NCBI GenBank assembly: GCA_964621165.1
Contig: CAZULC010000011.1
Coordinates: forward strand, 438-64,437
Length of the DNA: 64,000 nucleotides
Direction of reading: 5' to 3'
From: an uncultured Ruminococcus sp.
Lineage (GTDB): Bacteria > Bacillota > Clostridia > Oscillospirales > CAG-272
Part shown: one piece after another, positions 1 through 64,000 of the stretch
Layout: every line of letters starts with the position of its first letter
How positions within the stretch are numbered: the stretch's first letter is position 1
Made by a program: the position numbers and the translations under genes
The notes under the pieces: model-generated
Databases searched by the model: none
What the model saw: the letters and a program-made list of their open reading frames with translations, nothing else
Told to the model about the DNA's origin: nothing

Positions 1-84
1 GAAAAACCTCAAGCCGGCACCCGACGGGACTATAGTGGATTTGAAATTAGGAAAAAATGATTAAACCCCACACAGGAGGCAAAC

Positions 85-961
85 ATGACCCTACCATATC
101 GAATATAACAAAATCCTACGGAAATAACCGTGCTCTCTCCGGCTTCACCGCAACGCTGACTCCCGGAATTTACGCACTTCTCGGTCCAAACGACTCCGGC
201 AAGTCCACCCTCATGAACATACTCACCGACAACCTCAAGGCGGACTCGGGGACTGTCACCTGCGACGGGGAAAACGTCCTCGACATGGGAGTGCGGTTCC
301 GGGAAAAGCTCGGCTTCATGCCCCAGTATCCCGGACTCTACCCAAACTTCACGGTTGAGAGGTTCATGTGGTACATGGTGGCCCTCAAGGAAATCTCAAA
401 GGCGGAAGCAAAGGCGCAGGTTCCGGAAATTCTCGCGGCTGTGGAGCTTGACGACGTTTCAAGACGGAAAATCGGCGCGCTGTCCGGCGGAATGAAGCAG
501 AGACTCACCCTCGCTCAGGCAGTTTTAGGCAGTCCGGAAATACTCATTCTCGACGAACCTACAGCCGGACTTGACCCGAAACAGCGGATTTCCGTGCGGA
601 GCTACATCTCAAAAATAGAATTCGACAAAATCGTAATAATCGAGACCCATGTTGTGTCCGACGTGGAGTTTATCGCGCGGGACGTGATTATGCTGAAAAA
701 AGGCGTAATCGTCGACAACGCGCCACCGCAGGATTTGACGAGGAAAATTGACGGCAAGGTTCTTTCCATTTTTTCATGAGCCGAAAGCGAGGTGCAGGCA
801 ATGCAGAAACGTTTCAGAGTGACGAATATTGCGCGTGACGAGCAGACGGGTGAGGTGCTTCTGCAGGTTCTTTCGGATAAGGTTCCGGAGAGGGCAAAAA
901 AGTACCGCCAAATCTCGAGGACTACTATTTATACGTCTTCGGCGACTTTTCCGGTGCATAG
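85..961 (+). pseudogene. ABC transporter ATP-binding protein (ABC-2 / bacitracin-lantibiotic export type), disrupted
   Basis: ORF 57..779 carries a Walker A-like GPNDSGKST, the signature LSGGMKQR and Walker B ILILDEP. AGGAGG (74-79) plus ATG at 85 is out of frame with that ORF, indicating a 5' frameshift. An in-frame TGA at 777-779 is followed by a same-frame continuation (AESEVQAMQKRFRVTNIARDE...). After an A-run frameshift near 895-905, another frame reads VPPNLEDYYLYVFGDFSGA* (stop 959-961), a typical C-terminus for this family. No permease gene follows. Confidence 0.8.
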
Positions 962-1042
962 GATTCAATTCAGACAGGTTCGGCTCGGTGCAAAAAGGAG
1001 CGCGGGCCTGTTTTTCTGAATCGCATGAGTTTGAGCAGGGGA

Positions 1043-1071
1043 TTGACTTTGCGAGGGTTTTATGCTATACT
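1043..1071 (+). promoter_or_regulatory. sigma70-type promoter (TTGACT-17-TATACT) upstream of the HTH pseudogene
   Basis: TTGACT at 1043-1048, 17-nt spacer, TATACT at 1066-1071. A second candidate, TGGACA-17-TATACT with a TG-extended -10, has its -10 at 1149-1154. Confidence 0.5.
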
Positions 1072-1160
1072 GGGATCAGTCCGCAGACTCAATGCTCCGT
1101 TGAATTTTCTTCATGTTTGCATACATGGACATATGACGATAAATCTGGTATACTTTAATC

Positions 1161-1177
1161 ACGTAACCGGTTTACGT
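1161..1177. promoter_or_regulatory. near-palindromic operator candidate ACGTAACCGGTTTACGT
   Basis: Arms ACGTAA / TTACGT flank a CCGGT core. The site lies between the proximal -10 and the ATG of the XRE-family gene, a position typical of autoregulatory operators. Confidence 0.35.
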
Positions 1178-1204
1178 AATCTAAAACACAAAAGTAGCAA
1201 AATT

Positions 1205-2371
1205 ATGAAAGAATCAATGAGACAGATTATCAGGCGGCTGCGGAAGGAGCGGGGATTCACGCAGGAGGAGCTTGCGGAACAGCTGAACATCACATATCAG
1301 GCGGTCAGCCGCTGGGAAAACGAAACGGGATTGCCGGACATATCGCAGGTAGTGCCCCTTGCCAACGTTTTAGGCGTGACGGCGGACGTGCTTTTCGGAA
1401 TGCAGAGCAAAAAAACAACGAAGCCGAAATCGACAGCTTCATTGATGAGATGGAGAAGAAAATCTACTTTCCGCCGGAAGGGGAGGATTATCTCGAGCAC
1501 CAAAGAAAATGCTGTGACGAGGTGAAGGAAAAGCTGAAAATCTACCCGAACAACCCGAAGCTGCTCAAGTATTCTATAGGAAACTTGGTTAACCTTATTG
1601 ATTTGTACTACCACCTTCTGCCGCTCTCCCCTAAATATAAAAAGGAAGAGAAGATTAAAGCCCTGCTCAGAGAGTGCGTGCGCCAGTCAAATCTGATTCT
1701 GAAATACTCCGATAACGCCGAGTACCGTCGATATGCCAGCGGATGGATGGTCAGAGCTTATGAAACGCTGGACGAATACGACAAAGCTGAGGAATACGCA
1801 AACAATCTGACACAGCTCGATATAATTCAACGACAAATTCTATCGGCTCGGCTATTTATACAGCCTGTCAGGACGCAATTATGAAGCGATACCGTTTCAC
1901 AGCGTCGCCATCCGTAACGCTCTCGATTACCTGAGCACGCACCTTAGAGAAATCGGGAACTGCTGGCGCGGATTGGGAAAGCTCGAGAAAGCATACGCCT
2001 GCCACCGCTTTATACCGGATTTGTAAGACTACATGACAGGTGAACGTGAGAACGGATTTCCAATTTATGTCAATACACATTATGTTTACTGCGCACGGTA
2101 CTGCGTTGGCTTGGGACGGTGCGACGAAGCTCTCGACTGGCTTGATAGGTACGCAAAAAGTGAATTCCTTTACGTGAAAAAATACCGAGAAATCACAAAA
2201 TCCACTCTGCCATACTTAGCCGGAGCGGAGATTAACTACAGAGAACAAACCCGCTCAGCAGGTGAGAACATTCTGGATTGTCTGAGATGGAAATGGTTCG
2301 ACCCCATCCGCGACAACCCCCGCTTCAAATCTCTCGTGAAGGCGGCGGAGGAATCAATCGAAACAAAATAA
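1205..2371 (+). pseudogene. XRE-family HTH regulator with C-terminal TPR-like domain, disrupted
   Basis: The N-terminus RQIIRRLRKERGFTQEELAEQLNITYQAVSRWENETGLPDI is a classic HTH_3 motif. The frame switches in an A7 run near 1399-1406 (the next frame reads NEAEIDSFIDEMEKKIYF...). A second shift occurs near 1845. An in-frame TAA at 2024-2026 (…FIPDL*DYMTGERENG…) is followed by a continuation to the stop at 2371. Confidence 0.8.
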
Positions 2372-2389
2372 CATATTCAGGAGGAGCTT

Positions 2390-3157
2390 ATGCTTAACAT
2401 AAACCTGCAAAGGAAAACCGCACTTGTGACCGGAGCGTCGGGTCAGCTCGGCAGAACAATATGCCGGACCTTAGCCGACTGTGGAGCGGACATAATTCTG
2501 CACTGCCACAAAAACAAAGCCAAAGCGGAGGAAATCGCCGCTGACATCCGTGAAAAATACGGCGTGAGGACTTACGTTGTGTCAGCCGACGTGGGCGACC
2601 TCGGGTCCGTTACGGCAATGCGGGACTCAATCCAGTCGGACTTTAACCTGCCCGATATTGTGGTTGCGGCGGCGGTGGAGCAGTACGAGTGGGTGTCAGT
2701 CCTCGAGCAGGATATACGCGACTACGAGGGTCAGTTCCGCACATGCGTTCTCCACAACGTGAACCTTGCAAAGGCATTCGTTCCCCACATGATTGAGAAG
2801 CACTACGGCAAATACGTGGGAATCAACACGGAATGCGCCATGCGGTGTGCTGAAACGGAATCTGCGTACGACGCGGCAAAGCGTGGAATGGACGGGGTCC
2901 TGCGGGTTCTCGCCAAAGAGGTGGGACGGTATGGAATCACGGTGAACCAGGTGGCTCCCGGCTGGACAATCAGCGACAGGGACCGGGAAAACCACACCGA
3001 ATCCTCGCCTGACTACGAGAGAACCATCCCCATGAGACGGCGGGGAACGGACTTCGAGATAGCGGCGGCGGTGGCGTTTCTGTCGTCGAATCTGTCGGAC
3101 TTCATCACAGGCGTGTATCTCCCGGTCTGCGGCGGAGCTGAAATGCCGTGCATCTGA
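2390..3157 (+). CDS. short-chain dehydrogenase/reductase (FabG-like SDR)
   Basis: 255-aa ORF with the AGGAGG RBS. It has the TGASGQLG cofactor motif, the YDAAK catalytic Yx3K, and an SDR-length fold. Confidence 0.85.
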   Translation: MLNINLQRKTALVTGASGQLGRTICRTLADCGADIILHCHKNKAKAEEIAADIREKYGVRTYVVSADVGDLGSVTAMRDSIQSDFNLPDIVVAAAVEQYEWVSVLEQDIRDYEGQFRTCVLHNVNLAKAFVPHMIEKHYGKYVGINTECAMRCAETESAYDAAKRGMDGVLRVLAKEVGRYGITVNQVAPGWTISDRDRENHTESSPDYERTIPMRRRGTDFEIAAAVAFLSSNLSDFITGVYLPVCGGAEMPCI

Positions 3158-3199
3158 ATAAAGAAAGAGTGGAATGACGCGGGTTCTGCTCTTTTTTGT

Positions 3200-3288
3200 C
3201 TGCGGGAGCTATTGTTTAGAATCGTGTGATTGCTCTCCTGTTCAGCTGGAGAAATGCCATATTACCCGCGGGGGTGTCCCTGCCCACA
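3200..3288 (+). repeat. family-2 intergenic repeat, unit 1 of a tandem pair (~89 bp)
   Basis: Starts CTGCGGGAGCT, contains GTGATTGCT..CCTGTTCAGCTGGAGAAATGCC, and ends CCCGCGGGGGTGTCCC. It is directly followed by unit 2. Confidence 0.75.
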
Positions 3289-3375
3289 CTGCGGGAGCTA
3301 AAGAGGCGTCGTCTGTGATTGCTTCCCTGTTCAGCTGAAGAAGTGCCGAATATGCCCGTGGGGGCTTCCACTGTA
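3289..3375 (+). repeat. family-2 intergenic repeat, unit 2
   Basis: CTGCGGGAGCT...GTGATTGCTTCCCTGTTCAGCTGAAGAAGTGCCGAATATGCCCGTGGGGGCTTCC is collinear with unit 1 and with the inverted copy at 11795-11880. Confidence 0.75.
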
Positions 3376-3544
3376 TTCAGCACGATTGTTTAAGATGAAA
3401 AATATACTTAACAGAAATAATTTCGCTTATATTAATAATCAGCCATATTGAATTACATATTTTTGATTTTCCTAAAATGTCAAGCTAATAATTAGCTGAG
3501 ATAAAGAATTTTTGTAAATTAGCTATTATTGGTTACTTTTTTAG

Positions 3545-3573
3545 TTGACAAACTTCTGTCAATCTGTTATAAT
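3545..3573 (+). promoter_or_regulatory. sigma70 promoter TTGACA-17-TATAAT
   Basis: TTGACA at 3545-3550, 17-nt spacer, TATAAT at 3568-3573. It lies about 60 nt upstream of the lipoprotein ATG. Confidence 0.65.
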
Positions 3574-3634
3574 GATTGTGTCGATAATGAAGGTTGGTAT
3601 CGTCAATAAAATATTTTTAACGGAGGGTTTACAA

Positions 3635-5161
3635 ATGAAAAAGAAAATTTCGCTTCTTTTGGCTGTCTTGCAGATCACATTGATACTTGCGGCATGTTCA
3701 AACGGAGATGACAGCAATAGTGACTCATCAGCTTCCGGAGATGGAACAAATTCTGCATCCGGACAGACAGAAACGGAAGAGCAGACTGAAACAGAAGAGC
3801 CTGATCCTTTTGCGGATGTGGATTACGACGGCAGATCACTGAGGATCTACACCTCAATAGACACAAACGACGCTACAAACGGCGACAGATTCATTCGCGG
3901 CACCGGCGAAATCACCGGTGAGGCAGTCAATGACGCGGTGTATAACCGTAACCAGAAGGTGTCACAGCTTCTCGATATAAAGCTCGAATACGTTGAGGCA
4001 AACTACTATTACGCCGAAGTTGTACCCAACCTCAAAACCGAAATTCAGAGCGGCAGCAATGACTGGGATATTATCGCAAATGACCTGCGTGCTATCGCAA
4101 ACCTCTCCTCCGGCGGATATATCAAGAATATTTACTCCACCAATATACTCGATCTCGAAAAGTCCTACTGGTACAGCGAAGCTATGGACGATCTTCAGTT
4201 CATAGAGGGCGGTAAATTCTGTATTTTAGGCGACTACTTTACCGATATTATTGCATCCGCACACACCCTTTATGTAAATGAAACAAAAATGAATGCTCTC
4301 TATGGAGATACAGATTACGTAAACAAAATGGTTTTTGACGGCACATGGACTATTGATGAGTGGACTAAGATAGTTGATGCCGCATACGAAGACACAAACG
4401 GCAACGGTACAGCTGATTCTGATGACTTTTACGGCTATACGTCAATCGGCTACTGGGGTCCCGCTATTCCATCACTCATGGGTATGGACATTCAGTTTGT
4501 AACGAAGACAGACGATGGCGTTGAATATTCGTTCAACAACGAAAAATCCATAACCGTTCTTGAAAAGCTAAACGCACTGTACTTCTCTACCGGAACAAAC
4601 GCGGGACTGAGCGATGTTACAGATATGCGTACGAACTTCGCAAACGGCAGTACTCTGTTCATGGGATATAACCGTCTCGGCGATATGGAATACCTCCGCG
4701 ACGTCGAATTTGAAGTAGGCGTTGTTCCTTACCCAAAGTATGACACAGCTCAGGAAAACTATAATACATCCCTCCACGACACAACCGAAATCGGTGCTAT
4801 TCCCTCATTCGTCGTAGGAGACGACCTCAATTTCGTACTCACATGTCTCGAAGTTCTGTGCCGTGAAACTTCCAAGACCGTTATCCCAGAGTACTACGAA
4901 AACGGACTTAAAGTCAAGTATGCTGACGGTGAGGATGACGCCAAGATGGTTGACATAATCCATGATTCCATATGCTCACCGTTCGCTGTGGCATATGACG
5001 AACTTCTTGGCAACTTCCTCCTTAGAAACTGCCTCCTTGACAGACTTGCCGAAAATTCCACCGATTTCGCTTCCGCTTACAAGACCTACGAAAAATCTGG
5101 AAACAAGCTGCTAAGAAAGATAACTGACAACTTTAAGGAAGTTATCGAAAATGATCCGTAA
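3635..5161 (+). CDS. large extracellular solute-binding-type lipoprotein, paralog 1
   Basis: GGAGG RBS with ATG at 3635. Signal peptide with lipobox (LILAAC). A Ser/Thr/Glu-rich linker (QTETEEQTETEE) follows. The ~480-aa body resembles the large sugar-binding SBPs of Clostridia (NDAVYNRNQKV motif). No adjacent permease genes. Confidence 0.75.
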   Translation: MKKKISLLLAVLQITLILAACSNGDDSNSDSSASGDGTNSASGQTETEEQTETEEPDPFADVDYDGRSLRIYTSIDTNDATNGDRFIRGTGEITGEAVNDAVYNRNQKVSQLLDIKLEYVEANYYYAEVVPNLKTEIQSGSNDWDIIANDLRAIANLSSGGYIKNIYSTNILDLEKSYWYSEAMDDLQFIEGGKFCILGDYFTDIIASAHTLYVNETKMNALYGDTDYVNKMVFDGTWTIDEWTKIVDAAYEDTNGNGTADSDDFYGYTSIGYWGPAIPSLMGMDIQFVTKTDDGVEYSFNNEKSITVLEKLNALYFSTGTNAGLSDVTDMRTNFANGSTLFMGYNRLGDMEYLRDVEFEVGVVPYPKYDTAQENYNTSLHDTTEIGAIPSFVVGDDLNFVLTCLEVLCRETSKTVIPEYYENGLKVKYADGEDDAKMVDIIHDSICSPFAVAYDELLGNFLLRNCLLDRLAENSTDFASAYKTYEKSGNKLLRKITDNFKEVIENDP

Positions 5162-5191
5162 GCCTTATATAAAGTCAAAATAAATACAATA

Positions 5192-5236
5192 ATCCCCGGG
5201 AATGAGAATATACTCAGACTCGGGGGATATTTTTTA
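5192..5236 (+). terminator. rho-independent terminator candidate
   Basis: ATCCCCG ... CGGGGGAT hairpin followed by ATTTTTTAT. Confidence 0.55.
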
Positions 5237-5249
5237 TAATTAAGTTAAA

Positions 5250-5350
5250 TTAAAGCTGAGAGCGGATAATTTTACCGCTGGTGGTTTTCGGTAAATCCGA
5301 CTTGAATTCCACGATTCTCGGGTATTTGTAAGGAGCGGTGTTCTTCTTGA
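5250..5350 (-). pseudogene. orphan 3' fragment (last ~33 codons) of the acyl-CoA synthetase gene
   Basis: Identical to 7148-7248, the C-terminal coding end of ORF 7148..9439. Identity stops abruptly at 5350. No upstream coding continuation. Confidence 0.85.
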
Positions 5351-5423
5351 TTTAGATTCAAAACTTAATAATAACCGAAATAAGAAATATTTGTAAATTT
5401 ACGGCTCGATTGTGCTTTTTGTA

Positions 5424-5452
5424 TTGACAAATTTGCATCAAACTGCTACAAT
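5424..5452 (+). promoter_or_regulatory. sigma70 promoter TTGACA-17-TACAAT
   Basis: TTGACA at 5424-5429 and TACAAT at 5447-5452. It is homologous in position to the promoter at 3545. Confidence 0.6.
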
Positions 5453-5535
5453 AACTATATCCTTAAATAATGTTGAATAACATATATTTAAGAAATATAT
5501 GTGTTTGCATTAACTATTTTACGGAGGAAATTATC

Positions 5536-7059
5536 ATGAAAAAGATGGTTGCATTGTTTCTTGTGACTGTTCAGTTGCTACTCGCACTTGCCGCCTGCTC
5601 AAATGGTGACAGCGATACAGAAACTACGTCTGTGACAAATGAAAATACGCCGTCCGATGAGCAGACAGAAACGGAAGAACAGACTGAAACAGAAGAGCCT
5701 GATCCTTTTGCGGATGTGGATTACGATGGCAGAGCACTGAGGATTTACACCTCAATCGACACAGACGACGCCACAAACGGGGATCGATTTATCCGGGGCT
5801 CAGGCGAAATCACCGGTGAGGCAGTCAATGACGCGGTGTATAACCGTAACCAGCAGGTGTCACAGCTTCTCAACATAAACTTAGAGTACACTGAAGCCAA
5901 CTATAATATGACCGTCGTTCTTGCCAATCTGAAAAATGAAATTCAGTCTGGAACAAACGATTGGGATGTCATAGCAAATGACATACGCACTATCGCAAAC
6001 CTCTCCTCCGGCGGATATATCAAGAATATTTACTCCACCAATATACTCGATCTCGAAAAGTCCTACTGGTACAGCGAAGCTATGGACGATCTTCAGTTCA
6101 TAGAGGGCGGTAAATTCTGTATTTTAGGCGACTACTTTACCGATATTATTGCATCCGCACACACCCTTTATGTAAATGAAACAAAAATGAATGCTCTCTA
6201 TGGAGATACAGATTACGTAAACAAAATGGTTTTTGACGGCACATGGACTATTGATGAGTGGACTAAGATAGTTGATGCCGCATACGAAGACACAAACGGC
6301 AACGGTACAGCTGATTCTGATGACTTTTACGGCTATACGTCAATCGGCTACTGGGGTCCCGCTATTCCATCACTCATGGGTATGGACATTCAGTTTGTAA
6401 CGAAGACAGACGATGGCGTTGAATATTCGTTCAACAACGAAAAATCCATAACCGTTCTTGAAAAGCTAAACGCACTGTACTTCTCTACCGGAACAAACGC
6501 GGGACTGAGCGATGTTACAGATATGCGTACGAACTTCGCAAACGGCAGTACTCTGTTCATGGGATATAACCGTCTCGGCGATATGGAATACCTCCGCGAC
6601 GTCGAATTTGAAGTAGGCGTTGTTCCTTACCCAAAGTATGACACAGCTCAGGAAAACTATAATACATCCCTCCACGACACAACCGAAATCGGTGCTATTC
6701 CCTCATTCGTCGTAGGAGACGACCTCAATTTCGTACTCACATGTCTCGAAGTTCTGTGCCGTGAAACTTCCAAGACCGTTATCCCAGAGTACTACGAAAA
6801 CGGACTTAAAGTCAAGTATGCTGACGGTGAGGATGACGCCAAGATGGTTGACATAATCCATGATTCCATATGCTCACCGTTCGCTGTGGCATATGACGAA
6901 CTTCTTGGCAACTTCCTCCTTAGAAACTGCCTCCTTGACAGACTTGCCGAAAATTCCACCGATTTCGCTTCCGCTTACAAGACCTACGAAAAATCTGGAA
7001 ACAAGCTGCTAAGAAAGATAACTGACAACTTTAAGGAAGTTATCGAAAATGATCCGTAA
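5536..7059 (+). CDS. large extracellular solute-binding-type lipoprotein, paralog 2
   Basis: GGAGG RBS with ATG at 5536 and lipobox LALAAC. The N-terminal third has diverged from paralog 1. The protein is identical from IANLSSGGYIKNIY to the C-terminus. Confidence 0.75.
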   Translation: MKKMVALFLVTVQLLLALAACSNGDSDTETTSVTNENTPSDEQTETEEQTETEEPDPFADVDYDGRALRIYTSIDTDDATNGDRFIRGSGEITGEAVNDAVYNRNQQVSQLLNINLEYTEANYNMTVVLANLKNEIQSGTNDWDVIANDIRTIANLSSGGYIKNIYSTNILDLEKSYWYSEAMDDLQFIEGGKFCILGDYFTDIIASAHTLYVNETKMNALYGDTDYVNKMVFDGTWTIDEWTKIVDAAYEDTNGNGTADSDDFYGYTSIGYWGPAIPSLMGMDIQFVTKTDDGVEYSFNNEKSITVLEKLNALYFSTGTNAGLSDVTDMRTNFANGSTLFMGYNRLGDMEYLRDVEFEVGVVPYPKYDTAQENYNTSLHDTTEIGAIPSFVVGDDLNFVLTCLEVLCRETSKTVIPEYYENGLKVKYADGEDDAKMVDIIHDSICSPFAVAYDELLGNFLLRNCLLDRLAENSTDFASAYKTYEKSGNKLLRKITDNFKEVIENDP

Positions 7060-7248
7060 GCCTTATATAAAGTCAAAATAAATACAATAATCCCCGGGAA
7101 TGAGAATATACTCAGACTCGGGGGATATTTTTTATAATTAAGTTAAATTAAAGCTGAGAGCGGATAATTTTACCGCTGGTGGTTTTCGGTAAATCCGACT
7201 TGAATTCCACGATTCTCGGGTATTTGTAAGGAGCGGTGTTCTTCTTGA
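5990..7248. repeat. second copy of the 1,259-bp identical tract
   Basis: See 4092-5350. This copy is contiguous with the intact synthetase gene. Confidence 0.85.
7090..7134 (+). terminator. rho-independent terminator candidate (copy of 5192-5236)
   Basis: Same hairpin plus T-run. It sits between the convergent lipoprotein and synthetase genes. Confidence 0.55.
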
Positions 7249-9439
7249 CGTAGTTCTGGATTTCCTTTTTAAGTTCGTCCGACGGAACAGTTCCCTTCGT
7301 CAGCACGATTGAGGCTTTCACTATCTGTCCTCTAACCTCGTCAGGAACCGCGGAAACGCCGCACTCGAGGACGTAGGGAAGTTCCATGATGACGTTTTCT
7401 ATCTCGAAAGGACCGATTCTGTAGCCGGAGGACTTGATTACGTCGTCTATGCGGCTGACGTACCATAAAAATCCATCTTCGTCCCGCCATGCCAAATCTC
7501 CCGTGTGGTAGTAGCCGTCGTGCCACGATTCCCGGGTCTTTTCCTCGTCGCGGTAGTAACCCATGAACAGTCCGCAGGGTGCGCCACCCGACACATTCAC
7601 GCAGATTTCTCCTGTCTCACCGTTTGCGGTCTCGTTCCCGTCGGAGTCGAGAAGACGCACGTCGTAAATCGGACATGGTTTGCCCATCGAGCCTAACTTG
7701 TGGGGTGCGCCGACTAAATTGCCAATCATGCAGGTTGTCTCCGACTGACCGAAGCCCTCCATGATTTCAAGCCCCGTCGCTTCCTTGAACTGCTTGTAAA
7801 CCTCCGGGTTCAGAGCTTCTCCGGCAGTTGTGGCATGCTTCAGGGAAGAGAAGTCGTACTTTGTGAGGTCTTCCTTTATCAGCATGCGGTACATTGTGGG
7901 AGGCGCACAGAAGGTGGTGATTTTGTATTTCTTGAACATGGGCAGAATCTTTGCCGCATCGAACCTGTCAAAGTCATAGACAAACGTTGCAGCCTCGCAC
8001 ATCCACTGACCGTACAGCTTGCCCCACATGGCCTTAGCCCAGCCTGTGTCGGATATGGTGAAGTGAAGTCCGGTATCGGAGGAGTCAACGCAGTGCCAAT
8101 ATTTCGCCGTGTGGAAGTGGCCGAGAGCATACTTGTAGTTGTGTGCCGCGATTTTCGGGTAGCCCGTTGTTCCGCTGGTGAAGAACATCATCATTGGCTC
8201 GTTGCCGCAGGGGGAGTCGTCAGTCCGTTCAAACTTGCCGCTGAACAGGTTGTATTCCTCGTTGAAGTTCCTCCAGCCCTCACGCTCGCCGTTTACGATG
8301 ATTTTCACCTTCAAATCCGGACATCCGGCGGCGGCAATGTCAACCTGATGCGCCGTGTCACCGTCGGCTGTGCAGAGGATTGCGGAAACTCCTGCGGCTT
8401 TGAAGCGGTAGTCGAAGTCGTGGGACACAAGCTGAGCCGTCGCGGGAATGGCTATAGCCCCCAATTTATTTAAGCCGAGTATGGCGAACCAGAACTGATA
8501 ATGCCGCTTGAGCACCAGCATTACTCTATCCCCACGCTTGATTCCGAGGGACTTGAAGTAGTTTGCGCACTGGGATGAAGCACGGGAAATGTCTTTGAAT
8601 GTGAACCGCTTTTCCGTCACGCCGTCGTTTGCTACGTAAACCATAGCGGGCTTGTCAGGCTTTTCCCGGCCTAGAGCGTCCACTATGTCAAAGGCGAAGT
8701 TGAATTTGTCCGCGTTTTTGAAGCTGATTTTCACGGGAGTGCCGTTTTCGTTCTTTTCCACGTCTACGAACCGACGGTAAATCCGCTCTTCCTTCGAGGA
8801 CTCAGCCGCCTTTCCGCTGAACTGGATTCCGTCCGCTCTCTTGCTCTTGTCCTCTCCTGCGGGATTGAGAACGATTGCGTAGAATAAGCACTCTCCGCCT
8901 ACCGCTGTCATTCCGTGAGGTGTGGAGCTGTCGTAGTAGATGCTGTCCCCTTCGTGAAGGATTTCCCGATGCCCGCCGACGATAACCTTGAGAGTACCTT
9001 TCACTACGATGTCGCATTCCTGACCCTCGTGAGTGGTAAGTTCCACGTCGTCACGCTCTCTCTCCGGCGAATATTCAGCCGTGACAAGAAGAGGTTCCGC
9101 TATACGGTTCCTGAAAGACGAAGCTAGATTGTAGTATGTCAGCCCGTGAGCCTGCTCGATTTTCTGCCCTTCTCCGGCTCTCGTGACCGTCAGCTTGCCC
9201 AGCTTAGGGCTGTTTCCTTCGATAATGTCGGTTACGTCCACGTTGAAGGCAAGGGCGCAGCGGTAGATGAAGGCGAAGGTCAGGCTTTCCTCACCCCGTT
9301 CGCACCGCAGATATTCTTCAACTGTAGTTCCGGTTTTCTTTGCCATTTCCGCAGGGGTGAAGCCCTCGATTTCCCTCAGCTCCGCCACACGGCTGGCAAC
9401 CTCGTGCATTTTAAATTCAAGTCCAGTTATGTTTGACAT
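7148..9439 (-). CDS. HTH(XRE)-cupin domain fused to an AMP-forming acyl-CoA synthetase
   Basis: 763 aa. The N-terminal ~190 aa carry an HTH (FTPAEMAKKTGTTVEEYLRCERGE) plus cupin (HEGQECDIVVKGTLKV...GDSIYYDSSTPHGM). The rest carries AMP-binding motifs (FFTSGTTGYPK, YHTGD, SGKIIR). Confidence 0.85.
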   Translation of the reverse strand: MSNITGLEFKMHEVASRVAELREIEGFTPAEMAKKTGTTVEEYLRCERGEESLTFAFIYRCALAFNVDVTDIIEGNSPKLGKLTVTRAGEGQKIEQAHGLTYYNLASSFRNRIAEPLLVTAEYSPERERDDVELTTHEGQECDIVVKGTLKVIVGGHREILHEGDSIYYDSSTPHGMTAVGGECLFYAIVLNPAGEDKSKRADGIQFSGKAAESSKEERIYRRFVDVEKNENGTPVKISFKNADKFNFAFDIVDALGREKPDKPAMVYVANDGVTEKRFTFKDISRASSQCANYFKSLGIKRGDRVMLVLKRHYQFWFAILGLNKLGAIAIPATAQLVSHDFDYRFKAAGVSAILCTADGDTAHQVDIAAAGCPDLKVKIIVNGEREGWRNFNEEYNLFSGKFERTDDSPCGNEPMMMFFTSGTTGYPKIAAHNYKYALGHFHTAKYWHCVDSSDTGLHFTISDTGWAKAMWGKLYGQWMCEAATFVYDFDRFDAAKILPMFKKYKITTFCAPPTMYRMLIKEDLTKYDFSSLKHATTAGEALNPEVYKQFKEATGLEIMEGFGQSETTCMIGNLVGAPHKLGSMGKPCPIYDVRLLDSDGNETANGETGEICVNVSGGAPCGLFMGYYRDEEKTRESWHDGYYHTGDLAWRDEDGFLWYVSRIDDVIKSSGYRIGPFEIENVIMELPYVLECGVSAVPDEVRGQIVKASIVLTKGTVPSDELKKEIQNYVKKNTAPYKYPRIVEFKSDLPKTTSGKIIRSQL

Positions 9440-9456
9440 GATTGTTCCTTTTTATT

Positions 9457-9975
9457 TTAAATTTTACTCGTGATCCATTTGTGCGCCGCCTCAGCTGCTT
9501 CCGTCGGGATAAGGTGGGTCGTGTCAAGCAGCGTGATCTCTGGTGAGGTTTTGTCGTGGTTTTCCTGTAACCAGCGGTTGAAGTCAACGGAGCTTTTTAT
9601 CCAGCCCTCGTCAGTCACGCCACGCCCGACTTTCATCCGGCGTATCAGCTCGTCTTCGTCACAGACCGCCGCAAGATAGTGTATATTAGTGAACAGTTCT
9701 CTTTCCGGCTGGGATTCAAATTGCTCGGGGACCCCGCATCCGCATAACACCACCGGCTTGCTGATTTGGGAAATGCTGGCTGAAAGTCTCATCCATGTGC
9801 GGCGGAAGTCCCGGTAGCCGTCCTCTGTGGTGTCGTAGATTTTGCACCAGAGCAGGTCCCCCTCCATGACGACGTAGTCCCGCTCGTTTTGGAACAGGAT
9901 TTCGCATAAGGTTGTTTTTCCCACGCAGGAGGCTCCCGTGACGACAAAAAGCGGCTGTTTTATTGTAGGGGTCAT
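9457..9975 (-). CDS. P-loop NTPase / putative small-molecule kinase
   Basis: 172 aa with Walker A GASCVGKTT near the N-terminus. There is a 17-nt gap to the downstream synthetase gene, so they are probably co-transcribed. Confidence 0.65.
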   Translation of the reverse strand: MTPTIKQPLFVVTGASCVGKTTLCEILFQNERDYVVMEGDLLWCKIYDTTEDGYRDFRRTWMRLSASISQISKPVVLCGCGVPEQFESQPERELFTNIHYLAAVCDEDELIRRMKVGRGVTDEGWIKSSVDFNRWLQENHDKTSPEITLLDTTHLIPTEAAEAAHKWITSKI

Positions 9976-10015
9976 GTGGTATTCCTCATTTGAGCCAAAA
10001 AACGCTATTAGGTTT

Positions 10016-10044
10016 ATTTTAGACTAAAATCAACCTTTTGTCAA
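10016..10044 (-). promoter_or_regulatory. sigma70 promoter TTGACA-17-TAAAAT for the P-loop/synthetase pair
   Basis: On the minus strand the site reads TTGACAaaaggttgattttagtcTAAAAT, about 45 nt upstream of the ATG at 9975. Confidence 0.55.
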
Positions 10045-10179
10045 GGGATTTGCTTAAATTTATGCCGGAGAATGAATAATTTTGCGTTTTTCTGCCGCGC
10101 GGGAACAAAATCATATCGGCAGTACAAAAAAACTGCGGATTTTTTTTCGCGGATTTTCAGAAAAATTTCGCCTGAGGTA

Positions 10180-10208
10180 TTGACAAACCCGTCCGGCTGT
10201 GATATAAT
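10180..10208 (+). promoter_or_regulatory. sigma70 promoter TTGACA-17-TATAAT for tRNA-Thr
   Basis: TTGACA at 10180-10185 and TATAAT at 10203-10208. Confidence 0.65.
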
Positions 10209-10292
10209 AATACCCGCTGAGACAAGCTCACATTGAGGCAGGCTCTAAGGGACAAGCTTCCGCTGAGACAAACATCTTGCAAAATTGAATAT

Positions 10293-10365
10293 GCTAATAT
10301 GGCTCAGTTGGTAGAGCACATCCTTGGTAAGGATGAGGTCCCCGGTTCGAATCCGGGTATTAGCT
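10293..10365 (+). tRNA. tRNA-Thr (anticodon GGT)
   Basis: Cloverleaf folded by hand. Acceptor GCTAATA/TATTAGC, D arm GCTC..GAGC, anticodon stem CATCC/GGATG with loop TTGGTAA, T arm CCCGG-TTCGAAT-CCGGG. Confidence 0.9.
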
Positions 10366-10467
10366 GATTAAGGCGGCATTCGTGTAAAAACGGGTGCCAT
10401 TTTTCATTGTGTGAACATTGCCGTCACCGCCGGGTATCTATGGCATATTATATTACGGGAGAGAAGA

Positions 10468-10500
10468 CCAAAACAAAAGCAGAGCGCAAATACGCCCTGC
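10468..10500 (-). terminator. rho-independent terminator of pfkA
   Basis: On the minus strand, a GCAGGGCG-tattt-GCGCTCTGC hairpin is followed by TTTTGTTTT. Confidence 0.55.
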
Positions 10501-10518
10501 TTGGATATTATTTTTGGA

Positions 10519-11619
10519 TCAGTGGCAGAGGGAGTCGATTATCGCGTAGTTGCGGCGGAAGGCTTCCTTCTTGACCTCGATGATTCTCTCCATTTCCGCA
10601 AGCTGCTCAGCCGTGTAAGCGTCGGTCATTCCCGGTTTGAGCGTGCCTTTGTACATGCGGTCGAGAACCTGGGACCAGCCGATGTCAACCGTTGTGATGA
10701 CGCCCGCGTTCTCCACTACTACAAGGTTGGAGTTGCCCGCTAAAAGCTCCTCAACGGCTCTGACGCCCATCTTTGTGGCGAGAACTCTGTCGTCAAGTGT
10801 GGGGGAACCGCCGCGGACCAGATGAGCGAGACGGCAGAACTTTGACTCAACCCACAGTCTGTCGTTGCCCTCAGCTTCGGCAAGAGCCTTTGTCTCGTCG
10901 TTGATTCTCTTGGTCAGTCTCTCGCCCAGACCCGGGTATGCTTCCGATACGATTACAAGGAAGGAACGCTTGCCGTCGCGGCGGAGGTTGATTATCTTGT
11001 TCACGCACGCGTCCTCGTCGAAGGGAACCTCACGGATTGCGCAGGCTACAGCGGCGGAGGCAATGGCGGAGTTGAGAGCGATGTCGCCGGCGTTTCTGCC
11101 CATAACCTCGATTACGTTGCATCTCGCGTGGGATTCGCAGGTGTCACGGAGTCTGTCCACGGCTTCGACTACGGTCTGCATTGCGGTGTGGAAGCCGATT
11201 GTGTTGTCGGAGGCTGTGATGTCGTTGTCGATTGTGCCGGGTACGCCGATTGTGGGAATTCCTCTCACGGAAAGGTCAGTGGCGCCTCTGAATGTTCCGT
11301 CGCCGCCGATTGCAACAACACCGTCGATTTCATGCTTTTTCAGAACGGAGATAGCCTTCTGCATGCCTTCCTCGGTTTTGAATTCGTCGCATCTGTCGGA
11401 GAACAGGAACGTGCCGGAGAGCTGGATTTTTGAAGAGACTGTGCGGTTGGTCATCTCAATCATTTCGTCATGAATCATACCGCGATAGCCGCCGAGAATT
11501 CCCATGACCTTAACGCCGTGAGAGTAAGCGGTTCTCGTGATTGCTCTGACTGCCGCATTCATGCCGGGAGCGTCGCCGCCGGAGGTCAGGACACCGATTT
11601 TTCTGAATTTTTTTTCCAT
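10519..11619 (-). CDS. pfkA: ATP-dependent 6-phosphofructokinase
   Basis: 366 aa. The N-terminus IGVLTSGGDAPGMNAAVRA and the motifs GGDGT and PGTIDND are diagnostic PFK-A features. Confidence 0.93.
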   Translation of the reverse strand: MEKKFRKIGVLTSGGDAPGMNAAVRAITRTAYSHGVKVMGILGGYRGMIHDEMIEMTNRTVSSKIQLSGTFLFSDRCDEFKTEEGMQKAISVLKKHEIDGVVAIGGDGTFRGATDLSVRGIPTIGVPGTIDNDITASDNTIGFHTAMQTVVEAVDRLRDTCESHARCNVIEVMGRNAGDIALNSAIASAAVACAIREVPFDEDACVNKIINLRRDGKRSFLVIVSEAYPGLGERLTKRINDETKALAEAEGNDRLWVESKFCRLAHLVRGGSPTLDDRVLATKMGVRAVEELLAGNSNLVVVENAGVITTVDIGWSQVLDRMYKGTLKPGMTDAYTAEQLAEMERIIEVKKEAFRRNYAIIDSLCH

Positions 11620-11794
11620 GACTGTATTATATCCTTTCAGGTTTACTTTTTGTAAAACTTGTAATACGCTCAGCTTCCGACGCTGGTATACATCGGGCTG
11701 ACATTTTTCTACATTTTCTTATTATAATACTCCACTCGCGGAAAATCAAGAGGGAAGAGTAATTCTTTTAGATTTTATAACAAAATTTTTACAT

Positions 11795-11880
11795 TAGCGG
11801 GGAAGCCCCAACGGGCAAAACGACATTTTTTCAGCTAAAACTGTTAGAACTCTCACGGTTCTATAGTTAAGCTCCCGCAG
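11795..11880 (-). repeat. family-2 intergenic repeat, inverted copy
   Basis: The reverse complement reads CTGCGGGAGCTtaac...GTGAGAgttctaacagTTttAGCTGAAAAAATGTCGTTTTGCCCGTTGGGGCTTCCCC, collinear with the units at 3200-3375. It lies upstream of pfkA, in sense orientation relative to pfkA. Confidence 0.7.
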
Positions 11881-12059
11881 ATCTGTACTACTGATGGCAA
11901 TGTTTATAAAAAGTTCAGTATAACGTCATAGACTCTTCTATATTTTGATGTAAAATTATAATATACTATTATTCTTTGCCGTCATATTAAGTTTATGCAT
12001 GGAAAAGACGGCGGTAAAAATAGTTTTTGTTGATAATTCTATGTAGTGCGAGGTAGGCT

Positions 12060-13115
12060 ATGACTGTTTCCTTCGGGGATTTTATCGGGATTATATGCGG
12101 CGGCTCGCCATTTGTCATTGTAACAGTTCTGCTGACTCTCGGCGTGATTCTTGTCAACGGCTGGACTGACGCGCCCAACGCCATAGCGACCTGCGTCTCC
12201 ACCCGGTGCATAAAGCCGAAGTCAGCGATTGCAATGGCGGCTGTGTGCAACTTCCTTGGGGTGTTCGTCATGACAGCGCTGTCCTCACGGGTTGCGTCGA
12301 CTATATATAATATGGTAGACTTCGGCGGCGACTCCCACTCTGCGACCTATGCCCTCTGCGCCGCACTGTCCGCTATTGTGCTGTGGTCGGTGGCGGCATG
12401 GAAGTTCGGGATTCCCACGTCGGAAAGCCATGCTCTGATTGCTGGTTTGACCGGAGCGGCGATTGCGATTCACGGGAACCTCGGCGGAGTCAACGGGAGC
12501 GAATGGGTCAAGGTCGTATACGGCTTGGTTCTGTCAACTCTTCTCGGCTTCGGCATGGGCTTTGTCACGGTTCGGCTTACGGAACTCCTGTGCCGGAATA
12601 TGGACAGACGTAAAACCACGCGTTTTTTCCGCTTTGCTCAGTTGGGAGGCGGGGCTTTGATGGCGTTCATGCATGGGGCGCAGGACGGACAGAAGTTCAT
12701 GGGCGTGTTTCTTTTGGGACTGTTCATCTCCGGCGGAAACATGGGAGTGACTGAGTTTGCAATTCCACTGTGGCTCATGCTGCTGTGTTCGGTGGTGATG
12801 GGGCTTGGAACCTCGATCGGCGGGTACAGAATCATAAAATCCGTGGGCATGGACATGGTGAAGCTGCAGGTTTATCAGGGCTTTTCAGCCGACCTTGCCG
12901 CCGCACTGTGCCTTCTTCTCGCCTCACTAACGGGAATTCCGGTGTCCACCACCCACACGAAAACAACGGCCATAATGGGCGTGGGAGCGTCAAAGCGTCT
13001 GTCGGCAGTGAACTGGAAAATCGTCGGCGACATGGTTCTCGCGTGGGTCCTGACCTTCCCCGGCTGCGGAATTTTAGGCTTCCTTATGGTGAAGCTGTTC
13101 TCGCTTTTCGCGTGA
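12060..13115 (+). CDS. pit: inorganic phosphate transporter, PiT family
   Basis: 351-aa polytopic membrane protein. It carries the PiT signature repeats (GWTDAPNAIAT; GIPVSTTHT). Confidence 0.88.
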   Translation: MTVSFGDFIGIICGGSPFVIVTVLLTLGVILVNGWTDAPNAIATCVSTRCIKPKSAIAMAAVCNFLGVFVMTALSSRVASTIYNMVDFGGDSHSATYALCAALSAIVLWSVAAWKFGIPTSESHALIAGLTGAAIAIHGNLGGVNGSEWVKVVYGLVLSTLLGFGMGFVTVRLTELLCRNMDRRKTTRFFRFAQLGGGALMAFMHGAQDGQKFMGVFLLGLFISGGNMGVTEFAIPLWLMLLCSVVMGLGTSIGGYRIIKSVGMDMVKLQVYQGFSADLAAALCLLLASLTGIPVSTTHTKTTAIMGVGASKRLSAVNWKIVGDMVLAWVLTFPGCGILGFLMVKLFSLFA

Positions 13116-13224
13116 TTCGGCGGAGATAAAATCAACTCAGTTTGTGGGAACTGCTGTTTATAGTCATTATTCTATTGCCAAACATATACAAAAACGCTGC
13201 GTAAACATATAAAAGGAGCTTGAT

Positions 13225-13848
13225 ATGCCTAAGAAAAGAGGTTTCGATTACTTTGACTACTTCACCCGGGTCAGCGGGATTGCTAATGAAGCTGCGGGGC
13301 TGCTGGACGACCTTCTCACCGGCTTCACCTATGAGTCCGCTCCCGACAAAGCCGCACGCATCCATGAGCTGGAGCACAAAGCCGACGGGGAAAAGCACGT
13401 CATGATGGAGCATCTCACGCGGGAGTTCATAACCCCAATTGAGAGGGACGACATTGTGGCCGTTTCGGAAAAGCTTGACGACGTGGTTGACAATATCGAC
13501 GACGTTGCCCGGTGCGTGTATAAATACAACATCACAAAAATCAGGCCGGACGCGGGGCAGTTCACTGAAAAAATCCGCGAAATCTGCGCCGGACTCAGCT
13601 CACTCTGCGCCGAGTTTTCCTCTTACCGCACCTCGAAGAAGCTGACTGAGCTGATTATCCGTGTGAAGGAGTGTGAGAGCGAGGGGGACGTGATTCACGC
13701 GGATTCCCTGAGACGGCTCTACTCCGACGACTCAAACGACCGTGAGGTTATAGTCTGGACGAACATGTACGAGGACCTCGAAAACTGTCTTGACGCGGCT
13801 GAGGACTGCGCAAACCTTATTGAGTCGGCAGCTCTCAACAACATCTGA
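13225..13848 (+). CDS. DUF47 / PhoU-like PiT accessory protein
   Basis: 207 aa. N-terminus KKRGFDYFDYF, helical-bundle composition, and adjacency to pit, as in ykaA-pit pairs. Confidence 0.8.
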   Translation: MPKKRGFDYFDYFTRVSGIANEAAGLLDDLLTGFTYESAPDKAARIHELEHKADGEKHVMMEHLTREFITPIERDDIVAVSEKLDDVVDNIDDVARCVYKYNITKIRPDAGQFTEKIREICAGLSSLCAEFSSYRTSKKLTELIIRVKECESEGDVIHADSLRRLYSDDSNDREVIVWTNMYEDLENCLDAAEDCANLIESAALNNI

Positions 13849-13881
13849 CATGCGCAGGGCGATGGTTTTACAAAAATTGTC

Positions 13882-13910
13882 TTGACCCGACGGAAAAAAA
13901 CTGCTATAAT
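13882..13910 (+). promoter_or_regulatory. sigma70 promoter TTGACC-17-TATAAT
   Basis: TTGACC at 13882-13887 and TATAAT at 13905-13910. Confidence 0.6.
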
Positions 13911-14005
13911 ATATATTCACATAGAAACGCGTTGTAAATTGTAAAAGATAATGTGCTGATGTAAAATCAAGCGGGAGTCTGACTTCACCGCGGATTGGAG
14001 AAAAT

Positions 14006-15547
14006 ATGCTTGATAACGGCAGAATATACATGGGAATCGCGGATACCCCGCAGTCTGAGCGGGTCTATATGAACCTGAGCCAGTCAAACCGTCACGGACT
14101 TATCGCGGGAGCCAGCGGAACCGGAAAAACCGTCACCATGAAGGTAATGGCGGAGTCGTTTTCGGCAGCGGGAGTTCCCGTTTTCATGTGCGACGTGAAG
14201 GGCGACGTGTCCGGTATGGCTGAGGCTGGACTTGACAACGCCGGCATGCGTGAGAGAATCGCGAAATTCGGGATTGAGGACAGCTTTTCCTACAAGGCGT
14301 ACCCGGTGGAGTTCTGGGATGTGTACGGCATGGGAGGCCATTCGGTCAGGGTAACGGTTTCCGACATGGGTTCCGACATCCTCTCGTGTGTTCTTGAACT
14401 GACGGAGGCTCAGCAGGGCGTGCTCGACATCATTTTCCGGATCGCGGACGACAGCGGGCTGAAAATCCTCGACATGAAGGACCTGAAAGCCGTTATATCC
14501 CATGTTTCCGAAAAGAGAACGGAGTACTCGGCGAAGTACGGCAATATGGCGGCCCAGAGCATCGGTGCGGTCAGCCGGGCTTTGATTCGGCTCGAGGACG
14601 AGGGCGCTGACAGGTTCTTCGGCGAACCCATGCTCGACATACACGACTGGATACGAACCTCCCCTGACGGACGCGGAGTTGTGAACATCCTCGACTGCAC
14701 GGAGATAATAAAGCACCCCAAGCTGTACGCCGCGTTCCTTCTCTGGATGCTGGCGGAGCTTTTCGAAAATCTTCCCGAAGCCGGAGACTCGGACAAGCCG
14801 AAGCTGGTGTTCTTCTTCGACGAAGCGCACCTTTTGTTCAGCGAAATGCCCCGTGCGTTGATTTACAAAATAGAGCAGACCGTGAAGCTTGTCCGTTCAA
14901 AGGGAGTGGGAGTGTATTTTGTAACTCAGTCCCCATCCGACATACCCGATCCGGTACTTGCACAACTGTCGAATCGAGTTCAGCACGCGCTCAGAGCATA
15001 CACTCCGGCTGAGATGAAAGCTGTGAAAACAGCGGCGGCGTCATTCAGGCCAAACCCAGCCTTCAAGGCGGAGGACGAAATTATGACCCTCGGCTGCGGC
15101 GAAGCTCTGACCTCATTCCTCGATGAAGACGGAGTCCCGGAAATTGTACAAAAGACGAAGATAATCTGCCCCGAGTCGAAGATGTCGTCATGTTCACCGG
15201 TCGCAAAGGCGGCGGCAATATCGAATTCACAGATGACGAAATACGACAAGGCCGTCGACAGCGAAAGCGCATATGAAGTTCTTCTTGAGAAAGGAAAAAA
15301 GGAAGCCGAACTTGAAGAAATCCGCCGTCAGAGGGAAGAGCTGGAAGAGGAGCGGGGAAAACTGGAAGCCGCCGAGGAAAAGGCAAGACTGGCTGAGGAA
15401 AAGAGGCTCGCCAAAGAAGAGGAAAAAGCCCGTGCGGCTCGGGAAAAGAAAGCCGAAAAACGGCGGGATAAAATCGAGTCCCAGCTGATTCAGGCAGGCG
15501 GACAGATTTTAAAGCGCGGACTTCTCGGAATACTCAAGCTGAAATAA
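14006..15547 (+). CDS. HerA-like DUF853 family NTPase (YjgR-like)
   Basis: 513 aa. NRHGLIAGASGTGKTV Walker A, FFFDEAH Walker B, and a K/E-rich coiled-coil tail. It is collinear with E. coli YjgR from memory. Confidence 0.85.
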   Translation: MLDNGRIYMGIADTPQSERVYMNLSQSNRHGLIAGASGTGKTVTMKVMAESFSAAGVPVFMCDVKGDVSGMAEAGLDNAGMRERIAKFGIEDSFSYKAYPVEFWDVYGMGGHSVRVTVSDMGSDILSCVLELTEAQQGVLDIIFRIADDSGLKILDMKDLKAVISHVSEKRTEYSAKYGNMAAQSIGAVSRALIRLEDEGADRFFGEPMLDIHDWIRTSPDGRGVVNILDCTEIIKHPKLYAAFLLWMLAELFENLPEAGDSDKPKLVFFFDEAHLLFSEMPRALIYKIEQTVKLVRSKGVGVYFVTQSPSDIPDPVLAQLSNRVQHALRAYTPAEMKAVKTAAASFRPNPAFKAEDEIMTLGCGEALTSFLDEDGVPEIVQKTKIICPESKMSSCSPVAKAAAISNSQMTKYDKAVDSESAYEVLLEKGKKEAELEEIRRQREELEEERGKLEAAEEKARLAEEKRLAKEEEKARAAREKKAEKRRDKIESQLIQAGGQILKRGLLGILKLK

Positions 15548-15607
15548 CAGACTTAAAAGACATAAAAAAATTCACATAAGGGGGAAAAACCTCTAAACGG
15601 TTGAATC

Positions 15608-17173
15608 ATGAAATATTTTAAGAAAATCGTAACATCAATTCTCGTTTCATCTGTACTGGCGGGATGCGCTTCTCTCGCCGGTGCCGGAGCCGAAACCTAC
15701 AGCGGACAGTTCACTGACGTGAGCGAGAGCGACTGGTTCTATTCGGACGTTGCCGACGCGTATTCGCTCGGACTTATGAGCGGCAAAAGCGACAGCCTGT
15801 TCTCACCCGACGGATATCTCACGGTTGCCGAGGCCGTAAAGCTGGCTTCATCCTGCCATCAGTTGCTGAAAAACGGCAAAACCGAAAACATTCCCGCGAG
15901 CACATCGGCTTGGTACAGCGGATATCTGGACTACGCCCGTACAAACAACATTGTCACCGAGGATTACGAAAACTACAACGCCTACGTCTCACGCGCGTCC
16001 GTTGCGGTTCTGTTCTCCCGTGCCATTGCAAACTCCGGCGCGTCATTCGAAGAGATAAACAAGGCTGAGTACGGCGACCTTCCCGACGTTCAGACTGACG
16101 CATGGTACGCGAGTGCCGTCTACCGCCTCTACAGATATGGAATCATGACCGGCGACGCAAACGGAAACATAAATCCCGCCGGAATGGTGAAGAGAAGCGA
16201 AGTCTCCGCCCTTGTGACGAGAATTGCGTATAAGGACAAGCGCATCACTGTGGGAAAGACGGACTCCGGCACATCTGAACAGGCTCAGCCTGACATTTCA
16301 TCCGACGCGGGCTTTGATCTCGAACAGGCGACTCTCTACACCGGTGAAGTAAAGCCTTCCACCTTCGAGGGAATCACATCCTTCGCGGCACAGTTTGTGA
16401 AAGTAGACGGCAGCTGGACCAAGGGAAGCTCATACTCCATAGATACGGTCAACGATATCGTCCTCGAGAACGACAACATTTCCTTCCGGCTCTACAAAAA
16501 CGGTGGATTCGACGCTCTGGGCATTGTACGCGGCTGGCTGAACAATTCCGCTGTGGGAGTCAACGGAGAAAATGTTAAGGAAATCGCCGACGTTTACGCG
16601 GACATCAACAACCTCTGCTACGTCTACATAAACGGAAACCGTTCACTGATCGAACAGTTATGGTACGCTGACCACGACGACTATGTGACCTACGCGCTGT
16701 ATTTCACCGAAAAAGTCAAGCCGTCCGACGCGGCATCGGTTGAATTCTTCTGCGGCAAGCTTGACTCGGAGGATCTGACTCTTTGCGGACTGTCATCTCT
16801 CGCCGAAAAAATCGCCGCAGCCGACAAAAACCTCGTCTATACGCCGAAAAACACAGGCTCCTCAGGCGCATCAGGTACGGCTGGAAGTGCCGGAAAGAGT
16901 GAGATATACGAAACCGCGCTCCGTGACGCCAAAAACAACGCGGAAATCTTGTTCGAGCAGGACTCCGGCAGGTGTACCATTCTCTACGGCGCCGGACTCA
17001 ACGGAACCGGAAGCGAGGACTACAGGCTTCTGTTCATTTTCCCTGACGGAACGGTGCAGACAATAGCTCTCGGCAAGCTGTCGGGAATACGCATGTCCGA
17101 CGGAGTACTCTACTACACCACCACCGCACCGGACGGAAACAAGCTGCAGTACGGCGTGAACTTTGGCAACTGA
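15608..17173 (+). CDS. SLH-domain cell-surface lipoprotein
   Basis: 521 aa. Signal peptide with lipobox LAGC, then three SLH-like repeats (FTDVSESDWFYSDVADAYSLGLMSG...; W..GYLDYA; FGDLPDVQTDAWYASAVYRLYRYGIMTG). Confidence 0.8.
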   Translation: MKYFKKIVTSILVSSVLAGCASLAGAGAETYSGQFTDVSESDWFYSDVADAYSLGLMSGKSDSLFSPDGYLTVAEAVKLASSCHQLLKNGKTENIPASTSAWYSGYLDYARTNNIVTEDYENYNAYVSRASVAVLFSRAIANSGASFEEINKAEYGDLPDVQTDAWYASAVYRLYRYGIMTGDANGNINPAGMVKRSEVSALVTRIAYKDKRITVGKTDSGTSEQAQPDISSDAGFDLEQATLYTGEVKPSTFEGITSFAAQFVKVDGSWTKGSSYSIDTVNDIVLENDNISFRLYKNGGFDALGIVRGWLNNSAVGVNGENVKEIADVYADINNLCYVYINGNRSLIEQLWYADHDDYVTYALYFTEKVKPSDAASVEFFCGKLDSEDLTLCGLSSLAEKIAAADKNLVYTPKNTGSSGASGTAGSAGKSEIYETALRDAKNNAEILFEQDSGRCTILYGAGLNGTGSEDYRLLFIFPDGTVQTIALGKLSGIRMSDGVLYYTTTAPDGNKLQYGVNFGN

Positions 17174-17398
17174 ATAAATCGGCGCGGCGTCGGATTTCTC
17201 CGGACCTTGAATTGTTACCGGAATTTCCAAGAAAACCGCGCCATTTCTGTATGGATGCGACAAAAGACGGCTTGTGACTGGTTTTTCATCAGTACCGCCA
17301 ATCTGACTGAATCTGCACCACCGAAGCGGACGTGACTGTTTTAATCTTCGGCAGAAACTGATATAATATCCACAGACAAAGTGAGCAAAGGAGAAAAA

Positions 17399-17889
17399 AT
17401 GAACATTGAAATAAAGCCCATGGAGACCGAATATGAAATTCAGGGCAAAGGGTACGTCCATTGCAGGTCGTGGCACGAAACCTATACGGGACTTGTCGAC
17501 GAGGACTACTTGAGGGGCATAACCGAGGAAAAGTGCGACACAATAGCCCACGCTGGCCTGACAACATACTCGTGGCTAAGGACGGATATCAGGTCGTGGG
17601 ATTCGCGGGATACGGCGCATATCGGGACGAAACCTTACCGGGACACGGCGAGGTCTTTGCAATTTACGTTTTGGCTGAATATCACGGAAAGGGAGTCGGA
17701 TATGAGCTAATGAAGTCGGCATGCCGGAAGCTTAAAGATTACCCGTAGGTGGCACTCTGGGTGCTTGACGGAAACGAGAGTGCGATTCGCTTTTATGAGA
17801 GATTCGGCTTCCGCTTTGACGGATGTGAGCAGGAAATCAAATTAGGCTCACCGAGAATCGAGCGGCGGATGATATGCACAAATCCGTAA
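17399..17889 (+). pseudogene. GNAT family N-acetyltransferase, disrupted
   Basis: ATG at 17399 with a GGAG RBS. A frameshift near 17550 joins ...EKCDTIAH to RWPDNILVAKDGYQVVGF. An in-frame TAG at 17746-17748 lies inside the conserved ...KDYP*VALWVLDGNESAIRFYERFGF acetyl-CoA-binding region. The final stop is at 17887-17889. Confidence 0.85.
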
Positions 17890-17978
17890 TTTTGTAAACA
17901 AATGAAAATATTATGTCGCATTTTACAGTTTTGCCCGGTCAAAAAACGTTTTATTCATAATTTATCTATAAATATGTC

Positions 17979-18007
17979 TTGACTTTGCGTGGAAATTATG
18001 GTATTAT
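17979..18007 (+). promoter_or_regulatory. sigma70 promoter TTGACT-17-TATTAT of the atp operon
   Basis: TTGACT at 17979-17984 and TATTAT at 18002-18007. Confidence 0.6.
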
Positions 18008-18095
18008 AACCATATAATGTAAAAGGATAGTATTCAGCGGCGTGATGGCACAGCTACGGCTTCATTTACGCGGCCTGACATAAATCGAGGTCAAT

Positions 18096-18674
18096 ATGAA
18101 ACTCGAACCCGAGGTAAAAAAAGAAATAAAGCTGATGGCATTCGGGTGCGCGGTCTGCTCCGTTGTCTGTATATTGGTGTTCCTTATCATAGGAAAATTC
18201 GGCTGGGACGTGGTGATCGGTGCGCTTATCGGATTCGTTTTGGCGGTTGGCAACTTCATCCTCATGTCCCTGAGCATTGTGAAGGCTCTTGAAACGGGGG
18301 ACGAAAACACTGCCAAGGTTAAGATGCACTCCTCCTACATCCGGCGGACGATAATAATGCTTGCGGTCATGGCGCTGTCCATCGCGGTTGAATGGATAAA
18401 CTGGATTCCGGTGCTTCTTTCGGTATTCTACCCCAGAATTATAATAACCGTGCGAAATGCCATCAATAATATAAAGCACAAAAACGATCCGCCGCCGGAT
18501 TACGCTCCCGCTGCTGAGGATAAGGAAGAGGAAACAAAGGATGAGTTTGAGTCTTTCGTCTCCGGCTTTTCAAAAGGTCCCGTTCCCGGCGCGGATAAAA
18601 AGAAGTCCGGCGGGATAGATAAGTCGGAAAAAAGCGGGACCCCAGAGCAAGACGACAATTCCGGCGAAGAATAA
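18096..18674 (+). CDS. atpI: ATP synthase protein I with a long charged C-terminal tail
   Basis: It is the first gene of the atp operon. The ~125-aa hydrophobic core is typical of AtpI. A ~65-aa Pro/Asp/Glu/Lys-rich extension follows. Confidence 0.7.
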   Translation: MKLEPEVKKEIKLMAFGCAVCSVVCILVFLIIGKFGWDVVIGALIGFVLAVGNFILMSLSIVKALETGDENTAKVKMHSSYIRRTIIMLAVMALSIAVEWINWIPVLLSVFYPRIIITVRNAINNIKHKNDPPPDYAPAAEDKEEETKDEFESFVSGFSKGPVPGADKKKSGGIDKSEKSGTPEQDDNSGEE

Positions 18675-18708
18675 AACAAACGACTATATATAATATAAAG
18701 AGGCAAAA

Positions 18709-19449
18709 ATGGATTCGATTAGTATAACCGGCGCAAAAATACTCTTTGAGATACCACTGTTCGGCGGCATTCCCATAACCGAAACCCAGGTGAACTCATG
18801 GATAGTCATGGCGGTGATATTCCTGCTGTGCCTGTTTTTGACCCATGGACTCAAGGTCAAGCCCACCTCAAAGCGGCAGATCGTCGCCGAGTGGATTGTG
18901 GAAAAGGTGACGGGACTTGTGCGGGAGAACATGGGTGTGAAGTTCGCTGGATTCGAGCCGTTCATATGCGCGATTTTGGCTCTGTCCGCGTTCTCGTCGC
19001 TGTCAGCCCTTCTCGGAATGTATCCCCCCACGGCGGACCTCAACACTGTGGCAGGCTGGGCAATTCTTGTGTTCGGCATGATAACCTACTACAAAATCAA
19101 AACCAACGGCTTCGGCGGCTACCTCAAGGGATACACTGAGCCTTTCGTGCCGTTCACTCCCTTCAACGTGCTGAGCGAACTGGGAACACCCGTGTCGATG
19201 GCATTCCGTCACTTCGGAAACGTGGTCTCGGGCGTGGTAATCTCGACCCTTGTATACGCGGCACTGGCGTCTGCTTCCACCGCACTTCTGGGCTGGCTCC
19301 CGGGAATTCTCGGAAAAATTCCGTTCTTGCAGGTGGGAATTCCGGCTGTGCTGTCGATTTACTTTGATGTGTTCAGCTCATGCATGCAGGCGTTCATCTT
19401 CGCAATGCTGACCATGCTATACATCGGAAGCGCGGCCAGCGAAGAATAA
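18709..19449 (+). CDS. atpB: F0 ATP synthase subunit a
   Basis: 246-aa polytopic protein. It has the conserved Arg in the FRHFGNVVSG motif and the expected operon position. Confidence 0.92.
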   Translation: MDSISITGAKILFEIPLFGGIPITETQVNSWIVMAVIFLLCLFLTHGLKVKPTSKRQIVAEWIVEKVTGLVRENMGVKFAGFEPFICAILALSAFSSLSALLGMYPPTADLNTVAGWAILVFGMITYYKIKTNGFGGYLKGYTEPFVPFTPFNVLSELGTPVSMAFRHFGNVVSGVVISTLVYAALASASTALLGWLPGILGKIPFLQVGIPAVLSIYFDVFSSCMQAFIFAMLTMLYIGSAASEE

Positions 19450-19485
19450 GTTTGCTTGAAAAAGTCAAAAATTGACTAAACATAA

Positions 19486-19782
<297 letters not shown>

Positions 19783-19828
19783 TATTACACTATTTATACA
19801 CTATTTAAAGTAAAAATCGGAGATAATA

Positions 19829-20326
19829 ATGGATTCAGAATATCTTGAGTTAATATCGCTGAATATCTGGCACATCATCGCCACCATAGCCAATCTCCTG
19901 ATTCTCATGCTCATTTTAAAGAAATTCCTGTTCAAGCCGGTTCAGAAAATCATGGCTGAGCGGCAGAGTCAGGTGGACGAGCTTTACGCCGGCGCTGAGG
20001 AAGCCAAAACTCAGGCAGAGGCTGACCGTAAGCTTTACAGTGAAAAACTGGAAGGCGCACATGCCGAGGCGGATTCGATTATAAAGAACGCCACACGCCG
20101 TGCGGACAAGCTGGGTGAGGAGATCATCGAGGAAGCCAAAGCCAAAGCCGCCGACACTGCACTTAGAGCCGAGGCTGACATCGAGCGAGAGAAAAAGAAG
20201 GCTATGAGCGAGCTGAAAAACGAAATCTCGGAAATATCCGTGCAGATTGCCGAAAGCGTGGTTTCGAGAGAAATCAAGGAAGGCGACCACAAGGAACTCA
20301 TCGACTCCTTTATCGACAAATTATAA
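19829..20326 (+). CDS. atpF: F0 ATP synthase subunit b
   Basis: 165 aa with an N-terminal TM helix and a long charged helix, in the expected operon position. Confidence 0.9.
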   Translation: MDSEYLELISLNIWHIIATIANLLILMLILKKFLFKPVQKIMAERQSQVDELYAGAEEAKTQAEADRKLYSEKLEGAHAEADSIIKNATRRADKLGEEIIEEAKAKAADTALRAEADIEREKKKAMSELKNEISEISVQIAESVVSREIKEGDHKELIDSFIDKL

Positions 20327-20465
20327 CGCGTGAAATATACAGAAAAACCTGATTTTAGTCAGCTGTTTTCACGCTAAAGAATTCCTTGAAAAACGGAACC
20401 AACCATTTTTCATCGTCTTTTAGACGACCGGAATTCTTTCAGAGATATATTTAAGGGGTATATGT
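20327..20465 (+). repeat. family-1 structured intergenic repeat, copy A (atpF|atpH spacer)
   Basis: It begins immediately after the atpF TAA. Stem GCGTGAAA(20328-35)/TTTCACGC(20367-74). Stem AAAGAATTCC/GGAATTCTTT (about 20376-20439) encloses TGAAAAACGG-aaccaa-CCATTTTTCA and the hairpin CGTCT-ttt-AGACG. It is homologous to the reverse complements of 26652-26911 and 43611-43836. Confidence 0.85.
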
Positions 20466-20990
20466 ATGAACGATATAGCAATGGAATATTCGGCGGGACT
20501 GTTTGAGCTGGCCTCAGACGAAGGCTGTGAGGATGTGCTTCTCGGGGAAGTCAAGGCTTTGAAACCCCTTTTCACCCGGGAGTATCTGCATACCCTCATC
20601 AATCCCTCCATTCCGAAGTCAGCGAGAGAAGGAATGATAGACGAAGCCTTCGGCGGAAGAGTCAACCGTAATCTCGTGTCATTCATGAAGCTCATGGTGG
20701 ACCGGGGAATCGGGGATTTGATTCCGTCCTGCTTCGCTGAATACGAAAATCTGTACAGAGAAAAATTCAATATAACCGTAGTCACAGCCGAAAGCGCGGT
20801 TGAACTGACGGAAGAGCAGAAGTCGAAGCTCACCGCTAAGCTGGAGGAAAAAACCGGCGGACGGGTGGAGATGGTCTATCGTGTAAATCCGTCCCTTCTC
20901 GGTGGCATGAAGCTCGACATCGGCAACCGCAGAATCGACGACAGCGTAAAGTCAAAAATTAATGAAATCGCGGCCCGGCTTAAGGCGTAA
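20466..20990 (+). CDS. atpH: F1 ATP synthase subunit delta
   Basis: 174 aa, OSCP-like, in the expected operon position. Confidence 0.88.
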   Translation: MNDIAMEYSAGLFELASDEGCEDVLLGEVKALKPLFTREYLHTLINPSIPKSAREGMIDEAFGGRVNRNLVSFMKLMVDRGIGDLIPSCFAEYENLYREKFNITVVTAESAVELTEEQKSKLTAKLEEKTGGRVEMVYRVNPSLLGGMKLDIGNRRIDDSVKSKINEIAARLKA

Positions 20991-21046
20991 ATTTCGACGT
21001 GACAGGCGGCCCGGAAACGTATCACTCGTGAAAGGAATAATATAAA

Positions 21047-22573
21047 ATGGGACTTCGAGTGGACATTCGTCCTGAAGAAATCAGCAGTATTATAAAAAAT
21101 CAAATAAAAAATTACGAAAATAAAGCGGAAGAAGCGGAAACCGGTACGATCATAACCTCCGGAGACGGCATTGTGCGCGCTTTCGGTCTCGAAAAATGCA
21201 TGGCCAATGAGCTTGTGGTCTTCGAGGGCGGCGAGAGCGGAATGGCCATGAACCTTGAAGAGGAAACCGTGTCAATCGTCATGCTGGACGACGCTTCAAA
21301 CATCCGCGAGGGGACTAAGGTGAAGAGGACCGGCCGCGTCGTTTCAGTTCCCGTGGGCGAGGAGATGATAGGACGTATCGTCAACGCTCTCGGCAAACCC
21401 ATCGACGGAAAAGGTCCGATCAAAACCGAGCTTACCCGCCCAATCGAGAGCGAAGCCCCCGGCATCATCAAGAGAAAAAGCGTGTCCGTACCGCTTCAGA
21501 CCGGAATCAAGGCTATCGACTCAATGATACCCATCGGACGCGGTCAGCGTGAATTAATCGTCGGCGACCGTCAGACAGGCAAGACAACAATAGCCCTCGA
21601 CACAATCCTGAACCAGAAAAACACGGGAGTTATCTGCATCTATGTCGCAATAGGTCAGAAAAATTCCACAATCGCAAATATAGCGGAAACCATTCGCAAG
21701 GCTGGCGCGGATTCTTATACAGTTGTAGTGGCGGCTTCGGCTTCGGAAGGATCACCGCTCCAGTACATCGCCCCCTACTCCGGATGCGCAATGGCTGAGT
21801 ACTTTATGGCACAGGGAAAGGACGTCCTCATAGTCTACGACGACCTGTCCAAACACGCTGTGGCATACCGCGCTCTCTCCCTCCTCATCCGCAGACCCCC
21901 GGGACGTGAGGCTTTCCCCGGAGACGTATTCTACCTCCACTCACGGCTCCTTGAACGTGCGGCTAGAGTCGCACCCGAGTACGGCGGAGGCTCCATTACC
22001 GCTCTCCCGATTATCGAGACCCAGGCCGGCGACGTTTCCGCATATATTCCTACAAACGTAATATCAATCACCGACGGCCAGATTTTCCTTGAGACGGAAC
22101 TGTTCCACTCGGGCGTTGTCCCCGCTGTCAACCCGGGTATATCAGTCTCCCGTGTAGGCGGCTCGGCCCAGATCAAGCCAATGAAGCAGTTCGCCAGCAC
22201 GTTGAAGCTGCTCTATTCCCAGTACCGGGAGCTTCAGACCTTCGCACAGTTCGGCTCAGACCTTGACGCAGATACAAAATCCCGCCTTGCGCTTGGTGAG
22301 AGAATCGTGGAAATTCTGAAGCAGGACAAAAATTCCCCCATAAAGGTTGAAAATCAGGTGGTCATCATCTACGCCGCAATAAATGGGTATTTGAATAAAG
22401 TCGCAGTGGCTGACGTAAAGGAATACGAAAAGGAACTGTACGAATTCATGGATCTTCGCCATCCCGAGGTTCTCGAGACAATCAAAGCAGGCGCAAAGCT
22501 CGGAGACGAAGAAAAAGCAGCTCTCGACGCCGCAGTCCGCGAATTCACGGAAAAGTTCACCTCCGAACACTGA
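21047..22573 (+). CDS. atpA: F1 ATP synthase subunit alpha
   Basis: 508 aa with Walker [10 protein letters not shown] and a highly conserved sequence throughout. Confidence 0.97.
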
Positions 22574-22655
22574 AGATGAAGCAGGCCGGACCCTATAACG
22601 CGTAACCTTTACCTCGTCCGGCTTCGCTTAACAATAACGTAAGGATAAAAGTAAA

Positions 22656-23525
22656 ATGGGAGCTAATATCAAAGCCATACGTGCCAAAATAAAAAGCGTG
22701 GATTCGACGCGGCATATAACCAAGGCAATGGAACTTGTGGCGTCCTCCAAAATCAGGCGGGCAGGGGAAAGAATGGAGTCGTCCAGATTCTACCGCTCCG
22801 TTATGATTGACGCTTTCGCTTCATTGGCTGCGGAAAAAAGCAAATACTCCGAACCCCGAAGCCGCTCTCTTCCCACACTCTACATCATTATAGCAGGAGA
22901 CCGCGGACTTGCCGGAGGGTATAACAACAATATCTTCCGCTCGGCTATGACAATGCTCGAGGATAAAGACCTGATTCTTCCCATCGGCAAAAGAGCAGTG
23001 GAGTACTACCGGCACAACGGAAACCTCGTCAGCGATAAGTTCGCCTCGGTGGAGCATTTTTCCTCGGAAAACTCGGCTGAAGTCTCACGAATCATAACAA
23101 ATATGTACGACAAAGATAAAATAGCGGCAGTCAACCTGATCTATACAAGGTTCTCGTCAATGCTCAGCCAGTCCCCTGATATAACCTACCTCCTTCCGCT
23201 TGACAAAAAGAAAAACAAAAAGTCCGGCGCGAATGGGACTGAAACGGATGAAAAAAGCACTGACGAACACCATATAGTGGTGGAATATGAACCAAGCCCC
23301 GAAGCTGTCCTGTCGGCTGTCATTCCCGAGTATATCTCAGGAGTGCTGTATTCGTCGGTCATGGAGTCCTACGCATCCGAACTGGCCGCAAGACGCTCCG
23401 CAATGGATACTGCCACCAAAAACGCCGACGAAATGATGAGCGACCTCAGCCTCAAGTACAACAGAGCAAGACAGAGCGCAATCACACAGGAAATCACAGA
23501 AATCGTTGCAGGCGCAAACGCATAA
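22656..23525 (+). CDS. atpG: F1 ATP synthase subunit gamma
   Basis: 289 aa. The N-terminal IKSVDSTRHITKAMELVASSK and the C-terminal ITQEITEIVAGANA are conserved gamma termini. Confidence 0.95.
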   Translation: MGANIKAIRAKIKSVDSTRHITKAMELVASSKIRRAGERMESSRFYRSVMIDAFASLAAEKSKYSEPRSRSLPTLYIIIAGDRGLAGGYNNNIFRSAMTMLEDKDLILPIGKRAVEYYRHNGNLVSDKFASVEHFSSENSAEVSRIITNMYDKDKIAAVNLIYTRFSSMLSQSPDITYLLPLDKKKNKKSGANGTETDEKSTDEHHIVVEYEPSPEAVLSAVIPEYISGVLYSSVMESYASELAARRSAMDTATKNADEMMSDLSLKYNRARQSAITQEITEIVAGANA

Positions 23526-23713
23526 AAATAATATTAAGCAGATGTGAGTTAACAGGAATGCAAACAATCTGATTTACTAAATCAAGGTGTTCCATACGGC
23601 GTGGGTGAGTAGGGTAGTGGTCCCTAAACACCACCTCCACCCTTCATGATGTCAAGGATAACAATATGGCAAGAGGAAAACTTCTTCATCGACAGGCACA
23701 AATGATAAATTGA

Positions 23714-25252
<1,539 letters not shown>

Positions 25253-25272
25253 AACAAAACGGTTTAACGATT

Positions 25273-25536
25273 ATGAAAACTTTCAAACTACAGATAGCCG
25301 CTCCAGACGGAATGAGATACGACGGCGAGTCAACCCAGCTTTCCGTCCGTGGAATCGTAGGGGAACTGGCAGTTCTCGCGGGACATGTGCCTTTCGTGAC
25401 GGCTCTCGCTCCGGGAGAAGTTCGGGTGTACCTCGATTCAGGGGAAGTCAAAAAAGGCCAGTGCGGCGGCGGTATGCTCATGGTCGCCAAAGACTGCACA
25501 AGAGTCATGGCCTCCGACTTCACGTGGAAGGAATAG
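25273..25536 (+). CDS. atpC: F1 ATP synthase subunit epsilon, N-terminal beta-sandwich only
   Basis: 87 aa. It aligns to the epsilon N-terminal domain (FKLQIAAPDG...LAVLAGHVPFVTALAPGEVRV). No C-terminal helical hairpin is encoded in any frame downstream. Confidence 0.85.
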   Translation: MKTFKLQIAAPDGMRYDGESTQLSVRGIVGELAVLAGHVPFVTALAPGEVRVYLDSGEVKKGQCGGGMLMVAKDCTRVMASDFTWKE

Positions 25537-25588
25537 CAGAATCACGCGGATATGACGGAATTTTATAACCGGATAAGGCGGCAGTAAC

Positions 25589-25951
25589 ATGGGATGTCTT
25601 GGAAACATGATATGGTTCCTCTGCGGCGGAATCTGGCAGGGTCTTGCATGGGCTGCCGCGGGTGTTTTATGGTGCATTACAATTGTGGGAATTCCAATCG
25701 GGCGGCAGTGCTTTAAATTTTCCGCTCTGTCGTTTTTCCCCTTCGGCAAGGAAATCCACTACGGCGGCGGCACAATGTCAACTCTCGCAAATCTTGTGTG
25801 GCTTATAGTGAGCGGCATTCCTCTTGCGGCGGCGGCAGTGATGAACGGAATTCTGCTGTGCTGTACCATAATCGGGATCCCATTTGGCAAGCAGTGCTTC
25901 AAAATAGCAAAGCTCGCACTCATGCCATTCGGAGCCACCGTGATTGACTGA
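25589..25951 (+). CDS. yccF: YccF-family inner membrane protein
   Basis: 120 aa with two copies of the YccF repeat (ITIVGIPIGRQCFKFSALSFFPFG and CTIIGIPFGKQCFKIAKLALMPFG). Confidence 0.85.
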   Translation: MGCLGNMIWFLCGGIWQGLAWAAAGVLWCITIVGIPIGRQCFKFSALSFFPFGKEIHYGGGTMSTLANLVWLIVSGIPLAAAAVMNGILLCCTIIGIPFGKQCFKIAKLALMPFGATVID

Positions 25952-25987
25952 CGGTAAAGCTGCTCCGACGCTAATAAAATAAAAAAT

Positions 25988-26019
25988 CAGGCAGTCGTTG
26001 TTTTGCGGCTGTCTTTTTT
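25988..26019 (+). terminator. rho-independent terminator candidate after the atp/yccF genes
   Basis: CAGTCG-ttgttttg-CGGCTG hairpin (one U.G pair) followed by TCTTTTTTG. Confidence 0.5.
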
Positions 26020-26131
26020 GCGTTAAAAACATAACTTCGACGTGTAAATTGTACTTTTTCGCGTTGGAATCATATTTTATGTGAAAACATAAAGTCTGTG
26101 CGGGATTCAGCCGTGTGTTTGACTCCACTGC

Positions 26132-26178
26132 AAAAATAAAAAACGGAGCCAGCATCAGCCGAACTCCGTCGTTTTTTT
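26132..26178. terminator. bidirectional rho-independent terminator
   Basis: ACGGAG...CTCCGT hairpin flanked by an A-run (26132-26142) and a T-run (26172-26178). It lies immediately 3' of the minus-strand gene ending at 26184. Confidence 0.65.
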
Positions 26179-26183
26179 GGAAA

Positions 26184-26651
26184 TTACAGATCCTTGCCTT
26201 CGTCCTCGTCTTCGTCGCCGATAAGGGGCTTCTGGCAGGCGGGACATATTACGTCCTCAGGGTCTACGCTGTCGTCGAAGTAAACTTTTCCGCCGCAGTT
26301 GGGACACATGGCAACGTAAACTTCATCGTCGTCCACGTCCTCATCGTCACATCCGCCGCAGTTTTCGCATTCGTCGTCGTCCTCGTCTTCATCATCATCG
26401 TCATCAAAAAAACAGCCGTTGTCGTCATCGTCGTCATATACGATTTCTTCAACGTCGCCCAAGTCCGCGTCAAGCTCTTCAACGTACTCGTTGGTTACAT
26501 CAAGCTCGTTGCGCAGGGTTTCGATTTCTCTGGCAAAATCGGCACAGAGGTCGCATAAAGCCGCGATAATCTTTCCCTCAGGGGTAGTAGTGTCGAGATT
26601 CGTTCCGTCAAGAAGACCTTTGATGTAAGCGCTTTTTTCCGTAGTTTTCAT
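26184..26651 (-). CDS. highly acidic zinc-ribbon protein of unknown function
   Basis: 155 aa with an N-terminal helical region, a D/E-rich low-complexity core (VYDDDDDNGCFFDDDDDEDEDDDE), and a CxxC...CPNCGG...CPAC zinc-ribbon pattern. Confidence 0.7.
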   Translation of the reverse strand: MKTTEKSAYIKGLLDGTNLDTTTPEGKIIAALCDLCADFAREIETLRNELDVTNEYVEELDADLGDVEEIVYDDDDDNGCFFDDDDDEDEDDDECENCGGCDDEDVDDDEVYVAMCPNCGGKVYFDDSVDPEDVICPACQKPLIGDEDEDEGKDL

Positions 26652-26911
26652 GAGGAAGCTCCTTTCAATTTACAAAAATTGCCAATGCCTTTTAATCAAG
26701 CAAAATAATAGTTAATACTTCGCTTAATGTCCTAAGCTAAACAAGCGAACAGATACAAACCACAGCTTGTCCTCGCTCCACATCTTAGATTAAACGTGAG
26801 AAGAATTCCGGTTTGCGAAGCAAATTGAAAATGGTTGGTTCCGTTTTCAAAGGAATTCTTCAGTGTGAAACCAGCTTATATGAAGTCCGCACTCGCTGAA
26901 TGTTTCACACG
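26652..26911 (-). repeat. family-1 structured intergenic repeat, copy B (efp|downstream gene spacer), long form
   Basis: Read on the minus strand, it starts right after the efp TAA. Stem GTGTGAAAC/GTTTCACAC. Core 26800-26861 has stem GAAGAATTCC/GGAATTCTTC, hairpin TTTGC-GAA-GCAAA, and hairpin TTGAAAATGG-ttggtt-CCGTTTTCAA. The conserved block CTCGCTCCAC lies at 26772-81, followed by the extra hairpin ACAAGC(26741-46)/GCTTGT(26765-70). Confidence 0.85.
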
Positions 26912-27469
26912 TTAAGCTCTTTCGAGGTACTCGTTTGTTCTGGTGTCGATTCTGATCTTGTCGCCAGTGTTGATGAATAGGGGAACCCTGATGGTGGCGC
27001 CTGTCTCAACTGTAGCCGTCTTGGAAGCACCTGTTGCTGTGTCACCTCTAACGCCGGGCTCGCAGTCCGTGATTTCAAGCTCAACGAACATGGGGGGCTC
27101 TACCGCGAAGGGCTTGTCCTGATAGGAGTGAATCTTGCAGATCATCTCTTCCTTGACGAACTTGAAGTTGTCGCCGATGAGATCCTTGCCGATCGGAACC
27201 TGCTCGTAGGAGTCGAGATCCATGAAGTAGTAAAGGTCGCCGTCGCTGTACAGATACTGCATATCCTTGCGGTCGATTCTCGCGTCGTTATATTTATCTG
27301 TGGGGGAGAATGTCTTTTCAACAACCGCGCCGGTGATAACGTTTCTCAGCTTTGTTCTGACAAACGCCGCACCCTTGCCGGGCTTTACATGCTGGAACTC
27401 GATAACCTGCATTACCTGTCCGTCCATGTCGAATGTGATACCGTTTTTAAAATCGCCTGCTACAACCAT
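26912..27469 (-). CDS. efp: elongation factor P
   Basis: 185 aa. The N-terminal [39 protein letters not shown] is canonical EF-P. Confidence 0.96.
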
Positions 27470-27545
27470 AGTAGTAATTATCCCTCGGATTTGCGGGATA
27501 AACTCCTTTCAAATGATATATGTGATTTGAATTCTAATACACCAT

Positions 27546-27574
27546 ATTGTACTATATTTTTCCGCATTTTGCAA
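27546..27574 (-). promoter_or_regulatory. sigma70 promoter TTGCAA-17-TACAAT for efp
   Basis: On the minus strand the site reads TTGCAAaatgcggaaaaatatagTACAAT, about 70 nt upstream of the efp ATG. Confidence 0.55.
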
Positions 27575-27625
27575 GTAGGGAAGAGGAAATTTTTGAAAAA
27601 AAACAGTAAAAATCTGCGCGTTTTT

Positions 27626-30286
27626 TCAGTCCGCCGCTGTATTTTTGCAGGATTTTTGGCCAACGCGCCTTATTATGAGCTTCACAGCCTCCACTACTGG
27701 GATTACGCATGCGCCTAAAAGAGCCGCCGCGCCGTATTCGCGAAGTCCTACAGTGGTAAAGCTGAACGCCGCCGCAAGGGGTGGAATTTCGCATACCGCA
27801 GTTGTGAGGGCGAAGCCGACGAGGGTGGACAGATTGAGAGCTGCGTTCATTCCCTTCACCTGAAACAGGCTCTTGTCTCGTGAGCGCAGGTTGAAGCTGT
27901 GGAAAATCTCAGCAAGCGACAGGGTCAGAAACGCCATCGTTACGCCGTGGGATGACTGTGTGAAGCCAAAGGAGCCGAACTCGAACATGTGGCCGAATCC
28001 GTAGCTCAGCAGCACCAAAACCGAGATGAGCAGTCCCTGATATGCGACGTCAAACCCCAGCCCGCCGGAGAAAATGCCGTCACGGGAGCTTCTGGGAGCG
28101 CGCTTCATTATGTCCGCTTCAGCTTTCTCCATTCCGAGAGCCAGCGCGGGGAAGGTGTCGGTGATAAGGTTTATCCATAACAAATGTACCGGTTCAAGTA
28201 CCGTGAAGCCGAGAAGGGTGGCGATGAATATGGTGATGACCTCGCTCATGTTGGAGCCGAGAAGAAACTGGATTGCCTTTCTGATGTTGTCGTAAATCCG
28301 CCGTCCTTCCTCAACTGCGGAGACGATTGTGGCAAAGTTGTCGTCGGCGAGAACCATGTCAGCTACGTTTTTCGTCACGTCCGTACCAGTGATTCCCATG
28401 CCGATTCCAATGTCAGCGGACTTGATTGAAGGCGCGTCGTTTACACCGTCTCCGGTCATTGCGGTGACATAACCGGCCCGTCTCCACTGGTTGACTATGC
28501 GAGTCTTGTGTTCCGGCTGGACCCGGGCGTAAACCGAGATGTTCTTGAATTCCCGCTCAAAGGTTCTGTCGTCCATTTTGGCAAGCTCCGCTCCGGTGAC
28601 GGCGTATTGACCTTCTTCGATTATGCCAAGCTCACGGGCGATTGCGGCGGCGGTGTTCTTGTGGTCACCTGTTATCATGATGGGACGGATCCCCGCGCTT
28701 CTGCACTCTTCTATTGCGTCCTTGACTTCGGGACGGATGGGGTCGATCATGCCCACAAGTCCGAGGAAGCACAGGCACGATTCGGCGGAGTCGGGGTTTG
28801 ATAAATCCGGTATGGAGTTGGACTTTTTCGCTCCGGCTGCAAGTACACGCAAAGCCTTGTCAGCCAGACGCTTGTTTTCAGCCACAATTGAAGAGCGAAA
28901 CTCATCCGTCATTGGCACGGCTTTTCCGTCAATCAGAACGGTCGTACAGCGGCTCAGAACCACGTCGGGCGCGCCGGTTGTGTGCTGGACATAACTTTTG
29001 CCATAACGGTGTACGGTTGTCATGAGCTTTCGCATTGAGTCAAAGGGAATTTCAGCCACTCGGGGATGGTCTTCTTCCAGCCTGTATTTCGGAAAGCCTA
29101 ACTTTGCCGCGTAGTCAACAACTGCCGTCTGGGTGGGGTCTCCGGTGGAAGCTGTCTGTCCTTCGATGAGTTTCGCGTCGGTGCAGAGGGCAAATGACTG
29201 GGCAAGTGCCGACTCGTCCGAGCCGTAATGCTCTACCACTGTCATTTTGTTTTGGGTGAGAGTTCCCGTTTTATCCGAGCAGATAATTTCGGTGCATCCG
29301 AGTGTTTCAACGGCGGTCAGGTGGCGGATTATGGCTTTTTTCTTCGACATAAGGGTCACGCCGATGGACAGCACCATCGTTACCACAGCCGCAAGTCCTT
29401 CCGGAATCGCCGCCACAGCCAATGATACCGCAACCATGAATGTGTCAACGATATTATCGGCGGAAAAACCGCTCTTTATTAACTGCACGCCGAAAATTAT
29501 CACGCATATGCCCAGCACCAGCCACGTCAGCACCTTCGAGAGCTGGTTCAGCTTGATTTGCAGGGGAGTTTCGCTGTCTTTGGCTTTGGTCAGGGCGTCG
29601 GCTATTTTTCCCATTTCCGTATCCATTGCCGTTGCGGTTACGACAATTGTACCACGTCCGTAGACCGCGGAGCTTCCCATGTAAGCCATGTTTTTCCGGT
29701 CGCCGAGGGGAATGTCGTCCTCGCCCTTTTTCAGCGACAGCGCATCCATGATTTTGTTCACCGGAACCGACTCGCCGGTCAGAGCGGATTCCTCAACCTT
29801 GAGACTTGCAGCTTCGATGATTCGCCCGTCCGCTGGGATTGAGTCGCCGGCTTCAACGAAAACTATGTCCCCGGGAACCACGTCCTCACTTTTGATAATC
29901 CTTGTCCCGCCGTCCCGCAGCACCTTTGAGGTTGAAGCTGACATCTCCTGCAGTGCGGCGATTGCGTTTTCGGCTTTGTTTTCCTGATACACCCCAAGGG
30001 TCGCGTTGATGAGGACAACTGCTAAAATGATGATTACGTCCGATGGTGACTCCCCTTCGACAAAGGCGAGAATTCCCGAAATCACGGCGGCGCAGATTAA
30101 GATGATGGTCATGGGTTCGGCAAGCTGTGCGAGAAAGCGGAGGACAAGCGGCTTCTTTTTGGCTTCCCTGAGCCGATTTTTGCCGTATTTTTCCAGCCTC
30201 TTCTCAGCTTCGGCCTGACTCAGTCCGCTTTTAGCTGACGACTGGGATGACAGGACTTCAATAGAGCCGGACAGGTATTCTTTCAT
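27626..30286 (-). CDS. P-type ATPase, Ca2+-transporting (type IIA-like)
   Basis: 886 aa with DKTGTLT phosphorylation motif, TGES, IPEGLAAVVT, TGDGVNDAPS, and a 10-TM layout. Confidence 0.92.
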   Translation of the reverse strand: MKEYLSGSIEVLSSQSSAKSGLSQAEAEKRLEKYGKNRLREAKKKPLVLRFLAQLAEPMTIILICAAVISGILAFVEGESPSDVIIILAVVLINATLGVYQENKAENAIAALQEMSASTSKVLRDGGTRIIKSEDVVPGDIVFVEAGDSIPADGRIIEAASLKVEESALTGESVPVNKIMDALSLKKGEDDIPLGDRKNMAYMGSSAVYGRGTIVVTATAMDTEMGKIADALTKAKDSETPLQIKLNQLSKVLTWLVLGICVIIFGVQLIKSGFSADNIVDTFMVAVSLAVAAIPEGLAAVVTMVLSIGVTLMSKKKAIIRHLTAVETLGCTEIICSDKTGTLTQNKMTVVEHYGSDESALAQSFALCTDAKLIEGQTASTGDPTQTAVVDYAAKLGFPKYRLEEDHPRVAEIPFDSMRKLMTTVHRYGKSYVQHTTGAPDVVLSRCTTVLIDGKAVPMTDEFRSSIVAENKRLADKALRVLAAGAKKSNSIPDLSNPDSAESCLCFLGLVGMIDPIRPEVKDAIEECRSAGIRPIMITGDHKNTAAAIARELGIIEEGQYAVTGAELAKMDDRTFEREFKNISVYARVQPEHKTRIVNQWRRAGYVTAMTGDGVNDAPSIKSADIGIGMGITGTDVTKNVADMVLADDNFATIVSAVEEGRRIYDNIRKAIQFLLGSNMSEVITIFIATLLGFTVLEPVHLLWINLITDTFPALALGMEKAEADIMKRAPRSSRDGIFSGGLGFDVAYQGLLISVLVLLSYGFGHMFEFGSFGFTQSSHGVTMAFLTLSLAEIFHSFNLRSRDKSLFQVKGMNAALNLSTLVGFALTTAVCEIPPLAAAFSFTTVGLREYGAAALLGACVIPVVEAVKLIIRRVGQKSCKNTAAD

Positions 30287-30355
30287 TAAAATTCTCCTTA
30301 AATAAAATTACCCGCGAATGACATTGTTAATACATTATCTGCCAAACACAGGTAT

Positions 30356-30384
30356 ATTATACATTTTAATTATTGAGAAGTCAA
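30356..30384 (-). promoter_or_regulatory. sigma70 promoter TTGACT-17-TATAAT for the P-type ATPase
   Basis: On the minus strand the site reads TTGACTtctcaataattaaaatgTATAAT. Confidence 0.6.
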
Positions 30385-30443
30385 CAACTCTTTTGTATTC
30401 TAATAATATTTAACCCTGCCTTAATCTTTTGGTGGAAATAGGA

Positions 30444-31631
30444 TTACATCTGTCGCTTTACGCGCGTTTTCATGTAAAACAGGGAGCAGATTATCAGCGC
30501 CACCGGGAAGACCTCGCCGAAAATCAGGGCGGACTTTAGGTTATCCCCGAGAAGCGACGACGCCGCACCGATGAGTGTAGGACCACCACTGCACCCCAAA
30601 TCCCCGCCGAGGGCCAAAATCGCAAACATCGCCACTCCGCCCTTGGAAAATTCCACTGAGGCAATGCTGAACACTCCCGTCCAGAGAATGCCCACGGATA
30701 GACCGCACAGCGCACATCCAATCAGGGACAGCACAGGGGACGGCGAGAGGGAAGCGGCGGCGTAGGACAGCATGCACAAAAACCCGCTGGCGATAATGAA
30801 CTTGAGAAGGTCGATTTTTTCAGCCATTTTCGAGTAGAACACCCGGGACGTACCCATGAGGATTGAGAACATGCATGGTCCGGCGAGGTCTCCTACGGCT
30901 TTTGACACGTGAAGTCCGCTCTCGGCAAATGCGGAAGCCCACTGACTCATCCCCTGCTCGCACGCCCCCGACGCTATCATCAGGATAAAGAACAGCCAGA
31001 ATGTGCCGCTCGAGAAAAGCTGACGGAGAGTCATGCCCTCGCCCTCTTCCGTGAGGGAATAAATCGGCACCCGGATGAACATGAGCATGTTGTACAGCGG
31101 AAGTAGTGACCACAGAACGGCGAGGATTCTCCATTTGTCGTGTCCTGCAACTTGCAGAAATAAGGTTGAGATGACAATCACCGCCACAGTTCCCCAGCAG
31201 TAGAAGGAGTGGAGCAGGCTCATGTGTGACGCTTTGTTGTCCGTGGGGCAGGCTTCTACAATAGGACTTATTAAAACCTCAATCAGCCCGCCGCCGACCG
31301 CGTAGAGGAAAACCGAAATCAAAAGTCCGGCGAATGGGTTCATGACAAAGGGCAGGACTGCCATAGATACAAGTCCGGCGGCACAGAAGGCGTGAGCGGC
31401 AACAATGCAGACCCGGGTTCCGATTATGTCCACGAACTTAGCCGAAAGAAAGTCCACAGCCAGCTGTATGAGGAAGTTCAGGGTGATAAGAAGCGTGATT
31501 TTCGAAAGCGGAATGCCGAAGCTGTCCCGGAAAATTATGAACAGCAGTGGAGCCAAATTGTTGACGATTGCCTGAGTGATGTAGCCGAGGTAGCAGGTAG
31601 TTATGGTGTTCTTGTATGTGAGCTTTTTCAT
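30444..31631 (-). CDS. MFS transporter
   Basis: About 395 aa and about 12 TM segments. The start is set at MKKLTYKN, which has a GAAAGG RBS. The ORF extends 5 codons further upstream. Confidence 0.8.
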   Translation of the reverse strand: MKKLTYKNTITTCYLGYITQAIVNNLAPLLFIIFRDSFGIPLSKITLLITLNFLIQLAVDFLSAKFVDIIGTRVCIVAAHAFCAAGLVSMAVLPFVMNPFAGLLISVFLYAVGGGLIEVLISPIVEACPTDNKASHMSLLHSFYCWGTVAVIVISTLFLQVAGHDKWRILAVLWSLLPLYNMLMFIRVPIYSLTEEGEGMTLRQLFSSGTFWLFFILMIASGACEQGMSQWASAFAESGLHVSKAVGDLAGPCMFSILMGTSRVFYSKMAEKIDLLKFIIASGFLCMLSYAAASLSPSPVLSLIGCALCGLSVGILWTGVFSIASVEFSKGGVAMFAILALGGDLGCSGGPTLIGAASSLLGDNLKSALIFGEVFPVALIICSLFYMKTRVKRQM

Positions 31632-31801
31632 TTGAAGACCTTTCATGTGGGTATATATAACAGTGTATGCAGGAATTTAAGTTGATGTGAGGCCGGTTAT
31701 TTGCAGCGGGAGTCGTCATCAAGTTCGGTTTTGTCGAGGTGCTTTTCCATGAATTCCCCTTGATTTCAGCAGCGCTGAAAATTCTATCCTTTAATATTAT
31801 G

Positions 31802-32515
31802 TCAGATGATCCTTCCTGCGTAGTAGAATCTGCCGGGAACGGAGTTTGCGTATTCTTCCACAGGACCGCAGTAGAGCTGGGCGTCGGACAGGTGCAGGAT
31901 TGTGCCGTCGAGGGCTTCCGAGTCGATTATCACCACGGCTGTTTTTCGCTCCCGGTTCAGGGCGTGAATCAGGCCGAACACCTCGTCCTTTGCGGCGGCG
32001 TCAAGTCCCTTCATCGGCTCGTCCAGTATCAGGAGCCGTTTTTGTCCGCACATTGCACGGGCAAGCAGCACACGTTGTTTCTGACCGCCGGACAGCTCGG
32101 AAAACCGCTTTTTCGCAAAGCTTTCGACTCCAAGCAGCTCCATGGCTTCCCGTGCGGCTTCCTTCTCACGCTTTGAGATGAAGAAACCGTGCATTCCTAC
32201 GATACAGCCGGACATAACCAGATCCCGCACGGTACTTGAGAGGCTGATTTCTTCGTCCTGTGGAACAAAGCCTATTTCAGCACGGGTCAGTCCGTCGGGA
32301 TACACAACCTCGCCTGTCACGGGCTTCACGTCTCCGAGCAGGGTTTTCGCGAACAGCGTCTTTCCGACTCCGCTGTGACCTACAACGCATATGTATTCCC
32401 CCTCGTGGACGGTCAGGTTTATGTCTGAGCAGAGCCGGATTTCGCCGGGACCAATCGTAACGTTTTTGCAGGATAAAATCGCTTTTCCTTCATTATCGTT
32501 AAAAGGGTGTGACAT
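31802..32515 (-). CDS. orphan ABC-type ATPase with atypical Walker A
   Basis: The start at MSHPFNDNEG has a GAGGAGG RBS. Walker A GHSGVGKT, signature LSGGQKQR, Walker B LLILDEP. No permease or SBP gene is adjacent. Confidence 0.8.
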   Translation of the reverse strand: MSHPFNDNEGKAILSCKNVTIGPGEIRLCSDINLTVHEGEYICVVGHSGVGKTLFAKTLLGDVKPVTGEVVYPDGLTRAEIGFVPQDEEISLSSTVRDLVMSGCIVGMHGFFISKREKEAAREAMELLGVESFAKKRFSELSGGQKQRVLLARAMCGQKRLLILDEPMKGLDAAAKDEVFGLIHALNRERKTAVVIIDSEALDGTILHLSDAQLYCGPVEEYANSVPGRFYYAGRII

Positions 32516-32685
32516 TCGTAGAAACCTCCTCTTCGGCTTTTCGGCCGCTTTTGATTCAATTAAATTATAGCACAAAAGTGGAAATTTGTACATAATTCCG
32601 CGAAAAAAGACAAAATATTATTATTTGTCAGAATGTTGCATAAGTTGTTCTCATTCGGCGGAAATATAGTTATTTAAATATCGAA

Positions 32686-32714
32686 TTGACAAAACAGTTT
32701 TATTGTGCTATGCT
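32686..32714 (+). promoter_or_regulatory. sigma70 promoter TTGACA-17-TATGCT
   Basis: TTGACA at 32686-32691 and TATGCT at 32709-32714, upstream of the yitT-family gene. Confidence 0.55.
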
Positions 32715-32773
32715 TTATTGGCTCCTGAAAAAGCTGAGTTTATAAAAAACAAAATTTTTTACGGTGAATCAAA

Positions 32774-33631
32774 ATGAATAAAAAGAAGATTCTCTCTGCA
32801 ATTTCCGAATACGCGGTTCTGACAGCCGCCACGTTCCTTATGGCCTTCGGAATTTATGTGTTCCGTTTCCCCAACAACTTCTCCTTCGGCGGAGTCACGG
32901 GTATAGCCGTTGTGGTGGCAAAGTTCGCGCCTGTTTCCGCATCAACCATGACGTTTATTTTGAATATATCCCTGCTGATTGTAGGGGTTATCGTCCTCGG
33001 AAAAGATTTCGGGCTGAAAACGGCTTACGTCACGGTTCTGCTGTCGGTGTTTCTCTCGCTGGCCGAGGTGATTTACCCCATGTCAGCCCCACTGACCGAC
33101 GACCCGCTTATGGAATGCTTCTTCGCTGTGCTTCTCCCGTCCCTTGCTTCGGCGATTTTCTTCAACATGGGAGCGTCAAGCGGCGGTACTGACGTTATCG
33201 CTATGATTCTGAAAAAGTACACATCTGTCAACATTGGAACTGGACTGCTTCTCGCTGACTTCATGGTGTCGGTTACGGCGTTCACGTTCGGTGTGAAGAC
33301 GGGCCTGTTCTCTCTAATCGGCTGGCTTATGAAGAGCCTTGTAATAGACAGCGTAATCGAGTCCTTCAACCAGCACAAGGTGTTCACAATCATCAGCCAC
33401 GACCCGGAGCCAATCAGCGAGTTCATCACCCACACCCTGAAACGAAGCGCCACAATTCAGGAGGGAATCGGAGCCTACACCCACGACAAACGTTACATAA
33501 TCATCTCAATAATGTCCCGCGGACAGGCGGTTCAGCTCCGCAACTTCATCAAAAAGAACCAGCCCGACGCGTTTCTGTCAATCAGCAACTCCAGCGAAAT
33601 CATAGGCCGCGGCTTCCGCAGTCACGTGTAA
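32774..33631 (+). CDS. YitT-family membrane protein (DUF2179 C-terminal domain)
   Basis: 285 aa. The N-terminal polytopic region carries GGTDV, and the C-terminal soluble domain is typical of YitT. A paralog lies at 62717. Confidence 0.85.
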   Translation: MNKKKILSAISEYAVLTAATFLMAFGIYVFRFPNNFSFGGVTGIAVVVAKFAPVSASTMTFILNISLLIVGVIVLGKDFGLKTAYVTVLLSVFLSLAEVIYPMSAPLTDDPLMECFFAVLLPSLASAIFFNMGASSGGTDVIAMILKKYTSVNIGTGLLLADFMVSVTAFTFGVKTGLFSLIGWLMKSLVIDSVIESFNQHKVFTIISHDPEPISEFITHTLKRSATIQEGIGAYTHDKRYIIISIMSRGQAVQLRNFIKKNQPDAFLSISNSSEIIGRGFRSHV

Positions 33632-33705
33632 GGGTGGAGTGGATTTTATAAAAATGCATAAAAATCCTTGACAACACTTAATGCCATGGCAAAGTAACCT
33701 AAACA

Positions 33706-33753
33706 GCAAAAAGCCGCCGGAATCCTTCTTGGAAACTGACGGCTTATTTTTTA
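33706..33753. terminator. bidirectional rho-independent terminator
   Basis: AAGCCG(33711-16)...CGGCTT(33740-45) is flanked by an A-run and a T-run, between convergent genes. Confidence 0.65.
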
Positions 33754-33773
33754 TTCATCCGGTTTGGATATGC

Positions 33774-34598
33774 CTATATCATTACCCCCGCTTTGTTTCG
33801 CTCTACCGTGTATGTGACCCCTCCGCATCCGCACAGGTAAATCACGTCGTCTTCAACCGACTTCAGCGACCAGTACCAGCCACCGTCTTTCGGGAAAGCA
33901 CAGCTTCCTTCAACAAAGCACCGCTCATCCGGGATGTAATCCTTCAGCGTGTCCAGATTGTTCCCGATCATTCTGCATTCATGGGGTCTGATGCATGTGG
34001 TGGAGTGCATAGCCCAGCCTTTTTCGCAGTATCCGTTCTGTCCCACCCGGCAGTAGATTGTCTTGTTTTTATCGTTGTCGTAAACCGAGAACAGGATGGA
34101 GTACTTTTTCGTGTCGATTCCAACCACAAGCATACCCGGGTCAGAATAGTAGTACTTGCAGATGTTCCACACAGCCATTTTTTCGGATAATGACTCAGGC
34201 TCGCCGTACTTTGATTTGTCGAAGTAGTCCTCTCCCGTCTCCTCAGCCAGTTCCAGTGAGAACACCGTGCCGTCGTACATTGTGTAGGTCATGCTTCCGC
34301 TGTCGTCTACACTGAAGCTGTCACCGTTGTGGGATTTTATTTCATCAGCTATGCCGTCGTCATTGCACCGCACAGTACCGCTGTATATGTCCTTGCAGCA
34401 GTACAGGGATTCTTCACTGGTGTGATTGGAGTACTGCACAGCCTCACCTTTTCCGGAAACCTTGCCGACCACGCCGTCACTTTTGTAATTCAGCAGACTG
34501 ACAATCCGTCCGTCAACCAGACGCAGGAACGCTATGTAAAACTCGTCCGCCACCGCCACCGTCGCGTCTTTGCCGCAGAAAATTCCGTTCATAATCAT
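33774..34598 (-). CDS. hypothetical Cys-rich cytoplasmic protein
   Basis: 274-aa ORF with a GGGAGAG RBS. No signal peptide or TM segment. 19 Cys by my count. I recognise no motif. Confidence 0.55.
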   Translation of the reverse strand: MIMNGIFCGKDATVAVADEFYIAFLRLVDGRIVSLLNYKSDGVVGKVSGKGEAVQYSNHTSEESLYCCKDIYSGTVRCNDDGIADEIKSHNGDSFSVDDSGSMTYTMYDGTVFSLELAEETGEDYFDKSKYGEPESLSEKMAVWNICKYYYSDPGMLVVGIDTKKYSILFSVYDNDKNKTIYCRVGQNGYCEKGWAMHSTTCIRPHECRMIGNNLDTLKDYIPDERCFVEGSCAFPKDGGWYWSLKSVEDDVIYLCGCGGVTYTVERNKAGVMI

Positions 34599-34699
34599 CT
34601 CTCCCTTGGATTTTGATTTACATTTCCATTATACCATAATATCATCGATATTTCAACTGTTTTTAGTGCAATTCACTGTCAGGAAGCCTCGCTTTTTTC

Positions 34700-36576
34700 T
34701 TAATTTTCGTAATACTGCGCCTGAGCGTTCCACAATGACTGATACTTGCCGCCGCTTTCCACAAGCTCGTCGTGTGAACCCGCCTCAACTACCGCGCCGT
34801 GGTCGAACATCGCTATTTTGTCGCAGAAACGACAGGACGACATCCTGTGGGAGATGTAAATCGCGGTCTTGTCACCGACAATATCGTTGAACTTGGAGTA
34901 AATTTCGCTCTCCGTTATGGGGTCGAGGGCCGCTGTTGGCTCGTCAAGCATGATGAAAGCGCAGTCGCGGTAGAGGGAGCGGGCTATGGCTATCTTCTGT
35001 GCCTCACTGCAGGAGATGTTCACGCCCTTGCTTGTGCTGTCCTTGTAGAGCTGTGTGTCAAGTCCATCGGGCATGTCGGCGAGTTTTACCCCGAATCCGG
35101 CCTCAAGCAGGCATTTTTCCGCCTTTTCCCGTTCGTAGTGGGAGGAAGCCGCCACGTTTTTCCCGAGGGGAAGAGCGAGAAGGGAGTAATCTTGGAACAC
35201 CACCGAGAAAATGTCCATGTAGTCTTTGTAGTTGTACTTTTTGATGTCGATGCCGTTGAGCAGGATTTCGCCTTCCGTAGGGTCGTAGAGCCGGCAGAGC
35301 AGCTTGATGAAGGTGGTTTTACCCGAGCCGTTCTCGCCCACAATCGCAAGCTTGGAGCCTATGGTGAACTTGAAGTTGAGGTGCTGCAGGGCGTAGGTTT
35401 TGGCGGCGGTGTACTTGAAGCTCACGTCCCGGAATTCGATTTCGTACTTCTTGTCCCGTCTCTTTTCCGTGGTGAGAGTCCCTTGGTACATCTTATTCGG
35501 CAGGTCGAGGTAGTCGAAAGCACGCTTCAGGTGTGGTGCGTTGTTGCGGATGTCGCCGAGAAGGAACACAAGACTGCCCACACCGCCCGAGAATGAGCTG
35601 ACCGTGCTGATGTACTGGGTGATGGAACCCACGCCAAACGCACCAGCCCACACCTTCATCGCCACAAAGACGTAGAGTATAATTGTGAACAGAGCGCCGT
35701 TTATGCTTGTCGAGGTTGAGATGAGTCCGGCCTTTTTGAGAGCCAGGCCCAAGCTGCTGGCCATTCATTCATTCGCGAAGTTGTCGGTGATTACCGCTGT
35801 TTTTTTTATCCTGTCTGAACATGCGGATGTCAAGGGTACGTGAGTTTTGAGATATGCGCCAACTGTAGAAGGAAAACTTGCGGTTTACAAAAGTCGTATC
35901 GCTTCCGCAGCTTGCCCACACCTCTTGAGCTTTGCTGTACAGCACCGGAGTGAGAAGGTAGATCAGCATCAATACAACCATTGCCGTGATGATTACAAAG
36001 GGGTTGTCGAGAAATTTATACGCGGGGTTCATTGTCCTTGAAGTGAACAGGGTAATCGTCATGACTGCCGCGCCTAAAATGCTGAATATCAGCTCAATAA
36101 AACGTTTGTAGTACGACTGCGTGCGACTCAGACCCCAGCCCATCCACATCCGGTAGTTTTGTATTTCCTGCAGGGTTTGGATTTTCTCCGTATCTTCGCA
36201 GTCGGCGTAGTCCATGCTGATGTACTTCTGGGTGTAGAACCGTTCTTCCGCCTGATACATTCCGACGCATTTCACAGCGGATGTTTTGCCAATCACCACT
36301 CAAATAAGTCTGAGAACCGCTTCGGCTGCAAGGGAAATTATAACGAGCCGGATCAGCTCCTCACAACGGCGCGGGCCTGCGAGTTCGTTGATGAGAAGGG
36401 CAGAGAGATATACTCCCATGTAAGGGTGAAGCGCGGTATATTGCGTTGATTTTCTCGAGTATGTACACCTCGGGGTAAGTCTTCATCCATAATTTAAGCG
36501 CGCGGATCTGCAGGGAAAAGGCTTCCTTGATTCCTATGGCATTATCGTCTTTTTTCTTTTTCATTATTATGACCAT
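34700..36576 (-). pseudogene. ABC exporter, fused TMD-NBD half-transporter A, disrupted
   Basis: Three ORF fragments (36361..36576, 35769..36299, 34700..35764) are collinear with one type-I exporter. Lesions: a frameshift near 36430; an in-frame TGA at 36300-36302 (…VLRLI*VVIGK…); and, at the 35764-35800 junction, an A8 run plus (GAAT)3 and another TGA. The signature motif has degenerated to ISCSEAQK. Walker A GENGSGKTT is retained. Confidence 0.85.
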
Positions 36577-36587
36577 TATATTAAAAA

Positions 36588-38386
36588 TCAGTTTTCTTCT
36601 ATAGGATTACTGTTGTAGTATTTTGCCTGAGTGTTGAACAGCTCCGTGTAAATTCCGTTTTTCGCCAGCAGTGAAGCGTGGGTCCCTTCCTCCGCTATTT
36701 TTCCACCGGAGAGCAGGATTATCCTGTCGCAGAACCGGGTGGAGGCAAGGCGGTGGGAAATGAACACGGACGTCTTGTTCTTGCAGAGGGAGTTGTACCT
36801 CTCGTACATGTCAGCCTCAGCCAGCGGGTCAAGGGCGGAGGTGGGCTCGTCAAGCACCATTATAGGCGAGCCTTTGTACAGTGCGTGGGAGAGCATTAGC
36901 CTCTGCTGTTCGCCGCCTGAGAGAAGTATGCCGTCGTTGTACAGTTCCTTCGCGCAGTGGGTGTTCAGCCCGTCCGGAAGGGAGTTGATTTTCTCCTCCA
37001 GTCCTGCAAGCTGTATGCATTCGTTCATTTTGTCCCAGTCGGGGTTGGGGTCGTCCTGATAGATGTTTTCCGCAAGGTCCGTGGGCAGAATGGAACTTGT
37101 CTGGAACACCGCCGTGAATTTTTTGTAATACTCGAGCCGGTTGAACTTCTTGATGTTCACACCGTTGAGCAGAACCTCGCCATACGTGGGGTCGTAGAAG
37201 CCGCATATCAGCTTTATAAGGGTGGTTTTGCCCATGCGTTCATTTCTCCCTCCTACCAAAGCTAACTTTTTCCCGGTGTGGATTGTCAGGTTGATGCCAG
37301 AGATGGTGTCGTGGTCGGCCTTGGAGTAGCGGTAGGAGATGTTTTTCAGCTCAATACTGTACTCCCCGTCGGGTAAATCCGGTATTGGCAGGGGATTTGG
37401 ATCCTGTACGATTCCGCTGGGGTACTCGAGGAACTCACGCACGTCGCTCATGTCCATTGCCTGGGACCGCAGACGAGAAAATACGCCCAAGATACCGCTG
37501 ACCCATCCCGCAAATCCTCCCACGGCTGAGAAGCAGAGCACAAATTCCGACGCGCTTATTCCTCCGCTGAGAGCCGAGCTGATGAGGAAGATGTACGCCA
37601 CGCCGTTCTCGAGAAAGTGAGCGCCACGTCGATAAAGTCCCGCCAGAAGAATATCATTTCCCGCTTTTTTGTAAAATCCCGCAGGAGATTCATGTTTTTG
37701 TCGTAAAGCTCGTAAAGCCACGGTTTTATGTTGAACAGCCGTATGTCCTTGGCAAACTTGAAGTCCTGACCAGTGCTGTTGTGGTAGTCGATTTTGTTGT
37801 TATATTCATTTTGTTCGTCGCGGTGGCGGTAGTTCCAGTCGTTGAACTTGTTTCCCGCGATAAAATTCAACACGCAGGTTACAACGACTATGACGGCCAA
37901 TATAGGATTGACGTTTGCGATAAGCGCAAGGCAGATGAGGAAGCCTAAAATATTCTTTATAATTTCGCCGTAGGTTCGATAGATGTCCTCAGCCGCTGAA
38001 TTGTTGTTGTCCATAGCGTGGCTTGAACGTCGGAACAGGTCAATGTAGTCGTCGTTTTCCGTGTTCGACACCGAGGTTGTCATATAACTTTCCATGTGCT
38101 TGGCTAAATAACGGGAACGAACGTCAACAAAGCGGAACATTGACGACCAGTTTAAGTAGTTCAGCAACGCACCGCATAAAGCTGTGCTCAAGGCGAATGC
38201 GGTTATGGTGAGAATCAGCGTGGACATGGGCTTTTCCTGCTCGATACAGGACAGCACCGACAGGGAGAGGTACAGTCCCGCCAGATTCTGCACCAGCTGA
38301 GCTGCCACTGTGACAAGTACAATGAAAATCACAGCCTTCTGCTTGTTCCACGCGATTTTCAGGGTCCACGGGATAATTTTCATCAT
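36588..38386 (-). pseudogene. ABC exporter, fused TMD-NBD half-transporter B, disrupted
   Basis: ORFs 37556..38386 and 36588..37721 overlap out of frame. A frameshift near 37615-37625 joins ...DFIDVALT to FLENGVAYIF.... The Walker A region is abnormal (VGGRNERMGKTT: a 2-aa insertion and loss of the first Gly). The LSGGEQQR signature is intact. Confidence 0.8.
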
Positions 38387-38617
38387 ACCGTATTTCGCTT
38401 TTCTCTTTTTCCTTTGACATTATATTTTACCTCCACTGCAAGTTAGCTCTGAATAAATTACCTTAGCTCAAAGCGTTCTTTGTTTTGTGTTTTTATAATA
38501 TCACAAAAAATCCCCGGCGGCACATTTCGGGGACGAAACGTTCTCTGCTGGGGACGATTTGCATTTTTTCTCTTTGATTTACGTTATTCTACCGCTGTAA
38601 ACTACATTGATCCGGAT

Positions 38618-39294
38618 TCAATCCGAGTCAGGATGCTGCGGAAGAAGCGCCTCCGTGGTGAATGCTCCGTCCTCGCTGTTTCGGTTGATATACCCGCCCA
38701 GCCGCTTGACCACCGAGTCCATGCGCACAAGCCCGAAGCCGTGATCTTCTCCCTTTGTGATGAGAGATCCCGTTCCTACCTTTTTCTGCTTCTTTCCCGC
38801 CGTAAAATTCGTGACGGACAGGTACATCTGGGACCCCCTCACGTCCATGTAGACTCGTATGATACGCTTGTCCTCGGGCAGGGAAAGGGTGGCTTCGTTT
38901 GCGTTGTCCAGCAGATTGCCGAGAATCACGCACAAATCCAGTTCCGGAGTGGACAGCAGGGTGGGAATAAAGGCTTACGCCGTGATTTTGATGGACTTTG
39001 ACTTTGCTAGGGAGATTTTGCTGTTGAGAATGGCGTCGGTCATGCGGTTGCCGGTTTTGATTACGGTGTCCACGGTGTTTAGGTCCACGTCAAGCATGCA
39101 AGGTATTTCTTCACGGCTTCCATGTCCCCAGCCGCGGCGTAGACCTTGAGAACGCCTATGTGGTTGCGGTAGTCGTGACGCCAGCCCCGCCGAATCTGCC
39201 TGTACATGTTTTCGACCTCGCTGTAGTGTGTGTCGAGAAGCTCCCGCTGGTAGGACGCAATGCGCTTGTCTATGATTTTTGAAAGAATGCTCAT
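38618..39294 (-). pseudogene. soluble GHKL sensor histidine kinase (LytTR-partner type), disrupted
   Basis: The N-terminal fragment carries an H-box-like WRHDYRNH. A frameshift occurs near 39100. An in-frame TAA at 38975-38977 interrupts …KSIKITA*AFIPTLL…. The C-terminal fragment carries the ATPase N-box LGNLLDNANEA and G-box HGFGL. No TM segments. Confidence 0.8.
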
Positions 39295-39303
39295 GACTTT
39301 TAC

Positions 39304-40026
39304 CTATAAAACCCTGATTATAACCTGATTCAGACCGTCGTAGGCTCCACGTGGAAGGAGAATTGACTCACCTGAGGACAAGGAGACCTCGTTCTTCCGC
39401 AGCACCCGTCTGATGAAGCGCAGGTTGATGATGTACGACCGCCCGATCCGGTAGAAATACTCGTCAAGCTCATTGGATATGGCGGAAAGGGTGGACTTTA
39501 TGGTGTAGTCCTCGTCTGCGTGGAGGGTGATGTAGTTGAGACGCACTTCGACATACCGTATACTGTAGAGCGGGAGCCACACAATCTCGTCAGACTGGCG
39601 GAATGTTATACAGCGTTCGTTGATTTTCAGCTTGGCCGCGGTTTTGTCCAGTACCTCAAAAACTTATCGCGGCGGGCTGGTTTGAGGAGGTAGTTCAAAG
39701 CTTCCGCCTCGTAACCTTCGGCTATGTAGTGTTGTACTCGGTGATGAAGATAATCTGACACACACGGTTGCGTCGGCGTATGGCTTATGCAAGCTCCACC
39801 CCGTTTATGCTTCCCATTTCCACGTCAAGAAGGTACATACGCGGCTCGTCGGCGGCTTCGTCGTTTTCCTCCTGAACCAGAATGAATTCCTCAGCGGAAG
39901 CGTAGGTTTTTATGGCGACTGTATTCCCGTTCGCCCCGGCTCATTCCACGGCAAATCCAGAGACGAGCGCACGGTCGGCGGGACTGTCATCAATTATTGT
40001 AATGGCGATATTGTTTTCAATGGCAT
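39304..40026 (-). pseudogene. LytTR-family response regulator, disrupted
   Basis: The LytTR domain is intact in ORF 39304..39582 (YFYRIGRSYIINLRFI). The receiver domain upstream is readable (IAITIIDDSPADR..., MYLLDVEMGSINGVELA) but broken by an in-frame TGA, an in-frame TAA and at least 3 frameshifts. The ATG at 40024-40026 is out of frame. Confidence 0.8.
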
Positions 40027-40167
40027 TGTCCGAAATTTCGTTATATAGTTATATATGTATTTTAACCGTAAAATCTGCCGGTGTCATTCACATTCAAGTA
40101 CGGCTTTAGACAAAAAAAGTACGACTTCCCCATCTTCATGGATAAGCCGCACTTTTGTATTTGTCCT

Positions 40168-40953
40168 TTATATTCCAGAAAAGAAGCCGAACCGGCGGAA
40201 GCGGTTGTATCGGTGGTCCTTAAGCTCGGTGACGGAAAGCCGGGTCAGGTTGTACAGCTCTCGGAACAATAAAGCACCAAGTCTGTCGCACATTTCGTCA
40301 AAGTGGTCGAAGTCCTCGGGAATCACGTCGTCCGCCGCCTGATATTTCCGCATGTCCTCGGCGGTGATATGCAGGGCTTCAGCTGCGTCTGCCACACGGT
40401 TTGCGTCCTTCCAGAGAATACTTGCGCATCCCTCAGGACTGATGACGGAATAGACGGAGTTCTCGAGCATGTACACCCGGTCAGCTGCCGCCAGAGCAAG
40501 TGCGCCTCCGCTTCCGCCTTCCCCTATGACGATTGAGATAACCGGAACGTTCAGCCCCATCATCTCGAGGATGTTTTCCGCTATAGCCTCGCCCTGACCC
40601 CGCTCCTCAGCCTCAGCACCGGCGTATGCTCCCTGAGTGTCCACGAAGCAAACGACAGGACGGTTGAACTTTTCCGCCTGCTTCATGAGCCGTAGAGCCT
40701 TTCTGTAGCCCTCGGGTTTGGGGGAACCGAAGTTTTTCTTCATTCTGTCGTTGAGGTCAGCGCCCCGGTCGATTGCGATATATGTTACCGGCATGTCGTT
40801 GAGAAAGCCGATTCCAGCCACAACTGCCGGGTCGTCGCCATAACGTCTGTCCCCGTGAAGCTCGATTCCGTTTTTGAAAATTTTGGAAACATAATCGGCT
40901 CCCGTAGGGCGGTGGCTTCCTCTTGCCGCTTTAAGTTTTTCGTATGCTGTCAT
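40168..40953 (-). CDS. accA: acetyl-CoA carboxylase carboxyltransferase subunit alpha (short form)
   Basis: 261 aa with the conserved motifs FVDTQGAYAG and GEGGSGGALA. Confidence 0.92.
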   Translation of the reverse strand: MTAYEKLKAARGSHRPTGADYVSKIFKNGIELHGDRRYGDDPAVVAGIGFLNDMPVTYIAIDRGADLNDRMKKNFGSPKPEGYRKALRLMKQAEKFNRPVVCFVDTQGAYAGAEAEERGQGEAIAENILEMMGLNVPVISIVIGEGGSGGALALAAADRVYMLENSVYSVISPEGCASILWKDANRVADAAEALHITAEDMRKYQAADDVIPEDFDHFDEMCDRLGALLFRELYNLTRLSVTELKDHRYNRFRRFGFFSGI

Positions 40954-40969
40954 TTAAACCTTCCTCCTA

Positions 40970-41797
40970 TTATACAGATTTTTTGTGCATTCTCAGAAGG
41001 TTTGCGAGGGTGGACTTGAGCTTGTCCCGGGTCACAATGGCATCGACAAAGCCGTGTTCGAGTAAAAATTCCGCCGTCTGGAAGTTCTGAGGAAGCTCGG
41101 TTTTTGTGGTCTGCTCCACGACGCGCCGTCCCGCGAATCCGATCAGGGCTTTCGGCTCGGCTAAAATAACGTCTCCCTGCATTGCGAAGCTGGCTGTAAC
41201 GCCTCCTGTTGTTGGGTCGGTGACTACGGTGATGTAGGGGATTGAGGCTTCACTGAGTCTGCTGACCGCGCCGCTGACCTTCGCCATCTGCATAAGGGAA
41301 ATGATGCCCTCCTGCATTCTCGCACCGCCCGAGGCTGTGAATCCCACCACCGGCAGCTTTTCCTTCAGCGCTCTCTCAAAGATAAGCGTGATTTTCTCGC
41401 CCACAACCGACCCCATGCTCGCCATGATGAAGCGGGGGTCCATGACGAAGATTGCACAGTCCTCGCCGCCGATTTTGCCAGTTCCGCAGATTACGGCTTC
41501 CTTTTCCCCCGTGGCAGATGTAGCCTTTTGCAGCTTTTCCGCGTATCCCGGGAAGTGCATGAAGTCGCGGCTCTGGTAGTCGGGGTACAGCTCCTTGAAG
41601 GAACCGGCGTCGCATACCATATCAATTCTCGCTCTCGCGCTGATTCTGATGTACTTCCCGCACTTGGGGCAGACGTAATACGACCGCTTGGCCTCGTCCT
41701 CGGGAATTTCGTTGCCGCAGGAGCATTTTATGACAACGGACGGCTTTGTGGTGATGACCGACTTTATAGCGTCTTTTATGCTGTTTACTATATCCAT
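40970..41797 (-). CDS. accD: acetyl-CoA carboxylase carboxyltransferase subunit beta
   Basis: 275 aa with an N-terminal Zn ribbon (CSCGN...CPKCGKY) and the carboxyltransferase core GGARMQEG. Confidence 0.93.
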   Translation of the reverse strand: MDIVNSIKDAIKSVITTKPSVVIKCSCGNEIPEDEAKRSYYVCPKCGKYIRISARARIDMVCDAGSFKELYPDYQSRDFMHFPGYAEKLQKATSATGEKEAVICGTGKIGGEDCAIFVMDPRFIMASMGSVVGEKITLIFERALKEKLPVVGFTASGGARMQEGIISLMQMAKVSGAVSRLSEASIPYITVVTDPTTGGVTASFAMQGDVILAEPKALIGFAGRRVVEQTTKTELPQNFQTAEFLLEHGFVDAIVTRDKLKSTLANLLRMHKKSV

Positions 41798-41838
41798 AAG
41801 TAGCCTACTTTGTATTTTAATTACTGTTTTACTGTCTC

Positions 41839-42282
41839 TTATTCCGGCTTGCTCTCGAGGGCTGACGCGGGGGTCAGGGCGAAGGAGAACTCAGCCTCCA
41901 GCGCGAGATTTCCGTTTACCTTTCCCACGCCTTTAGCAAAGCAGAACGCGCCCATTCTGCGGGTCAGGACAACCTCGGTCTCGAGAGTGTCGCCGGGACG
42001 GACGGGATGCTTCCACTTCACGTTCTTCATTCCGGAGAAAAGCGGGAGCATGTCGCTGCATTCAATCAGTACGCAGGCCGACTGAGCCATGATTTCGCAC
42101 AGTATTACGCCGGGAACCACGGGATTGCCCGGAAAATGCCCCTGCAAAAACCATTCGTCCCCGCGGATGTACGTCTTGCCCACAGCAACACGATTTTCGT
42201 CGGTTTCCTTTTCCTCAACCTCGCCGATGAGCAGCATTGCGTCTCTGTGAGGGAGCCTTGATTTCAATTCTTCGTGAGTCAT
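41839..42282 (-). CDS. fabZ: 3-hydroxyacyl-ACP dehydratase
   Basis: 147 aa with the hotdog-fold motif LPHRDAMLLI...HFPGNPVVPGVL. Confidence 0.93.
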   Translation of the reverse strand: MTHEELKSRLPHRDAMLLIGEVEEKETDENRVAVGKTYIRGDEWFLQGHFPGNPVVPGVILCEIMAQSACVLIECSDMLPLFSGMKNVKWKHPVRPGDTLETEVVLTRRMGAFCFAKGVGKVNGNLALEAEFSFALTPASALESKPE

Positions 42283-42325
42283 AATTTATCCTGTTTATTT
42301 TATAATTATTTTTTCCACTTAAAAG

Positions 42326-42362
42326 TAATGCGAAGCCGCCTTATTCAGCTGCCCCGCAGTGT
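42326..42362 (-). repeat. possible partial family-2 repeat in the fabF|fabZ spacer
   Basis: The reverse complement CACTGCGGGGCAGCTGAATAAGGCGGCTTCGCATTAC resembles the first ~37 nt of the unit at 3289 (CACTGCGGGAGCTAAAGAGGCGTCGTCTGTGATTGC). The match is short and imperfect. Confidence 0.35.
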
Positions 42363-42380
42363 ACTTTTATAATTTCGTAA

Positions 42381-43610
42381 TTATTCGGACTTTGCGAAGG
42401 CCAGACAAACGTTGTGTCCGCCGAATCCGAGAGAGCCTGAGAGGGCGAGAGAAATGTCAGCCTTTACGGGGGTGTTCGGGGTGTAGTTCAAGTCGCATAC
42501 CTCGTCCTTTTCCGTGAGGTTGATGGTCGGGGGAATCATGCCCTCGTTTAGCGCGTAGATTGACGAAATTGCCTCAACCGCGCCGGCCGCACCAAGCATA
42601 TGCCCCGTCATGGACTTGGTGGAACTTACGTGGAGCCTGTATGCGTCCTCGCCGAAAGCCAACTTGAGAGCCGCGGTTTCCGTCGAGTCGTTGAGCTGGG
42701 TTCCCGTGCCGTGAGCGTTGTAGTAAATCTTCTCGGCCGGAAGCTCTACATTCTTTGGAACTGCCATGCGGATGGCTCTTGCAACCTGCTCGCCTGATGG
42801 GTCGGGAGCCGTGATATGGTGAGCGTCGCTTGTGGAGCCGTAGCCAACTATTTCGGCTATGATGTTCGCACCGCGGTTCACGGCGTGTTCATATTCCTCA
42901 AGTACAAGGATTGCCGCGCCTTCACCCATGATGAATCCGGCACGTCTCTTGTCAAATGGCAGGGAAGCGGCGTCGGGGTCAGTGGATGCCGACAGGGCAG
43001 TGCAGTTTCCGAATCCGGCTACGGCAAGGGGCATGATGCAGGCTTCGCTTCCTCCGGCGATTATGGCGTCTGCAAATCCTCCGGCTATGGTCCTGTATGC
43101 TTCGCCGATTGAGGTTCCGGACGTTGCGCAGGCTGTAACGTGAGCCATGCTGGGACCTTTTGCACCGAAGCGGATCGCTATGTTGCCCGCGCCTATGTTG
43201 CTTATCATCTTGGGGATGAACATTGGCGGAACCTTGCGGGGTCCTCCGGCGATGAGAGCGGCATGGTCGTGACAGAAGGTGTCGAAGCCTCCGATTCCCG
43301 AGCCAACGTAAACGCCGAGAGCCTCCGGGTCAACCTTGCCGATGATTCCGCTCATCTCAACGGCTTCGTCAGCGGCATAGAGCGCGTACTGGACGTATGG
43401 GTCAGTCTTGCGGACCGTCGTTTTGTCAAGCCGCGCTAGGGGGTCGAATCCCTTCAGCTCAGCCGCCAGAGTCCACTTGTAGTCGGTGGTGTCAAACTTT
43501 GTAATCCCGCCGATACCGTTCTTTCCGCTGAATATTGCGTCGTGGTATTCATTGATATTGTTTCCTATAGGAGTAACACATCCCATTCCGGTTACAACAA
43601 CACGTTTCAT
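42381..43610 (-). CDS. fabF: 3-oxoacyl-ACP synthase II
   Basis: 409 aa with the active-site context ACATS, HGTGT and GHNV. Confidence 0.95.
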   Translation of the reverse strand: MKRVVVTGMGCVTPIGNNINEYHDAIFSGKNGIGGITKFDTTDYKWTLAAELKGFDPLARLDKTTVRKTDPYVQYALYAADEAVEMSGIIGKVDPEALGVYVGSGIGGFDTFCHDHAALIAGGPRKVPPMFIPKMISNIGAGNIAIRFGAKGPSMAHVTACATSGTSIGEAYRTIAGGFADAIIAGGSEACIMPLAVAGFGNCTALSASTDPDAASLPFDKRRAGFIMGEGAAILVLEEYEHAVNRGANIIAEIVGYGSTSDAHHITAPDPSGEQVARAIRMAVPKNVELPAEKIYYNAHGTGTQLNDSTETAALKLAFGEDAYRLHVSSTKSMTGHMLGAAGAVEAISSIYALNEGMIPPTINLTEKDEVCDLNYTPNTPVKADISLALSGSLGFGGHNVCLAFAKSE

Positions 43611-43836
43611 TTATATGGTGTCCTTTACTTTTTCTGAGTTAAACTATTGCCAAAGCCAGCGGAAGAACTCCACTGTATAATTAAATCTGCACGAGTTCTC
43701 GCTCCACGTCTTAAGCAAAATGTTGGAAGAATTCCGGTAGGCTGAAAGCCGATGAAAAATGGTGGGTCCCGTTTTTCAAGGAATTCTCTGGCACGAAATC
43801 AGCTGAATAAAATGAAGTATTTCTAACCATTTCGTG
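43611..43836 (-). repeat. family-1 structured intergenic repeat, copy C (fabG|fabF spacer), long form
   Basis: Read on the minus strand, it starts at the fabG TAG. Stem (G)CACGAAAT/ATTTCGTG(C). Core 43726-43788 has stem GAAGAATTCC/GGAATTCT, hairpin GGCT-GAA-AGCC, and hairpin TGAAAAATGG-tgggtc-CCGTTTTTCA. CTCGCTCCAC lies at 43698-43707, with the extra hairpin AGAACTC/GAGTTCT. Confidence 0.85.
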
Positions 43837-44577
43837 CTACATCGCCATGCCGCCGTCGATTCTGATTACTTCTCCGGTGATGTACCCCGCCATATCCGAA
43901 GCCAAGAACGTCACGAGAGCCGCTACTTCTTCGGGCTTGCCCATGCGTCTCAGGGGGATTGCGTCGGTGACTTCCTTGCGGTCGGCAAATTCCTTCGTCA
44001 TGTCAGTGGCAATGAATCCGGGGGCTATGGCGTTGCAGGTGATTCCACGGCTTCCAAGCTCCTTCGCAAGGGATTTTGTCAGTCCGATGATTCCGGCTTT
44101 GGACGCGGCGTAGTTCGTCTGTCCGGCGTTGCCCATGATTCCGGCAATGGAGCTGATGTTTATGATTCTGCCGCTCTTCTGCTTTAAAAATGTCTGGCAG
44201 AGCTGGCGTGTCACGTTGTATACTCCCACGAGGTTTACGTTGATGACGTCGGTGAAGTCGTTGTCACGCATCGTCAGCATAAGTTTGTCACGGGTGATTC
44301 CGGCGTTGTTCACGAGAATGTCAACCCGTCCGAACTCGGCGAGAACCTTCTTCACGCAGTCCGTTACCTCGTCCATTTTGTCAACATGGCAGGGATACGC
44401 GGCGGCTTTTACACCGTATTCTTCGGCTTCACGGACAGCGGACTCCAAATCCTCGGGCTTTCCCGCACAGAGAATTGCCACGTTCGCGCCCTCTGACGCA
44501 AATTTCAGGGCTATAGCCTTGCCGATTCCTCTTGAGCCGCCTGTAACAACGGCTACTTTATCTTTTAATGTGTTCAT
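43837..44577 (-). CDS. fabG: 3-oxoacyl-ACP reductase
   Basis: 246 aa with TGGSRGIG, YAASK and an SDR fold, in the expected cluster position. Confidence 0.94.
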   Translation of the reverse strand: MNTLKDKVAVVTGGSRGIGKAIALKFASEGANVAILCAGKPEDLESAVREAEEYGVKAAAYPCHVDKMDEVTDCVKKVLAEFGRVDILVNNAGITRDKLMLTMRDNDFTDVINVNLVGVYNVTRQLCQTFLKQKSGRIINISSIAGIMGNAGQTNYAASKAGIIGLTKSLAKELGSRGITCNAIAPGFIATDMTKEFADRKEVTDAIPLRRMGKPEEVAALVTFLASDMAGYITGEVIRIDGGMAM

Positions 44578-45503
44578 TGTTGATTGTCTTCCTTTGCTAA
44601 TGAAGAGGCTGATATTATTTCCTCCGGGGACTCCGCATGGGCTGTCTTTACGTCAAGTCCAGCGAGGGTCTTTTGGACAAACTTGGATAAAGTCTGACCC
44701 GGTCCTACCTCGATGAATAACCTCACTCCGGCTTCGTACATGGCGCGGACGGTCTTCTCCCAGAGAACGGGATGGTTTATCTGCTCGCACATGGTTTTTG
44801 CTACTCCTTCATAAGGAGCGGCGGTTTTGTTTGCGTATACCGGTATCTTCGGCTCCTTTATGTTGTAGCAGGAGAGATAGTCCCCGAACTGCTCGGAGGC
44901 TTTGTTCATGTATGGCGAATGGAAAGCACCGCTTACCGCCAAGGGAATCACACGTCCCCCCGCGGCTGTGAACTCGGCTTTGGACTGAGCTATGGCGTCG
45001 GCGGTTCCCGATACCGTAATCTGACCGGGACAGTTGTAGTTCACCGGGTACAGGTTGGGCTGAGCCGCGCAGATCTTCTCAACTTCCTCGGGGGACAGCT
45101 TGAGAACTGCCGCCATCGCCGTATCAATTCCGGCGGAAGACTTGCCCATAAGCTCCCCTCTCTTGCAGACTATGCGGAAGCCTTCTTCGTAATCGAAAGC
45201 TCCGGCGAGGGCAAGGGCGGGAATCTCACCGAGAGAAAATCCGGCTGTGCATGCGGGGACAACTCCCATTTTTTCAAGCATCAGAGCCGCTGACAGCTCG
45301 GCAAGATAAAGCGCGGGCTGGGTGTTTTCCGTGAGCTTCAATTCGTCCGCTGTTCCTTGGAATGACAGAGCGGTGATTCCCGGCTTGTACTTCTCGGCGG
45401 AAGCGTAGAGGTCGCGGACTTCCTTGTATTCGTCGTAGAGCTTTTTGCCCATGCCGGAGTACTGCGCGCCCTGACCGGGGAAAATTATTGCTGTTTTAAC
45501 CAT
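44574..45503 (-). CDS. fabD: malonyl-CoA:ACP transacylase
   Basis: The start at MVKTAIIFPGQGAQY has a GGAGG RBS. The GFSLGE active-site Ser motif is present. The ORF extends 10 codons further upstream. Confidence 0.93.
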   Translation of the reverse strand: MVKTAIIFPGQGAQYSGMGKKLYDEYKEVRDLYASAEKYKPGITALSFQGTADELKLTENTQPALYLAELSAALMLEKMGVVPACTAGFSLGEIPALALAGAFDYEEGFRIVCKRGELMGKSSAGIDTAMAAVLKLSPEEVEKICAAQPNLYPVNYNCPGQITVSGTADAIAQSKAEFTAAGGRVIPLAVSGAFHSPYMNKASEQFGDYLSCYNIKEPKIPVYANKTAAPYEGVAKTMCEQINHPVLWEKTVRAMYEAGVRLFIEVGPGQTLSKFVQKTLAGLDVKTAHAESPEEIISASSLAKEDNQQ

Positions 45504-46441
45504 TTTGCTCCTCCAATCAAAAGCGATTCGCACTCCTCGGCGGTCTTCTTCACAATGTCAGCGGCAGGCTCAATTTTGTCAAGCATACCGGAAATCTGTC
45601 CGGCCAAGAAGCAGCCTTCGTCACGGTTACCGTCAACCGCGGCTTTTCTCAGCGATCCTACGCCGAGGTTTGCGACGGACTCCGCTGTGGCTTCGGGGGA
45701 ATACTCGTAGGCCGAGAAATTCCGGCTGAATTTGTTCTTGAGCTGACGGCATGTGTTTCCGCCGAACCGTCTGCCGGTGGTGATTGTGGCGGTGTCGTTC
45801 GCCTTGATGATCATCTGCTTGTAGTTTTCGTGTGCCTTGCACTCCTCGGCGAGAAGGAAGCGGGTTCCCATCTGGATTCCCTCGGCTCCAAGCATGAAAG
45901 CTGCCGCCATACCACGTCCGTCTCCGATTCCTCCTGCTGCGATAACGGGGATTTTCACGGCGTCCACGACCTGCGGAACAAAGGGAAGAGTGCACAGCTC
46001 GCCAATGTGGCCGCCGGACTCAGCTCCCTCGGCTATGATTGCCGCCGCACCGTTTGACTCGGCTCTTTTCGCGAACGCAACCGACGCAACAACAGGGATT
46101 ACTACGATTTCCGCGTCGAGCCATTCCTTCATGTATTTTGCCGGATTGCCCGCACCCGTGGTGATGACCTTCACGCCCTCTTCGGCTGCAATGCGAGCGG
46201 CTTCGTCGGCGTGGGGGCTTTGGAGCATTATGTTGAGTCCGAAAGGCTTGTCAGTCAGGGACTTCGCGAGGCGTATCTGTGAGCGGATGTAGTCGCCGTC
46301 GGCGTTCATTGCGGAGATGATTCCAAGTCCGCCGCCGTTTGATACAGCCGCCGCAAGAGTTCCCTCGGCAATCCACGCCATGCCCCCCTGAAAAATCGGG
46401 TACTCGATTCCAAGCAGGTCACAGATTCGGGACTTAAGCAT
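45485..46441 (-). CDS. fabK: enoyl-ACP reductase II (FMN-dependent, FabK type)
   Basis: 318 aa. NPD-fold motifs IFQGGMAWIA and AAGGIGDGRG are present. The position between acpP and fabD matches streptococcal/clostridial clusters. Confidence 0.9.
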   Translation of the reverse strand: MLKSRICDLLGIEYPIFQGGMAWIAEGTLAAAVSNGGGLGIISAMNADGDYIRSQIRLAKSLTDKPFGLNIMLQSPHADEAARIAAEEGVKVITTGAGNPAKYMKEWLDAEIVVIPVVASVAFAKRAESNGAAAIIAEGAESGGHIGELCTLPFVPQVVDAVKIPVIAAGGIGDGRGMAAAFMLGAEGIQMGTRFLLAEECKAHENYKQMIIKANDTATITTGRRFGGNTCRQLKNKFSRNFSAYEYSPEATAESVANLGVGSLRKAAVDGNRDEGCFLAGQISGMLDKIEPAADIVKKTAEECESLLIGGAKWLKQQ

Positions 46442-46667
46442 TTTTCTCTCCGGTCAGCTCTTCAATCTTGTCGGTGAGGATTCCGATTGTGGAGATGTCG
46501 GCAGACATTTCGAGGGTGATTCCGAATTCGTCCTCGAGGTTCATTGCAAGCTCGGCGAGATCGAGGGAGTCAATGCCGAGATCTGAAAATTTTGTCTCTT
46601 TTGTGATGTCCTCTACGGGGCTGTCAATCTTTTCTGCTACAAGTTCAGCAATTTTTTCGAATATCAT
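46434..46667 (-). CDS. acpP: acyl carrier protein
   Basis: 77 aa with the DLGIDSLD phosphopantetheine attachment motif. Confidence 0.95.
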   Translation of the reverse strand: MIFEKIAELVAEKIDSPVEDITKETKFSDLGIDSLDLAELAMNLEDEFGITLEMSADISTIGILTDKIEELTGEKNA

Positions 46668-46745
46668 TTTTGTGTCTCACTTTCTTTTTTTTGTTTTTTA
46701 TGTTATAATATAAGGGTGAACGGATTTGATATAGTTTTGTGCTTT

Positions 46746-47699
46746 TTACCACTTAAGAAGACAAGCCGCGCTCGCAAGTCCTCCGCCGAAGGCTGTGAGA
46801 AGAATCAGGTCTCCCCGCTCAAGCTTTCCACCGCGGTTCAGCTCGTCGAGGGCTATCGGAATGCTTGCGCTGGAGGTGTTGCCGTATTCCGCTATGTTCA
46901 TGTAGAACTTGTCCTCAGGAATACCGCTGCGGCGTGAGGCGGCTTCGATGATTCTCTTATTTGCCTGATGAGGAACGATGACTTTTACGTCGTCGATTGT
47001 GACGCCAGCCGATTCCATTACCTCGTGGAGGTCGTGGCTCATTGAGGCGACGGCGTACTTGAAGGTGTCCTGACCCATCATGTGGATGTAGGGGTTCTCA
47101 GGCTCAATCTGAGAGAACGGGGACTTGCCAGCGTAATTTGGAATTTTGATGACCTCGTCCCCGCCCTGAACATGAAACACTGAATCGAGATATCCCTCTC
47201 CTTCCGAAAGCACAGCCGCGCCGGCCCCGTCTCCGAAAATCACGCAGGTGGAGCGGTCCGACCAGTCCACAATCCGGCTCAGTCTTTCCGCACCCACGAT
47301 GAGTGCGTTTTTGACCTTGCCCCGTGCAAAATATCCGGCCACAGTCTCAAGCAGGAAGATGAACGCCGAGCAGGCCGCGTTGATGTCGTAAGTCATGCAG
47401 GTGACGCCCAGCATCCTCTGGATCATGCAGGAGGTTGAGGGGGACACGCAGTCGCCGCTGACGGTTGACACAAGAATCAAATCCAAGTCGTTTTTGTCGA
47501 CTCCGCTGTTCTCAAGCGCCGCCAGAGCCGCACGGTAGCCAAGCTCAGCCGTGGTTTCCGTTGTGGAAATATGCCGTCTTCTGACCCCGACTCTGGTTGA
47601 AATCCACTCGTCGTTGGTTTCGACTATTTTTGAAAGGTCGTCGTTTGTCACAACGTTTTCCGGCACGCACATACCCGTACCGACAATTCTGAAGCTCAT
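46746..47699 (-). CDS. fabH: 3-oxoacyl-ACP synthase III
   Basis: 317 aa with NAACSAF (active-site Cys), HQAN, and GNTSSASIP motifs. Confidence 0.95.
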   Translation of the reverse strand: MSFRIVGTGMCVPENVVTNDDLSKIVETNDEWISTRVGVRRRHISTTETTAELGYRAALAALENSGVDKNDLDLILVSTVSGDCVSPSTSCMIQRMLGVTCMTYDINAACSAFIFLLETVAGYFARGKVKNALIVGAERLSRIVDWSDRSTCVIFGDGAGAAVLSEGEGYLDSVFHVQGGDEVIKIPNYAGKSPFSQIEPENPYIHMMGQDTFKYAVASMSHDLHEVMESAGVTIDDVKVIVPHQANKRIIEAASRRSGIPEDKFYMNIAEYGNTSSASIPIALDELNRGGKLERGDLILLTAFGGGLASAACLLKW

Positions 47700-47722
47700 A
47701 ATGCATCCTTTCGATTTTTCCG

Positions 47723-47752
47723 ATTATATCGTCGTTTTCTTTGTTTTGTCAA
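47723..47752 (-). promoter_or_regulatory. sigma70 promoter TTGACA-18-TATAAT of the fab cluster
   Basis: On the minus strand the site reads TTGACAaaacaaagaaaacgacgaTATAAT, about 25 nt upstream of the fabH ATG region. Confidence 0.6.
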
Positions 47753-47936
47753 GTTAGTGTATGCTGCGGGGCTAAAGTTACAGAAAAAACAAAAATTTTT
47801 TGAGAATATTTTCCGCGGATAAAAAAGCGAATGATTTTTATCTCCCGGTCAGGGCAGGTGTAAACAAAAGATTAAAAATCAAAAAAACATGTAACCTTTT
47901 TGTCAAAGGAAACACTAAATTATAGCAGGTGGTGAT

Positions 47937-48449
47937 ATGGTGGAAGCGTTTGAAGGAATTTACGAGGAATACTTTCCGCGGGTCTATGCTTTCCTGTACA
48001 GAATGTGCGGCAGCGAGGATCTCGCCGAGGAGCTGACCCAGGAGACGTTTTTCCAGGCGTTTCGTACATTTCATAAATTCAGAGGGGACTGCGAGCTGTT
48101 TACGTGGCTTGCGGCCATTGCAAAACACACTTTTTGCGCGTACATACGGAAAAACAGAAAGCAGTCGGACTACATGAACACCGACGCTCTTGTGGACTCG
48201 GTCATGGGACTGGGAGAGGGAGACCCGGAGGCAATCATCCAGCGGGGAGAAATGGGAAAGGCTGTGCGCCGTGCCATTGACGCGATTCCGGACAAGTACC
48301 GGGACGTGGTTCTTCTGCGGATTTACGCCGAGCTTAGCTTTGCCGAAATAGGCGAATCCCTGAAAATAAGCGAGGGGTCGGCGAAGGTGTTGTTTTTCCG
48401 TGCGAAAAAGCTGATACTGGAGGAGTTAAAAAATGAGCATTTCCTGTGA
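47937..48449 (+). CDS. RNA polymerase sigma factor, sigma-70 family (ECF type)
   Basis: 170 aa with region 2 (EDLAEELTQETFFQAF) and region 4 (LSFAEIGESLKISEGSAKVLFFRAKK). Confidence 0.9.
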   Translation: MVEAFEGIYEEYFPRVYAFLYRMCGSEDLAEELTQETFFQAFRTFHKFRGDCELFTWLAAIAKHTFCAYIRKNRKQSDYMNTDALVDSVMGLGEGDPEAIIQRGEMGKAVRRAIDAIPDKYRDVVLLRIYAELSFAEIGESLKISEGSAKVLFFRAKKLILEELKNEHFL

Positions 48450-48780
48450 TATGGTTATAGACCTGATATCCCTTTATCACGACGGTGCGGCGAGTGAGGA
48501 CAGCTGCCGTGCGGTGAGGGAGCATCTTAAGACATGCCCGAGCTGTGCGGCTATCTACCGTCAGTACGAGGCGGAGCTTATGAAATCCCGTCTTGGAGTC
48601 AACGGACGGGTGAAAACTGCCGCTCCGGGGGTTAGTCTGGGCGAGGAGTACAAAAAACTGGCGAAAATTCTACAGAAGAAAAAGCTGACTGACACCCTGT
48701 CGGCTACTCTTCTGACTTCCGCCGCTCTGATTGGAGCTTTAGCTCTGTTCAAAAAGTTCATCGACAGCCCGGACGACTGA
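48433..48780 (+). CDS. anti-sigma factor, zf-HC2 type, single-pass membrane
   Basis: It overlaps the end of the sigma gene. It has the H-x3-C-x2-C motif (EHLKTCPSC) and a C-terminal TM segment. Confidence 0.8.
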   Translation: MSISCDMVIDLISLYHDGAASEDSCRAVREHLKTCPSCAAIYRQYEAELMKSRLGVNGRVKTAAPGVSLGEEYKKLAKILQKKKLTDTLSATLLTSAALIGALALFKKFIDSPDD

Positions 48781-48825
48781 TGACTGACGGCTTTATGTTA
48801 CTGAACGAACCGGAGGAATGGTAAA

Positions 48826-50262
48826 TTGAGCGAAAACGAAAATGAAATAAAAAGTATGTCCGGCGAAAACAAAGAGCAGGGCGGGCGTGAATCCGCACCT
48901 GACTTAAAAGAGGACGGCGGGGACTTATTAAATAATGAAGAAAAAATTTCCGCTGAAAGTGGGGCGGAGGAGACGGATGGATACACCACCGACGAGGACG
49001 ACATAGCGTACGTGGCTGAGAGAATCACCGGAGCACGCCACACGAGAGCCGCAACTGCCGCACCGATCCGGGTACGTGAGCAGGGGGAGACCATGAAGCT
49101 GAACTCCCTCTCGCGCAGGCTTGGAGGAACTGACGCGGCTGAAAAACCCGACATGACCAGCCATGGCGCACGGGAACATAACTCAGACAAAAACGAATCC
49201 GCAAAGAAAAAGAAGCGCGTGTTTTTTGGATATGTCTTCACGGCCGCGGCTGTGGTTGTGCTTTTGTTCGCGCTTGTCGTCGGAGTGAATGTGGCGGCGG
49301 AAAAGAACAGGCCGGCTGACTTCAACATTGGCGAGACCGAGGGGGAGGTCAAAGTAATCGGCGAAGAAGAGCGCTCTCCCGTGAGTCCGGATGAGGAAAC
49401 TGACGCGGAGACGACCGGCGTGAATGATGAAAGTGAAACTGATGTTCGTGAAAGCGAAGGGGAAGAGGGCGTGAATCCGCTGGAGAGTGAGAGTGAAACT
49501 GAGCCGGAGACGACCAAGCCTGTGCCCACCTACAATGTTACCCTTGACTTTTACACCCGTGAGGACATTAACATCGACACGGAAAAGACCACCCTCGGCG
49601 AGCTTCTCGAATACTGCGGCGTGGCTTTGGGCGAGGGAGAGGTTACGTCCATTCCCCTTGACTATACAATTGCGGCCGACACTACAGTTACCATTGATTT
49701 ATACGAGTACGAGACCATTACGGAGACTGAGGAGATTCCCTTTGAGTCCAGCGTTACGGAAACCGACCTGATTCCCCGTGGCGAGCGGAACTACACCCAG
49801 CAGGGAGAAGCGGGAGTTGTGAATAAATATTACACGGCGGAAATTGTGAACGGTGTTGAGCGGAACCGCACCTTTGAATATGAGGAAATTGTAAAATATC
49901 CGGTTGACGCCATTTACGAGGAGGGAGTCGGCGGCGTGGTTGTCGGTTCTGACGGAGTTGAGCACAGCTATTCCATGCGGCGTGTTGTTCCGGCGGCGTA
50001 CTACAGCATAGAGGGGCTTACATATCTCGGAACGATGGCTGACGAGAGCGTGGTTGCGGTGAACAGCGACTATATTCCCCTTGGAACGAAAATGTACGTT
50101 AAGAACGATACATACGATTTCGGTGTGAGAATTGCGTCGGACGTAGGCGGGGGCATAGACGGATACGAGGTAGATATCTGGCTGTCGGACAGCAATCCTC
50201 AGAAGGCGTCTTTCGCCAAAGCAGGCTACCACGACGACATGGAAATATATTATCTCGACTAA
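48826..50262 (+). CDS. YabE-like cell-wall protein (DUF348-G5-3D domains)
   Basis: TTG start. It has an acidic N-terminal region, one TM segment, a DUF348-like segment (YNVTLDFYTREDINID), a G5 domain (YTQQGEAGVVNKYY) and a 3D domain (GTKMYVKNDTYDFGVRIASDVGGGIDGYEVDIW). Confidence 0.8.
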   Translation: MSENENEIKSMSGENKEQGGRESAPDLKEDGGDLLNNEEKISAESGAEETDGYTTDEDDIAYVAERITGARHTRAATAAPIRVREQGETMKLNSLSRRLGGTDAAEKPDMTSHGAREHNSDKNESAKKKKRVFFGYVFTAAAVVVLLFALVVGVNVAAEKNRPADFNIGETEGEVKVIGEEERSPVSPDEETDAETTGVNDESETDVRESEGEEGVNPLESESETEPETTKPVPTYNVTLDFYTREDINIDTEKTTLGELLEYCGVALGEGEVTSIPLDYTIAADTTVTIDLYEYETITETEEIPFESSVTETDLIPRGERNYTQQGEAGVVNKYYTAEIVNGVERNRTFEYEEIVKYPVDAIYEEGVGGVVVGSDGVEHSYSMRRVVPAAYYSIEGLTYLGTMADESVVAVNSDYIPLGTKMYVKNDTYDFGVRIASDVGGGIDGYEVDIWLSDSNPQKASFAKAGYHDDMEIYYLD

Positions 50263-50496
50263 AAAGACTGATTAAGACTGAAAAAATTGCTTCGGCTGGA
50301 TATTATTTCTTCTACCGGAGTTTTTTTTCGGTATAAAATTAAAATTTTTATAAATATAGTGATTTCTGCATTTTTTTGTTCATAATTTCCAAAAAAAAGT
50401 TGAGCATAGTTTTTTTATACGACGAATAGGATATTGTAAATTACGGTATAAAATACAGGCAAAATAAAAATTAACAAAATAACCATACAAAGTTTC

Positions 50497-50525
50497 TTGA
50501 CATTACTGTTAAACTGTAGTATCAT
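50497..50525 (+). promoter_or_regulatory. sigma70 promoter TTGACA-17-TATCAT
   Basis: TTGACA at 50497-50502 and TATCAT at 50520-50525, upstream of the MarR gene. Confidence 0.55.
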
Positions 50526-50588
50526 AAATCATGTTACTTACAATTATATTCTGTCAATCTTAAATCGATAAAAAAGGTAACTGGAATT

Positions 50589-51065
50589 ATGAACTCTAAC
50601 CAAAGCGACATTTTACAGGGTTTCTTTTTGCGTTCGACGCTGAGGCTCATGCAGCTTGAGGAAGCTACACTAAAACGTATCTGCGGTGATGATTTATCCC
50701 TGAAGGAGCTGCACGTTATAGAAGCGGTGTCGAGTCTGACCCGGGAAGACGGCAACACAATGACGAGGTTGTCCCGGTATTTACATATTTCTCCCGCGTC
50801 TGTTACCACATCAGTCAGCGCACTTGTACGGAAGGGCTACATGGAGCGTTCTTTTTCCGATTCGGACAGGCGCAACATACATGCCCGTCTTACAGAGAAG
50901 GGAGAAAAAGCATGCGGGCTTTACATTGATTTCATAAGAAGCATGGTGAGTGACTGCTGCGGCAGCTTAAGCGAAGGTGAGTGTGACGCTTTCATCAACG
51001 CTTCGGTCGGCCTACTCGACTATCTCACCGAAAAAAGCAAAGCGCTTATCCCGGCAAAGGATTAG
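50589..51065 (+). CDS. MarR-family transcriptional regulator
   Basis: 158 aa. It has a winged-HTH region (MTRLSRYLHISPASVTTSVSALVRKGYMERSFSDSDRRN). Confidence 0.85.
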   Translation: MNSNQSDILQGFFLRSTLRLMQLEEATLKRICGDDLSLKELHVIEAVSSLTREDGNTMTRLSRYLHISPASVTTSVSALVRKGYMERSFSDSDRRNIHARLTEKGEKACGLYIDFIRSMVSDCCGSLSEGECDAFINASVGLLDYLTEKSKALIPAKD

Positions 51066-51167
51066 TACGTTTTTTCCGAAAGCCGTTTATTCCCGCGTCA
51101 CAGGTGCCTGCCAGAAAAAGGATATAAAAAATCCGAAAAAAAATCTGAGAAAAATGCTTCAAACCCC

Positions 51168-51196
51168 TTGCAAAATCCGGGAGGATATGGTATACT
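51168..51196 (+). promoter_or_regulatory. sigma70 promoter TTGCAA-17-TATACT for tRNA-Val
   Basis: TTGCAA at 51168-51173 and TATACT at 51191-51196. The tRNA begins about 10 nt downstream. Confidence 0.6.
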
Positions 51197-51205
51197 AAGG
51201 GCAAT

Positions 51206-51279
51206 GGAGGCATAGCTCAGCTGGTTAGAGTACTTGCTTGACATGCAAGGGGTCACTGGTTCAATTCCAGTTGTCTCCA
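51206..51279 (+). tRNA. tRNA-Val (anticodon GAC)
   Basis: Cloverleaf folded by hand. Acceptor GGAGGCA/TGTCTCC (one G.U pair), anticodon stem CTTGC/GCAAG with loop TTGACAT, T arm ACTGG-TTCAATT-CCAGT. Confidence 0.9.
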
Positions 51280-51784
51280 CTTTGGAGCATCGGCGGGTGA
51301 GCATGGTTCGGACTGGTGAGTATGGTTCGCCTGAAGTTCAGCTGTGGAGCAGTTCCACGACCCGGCTTCACGGATATGGAATCGTTTTCACTTCAGCTAA
51401 AGGTGGCAGAAGAGTGGCAGTGGGTAGTCCCGGAAGCTACGAGCTGAACAACAGTGGCGGTCACGAAATTTACAGGGGCGGTCACATGGTCGGAAGACGG
51501 CAGCGGATTCTTTTTTCGGCTTGATGGCATGGTTTTTCGCGGCGGAAGAACAGCTCACACAATTCTGACGATATTGTTTATGTGTCTTTTCTTCGGCTTG
51601 TTTGAAGCAGTCGTTGTGCGGTTTGAATTTTACGTTTATCTGAAAATTGTGTTATCCGGACTTATATCATGCGCAGGTATAGGTTCGGATATTTTACGTC
51701 AAAAAATCGGGCGGCAGGTCAGATCAGGCTATGCCGCTCGGTTTTGTTTATATTGTTTTGATTATGGAGATAATTTGTCCGGAG

Positions 51785-53011
51785 TTATCTTTTCAGCTTG
51801 GCCGTCAGCTTGTCCGGCACGGTTGACTCAAAGGGAAGAGGGTCCTTATCCGCGGCTCTGAGGAAAATCTCCGCGAATCTCACGGTTTTTTCGATTGCCT
51901 TTCCGGTCAGGGGGAGCATGGTGTCGTTTCTCGAGTGGATATCAGCTTCACCGTAGCGGTAGAAGTTCATCGCGGCCACTCCTTTACCGGCGAAGACATT
52001 GCAGTCGCTTGAGGCAATATCCTGCTCCAGCTTGAATGAAGTATGGCTCTGCTTGGCAGTTTCACTGATGAAGTCCACAAGGGAGTCCTCGCCGATGACC
52101 TGCGCACCGTCGTATCCAACCGCGCAACCGACAAGATCGAAGTTGAGGTTGAACTTCGTCTTTGATATGATATCCGCGCTGTCCCTGACGAAGGCCCGGC
52201 TTCCCTGCAGACCTCTCTCCTCGGCACAGCACCACAGGAAAATCATGGAACGCATGGGTTTGTTTTCCATAAACCGGCGGTACAGCTCAAGAAGAACCGC
52301 ACAGGCTGCCGCATTGTCGTAAGCTCCTTCACCCACGTCCACGCTGTCGTAGTGTGCGGTGATGATGACGTACTTGTCAGAGATGGAGGTTCCGGGAATG
52401 ACTGAGATGAGGTTATCGCACTCTACTGTTGTCCCATGCTGCTTAAGCGTACACCTTACCCGGGACGCGCCCTTTTCCACCATTTCAACCCCATGGCTGA
52501 GCTGATGATGAATCCGGAAATGACTCCGTTTTCCTTCATTATTAGGGCTGAGTCTGCGGGAAGGGAAGTCCACGTCGGAGCTGTTCATCCAGCTTTTTCC
52601 GGCCAAGGTGACAAAGGCTGACGCTCCCGACTTCACGGCTCCTTCATACTGGGGCGGCGTGAGTCCGTTTATCATGACAAGCCTGCCGCATGGGTCACAG
52701 CCGGATTCTTTCGCCTGTTAGATGTCGAAGTCCGACGCTTTTTCGATGTATGAAAAGTCAAGCTCGCTGTCGATGTCTCCGGAAAGGCCAACACCTGCCG
52801 CAGAATAATCCTTGTGGTACGGCGCGGTTACGGCTAAGCTGACTTCATCCACAGCAAAGTAGTCGAACGTGAACTTTTGACGCTGCACTTCTCCACCGAA
52901 GTAGTTGACCTCACCCTCGATCATGTCGGCCGCGTGTCCGAACTCTTCTGACCCAGCCAGACGGGTGAAGCTGAGCCGCTTTGTAATATTGTAGAGATAT
53001 TCTTCCGTCAT
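51785..53011 (-). pseudogene. M28-family aminopeptidase, disrupted by a single in-frame TAA
   Basis: ORFs 52718..53011 and 51785..52675 are in the same frame. …SDFDI*QAKESGCDPCGRLVMINGL… reads through the TAA at 52718-52720. The metal-binding motifs HYDSV, DNAAA and EERGLQGS are retained. Confidence 0.85.
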
Positions 53012-53114
53012 TTTTCCTCCAAAAAGGGAAGCGGTCGCCCAAACTTCCCCTTAGTGTCATGTGGAATTGTAAAATTATTGTGTCAAAAATAGCACAAATT
53101 GTTTCCGGCGGGCA

Positions 53115-54023
53115 TTAAGGAGCTATTCTTCCGTCTTTCGTCCAGCCGATCTTTGCGAGCTTATCCGCGATTTCAGCCTTTTCCGAGTCAGTGTAGCTTC
53201 TCATGGGGAATGTTGCCTCGCCGACGGGCTGTCCCATGAGGGAGAGGGTGTGCTTCACCGCTGGGATTACCTGGTAGTCGATCATCAGCCCGATTACGCG
53301 GTTTATCGCTATCTGTACAGATCTTGCCTCGTCGGTCCTGCCTTCACGGAACAGGCTGTAGAGCTTCAGGTATTCCGGCAGCATAACGTTGTAGGTTGAG
53401 CCGATTCCGGCGTCCGCACCTACCGCAAGTCCGCTGACCAGCATTTCGTCGGGACCGTTTATGATGTTCATCTCGCCGTGGGTCAGGTCCTTGAGCTTTA
53501 TCATCTCGTAGTAGTTGGACGAGCTCCACTTCACGCCGGTCACGTTGTCGATTTCAAAAATGCGGGCAATCAGCTTGGCTCTCATGCACTGTGCGGCTGA
53601 GGGGTGGAAGTACACCACAACCGGAATGTTCACAGCCCGCGCGAGAGACTTGTAGTAGTTGTAAATGTCGTCCTCGCCGTAGGAGAAGAAGAACGGCGGC
53701 ACCGATGCAATGGCGTCAGCTCCAGCTTTTTCGGCGTGTACTGCCAGTTCCCGTGCCTCGGGGAAGCTCAGTGAAGCCACATGGCAGACAACGGGCTTTT
53801 TGTGACCCACGGCTTCGACCACAGCCTCGCAGAGTCGCTCTCTTTCCTTTACTTCCAGTGCCAGACCCTCTCCGGTTGCGCCCAAAATGTAGAGTCCGTT
53901 GGCGCCCGAGTCGATTTCGTGACGTGCAAGACGGACAGCGGCGTCCCAGTCAACGGTTGATCGGTCCTTTTCAAGCGGTGTGACAAAGGCGGGGATGATT
54001 CCCTCAAGTTTTAAGCCTTTCAT
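53115..54023 (-). CDS. DapA-family aldolase, N-acetylneuraminate-lyase-like
   Basis: The start at MKGLKLEG has a GGAGG RBS. It has GATGEG, a Schiff-base Lys context TGVKWS, and GADAGIGSTYN, which closely matches the NanA GADGGIGSTYN block as I recall it. Confidence 0.8.
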   Translation of the reverse strand: MKGLKLEGIIPAFVTPLEKDRSTVDWDAAVRLARHEIDSGANGLYILGATGEGLALEVKERERLCEAVVEAVGHKKPVVCHVASLSFPEARELAVHAEKAGADAIASVPPFFFSYGEDDIYNYYKSLARAVNIPVVVYFHPSAAQCMRAKLIARIFEIDNVTGVKWSSSNYYEMIKLKDLTHGEMNIINGPDEMLVSGLAVGADAGIGSTYNVMLPEYLKLYSLFREGRTDEARSVQIAINRVIGLMIDYQVIPAVKHTLSLMGQPVGEATFPMRSYTDSEKAEIADKLAKIGWTKDGRIAP

Positions 54024-54303
54024 AATAACCTCCATTTGCCGTATAGCGGCGTATAATCAAAGGGAATTCTTCTGCGTGAAATAATTTTTACCGCACGTTT
54101 GGACATACGATATATTTCACACTGAACTTCGATAAATCTGATTTGTATTTCACTAAAGATATTATACAAAGCATCACGGGATTTGTCAACAGCTTTGGTG
54201 AAACTTGACGGAAAAACTTTGATTTGATATTGCCCATGCGGTATGTTATAATGTAGGAAAGTCATGGAAAATCAATTTTTTATATTTTTAAGGAGTCCCC
54301 ATC

Positions 54304-55380
54304 ATGCCAAAGAAAAATCATGCGCCTGAGCTAGACTACTTTAACGCTGCCGCCTGCTTGCTTGTCATTCTCATTCATGTTGCGTCGGAGAGTGTTTCCG
54401 CGGCTTCCCCTATGTCATGGCAGGGCGGAGTGGTGTTCTTTCTCTGGAAAATACCGGCGTTTGTGGTTCCGGCGTTCCTCTTCGCGGGTGCTGTGAAGGT
54501 CTCTCTCAACATGCCGGACAGGCTTACCTTTGGCGGATATCTTCGCTACATGCGCGGGAGGGTATTACGGATTTATCTTCCTTATATTATATGGAACCTG
54601 ATTTATTACGCTGTGTTTCTGAAAATCGGCTATGTCAAAGGCTCATTGGACGAGCTTGTTCGGTATATTCTTGTGGGAAACATGTCCGCCCCGTTTTATT
54701 ACGTCGTCATCACCATGCAGTTCTATCTTCTTCTGCCCCTGTGGAAGCTGATTCTCGACAAAATTTCCCCTCTGACGGCTGTCCCGTGCGCGCTTTTCGT
54801 AACTTACGCTTCCTTCAATGGCGACAGGTTCATCTCACAGCTGATTCCCGGATTTGCTTACTCGTCGCGCATGTTTTACTCCTACCTGATTTTCTGGGTC
54901 ATGGGGTTGTACAGCGGACGGAACTGGAAAAAATTTACATGCGAAGTGGAAAAGAACGGCCGGTCAGGGGCGGTCATATCGGCGGTTTTCATTGCGGCTC
55001 ACGCTACTCTCGCTTATTTGCAGCAGGACTTCGGGATGTACCTCTTCGATCTGCGCTTTTTCAAGACCATCGCTGACGTGCTGTCAATTTTCCTCCTGCT
55101 TGAGCTGTGCCTTAAAATTAAAAAATCCGCTGAATCGGGAAAAATCGGCGCAAAACTGACTCCGGTGCTTGAGAAAATCCACTCCGCGTCATTTTTCGTC
55201 TACCTGTCCCACGCTCTGATTCTGATGCTGACGGGAATCGCCCTCGACAAAGCGGGAGTGACGGAGCTGACCCTTCGCTTGTCCGTTGAAGCAGCCGCCG
55301 GATTCACCCTTCCGTTTATCCTGTACTTCTGCGTCGGATGGGTGAAAACTGTAGTTAAGAGCAAAAATAAAGGGCCGTGA
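54304..55380 (+). CDS. acyltransferase family 3 membrane protein
   Basis: 358 aa and about 10 TM segments. The N-terminal motif LDYFNAAACLLVILIHV is typical of acyltransferase_3. Confidence 0.8.
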   Translation: MPKKNHAPELDYFNAAACLLVILIHVASESVSAASPMSWQGGVVFFLWKIPAFVVPAFLFAGAVKVSLNMPDRLTFGGYLRYMRGRVLRIYLPYIIWNLIYYAVFLKIGYVKGSLDELVRYILVGNMSAPFYYVVITMQFYLLLPLWKLILDKISPLTAVPCALFVTYASFNGDRFISQLIPGFAYSSRMFYSYLIFWVMGLYSGRNWKKFTCEVEKNGRSGAVISAVFIAAHATLAYLQQDFGMYLFDLRFFKTIADVLSIFLLLELCLKIKKSAESGKIGAKLTPVLEKIHSASFFVYLSHALILMLTGIALDKAGVTELTLRLSVEAAAGFTLPFILYFCVGWVKTVVKSKNKGP

Positions 55381-55490
55381 GGGCTATATTCCGTTTATTT
55401 TGTGAATTGACAGAAAAAGAAAATTATGCTATTATTAATTCAGATGGGCTGTTTTTCAGCTTAACTTTATACATAAGTGGTAATTCTATT

Positions 55491-56285
55491 ATGGATATGT
55501 TTGAATATTACGGACTGTTCCGTGAAGAGCATGGAGCTGACCGTCTGCAGATTGCCGAGAGCCGGATTATCGAGCATCTTTTTGACAAATACCTTCCGGC
55601 TGAGGGAAGAGTCATTGATACCGCCGCCGGTACGGGAACTTTTGCCTTCCGCTTTGCCGAGCTGGGATATAAGGTAACGGCCGGGGACCTGCTTGAGGAA
55701 CATGTGGCGGAAATACGCTCAAATCCCAAGTGCGCCCTCCTCGAGAATACCTACTGCGCAAGCCCGAAAAACCTCGTACAGTTCGAGAGCGAATCCTTTG
55801 ATATCCTAGTCTCGATGGGTCCGGTTTACCACATGAAGACCAGACAGGAGCGTGAGAGCTTCCTCAAGGAGTCCCTGCGCGTGCTCAAGCCAGAAGGCTA
55901 CATAGCGTTCACTTTCATGACTCCCACTGCCATGACTCTGGGTCAGTACTTCAAGGCAATGCGTACCTCCGACACACTCGACCGTCTCAAGGCTTACCGT
56001 ACTCTCGCGCAGGTGCAGAAAACCGGAAGCGTGGGCATGTTCAGCGCGTCAACTCTCGAGGAAATGACGGAAATGTCAAGAGAATACAGCGTCGATATAC
56101 TGACGATTGCCTCGACCTACAGTCTGCTCTACAACATGGTCGATGAGGTTAACAAAATGAGCGATGATGAGTTCGAGCGTTTCCTTCTCGCTCAGTACGC
56201 CACCGCTGAGGACCCCTTTGTTGCGCGTTTCTGCATGCGCGGGTTATACATCGGACGGAAGAAGCAGAGAGACATGTTCGACTGA
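55491..56285 (+). CDS. class I SAM-dependent methyltransferase
   Basis: The ATG at 55491 is chosen as the start. Motif I is VIDTAAGTGTFAFRFAELG, followed by an acidic post-I residue (GDL). Confidence 0.8.
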   Translation: MDMFEYYGLFREEHGADRLQIAESRIIEHLFDKYLPAEGRVIDTAAGTGTFAFRFAELGYKVTAGDLLEEHVAEIRSNPKCALLENTYCASPKNLVQFESESFDILVSMGPVYHMKTRQERESFLKESLRVLKPEGYIAFTFMTPTAMTLGQYFKAMRTSDTLDRLKAYRTLAQVQKTGSVGMFSASTLEEMTEMSREYSVDILTIASTYSLLYNMVDEVNKMSDDEFERFLLAQYATAEDPFVARFCMRGLYIGRKKQRDMFD

Positions 56286-56329
56286 TGAGTATTTTGTAAA
56301 AATTTAGAATAACCGGAAAAATTATCAAA

Positions 56330-56356
56330 GCGGCGGAACTTTCTGCCGTTTTTTTG
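56330..56356 (+). terminator. rho-independent terminator candidate
   Basis: GCGGCGG-aactttc-TGCCGT hairpin followed by T7. Confidence 0.55.
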
Positions 56357-56401
56357 TCTTATTAAGTAAAGCGCATTATGTATTTTTAATGGGGGTTTGT
56401 T

Positions 56402-58281
56402 ATGAAAAAGCTGATTACAGCATTGTTCGCGGCGGCTCTGCTGCTGATTCTGCCGGGGTGCGGGACGGACGAAAATCCCGCAGGAGACGAAAAGTCACCT
56501 CCCATGGTGGAAAACAGCCCAATACAGTACAGCCCCGACGACATTCCCGACGGCGCGGAATACCTTACCATATGCAGGACCAAAAGCGGCGGTACATACA
56601 AAATCAAGTCCGATGAGAATACGCAAAGGTTTTACTCGGATGAGCTTGAAGACGCCTGCTATTACATCTCCCGCGGAGAGAATCCGGAACTTCTGACCGG
56701 CACATCCGAGGGAGAGCTTGTGTTTGACGACAACGGACTTCTGCTGGTGTATTCAGACGGAAGAACGGCTGAGCTGCCATTTGATTCGGAAAAGCTCGAC
56801 GGTGCGTGGACTTAACGGGATGAAATCAAAGATGAAGTAACCGGCGTCCTGCTGATGGAAGTACCGGACGAAAACGACGTGGAAAAAGAGTACTACTACA
56901 GCGTATTCGCCGACAAAATCACCTATTAAACCGCTCCTGACAAAATCTTCGGCTACAGAAACTGTTCATACAATAGGATTGTTCTCGTGACAAAGGGAAA
57001 ATGGAATCCCCAGTCCACTCTTGTATTGGCCGGAAATGACGGCAGCGTGTAGCACACCTTTGAAGGAATCGCAGAAATTGTGGGAAACAATAGTGAAATG
57101 TACTACACATTGATAACCAAAGGTTTCGACAGCTGGATTTTCGACGAGCTGTACAATTCGGATTTCGAAAAAATTGTGGATTCCGACAGACGTTTTCTCA
57201 CCCCTTCCGTCACATCCGATGGGTATGCCGTACTTGTCGAGGACGTGTATTTTGACATCGAGACCGGCGTCACTGACTACACGAAAACTTATACTGTTGT
57301 AGACAAAAGCGGAAATACGGTTTACTCCAGTCCCATTTATTCCATCGTTCTCGGCGGAGTTGACGACGGGGTTTACGTCCACGACGGGAAAGACATCAAC
57401 CTCATCACATGGGATGGCGGATTTGTGTATAAACTTGTCAAGGTGGGCGAACGTGACTCTGCCAAATACGGTTATCAGCCCTGCGGAAGATTTGAACGCG
57501 GCGAATTCTACCCCGGTGATTATGATGAGTCATACAGGTACTACAAAAATAAAGGCAAAGCTGAAAAGCCAAAACATGCCTACAATAAAGGCTGGGATGG
57601 CGTTGACGGCGGGATTTACATGACGATTACGAAAGCAGGTGAGGCCGCTGGAATTCCCGGAGACTCGGCTTAGTACGTCTACATGCCCGACAGCGGAAAA
57701 AGCGGCGTTGTTGCCAGCGAGCACATGAAATACTGCAAGCCCGTGCTGTACCTCTATCCCGAGAACGTGTGCGAAATCAACGTAACCTTCGCCCATCCCG
57801 AGCGGCTGAAAACAGTCTACCCCGCGTACGACAGCACAACAGGCTGGAACGTCACCGCCAAGCCCGACGGAACTTTGGCTGACTCAGACGGACGAAACTA
57901 CTACGCCCTCTACTGGACGAAAACGGCGCGGTCATCCCGGACTGGAGCGAGGGATTTTCGATAAAACGGGATGAAGCTGCAGAATTCCTCGAAGAAAAGC
58001 TTGAGCAAATCGGCTTGACATGGCGGGTGGCGGACGAGTTCATCATGTACTGGCTGCCGTACTTTGAGAAAAACGAATACACGCAGGTCTGGTTCGAGTT
58101 CACCGACTCACGGGAGACCGAAAACAAGCTCACCATAACCCTCGAGCCGGATTCGCTTCTGCGTTTCGCGATTCACCTGAAAGGTGCGGATTCCGACGTT
58201 GACTTGCCTGAGCAGAAAATCCCCACGTTCGAGCTGTCCGGATTCACAGCCGTCGAGTGGAACGAAGTTTATCACGAATAA
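56402..58281 (+). pseudogene. large lipoprotein (family with C-terminal KPVLYLYPE domain), disrupted; paralog L1
   Basis: Lipobox LPGC. A single frame stays otherwise open from 56402 to 57964, interrupted by four in-frame stops: TAA 56813-15, TAA 56927-29, TAG 57050-52 and TAG 57671-73. A frameshift near 57915 joins ...YYALYW to DENGAVIPDWSEGF..., ending at 58281. Confidence 0.8.
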
Positions 58282-58319
58282 AAATCATATCATATTGATA
58301 TTTTACAAGAAAAACAGTA

Positions 58320-59511
58320 ATGAAAAAGCCGACAGTCATAATTTTAGCGACGGCTCTGGTGCTAACGGGATGCGAAATCAGCGATTCTACGGAGGAAACT
58401 CTGCTTCCACCCCAGCCCGAGACGGAAAAGAACGAACGACCATCAGACACCCGACAACCCGACAATTACAAGCGTCAGCGCACCCGTGAAGCACAGCACA
58501 TTGTCCGGAGACGCTTACGTAACCAACGAGGACGGACTGCGGCTTGTTTATACCGACGGACGTGAGCCGGTTGAGCTTCCCTTTGAGGACGGCGGTGAGA
58601 CGACTATTCAAGCGGGGAGATGACGGGAGTGGTTCAGGAGGGAGCGTATGATGAGCAGAGCTATCGGAACAGCGCCTACTACAGCATATCCAACGGAAGG
58701 ATCACATGCACAACCGAAGGAGAATGATTCAATCGGTCTGACCTCGTACAACGGATTGATTTTAGCCTACAGAAGCGTCCACGACGAAGCCGACCCGCGC
58801 AAGGAAGCAACACTCGTGATTGGCAGCGAAACCGGCGAGACGCTCCACGCTTTCATGGGCTACACGGATATAAAATGCGGCGACGGCGGGATGTACTACC
58901 TTGTAAACACAAGGAATTACAGCTATAACGCCTACGACAGGGTTTACAATTTCGATTTCGAAAAAATAGCCGAAATTGACGGTCGGTATAAATCGTTTGC
59001 AGTCACATCCGAGGGATATGCGGTTATGTGCGGGGACGGGGAAGACGGAAAAGTTCACTTCTACACCGTAATCGACGACAAGGGGGATGAAATCTACTCC
59101 AGTCCCATGTACGACAATGTGATCAGCATAGTCGGGAATTGGGCGTACGTCCTCGAGGAAAACCGAATCAACCTGCGGTACTGGAACGGCGGCTTCCTAT
59201 ACACCCTTGTCGAGATTGACGATGAGGACCTTGAGTATCTTGCGGGAGGTCTCTCCCGGGAGTTTGATATTGCGGTTTACACCACAGGCGTGTACCACCA
59301 TGAGCCGACAGGATGGTATAAAAACGCGGGTACGGCGGATTCACCCGAATATATCCCCGAGGAAGAGTGCGGTATTCAGTCGGGAGTTTACATAAATCTG
59401 TACTATACCAACCCCTCATCAGACATTCCCGGAGTGTCAGCCGACTACGTTTTTGACCCGGCAACAAGCATGAACGGAGTTTTCGCCCTTGATGTAATTC
59501 CGATGACATAA
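58320..59511 (+). pseudogene. paralogous lipoprotein L2, disrupted
   Basis: Lipobox LTGC. Homology to L1 is spread over three frames (LRLVYTDGREPVELPFEDGG; GEMTGVVQEGAYDEQSYRNSAYYSISNGRITC; ORF 58648..59511 with YNFDFEKIAEIDGRYKSFAVTSEGYAVM and IYSSPMY). This requires several frameshifts and stops in the first ~350 nt. Confidence 0.75.
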
Positions 59512-59566
59512 TAAAAATCCCATGTAGAATCCGATTTTATTCAGCCAATCCATGGGATTTTCTGTG

Positions 59567-60221
59567 TTATTTATTTTTCGGCAGCCGCTCGAATTCTAAA
59601 TAATTCCCCTCCGGCTCCTCGAGATAGCGAACTTTTATTTCATTTGCCACACTGGAGGCGTAATCCTCATTCACTCTTCCGGACGTGCGGACGTACGCGA
59701 AAAAGGTGACGGTTTTCTCACTCTCGTCAATTGTAATGTCGTCCCGTCCCGCATTACGGTAAAACTTTACCGCGTCGTCGAAGGTGCCGTAGAACTTGTA
59801 TTTTTGCCCGCCCTCGTCAACCGGTTCTTTGTCAAGCATGTGGGTTGGAGCGAACAGGGAAAAGTCGGTGTTGTACGGCAGTCGGCAGTGGGTGATTAAA
59901 AATTTGTCGCCGTCTATGTAATCTCCGTCGAATATGACGAAATAATAGTCACACTCGTTTTCCTGACCGTGATGAGCACATCCGAGAAGTTGTCGGTTTT
60001 GTAAATCTCAGCCTTTGCACCGGAGGAGTTTATTTTTTGCATATTTCTTCAATTGTACTTTCGCAGCTAAAGTAACCGTTGTAGTATGAATCATATTCAA
60101 CGAGAAGTGTGTAGCTGTATTCGTGGAAATAGTCAAAATTTTCCGGATCATTATTCGGTCAGCAGGAGAACATTGTCAGACAAAACAGAAAAGTCAAAAA
60201 TAACGCTGTGACTTTTTTCAT
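59567..60221 (-). pseudogene. small lipoprotein L3, disrupted
   Basis: The ATG at 60219-60221 encodes MKKVTALFLTFLFCLTMFSC, followed immediately by an in-frame TGA. The reading frame then shifts at an A-run near 60050 and again near 59960 before joining ORF 59567..59839. Confidence 0.65.
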
Positions 60222-60242
60222 TTCATAGCCTTTTCCGCCGTG

Positions 60243-62477
60243 TCAATGCACGACAACTTTATAATTCTTTATCTCTCCGTCAGCTGTCACCTTAACCTCG
60301 CCGTCGGCCATCTCCGCATAAATCACGCCGACTTTCTTTCCTTCCATATTATAAACCACCCGCTCGGCTTTACCCGTCAGCTTGTACACATGAACCGTCA
60401 GCCCGTCCGTGTAGTCGTAGTCGGGGCGGTCGTCGCGCGCACCTACGGGAATAATTGAGTTTTCCCTCACGTACAGCGGTAGCGAGAAGAAATCGTGCTT
60501 TTCCTTCACCCAGCCGGTTTTCTCCGCACATTCGCCGGTGAGCAGCGACGTCCACCTGCCCTCGGGAAGATAGAACGTCACGTTCCCATCTTTCGTGAAC
60601 ACGGGAGCTACAAGCAGACTGTCGCCAAGCATGTACTGTCGGTCCAAATCCTCGCAGGAGATGTCTCCCGGGAATTCGAGAACCATCGCCCGCATAGCAG
60701 GAACGCCCTTTTCGTGAGCATCAACCGCCGCGCCGTAGATGTATGGCATGAGCGAATTTTTCAGTTTGGAGAACTGTCTCACAACCGCAACGGATTCAGT
60801 GCCATCGACCTCGCCTTCCTTTGAGAACAGCCACGGAACCCGGTAGGAGCCTGAGCCGTGGAGTCTGGAGTGGGTTGAGAGAAGCCCGAACACCGCCCAT
60901 CTCTTGTATAAATCCGCGCTTGCCGTGCCTTCGAACCCGCTGATGTCGTGGCTCCAGAAGCCAAATCCTGAGAGACAGAGTGACAGCCCGCCGCGCAGGG
61001 ATTCAGCCATGGACGGATAGGTGGAGTTGCAGTCGCCGCCCCAGTGAACCGGGAATTTCTGCCCGCCAACCGTCGCGCTTCTGGCAAAGAGACACGCTTC
61101 ACCTTCGCCCCGCTCACGTTCAAGAAGCTCAAACACGCATTTGTTGTAGAGGTACGTGTAGTAGTTGTGCATACGGAGAGGGTCGCTGCCGTCATAATAT
61201 ACGCAGTCCACCGGGATTCTCTCGCCGAAGTCGGTCTTGAAGCAGTCCACGCCGTCGTCCAGCAGATTTTTCAGCTTGCTCTGGTACCAATTCCACGCAT
61301 CGGGGTTTGTGAAGTCCACGATTCCCATGCCTGCCTGCCACAAATCCGTCTGCCACACGTCGCCGTTTGCTTTCTTTAATAAATACCCGCGCTCAGACGC
61401 TTCCGTGAACAGTGACGACCGCTGGGCAATGTATGGGTTTATCCACACGCAGATTTTCAGCCCCTGCGCCTTTATTCTCCCGAGCATTTCCTTGGGCCTT
61501 GGGAACATTGCCGGGTCCCACGTGAAGTCGCACCACTGATTTTCCCGCATCCAGTAGCAGTCGAAGTGAAACACGGACAAGGGAATATCACGCTCCTTCA
61601 TGCCAGAGACGAAGCTCATAACCGTTTTTTCGTCATAAGACGTGGTGAAGGATGAGGTGAGCCAGAGTCCGAATGACCACGCAGGAGGAAGAGCCGGCTT
61701 TCCCGTCAGGCTGGTGTAATTCTCAAGCACCTCTTTCATTGAAGCACCGCCGATTATCATGAAGTCGATTTTCTCCCCGGGAACGGAAAACTGCGCTCTC
61801 GTGACGTGCTCAGTGGCAATTTCATATGACACCGGACCGGAGTCGTTGACCAGCACGCCGTAATTCATGTTTGTGATGTAGAACGGAATTGATTTATATG
61901 AAATTTCCGTGCAGGTTCCGCCATCCTCGTTCCACGTCTCCACTGACTGCCCGTTCTTTACAAATGGCGTGAACCTCTCCCCCAGTCCGTAGACCTTCTC
62001 GCCGATTGCAAGATCCAGCTGGACTCGCATGAAGGGACCGTCGGGGGTTTTCATGTAGCTTATCATGGAATGCCCGAACCGGTTTCCCACCGACGTGAGC
62101 TTTCTTCCGTCGTAGTAGTATGTGAATTCGCAGGGATTTTTGTGGACTCTCAGCTCGGTCAGCCCGCTTTTGACGGAAATCACCGCGCCGTTTTCGGGAC
62201 AGCTTACCTCAAGAGGGGAGTTTTCTTCTTCAAGCTCTAACCTCGGGTATTTCGCAGCCCCGCCGATAAAGTGGAACACCTCCGTCCTGATGATGTTTTC
62301 CTTCGGGGACGACACGTACATCTCAAGTATGGGACCGCCCATGCCGCGCCCGTCGTAATTGTAGTCGACTACGTAGAGATAAAGTCTGTTCCCCTCAAGC
62401 CGAACCTCCCGCACTTGCACCGCGTCGTGATTCTCGACTCCATCCCGGTTGAGCCAATAGCCTTTTGTGAATTTCAT
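60243..62477 (-). CDS. yicI: GH31 alpha-xylosidase (YicI-like)
   Basis: 744 aa, collinear with E. coli YicI from memory. Shared blocks include GLGERFT, PALPPAWSFGLWLT, KICVWINPYI, VDCFKTDFGERIP and FPVHWGGDC. Confidence 0.9.
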   Translation of the reverse strand: MKFTKGYWLNRDGVENHDAVQVREVRLEGNRLYLYVVDYNYDGRGMGGPILEMYVSSPKENIIRTEVFHFIGGAAKYPRLELEEENSPLEVSCPENGAVISVKSGLTELRVHKNPCEFTYYYDGRKLTSVGNRFGHSMISYMKTPDGPFMRVQLDLAIGEKVYGLGERFTPFVKNGQSVETWNEDGGTCTEISYKSIPFYITNMNYGVLVNDSGPVSYEIATEHVTRAQFSVPGEKIDFMIIGGASMKEVLENYTSLTGKPALPPAWSFGLWLTSSFTTSYDEKTVMSFVSGMKERDIPLSVFHFDCYWMRENQWCDFTWDPAMFPRPKEMLGRIKAQGLKICVWINPYIAQRSSLFTEASERGYLLKKANGDVWQTDLWQAGMGIVDFTNPDAWNWYQSKLKNLLDDGVDCFKTDFGERIPVDCVYYDGSDPLRMHNYYTYLYNKCVFELLERERGEGEACLFARSATVGGQKFPVHWGGDCNSTYPSMAESLRGGLSLCLSGFGFWSHDISGFEGTASADLYKRWAVFGLLSTHSRLHGSGSYRVPWLFSKEGEVDGTESVAVVRQFSKLKNSLMPYIYGAAVDAHEKGVPAMRAMVLEFPGDISCEDLDRQYMLGDSLLVAPVFTKDGNVTFYLPEGRWTSLLTGECAEKTGWVKEKHDFFSLPLYVRENSIIPVGARDDRPDYDYTDGLTVHVYKLTGKAERVVYNMEGKKVGVIYAEMADGEVKVTADGEIKNYKVVVH

Positions 62478-62716
62478 AATGAGTCCTGCCTTTATGTAAA
62501 ATTTATCGTTATATTATTATAACATATTTCTTCGGATTTTTGTATGCTTTTTCTACTAATATCCTGCTTAAATTGTCGTTTGATTGTAACATTATTGTGA
62601 ATTCTCCCGCGCGGTATTGATTTATGTGAAAAAAAGATGAATAATATATAGGAAAGCTTTTTCAGAGCCGAAAAAACCAAAGTCATTTTAATAAATTCAT
62701 TCAATGGAGAAAAATC

Positions 62717-63595
62717 ATGAAAAAAACCGTTTGGAAAATACTCAAGGAATACTCGCTCATCCTGTTAGGAAGCCTGATTTACGCCGTGGCTTTTGACTGG
62801 CTGTTTGTGCCAAACAATATCGTAATGGGCGGACTTACGGGTATTTCCCAGATTTTACAGCACTTTATTCCAAAAATTCCCATAGGTACGGCGGTGATTG
62901 TGATGAACATTCCGCTGTTTGCCCTCGGAGTCAAGCTTCAGGGAATTCATCTTCTGCTGTCGTCCCTTTTCGCGATGGCTACAAGCTCGGTTTTCATCGA
63001 CGTGATTCCCCTGTTCGTGGACTTCAGGCCCATGGGGGACCAGCTTATGTCCAGTGTTTTGGGCGGTGCGCTTATCGGTCTGTCAATTGGAATCCAGCTC
63101 TGGGAAGGGGCGACCACCGGCGGAACGGAGCTTGGGGCGAGACTCTTGAAATACAAGTTCCACCATATTCCTATAGGCAAGCTGTGCCTGTTCATCGACC
63201 TCGCCGTAATCGTGATGTACACCGCCACCTGCGGGGATCTGAGGGACGGACTTTACGCGGGAATAGCCATGTACGTCAGCAGCATAGCCATGGACAGCCT
63301 GATTTACGGCCGGCGTGTGGCGAAGGTTGCCTGCATAATCTGCGACGACGGCGAGAAGAAGGAAAAAATGAAGGAGGAGCTTCTCAAAATGGACCTTGGT
63401 GTGACGAGTATAAATGCCGAGGGAGGCTACAGCGGTGGAGGCAAGAACGTGCTGATATGCGCATTCAAACCGAGCAGAATTTCAGCTCTCAAGATTGCGG
63501 TGACGGAGATAGACCCGAACGCGTTCGTCATAGTCTGCGAGGCCCAGGAAGTGTTCGGAGAAGGATTTGCCCACTGCGAGGTTGACAGTCTGTAG
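62717..63595 (+). CDS. YitT-family membrane protein (DUF2179), paralog 2
   Basis: 292 aa with the same architecture as 32774..33631. Confidence 0.85.
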   Translation: MKKTVWKILKEYSLILLGSLIYAVAFDWLFVPNNIVMGGLTGISQILQHFIPKIPIGTAVIVMNIPLFALGVKLQGIHLLLSSLFAMATSSVFIDVIPLFVDFRPMGDQLMSSVLGGALIGLSIGIQLWEGATTGGTELGARLLKYKFHHIPIGKLCLFIDLAVIVMYTATCGDLRDGLYAGIAMYVSSIAMDSLIYGRRVAKVACIICDDGEKKEKMKEELLKMDLGVTSINAEGGYSGGGKNVLICAFKPSRISALKIAVTEIDPNAFVIVCEAQEVFGEGFAHCEVDSL

Positions 63596-63743
63596 AAAAC
63601 AATGACTACGGATGCATACTGTGATTAAAATATGGTTAAAATTGTCAGACTAAATAATAATATGGTATTTTTTATAGATAATACAGGAGTAACTATTAAC
63701 GAATGTGCAATGTGACGAATTTGTTCAAAAAATCACAATATAC

Positions 63744-63772
63744 TTGATTTTTCTTCCGCGCGGTGATATAAT
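63744..63772 (+). promoter_or_regulatory. sigma70 promoter TTGATT-17-TATAAT with TG-extended -10
   Basis: TTGATT at 63744-63749, TGA, and TATAAT at 63767-63772. No ORF follows within the remaining ~230 nt of the window. Confidence 0.5.
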
Positions 63773-64000
63773 TATTCTGTCGCAATAACGCGGACGGCAG
63801 ACGACTGTTAAGATGACTTGTGTAGTTTTATTGCCCCGGCTGTCAACCAAACGCGGCTTGGCTTGTAAAGAATACCGCAGTGGAAAGGATATTTTGTTGG
63901 CTGAATGCAGAACCGCCTTTGCCAACGGATAATTATAGTTCCTCTTTTGCCGGTGACGAGCGGATTGATGTCCACAAAAGCAGAATTATTTTTATGGGAG

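Follow-up and report, generated by a model that had tools for sequence, protein, structure and literature searches.

Results

Copies of a repeat family in the window

The window, the whole 64-kb stretch of DNA analysed here, carries three full copies and one partial copy of a repeat family, of which related strains hold three more copies and a remnant. The full copies A, B and C lie in the spacers atpF|atpH, efp|a gene for an unannotated 155-amino acid protein, and fabG|fabF, respectively. Their common module includes a 32-nt core, AGAATTCCTTGAAAAACGGAACCAACCATTTT, that occurs three times at no more than two mismatches, where shuffled sequences are expected to yield none, and repeat finding within the window also linked the three sites. 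The three spacers thus do share a module, as the original prediction had it. That prediction gave a length of about 110 nt and the coordinates of entire spacers; the conserved core is better delimited as ca. 116 nt, at 20327-20442 (A, + strand), 26911-26798 (B, - strand) and 43837-43721 (C, - strand). An HMM and a covariance model (CM), R1, were built from the copies and used to search both strands of the window and of 448 kb of loci. In this search, a check that had been proposed together with the prediction, full copies in the window and in relatives scored 117-135 bits, all of them in the sense direction.

Copy A (129 bits, E = 5.5e-26, supported also by folding and by alignments) separates atpF, encoding the b subunit of ATP synthase (19829-20326, + strand; homologues carry PF00430), from atpH, encoding the delta/OSCP subunit (20466-20990, + strand; PF00213 on an identical protein). 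Its junction reads TAA|CGCGTGAAA, and comparison of junctions showed that the C-terminus and the TAA stop of atpF were left intact by the insertion. Folding of the + strand places a hairpin, P1, at 20328-20374, followed by a stem, P2, formed by 20376-20385 with 20430-20439, which encloses the hairpins P2a (20387-20412) and P2b (20413-20427). The core is followed at 20443-20454 (+ strand) by a tail, CAGAGATAT then ATT, plus a second TAA, as delimited by comparison with empty sites. The sense strand of copy A was scanned for promoter- and terminator-like sites; none was found, and no effect on transcription of the operon is predicted.

Copies B and C, like their host genes, lie on the - strand. 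Copy B (122 bits; P1 and the P2 three-way junction by folding) starts directly 3' of the efp stop, with the junction TAA|CGTGTGAAAC, and continues into a 3' extension (26692-26797, - strand) that consists of a 13-nt tail and then TAAGATGTGGAGCGAGG... to ...GATTAA. Core and extension together make up an insertion of ca. 220 nt relative to distant relatives, and host sequence (GGCATT...) resumes after GATTAA. Copy C (117 bits, likewise with a fold) has the junction TAG|CACGAAAT, where the G of the fabG stop is also the first base of P1. Its 3' extension, TAAGACGTGGAGCGAGAAC... with a hairpin, is homologous to that of copy B and was placed at 43644-43720 (- strand), with an uncertain right boundary, from a direct repeat and from alignment.

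A fourth, partial copy had been missed in the original prediction, which counted three. This copy, E (54122-54034, - strand; nhmmer E = 0.001; CM R1 17.8 bits, E = 0.06), contains P1, the 5' half of P2 and then a terminal hairpin, P4, with the sequence GCCGCTATACGGC. It follows a consensus TTGACA-17-TATAAT promoter in the 5' untranslated region of a DHDPS-family gene and is thus not behind a stop codon; its right end falls exactly 5' of the host GGAGG. Two further junctions in the window are empty and have copies in relatives: accD|accA (gtaTAAtaggaggaaggtttaaATG, 40954-40969, - strand), which is occupied by copy F at locus L049, and atpH|atpA (20991-21046, + strand), which is occupied by copy D in strain L011. 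The genes downstream of the insertions are atpH, atpA, fabF, accA, the DHDPS-family gene and the gene for the unannotated 155-amino acid protein. No gene family or pathway is constant next to the copies, and the host genes (atp, efp, fab, acc, dapA-like) are functionally unrelated.

A conserved fold with compensatory changes

Separate folding of copies A, B and C gave the same architecture for the core, a long hairpin P1 followed by P2 enclosing P2a and P2b in a three-way junction, with fold z-scores of -4.6, -4.3 and -2.1, respectively. The P2 stem is AGAAUUCC/GGAAUUCU and P2a is UGAAAAA-CGGAACCAACC-UUUUUCA, whereas the sequence of P2b is variable. In an alignment of the six full copies, 95.8% of the paired-column cells can pair, compared with 38-50% when the partners are slid against each other, and 13 of 36 pairs have changed on both sides, compared with 0-6 for slid partners; none of 500 shuffles reached these values. 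Between A and B, eight pairs differ on both sides, of which seven still pair, and no pair differs on one side only. Differences between copies in the stems are thus overwhelmingly double and compensatory. The compensatory changes at four columns that had been claimed for P1 correspond to exactly four pairs (5-51, 6-50, 7-49 and 12-44), and the idea of a real structured family inside transcription units holds up well, with strong covariation and the 13 double-sided changes.

Three alternative 3' tails follow this core. Copy A has the 13-nt tail only, copies B and C have the 13-nt tail plus a TAAGAYGTGGAGCGAG... module, and copies D, E and F have the terminal hairpin P4, GCCGYTATRCGGC. P1 is found at the left end of all copies; on the right, only D, E and F carry P4, and the right-hand ends are thus variable and mosaic. 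The units span 116-220 nt, contain no open reading frame and have a G+C content of 0.35-0.42.

Such a fold could belong to a cis-acting intercistronic RNA that benefits the host as a processing, stability or translation device, with the spread between junctions being secondary. For example, P1 could block 3' exonucleases on behalf of the upstream cistron, the fold could prevent loading of Rho, or the three-way junction or P4 could act on the downstream cistron, shielding its 5' end or presenting its Shine-Dalgarno sequence (SD). The very strong covariation favours this proposal, as do the location of the copies inside transcription units, always in the sense direction; the hairpin that D, E and F place directly before the SD; and the loops of P2a, CGGRACCMACCA, which are conserved while the stems vary. 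Repeats in operons, including BIME, ERIC and Correia elements, are also known to alter the fate of mRNA (PMC3049150). The comparison of copy B with its orthologue in a relative, B', points the same way: substitutions affect 6 of 72 stem columns and 12 of 42 unpaired columns (Fisher p = 0.007), and two of the pairs have changed in a compensatory manner. Conservation of the stems in place suggests selection at a fixed locus and would not be expected of a purely selfish element.

The fold itself, however, does not mark the RNA strand. The antisense strand folds as stably as the sense strand (-42.4 and -37.7 kcal/mol, respectively, for copy A), and the mispaired cells, read by eye, contain few G-U wobbles and about as few A-C mismatches. 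Because the two strands fold equally well and G-U and A-C are similarly frequent, RNA and single-stranded DNA, and sense and antisense, look alike by these measures. The strong covariation is equally compatible with a structure formed in single-stranded DNA.

Insertion polymorphism among related strains

The host belongs to an uncultured lineage that resembles the Oscillospiraceae within the Clostridia. A close relative is represented by the loci L002, L009, L049 and L050, which lie on one contig (JBANSE010071237.1), are syntenic with the window and encode an AtpF that is 95% identical. The relative's contig was reached through cluster members of FabF and of a methyltransferase. An orthologue of the G5/3D protein of the window is also present in the relative, with an identity of only 68%.

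Copy A is missing at L002 and on six other contigs (L003, L004, L011, L012, L013 and L015). The atpF|atpH spacer at L002 is 12 nt long, and the empty junctions read TAAGGAGGTCGAACTATG (L002 and others), TAAGGAGTACGG (L012) and TGATGAGGTATATGTATG (L011). Because the flanks in L011 and L012 match those in the window, positions 20327-20454 can be identified as a 128-nt insertion between the TAA and the host SD. Copy E is missing at L050, where the sequence reads ...CATAC|GGAGGTTTTATATG, compared with ...ACGGCAAAT|GGAGGTTATTATG in the window. Copy B is missing at L037, L039 and L043, which have efp junctions of 47-78 nt and a downstream gene that is 68-70% identical. An orthologue of B, the copy B', is present at L002 (16574-16439); it starts 2-3 nt after the TAA, its P2 is GAAUCCC/GGGAUUC and it has an extra hairpin within P2a. 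No copy was found in the ca. 120 kb examined from relatives with an AtpF identity of 82% or less.

Other copies occur in relatives and not in the window. Copy F (123 bits) is inserted into accD|accA at L049, where its P4 adjoins the host SD and the accD stop is a TGA that now falls within the 5' strand of P1; the corresponding spacer in the window is 16 nt. Copy D (135 bits) was found in L011 only, in an atpH|atpA junction that is empty in the window and at L002; it starts ca. 108 nt after the stop and ends with P4 and GGAGG. The fabG|fabF spacer of L049 contains C', a degenerate remnant of P1 only, plus the distal flank TGGCAAAAGTTAAACTC. A Logan assembly of the strain in the window breaks inside the core of copy A, as a multi-copy repeat causes short-read assemblies to do.

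Thus, copies have been gained or lost between strains whose flanking proteins are ca. 95% identical, and the family is a structured, multi-copy and strain-polymorphic set of insertions inside transcription units. The original prediction had taken the fixed orientation and junction as an argument against a selfish element; this argument fails, since copies A, B, D, E and F are polymorphic or missing in relatives. The same observations weigh against a device that benefits the host, despite the structural evidence in its favour. Nearly identical strains differ in the element at essential operons, the accD|accA and atpF|atpH junctions work with spacers of 12-16 nt in sister strains, relatives at or below 82% AtpF identity are entirely without it, and internally deleted remnants (E, and C' at L049) are tolerated. 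The functional diversity of the host genes noted above likewise counts against it. We therefore consider it unlikely that the family is primarily a host RNA device. Once transcribed, the element may nevertheless act in processing or stability, the one hint of such a role at the RNA level being the conservation of the stems between B and B'.

Orientation and insertion sites

The six independent insertions (A, B, C, D, E and F) without exception run in sense to their host genes (two-sided binomial p = 0.03), in keeping with the predicted uniform orientation relative to host transcription, and neither the CM nor the HMM found an antisense copy on either strand of the window or of the 448 kb of loci. 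The claim that every copy starts at the upstream stop codon is correct for A, B and C and is broken by D, E and B'. The left flanks of the six insertions vary (TAA, TAA, TAG, TAG, TCA and AAC). On the right, copy A is followed by GG(A/G)GG, copies D and E by GGAGG, copy F by AGGAGG and copy B by AAGGC. The insertions lie at the transition from a stop codon, or a 5' untranslated region, to the next SD. A, D, E and F, four of the six, end exactly 5' of the downstream SD, GGAGG, and copy B lies ca. 40 nt from its SD. TAA is present at both ends of A and B and not of E or F, and copy C is bounded by TAG on its left and by TAA or TAG on its right. Relative to their empty sites, E and F show no target duplication. 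Both the orientation lock and the GGAGG flank are based on small numbers, six independent insertions, and no single junction rule fits them all.

Only 0-2 nt separate the stop codon from the SD at the empty sites of A and F, so that any insertion tolerated there must touch both. A preference for insertion at the stop/SD boundary, combined with very short spacers, explains the abutment to stop codons better than does the fixed stop-codon junction that was originally proposed.

The first 30 nt of copies A, B, D, E and F were compared with the reverse complement of the last 30 nt. No terminal inverted repeats were detected; the alignment scores were 5-6, equal to the mean for shuffled sequences (4.9-5.5). 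The lack of such repeats, together with insertion of E and F without target duplication, would fit mobilisation by an IS200/IS605- or RAYT-type HUH (Y1) transposase, an enzyme that mobilises elements as single strands by reading hairpins (PMC5027513). In this scheme, the repeat would be a palindrome-associated derivative, active as the antisense strand and inserting 3' of CCTCC, the complement of the SD. Copies D, E and F have a hairpin at each extremity (P1 and P4), an enzyme that reads structure would need covarying stems, and four of the five informative right flanks are (A)GG(A/G)GG. Accordingly, the antisense strand has CCTCC, CCCC or CCTCCT before the element in A, D, E and F, and GCCTT in B; in the IS200/IS605 family, the left end is placed 3' of an element-specific tetra- or pentanucleotide (PMC5027513). 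On the other hand, P4 is only 3-4 nt from the junction, which leaves no room for a guide sequence of the IS608 type, copy A is without P4, and the tails differ between copies. For genes that are co-directional with replication, moreover, CCTCC would be on the leading-strand template, whereas the family prefers the lagging-strand template (PMC5027513); GC skew shows no clear switch and thus gives no replication direction for the window, on both strands of which copies are found. Finally, an unsystematic look at the window and at ca. 260 kb of related loci brought no TnpA or RAYT gene to notice. Mobilisation by an HUH enzyme of this type appears quite unlikely on balance.

The variable, mosaic right-hand ends suggest another route, in which no dedicated enzyme is involved and microhomology-assisted recombination or template switching pastes a copy, together with its flanking TAA and GGAGG(...ATG), at generic stop and SD signals. 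Copy D carries GGAGGCTAT, which is foreign to the empty site, and brings a GGAGG that is missing from the empty site of L002; the last accD codons at copy F, AGA ACG GTG TGA, resemble a homeologous replacement of AAA TCT GTA TAA; and TAA is found at both ends of A and B. Pairwise identity between copies is 58-86%, and the recently gained copies A, D and F are 75-86% identical and not nearly identical, which also favours such a route. However, repeated and precise events would have to rely on very short microhomologies, of 3-5 nt, and neither the clean covariation of the stems across copies nor the constant position of P1 at the left end is explained. We regard an origin by recombination alone as very unlikely.

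Database searches

At the gathering threshold, Rfam 15 identified only two tRNAs in the window and no family at the copies, and permissive scans of copies A, B and F with Rfam returned only chance matches (E of at least 0.8). The element thus matches no Rfam family, in line with the original prediction, which could not assign it to a familiar motif. An exact pattern, CCTTNNAAAACGGNACCNACCATTTT, had no match in GTDB genomes, JGI metagenomes or IMG/VR. A more general pattern, TTTCNNNCNNNAGAATNCN{36,66}ACCNGNATTCTT, had 21, 17 and 2 matches, respectively, all of which were rejected as family members by the CM (best score, 13 bits, E = 4.7), and those from metagenomes also on inspection by eye; Vibrio genes and the like make up these matches. 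Copy A was compared by BLAST with plasmid and phage collections without a match, and searches with the P4 hairpin and with the tail motif of B and C revealed no further copies. Because the scanned collections yielded no copies, the family appears to be confined to a narrow clade, which is itself represented by no more than a few metagenome assemblies at NCBI and a single Logan run.

Several candidate classes were rejected. An integron attC site does not fit, because core operons host the copies and an R''/R' consensus is lacking; a self-cleaving ribozyme or a group I/IStron element does not fit, because Rfam gave no match and the element is too small; and tRNA-like punctuation does not fit, because the Rfam tRNA model has no match at the element.

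Discussion

Comparison with known repeat elements

In its behaviour, the family is closest to bcr1 of the Bacillus cereus group. According to PMC3184786, bcr1 is a dispersed, non-coding, mobile and transcribed Firmicutes element of ca. 155 bp, whose fold is kept by compensatory base changes and whose distribution varies between related strains. It is flanked by 5-bp direct repeats in every case, whereas copies E and F of the present family show no duplication, and neither a sense lock nor a preference for stop/SD junctions is described there for bcr1. The hairpin plus three-way junction and the variable tails of the present element also set it apart from bcr1, by description and not by sequence.

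ERIC (IRU) and Correia (NEMIS) elements, which are classical bacterial MITEs, are likewise small and non-autonomous, are co-transcribed with operons, fold as RNA and alter the fate of mRNA, ERIC through orientation-dependent cleavage by RNase E and Correia through cleavage by RNase III (PMC3049150). Correia insertions are also polymorphic between strains (PMC3184786). Both families differ from the present one in having terminal inverted repeats and TA duplications. The effect of ERIC on the upstream mRNA depends on the direction of insertion (PMC3049150), whereas here all six insertions are in sense.

REP, BIME and REPIN sequences, with their RAYT enzymes, and palindromic elements derived from IS200/IS605 resemble the present element in being intergenic and defined by structure and not by terminal inverted repeats. 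REPs are G+C-rich palindromes of 20-40 nt with a GTAG or CGTC tag and occur in hundreds of copies. The present unit, with its length of 116-220 nt, G+C content of 38-42% and three-way junction, falls outside this definition of REP and BIME, and the target rule of IS200/IS605 describes it only tentatively. REP sequences first came to light between the cistrons of operons (Higgins 1982, as cited by PMC3184786).

BOX elements of Streptococcus pneumoniae are similarly modular, have extensive secondary structure and are co-transcribed with their neighbours (PMC3049150). They differ in their boxA, boxB and boxC modules and in their ends, which resemble terminal inverted repeats, and pneumococcal repeats are enriched between convergent genes; no homology to BOX was detected, and nothing reached the Rfam thresholds. 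Like classical MITEs, the present element is small, non-coding, multi-copy and strain-polymorphic, and it departs from them in the lack of terminal inverted repeats. The mycobacterial MIRU elements also occupy intercistronic spacers of operons and keep one orientation with respect to transcription; they consist of tandem 46-101-bp units with small open reading frames that overlap the flanking stop and start codons. In comparison, the present copies are single, have no open reading frame and adopt a complex fold, and a MIRU-type unit was rejected because the copies are not tandem and encode no open reading frame.

Thus, the lack of inverted repeats, the three-way junction, the sense lock and the adjacency to the SD together make the element a member of no named family. 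From these comparisons, the family appears to be new, although not a categorically new kind of system.

A probable mobile repeat at the translation signals of operons

We think that the family is probably a lineage-restricted, non-coding and non-autonomous mobile repeat that depends on its structure, lands at stop/SD junctions and is passively co-transcribed. It would be copied by a mechanism that reads a folded single-stranded nucleic acid and not terminal inverted repeats, with an asymmetric preference for insertion at TA(A/G)|(A)GG(A)GG. Because this site is polar and lies in front of genes, such a preference would by itself give rise to the orientation lock, and, in operons with stop-to-SD spacers of 0-2 nt, it would also produce the abutment to stop codons. 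Once inserted, the element would be passively co-transcribed with the host operon, and its tight fold would shield the transcript from the polarity or decay that additional untranslated RNA could bring about; this would account for the conservation of the stems in place. Copies A, D and F, although gained recently, have diverged more than is usual after a burst from a single master copy, and this counts against a mobile repeat.

A more specific version of the mobile-repeat reading may be put forward speculatively. The element would home, always in sense, to the point where a stop codon, or a 5' untranslated region, meets the next SD; its fold would be recognised by a putative partner enzyme and also be selected in the mRNA; and, having neither terminal inverted repeats nor a fixed target duplication, it would be of a kind previously undescribed. 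Taken jointly, these propositions are doubtful.

If the junction preference and the sense lock hold genome-wide, the family would be a mobile element that targets the translation punctuation of operons, and it would illustrate how essential operons with little space between their genes (atp, fab and acc) can take up a repeat and stay intact. Sister strains that differ by a structured RNA of 120-220 nt between two cistrons are natural experiments, and such pairs would be useful for studies of translational coupling, polarity and mRNA decay in Clostridia. The family also breaks short-read assemblies at operon junctions, and it could pass for a riboswitch-like motif in comparative RNA screens.

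Other elements around the repeat family

The atpG|atpD spacer spans approximately 326 nt in the window (23526-23851), versus 57 nt in L002, a locus on the relative contig JBANSE010071237.1, whose AtpF is 95% identical. The extra segment, at about 23542-23836 (~295 nt), ends in 15-nt imperfect terminal inverted repeats, ATGTGAGTTAACAGG and CCTGCTAACTCATAT. Rfam and plasmid searches with the segment returned no match, and it was not picked up by R1, the covariance model of the repeat family, when the window was scanned. The segment looks like a classical TIR-type MITE, a second element, unrelated to the repeat family, within the same atp operon.

In another strain, L011, the part of the atpH|atpA spacer that lies 5' of copy D (2043-2149) also departs from L002, by an unrelated segment of ~70 nt (ggaaactggactgatatgatttcctgcaaagcatgaaaataaaaagcgcggaaatatcatgc...) with a hairpin of its own. 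In a more distant relative (L039, 5915-12613), genes for a serine recombinase, a Mob_Pre relaxase, and a DUF5906 protein come after the efp locus. This block resembles an integrated mobilisable element and has no relation to the repeat family.

Near the start of the window, R1 matched 3274-3385 weakly (14 bits, E 0.39), probably by chance. A 34-nt direct repeat (3225-3258 and 3314-3347; 88% identical, 89 nt apart) is found here, upstream of ORF 3545-5161. This ORF and ORF 5470-7059 have in common a 300-nt repeat (3764-4063 and 5662-5961; 84% identity) and appear to be tandem paralogues.

Host sequences at copies E and F

A consensus sigma-70 promoter, TTGACA-17-TATAAT, precedes the DHDPS-family gene on the - strand (54160-54190), which places copy E, a partial family copy, within the 5'UTR. 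The same promoter is kept upstream of the DHDPS gene in the relative (L050).

Copy F occupies the accD|accA junction of L049, on the same relative contig. There, AccD ends in KRTV* (12671-12682), with the TGA stop codon supplied by the 5' strand of the P1 hairpin of copy F, whereas in the window AccD ends in KKSV* with a TAA stop (40967-40985). The two C-termini are of equal length and their codons are alike, as if the end of copy F had taken the place of similar-looking host sequence at the 3' end of accD.

Follow-up and report, generated by a model that had tools for sequence, protein, structure and literature searches.

The DNA analyzed here (the window, 64,000 nt of a single contig, in which a position equals the contig coordinate minus 437) contains three copies, designated A, B and C, of a structured intergenic repeat, all of them situated between co-directional genes. 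Copy C lies between fabG and fabF, copy A in the atpF-atpH gap and copy B in the gap between two minus-strand genes. The + strand of copy C is the one on which a particular position of stem P3 reads as G.U (hereafter the G.U strand) and is antisense to both fabG and fabF. The modules and stems identified in the window are the following:

43611..43720, + strand: extra spacer module of copy C, ~110 nt, between the junction and the fabF start
43721..43840, + strand: full ~120-nt module of copy C (three-way junction and hairpin P4), between fabG and fabF; 118.7 bits with covariance model R1 (G000:C11:44158-44277)
43726..43735, + strand: 5' arm of P1 in copy C, GAAGAATTCC, with its partner at 43780-43789
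43740..43750, + strand: P2 hairpin of copy C, GGCT-GAA-AGCC, read from the sequence
43753..43778, + strand: P3 hairpin of copy C, TGAAAAATGG-TGGGTC-CCGTTTTTCA, arms at 43753-43762 and 43769-43778
43780..43789, + strand: 3' arm of P1 in copy C, GGAATTCTCT, read from the sequence
43791..43837, + strand: P4 hairpin of copy C, GCACGAAAT...ATTTCGTGC, with a variable interior, from sequence and folding
20325..20444, - strand: full module of copy A in the atpF-atpH gap, R1 133.3 bits, core at 20376-20439
26795..26913, + strand: full module of copy B in the gap between two minus-strand genes, R1 110.3 bits, core at 26800-26861

Read along the + strand, the core of copy C (43726-43789) has the order GAAGAATTCC-GGTA-GGCTGAAAGCC-GA-TGAAAAATGG-TGGGTC-CCGTTTTTCA-A-GGAATTCTCT, in which the closing stem P1 and the two hairpins P2 and P3 make up a three-way junction. 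A core of three stems had been proposed in the first-pass annotation of this DNA, and it was found at this position and in both sibling copies, with compensatory changes in all three stems. Direct reading of copies A-C also bore out the P1 and P2 sequences given there, as well as a compensatory A-T/G-C switch in P1 between copies A and B. Two details had to be adjusted: the P1 arms are as quoted, but the outer two positions in copy C are G.T and A.C, leaving 8 clean pairs, and the conserved 10-bp P3 is present in copies A and C, while that of copy B is one A-T pair shorter (TGAAAATGG/CCGTTTTCA). The P3 pattern, whose chance expectation in the window is 0.02, was found at two loci and, in shortened form, in copy B. 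All three copies carry T.G at the same P3 position (T43760.G43771 in copy C, which on the sense strand reads C.A), and the strand with T.G is antisense to the flanking genes in 3/3, as had been reported. In copy C, P4 ends on the C that opens the reverse complement of the fabG stop codon TAG (CTA, 43837-43839), and the P2 of copy B contains GCGAAGC.

Copies B and C share part of the ~110-nt module (GTYCTCGCTCCAC...) as repeat D5 (26769-26812 and 43695-43738, 80% identity). This module (26652-26794 in copy B, 43611-43720 in copy C) sits between the junction and the downstream start codon, and copy A and most other copies lack it. Elsewhere in the window, a repeat finder detected a 300-nt direct repeat with 84% identity (3764-4063 and 5662-5961). 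Searches against Rfam returned only two tRNAs in the window at the gathering score, and around copies A and C only noise (E ≥2, with E up to 10 allowed).

The genome was scanned in full (2.30 Mb, 31 contigs), first with a regular-expression search and then with covariance model R1, which yielded 30 full-length copies and about 12 partial ones. The core proved to be the middle part of a ~120-nt unit, in which the junction is followed by a long hairpin, P4 (GCGTGAAAT ... ATTTCACGC, with a variable interior). Variants of this arrangement included a subfamily of 8 copies, 138-142 nt long, in which the 3' arm of P3 is missing and another hairpin (GAATGAG/CTCATTC) is found instead, and about ten loci with P4 alone. 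At one locus (G000 C2:162029-162097; L093:101-169) the entire core is absent and GGAAAGAA|TTCTTTGG is joined to an intact P4, the leftover expected of a deletion between two GAATTC palindromes in the P1 arms. At another (G000 C9:37697-38029; L013:1289-1621) two copies stand in tandem with a run of N between them, the first one stopping inside the 3' arm of P4, which could reflect an assembly gap or the insertion of one element into another. A coding element was considered and rejected: the frames present in some copies (10 codons on the G.U strand, 5 codons from a GTG on the sense strand) are interrupted by indels and compensatory changes in others.

The three-way junction was very strongly supported by compensatory changes, both within this genome and across genera. 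Among the 22 canonical copies of this genome, 94.7% of the pair cells were standard pairs and 16 of the 35 pairs had changed on both sides; none of 500 shuffles matched this level of covariation, and slid registers were also all lower. In relatives, 43 distinct copies showed 96.4% of cells paired, compared to 65.3% in shuffles, and compensatory changes in 34 of the 35 pairs, figures drawn from an alignment fitted to the covariance model, which somewhat favours structure. The arms of P2, for which complementarity had been noted in the window copies, showed compensatory changes in 4 of 6 pairs in this genome and 6 of 6 in relatives. The pairs of P4 behaved likewise (6/9 covarying in this genome, 9/9 in relatives), and the fold z-scores of the three window copies (junction and P4) ranged from -3.7 to -6.5. 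Stem cells were 95-96% paired, whereas the interior of P4 was almost unalignable; across genera, sequence conservation was seen in the arms of P4 and the GG of the P3 loop. Selection acts on the pairing of all stems.

The distribution of the repeat was patchy. Among congeners, 5 of 24 species carried it (24, 17, 2, 2 and 2 copies), 12 of the 97 genera sampled from the same family had diverged full-length matches, and none of 16 other families of the order had any. The closest relatives by FabF (78-80% identity) had no copies, and their fabG-fabF spacers measured 58 and 25 nt, compared with 227 nt here. The atpF-atpH spacer was 139 nt long here and 13-18 nt in the nearest relatives, and comparison of the filled and empty spacers placed the start of the insert right after the stop codon. 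No gene next to a copy in this genome also adjoins any of 40 copies in relatives, i.e. the sites are non-orthologous. Strain-level filled and empty alleles were found neither by a FabG look-up, which retrieved one other contig whose spacer is the same one of 226 nt, nor by a metagenome scan with FabF (closest match ≤60% identity), nor by a pattern scan of genome representatives, which gave only about 15 chance matches in unrelated phyla. The single further assembly encountered derives from run SRR10165008. Plasmid and phage collections contained no similarity to the repeat.

The hallmarks of a transposable element were searched for at the ends of the copies and among the genes of the genome. 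The ends of the 30 aligned copies share only a TGAAA pentamer, with no terminal inverted repeats, and no direct repeat was found across their boundaries; the filled/empty comparison at atpF-atpH gave no target duplication either, in relatives so diverged that short duplications may be blurred. There was no match to the Y1 transposase (PF01797) in this genome (96% complete), and in congeners this family occurs in some species irrespective of repeat content. A reverse-transcriptase partner (PF00078) was discarded: at genus level matches were present in 4/6 carriers and 0/6 non-carriers, but they are group II intron proteins, and the link was gone at family level (2/13 carriers versus 8/17 non-carriers). 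A group II intron that looks intact was observed outside the window (G000 C14:52685-54905; L208:3685-5906), with a reverse-transcriptase ORF of 553-585 aa and Rfam matches to domain V/VI and D1-D4, while a second reverse-transcriptase match (C14:51294-51929) has three stop codons; both loci are about 3-6 kb from two repeat copies in the atp operon.

The orientation of the repeat was close to invariant with respect to the neighbouring genes. In 21 of 22 co-directional spacers of this genome and in 15 of 15 of relatives, the G.U strand was the antisense one for both neighbouring genes (36/37 in total, based on longest-ORF gene calls). On one and the same contig the orientation reverses within 5-30 kb, together with gene direction; the element strand was the G-rich strand in 10 of 30 copies, and local GC skew was weak and uncorrelated. 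Since the flips follow gene direction and skew is uncorrelated, the lock is to transcription and not to replication, and a replication-linked orientation such as that of IS200/IS605-like elements was rejected on the grounds of the short distances between flips and the weak skew.

Both ends of the repeat are closely tied to the flanking genes. In roughly half of the copies the 3' end, as read on the G.U strand, adjoins or runs into the stop codon of the gene upstream. At the 5' end of the same strand a fixed block was recognized, consisting of CAAATAG, a G+C-rich stem (P0), the reverse complement of (A)ATGGAG, 7-9 nt and a reverse-complemented ATG. A strict search recovered it in 19 of 38 copies of relatives and 6 of 30 in this genome (more by eye, 6-9 of 30 in this genome), compared to 0 of 68 in a mirrored control. 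The P0 stem covaries (TGTCACC/GGTGACA, GTCGCA/TGCGAC, CCGCCGC/GCGGCGG), and on the gene strand the block reads as P0, Shine-Dalgarno sequence and start codon. This block is the one unambiguous strand-specific functional signal of the family, and it lies on the sense strand. The window copies A-C have no P0/Shine-Dalgarno module directly attached (0/3), and because only 6-9 of 30 copies of this genome have one, selection accounts less well for the orientation lock here than in the family at large.

The atpF-atpH junctions of relatives have a ribosome-binding site directly behind the stop codon (TAA/TGA-GAGG...). In these compact operons the resident ribosome-binding site is at or within the end of the upstream gene. 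Insertion after the stop codon would part that site from its start codon and would be tolerated only if the insert brings a replacement, which offers a simple reason for the orientation lock. About 20 of 38 copies of relatives (for instance L036, L035, L041 and L044), as well as those at C5:19671 and C8:20978 of this genome (G000), have a CCTCC-like motif no more than 8 nt from the element's 3' end. On the gene strand it reads as GGAGG, about 5 nt and the GTG of P4, with the look of a stranded resident ribosome-binding site, and in some copies this GGAGG precedes a 5-codon GTG...TAA mini-frame.

The strand on which the fold acts was considered in the light of several cues. The first-pass annotation had described the P3 mismatch as common to every copy and diagnostic of strand, a hint that the folding RNA would be made from the antisense strand, and had named a feature of the sense RNA or action as DNA as alternatives, both of which stay plausible. 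Neither its constancy nor its diagnostic value held beyond the window. U.G occupies the position in only 14-15 of the 22 canonical copies, the others having U-A (6), C.A (1) and, under MAFFT alignment, U.U (1), and in 8 further copies the 3' arm of P3 is missing; relatives have G-C (13), U-A (12), C-G (8) or U.G (3) at this pair. As the state varies among copies and species, this is an ordinary covarying pair. U.G is the wobble intermediate between C-G and U-A, carried by the founder copy of this genome and amplified with it, and it counts as one evolutionary event because it was inherited from that one copy. The single U.G pair is thus not proof of the folding strand. Outside this position, G.U-type and A.C-type cells are balanced in this genome (12 vs 11), 15 of its 27 G.U cells being contributed by the one inherited position. 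In relatives there were 24 G.U to 10 A.C cells, in 12 and 7 pair columns respectively, cells which are not independent and which come from an alignment fitted on the G.U strand.

Folding of both strands of the copies resulted in identical topology. The core of the G.U strand was ~3.5 kcal/mol more stable in 19 of 22 copies, but the z-scores of the two strands were alike, and folding energy was rejected as a strand discriminator. A consensus scan detected no promoter or terminator common to copies A-C on either strand. The same junction on both strands and the lack of a common antisense promoter or terminator in these copies also speak against the mismatch as a diagnostic of strand. Another cue was found in the P2 loop, which on the G.U strand is a GNA triloop closed by C-G or T-A in 33 copies (0 on the sense strand), and each of the four bases occurs at N. 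When closed by C-G, GNA triloops such as d(GCGAAGC) are exceptionally stable DNA mini-hairpins. The triloops and the mild G.U excess in relatives weakly favour the antisense strand, and the Shine-Dalgarno module favours the sense strand. The triloops, together with the conserved P4 arms and the GG of the P3 loop, keep a role as single-stranded DNA alive, while a role as antisense RNA is less likely.

The explanation that we prefer, and to which we would give about an even chance, is that the junction forms the middle part of an intergenic cassette, modular and non-autonomous, which would be co-transcribed with its neighbours as the sense strand and adopt an insulating or stabilising fold. In gene direction, such a cassette would comprise the stop codon, P4, the three-way junction (P1/P3/P2) and, in many copies, P0 with the Shine-Dalgarno sequence and the start codon. 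It would have been copied into very short gaps right behind stop codons in housekeeping operons, in a patchy set of lineages. One of its ends would supply or adjoin the ribosome-binding site of the downstream gene, and the single orientation relative to transcription would have arisen because only that orientation keeps the gene translated. Co-transcription is suggested by the position within operons and the absence of predicted terminators; the operon mRNA would carry the cassette as the sense strand, with the C.A version of P3. This RNA would fold into compact, self-contained stems, most likely insulating the insert from the neighbouring mRNA, and, in line with proposals on other co-transcribed repeats, the stems may also shield the cistrons on either side from exonucleases. 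The U.G seen on the opposite strand would be a frozen half-step of the C-G to U-A exchange, derived from the founder copy. If the fold acts in mRNA, by insulation, stabilisation or switching, such cassettes would offer gut and rumen Clostridia a natural means of rewiring the junctions of their operons, and polycistronic constructs could use them as a ready-made part.

It is also conceivable, if rather unlikely, that the relevant fold is that of the single-stranded template (G.T) DNA, in which junction and P4 would be recognized by a recombinase or transposase, or by a replication or repair factor that copies the element. Folded single-stranded DNA is recognized in integron attC sites, IS200/IS605 ends and the T-shaped hairpins of parvoviruses. 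The C(GNA)G or T(GNA)A triloops of P2 (33 copies on the G.T strand vs 0) fit such a role, as does the overall excess of G.T-type over A.C-type cells (51 to 22), and conservation of the P4 arms and of the P3-loop GG across genera is what would be expected of a site recognized by a protein. However, 15 of the 27 G.U cells of this genome trace to a single inherited position, the orientation tracks local transcription with flips within 5-30 kb instead of replication, and transcription exposes the non-template strand, not the G.T template strand; moreover, this genome has no Y1 transposase and the copies neither target duplication nor terminal repeat. If the element did act as single-stranded DNA, an unrecognized route of mobilisation with no known transposase would be implied.

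An improbable reading, built on modelled folds, is that the junction in sense mRNA serves as the sensing domain of a mobile translational leader that tunes many housekeeping genes. The 3' arm of P1 (sense ...UUCUUUCAU) and CUAUUU would have two alternative partners, one within the junction/P0 and the other the AAUGGAGG Shine-Dalgarno region, the choice depending on the effect of a ligand, a protein or temperature on the junction. The Shine-Dalgarno sequence does belong to the repeat, at fixed spacing, and predicted sense folds pair its region with CUUUCAU/CUAUUU (mean unpaired probability of 0.01-0.45 in nine copies). Most of the genes downstream of the copies are tied to growth (atp, tsf, fabF, fmt, pth, dtd, clpX, dnaJ, polA), but they differ wholly between genomes, with no conserved regulon, and the closest relatives lack the element. 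In another genus, two species (G200 and G132, loci L048/L049) share an orthologous 116-nt element with 0 differences, in a 1160-nt alignment that as a whole is 10.7% different, and the ~95 nt toward the downstream gene start, P0/Shine-Dalgarno module included, show one difference. In a second orthologous pair one whole flank is near-identical, so that it offers no contrast with the element. The lack of an attached P0/Shine-Dalgarno module in copies A-C and the few, short junction nucleotides also weigh against a sensor. Taken further, junction, P0 and Shine-Dalgarno sequence could form a mobile RNA switch, in which the 3' arm of P1 and CUAUUU would by turns close the junction and mask the ribosome-binding site in response to a common signal, and which would co-regulate dozens of growth genes wherever it has landed, a proposition which we find quite improbable; if true, a regulon would have been assembled by transposition of an RNA switch.

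That each copy, or many of them, gives rise to an antisense RNA whose fold contains the G.U pair and whose target is the operon transcript seems very unlikely. The G.U and GNA-loop cues are on the appropriate strand, and copy A alone has one 9-of-12 promoter-like match on the G.U strand, CTGACT-17-TATATT, located inside P4; yet copies B and C have no promoter-like site, a terminator was found in 0 of the 3 window copies, and the wobble is not conserved. Besides, in most copies only 0-40 nt separate the 5' end of the element on the G.U strand from the neighbouring gene's start codon, and a promoter would therefore have to overlap the initiation region of that gene at 30 or more loci. Finally, it is hardly tenable that the copies are inert, decaying remnants with stems merely inherited from a founder, as might be supposed from the lack of an identifiable function, the patchy distribution and the truncated or module-deleted copies, given that 34 of 35 pairs keep pairing across genera via two-sided changes, that stems are 95-96% paired next to a nearly unalignable P4 interior, and that an orthologous element is identical between flanks that are ~10% different.

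Returning to the cassette that we favour, its features were compared with those of known systems. Integron attC sites share with it the conservation of structure over sequence, a location directly behind the stop codon of the preceding gene and, on the G.U strand, a relation to the gene, in that the folding strand of attC is the antisense one; long attC sites may also have a branched top. Unlike attC, the repeat has no RYYYAAC / GTTRRRY core sites at its ends (only copy C has a GTTGGAA-like string, on the wrong strand), its copies are scattered over housekeeping contexts such as atp, fab, tsf, clpX and dnaJ on many contigs and not gathered in a cassette array, and its orientation alternates with gene direction along the contig. 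REP/REPIN sequences are likewise abundant extragenic palindromic repeats in operons, with proposed mRNA-stabilising roles, but REPs are described as single G+C-rich hairpins of 20-40 bp with a GTAG/CGTC tag (PMC3733652), and unlike in REP/REPIN-RAYT systems there is no Y1/RAYT gene in this genome. As in MITEs, the copies are small, non-coding, numerous and non-orthologous, although terminal inverted repeats and target duplication are absent. The repeat does not resemble cis-regulatory leaders or riboswitches in having a conserved set of regulated genes, the downstream genes here being diverse and unshared with relatives. The hammerhead core CUGAUGA...GAAA was absent from the element by inspection.

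The repeat belongs with the small structured interspersed repeats, and the nearest described kinds are bcr1 and BOX. Like pneumococcal BOX (boxA-boxB-boxC), RUP, SPRITE, ERIC and Correia elements, it is built of hairpin modules that also occur alone or in other combinations (PMC3184786), and it shares with them a location in transcribed intergenic spacers and a predicted structure at the RNA level (PMC3184786), transcription being in our case deduced. Sequence and modules differ from those of all these families, the terminal inverted repeats and target duplications of Correia and RUP are absent here, and neither a 36:1 orientation lock nor a ribosome-binding-site module is a defining feature of BOX, RUP, SPRITE, ERIC or Correia. 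The element bcr1 of the Bacillus cereus group has been described as a special class of mobile sequence, thought to be co-transcribed with its neighbours (PMC3184786). The resemblance to it (bcr group A) extends to a length of about 120-155 bp, the non-coding and multi-copy character and the non-conserved positions (PMC3184786), as well as to a multi-stem fold upheld by compensatory changes among dispersed copies, which was also found here. The two differ in that bcr1 has flanking 5-bp direct repeats, none of which were seen here, and two independent stem-loops in place of a three-way junction and a hairpin; there is no sequence similarity, the bacterial class is another one, and the Shine-Dalgarno module and the abutment on stop codons are particular to the present repeat. 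Set beside these systems, it is an unusually clean case of a small interspersed repeat with a multi-stem fold selected across genera, locked to the direction of transcription and often bringing its own ribosome-binding site, and it carries a concrete lesson for the study of such families, namely that a lone wobble shared among copies of a repeat does not amount to strand evidence.
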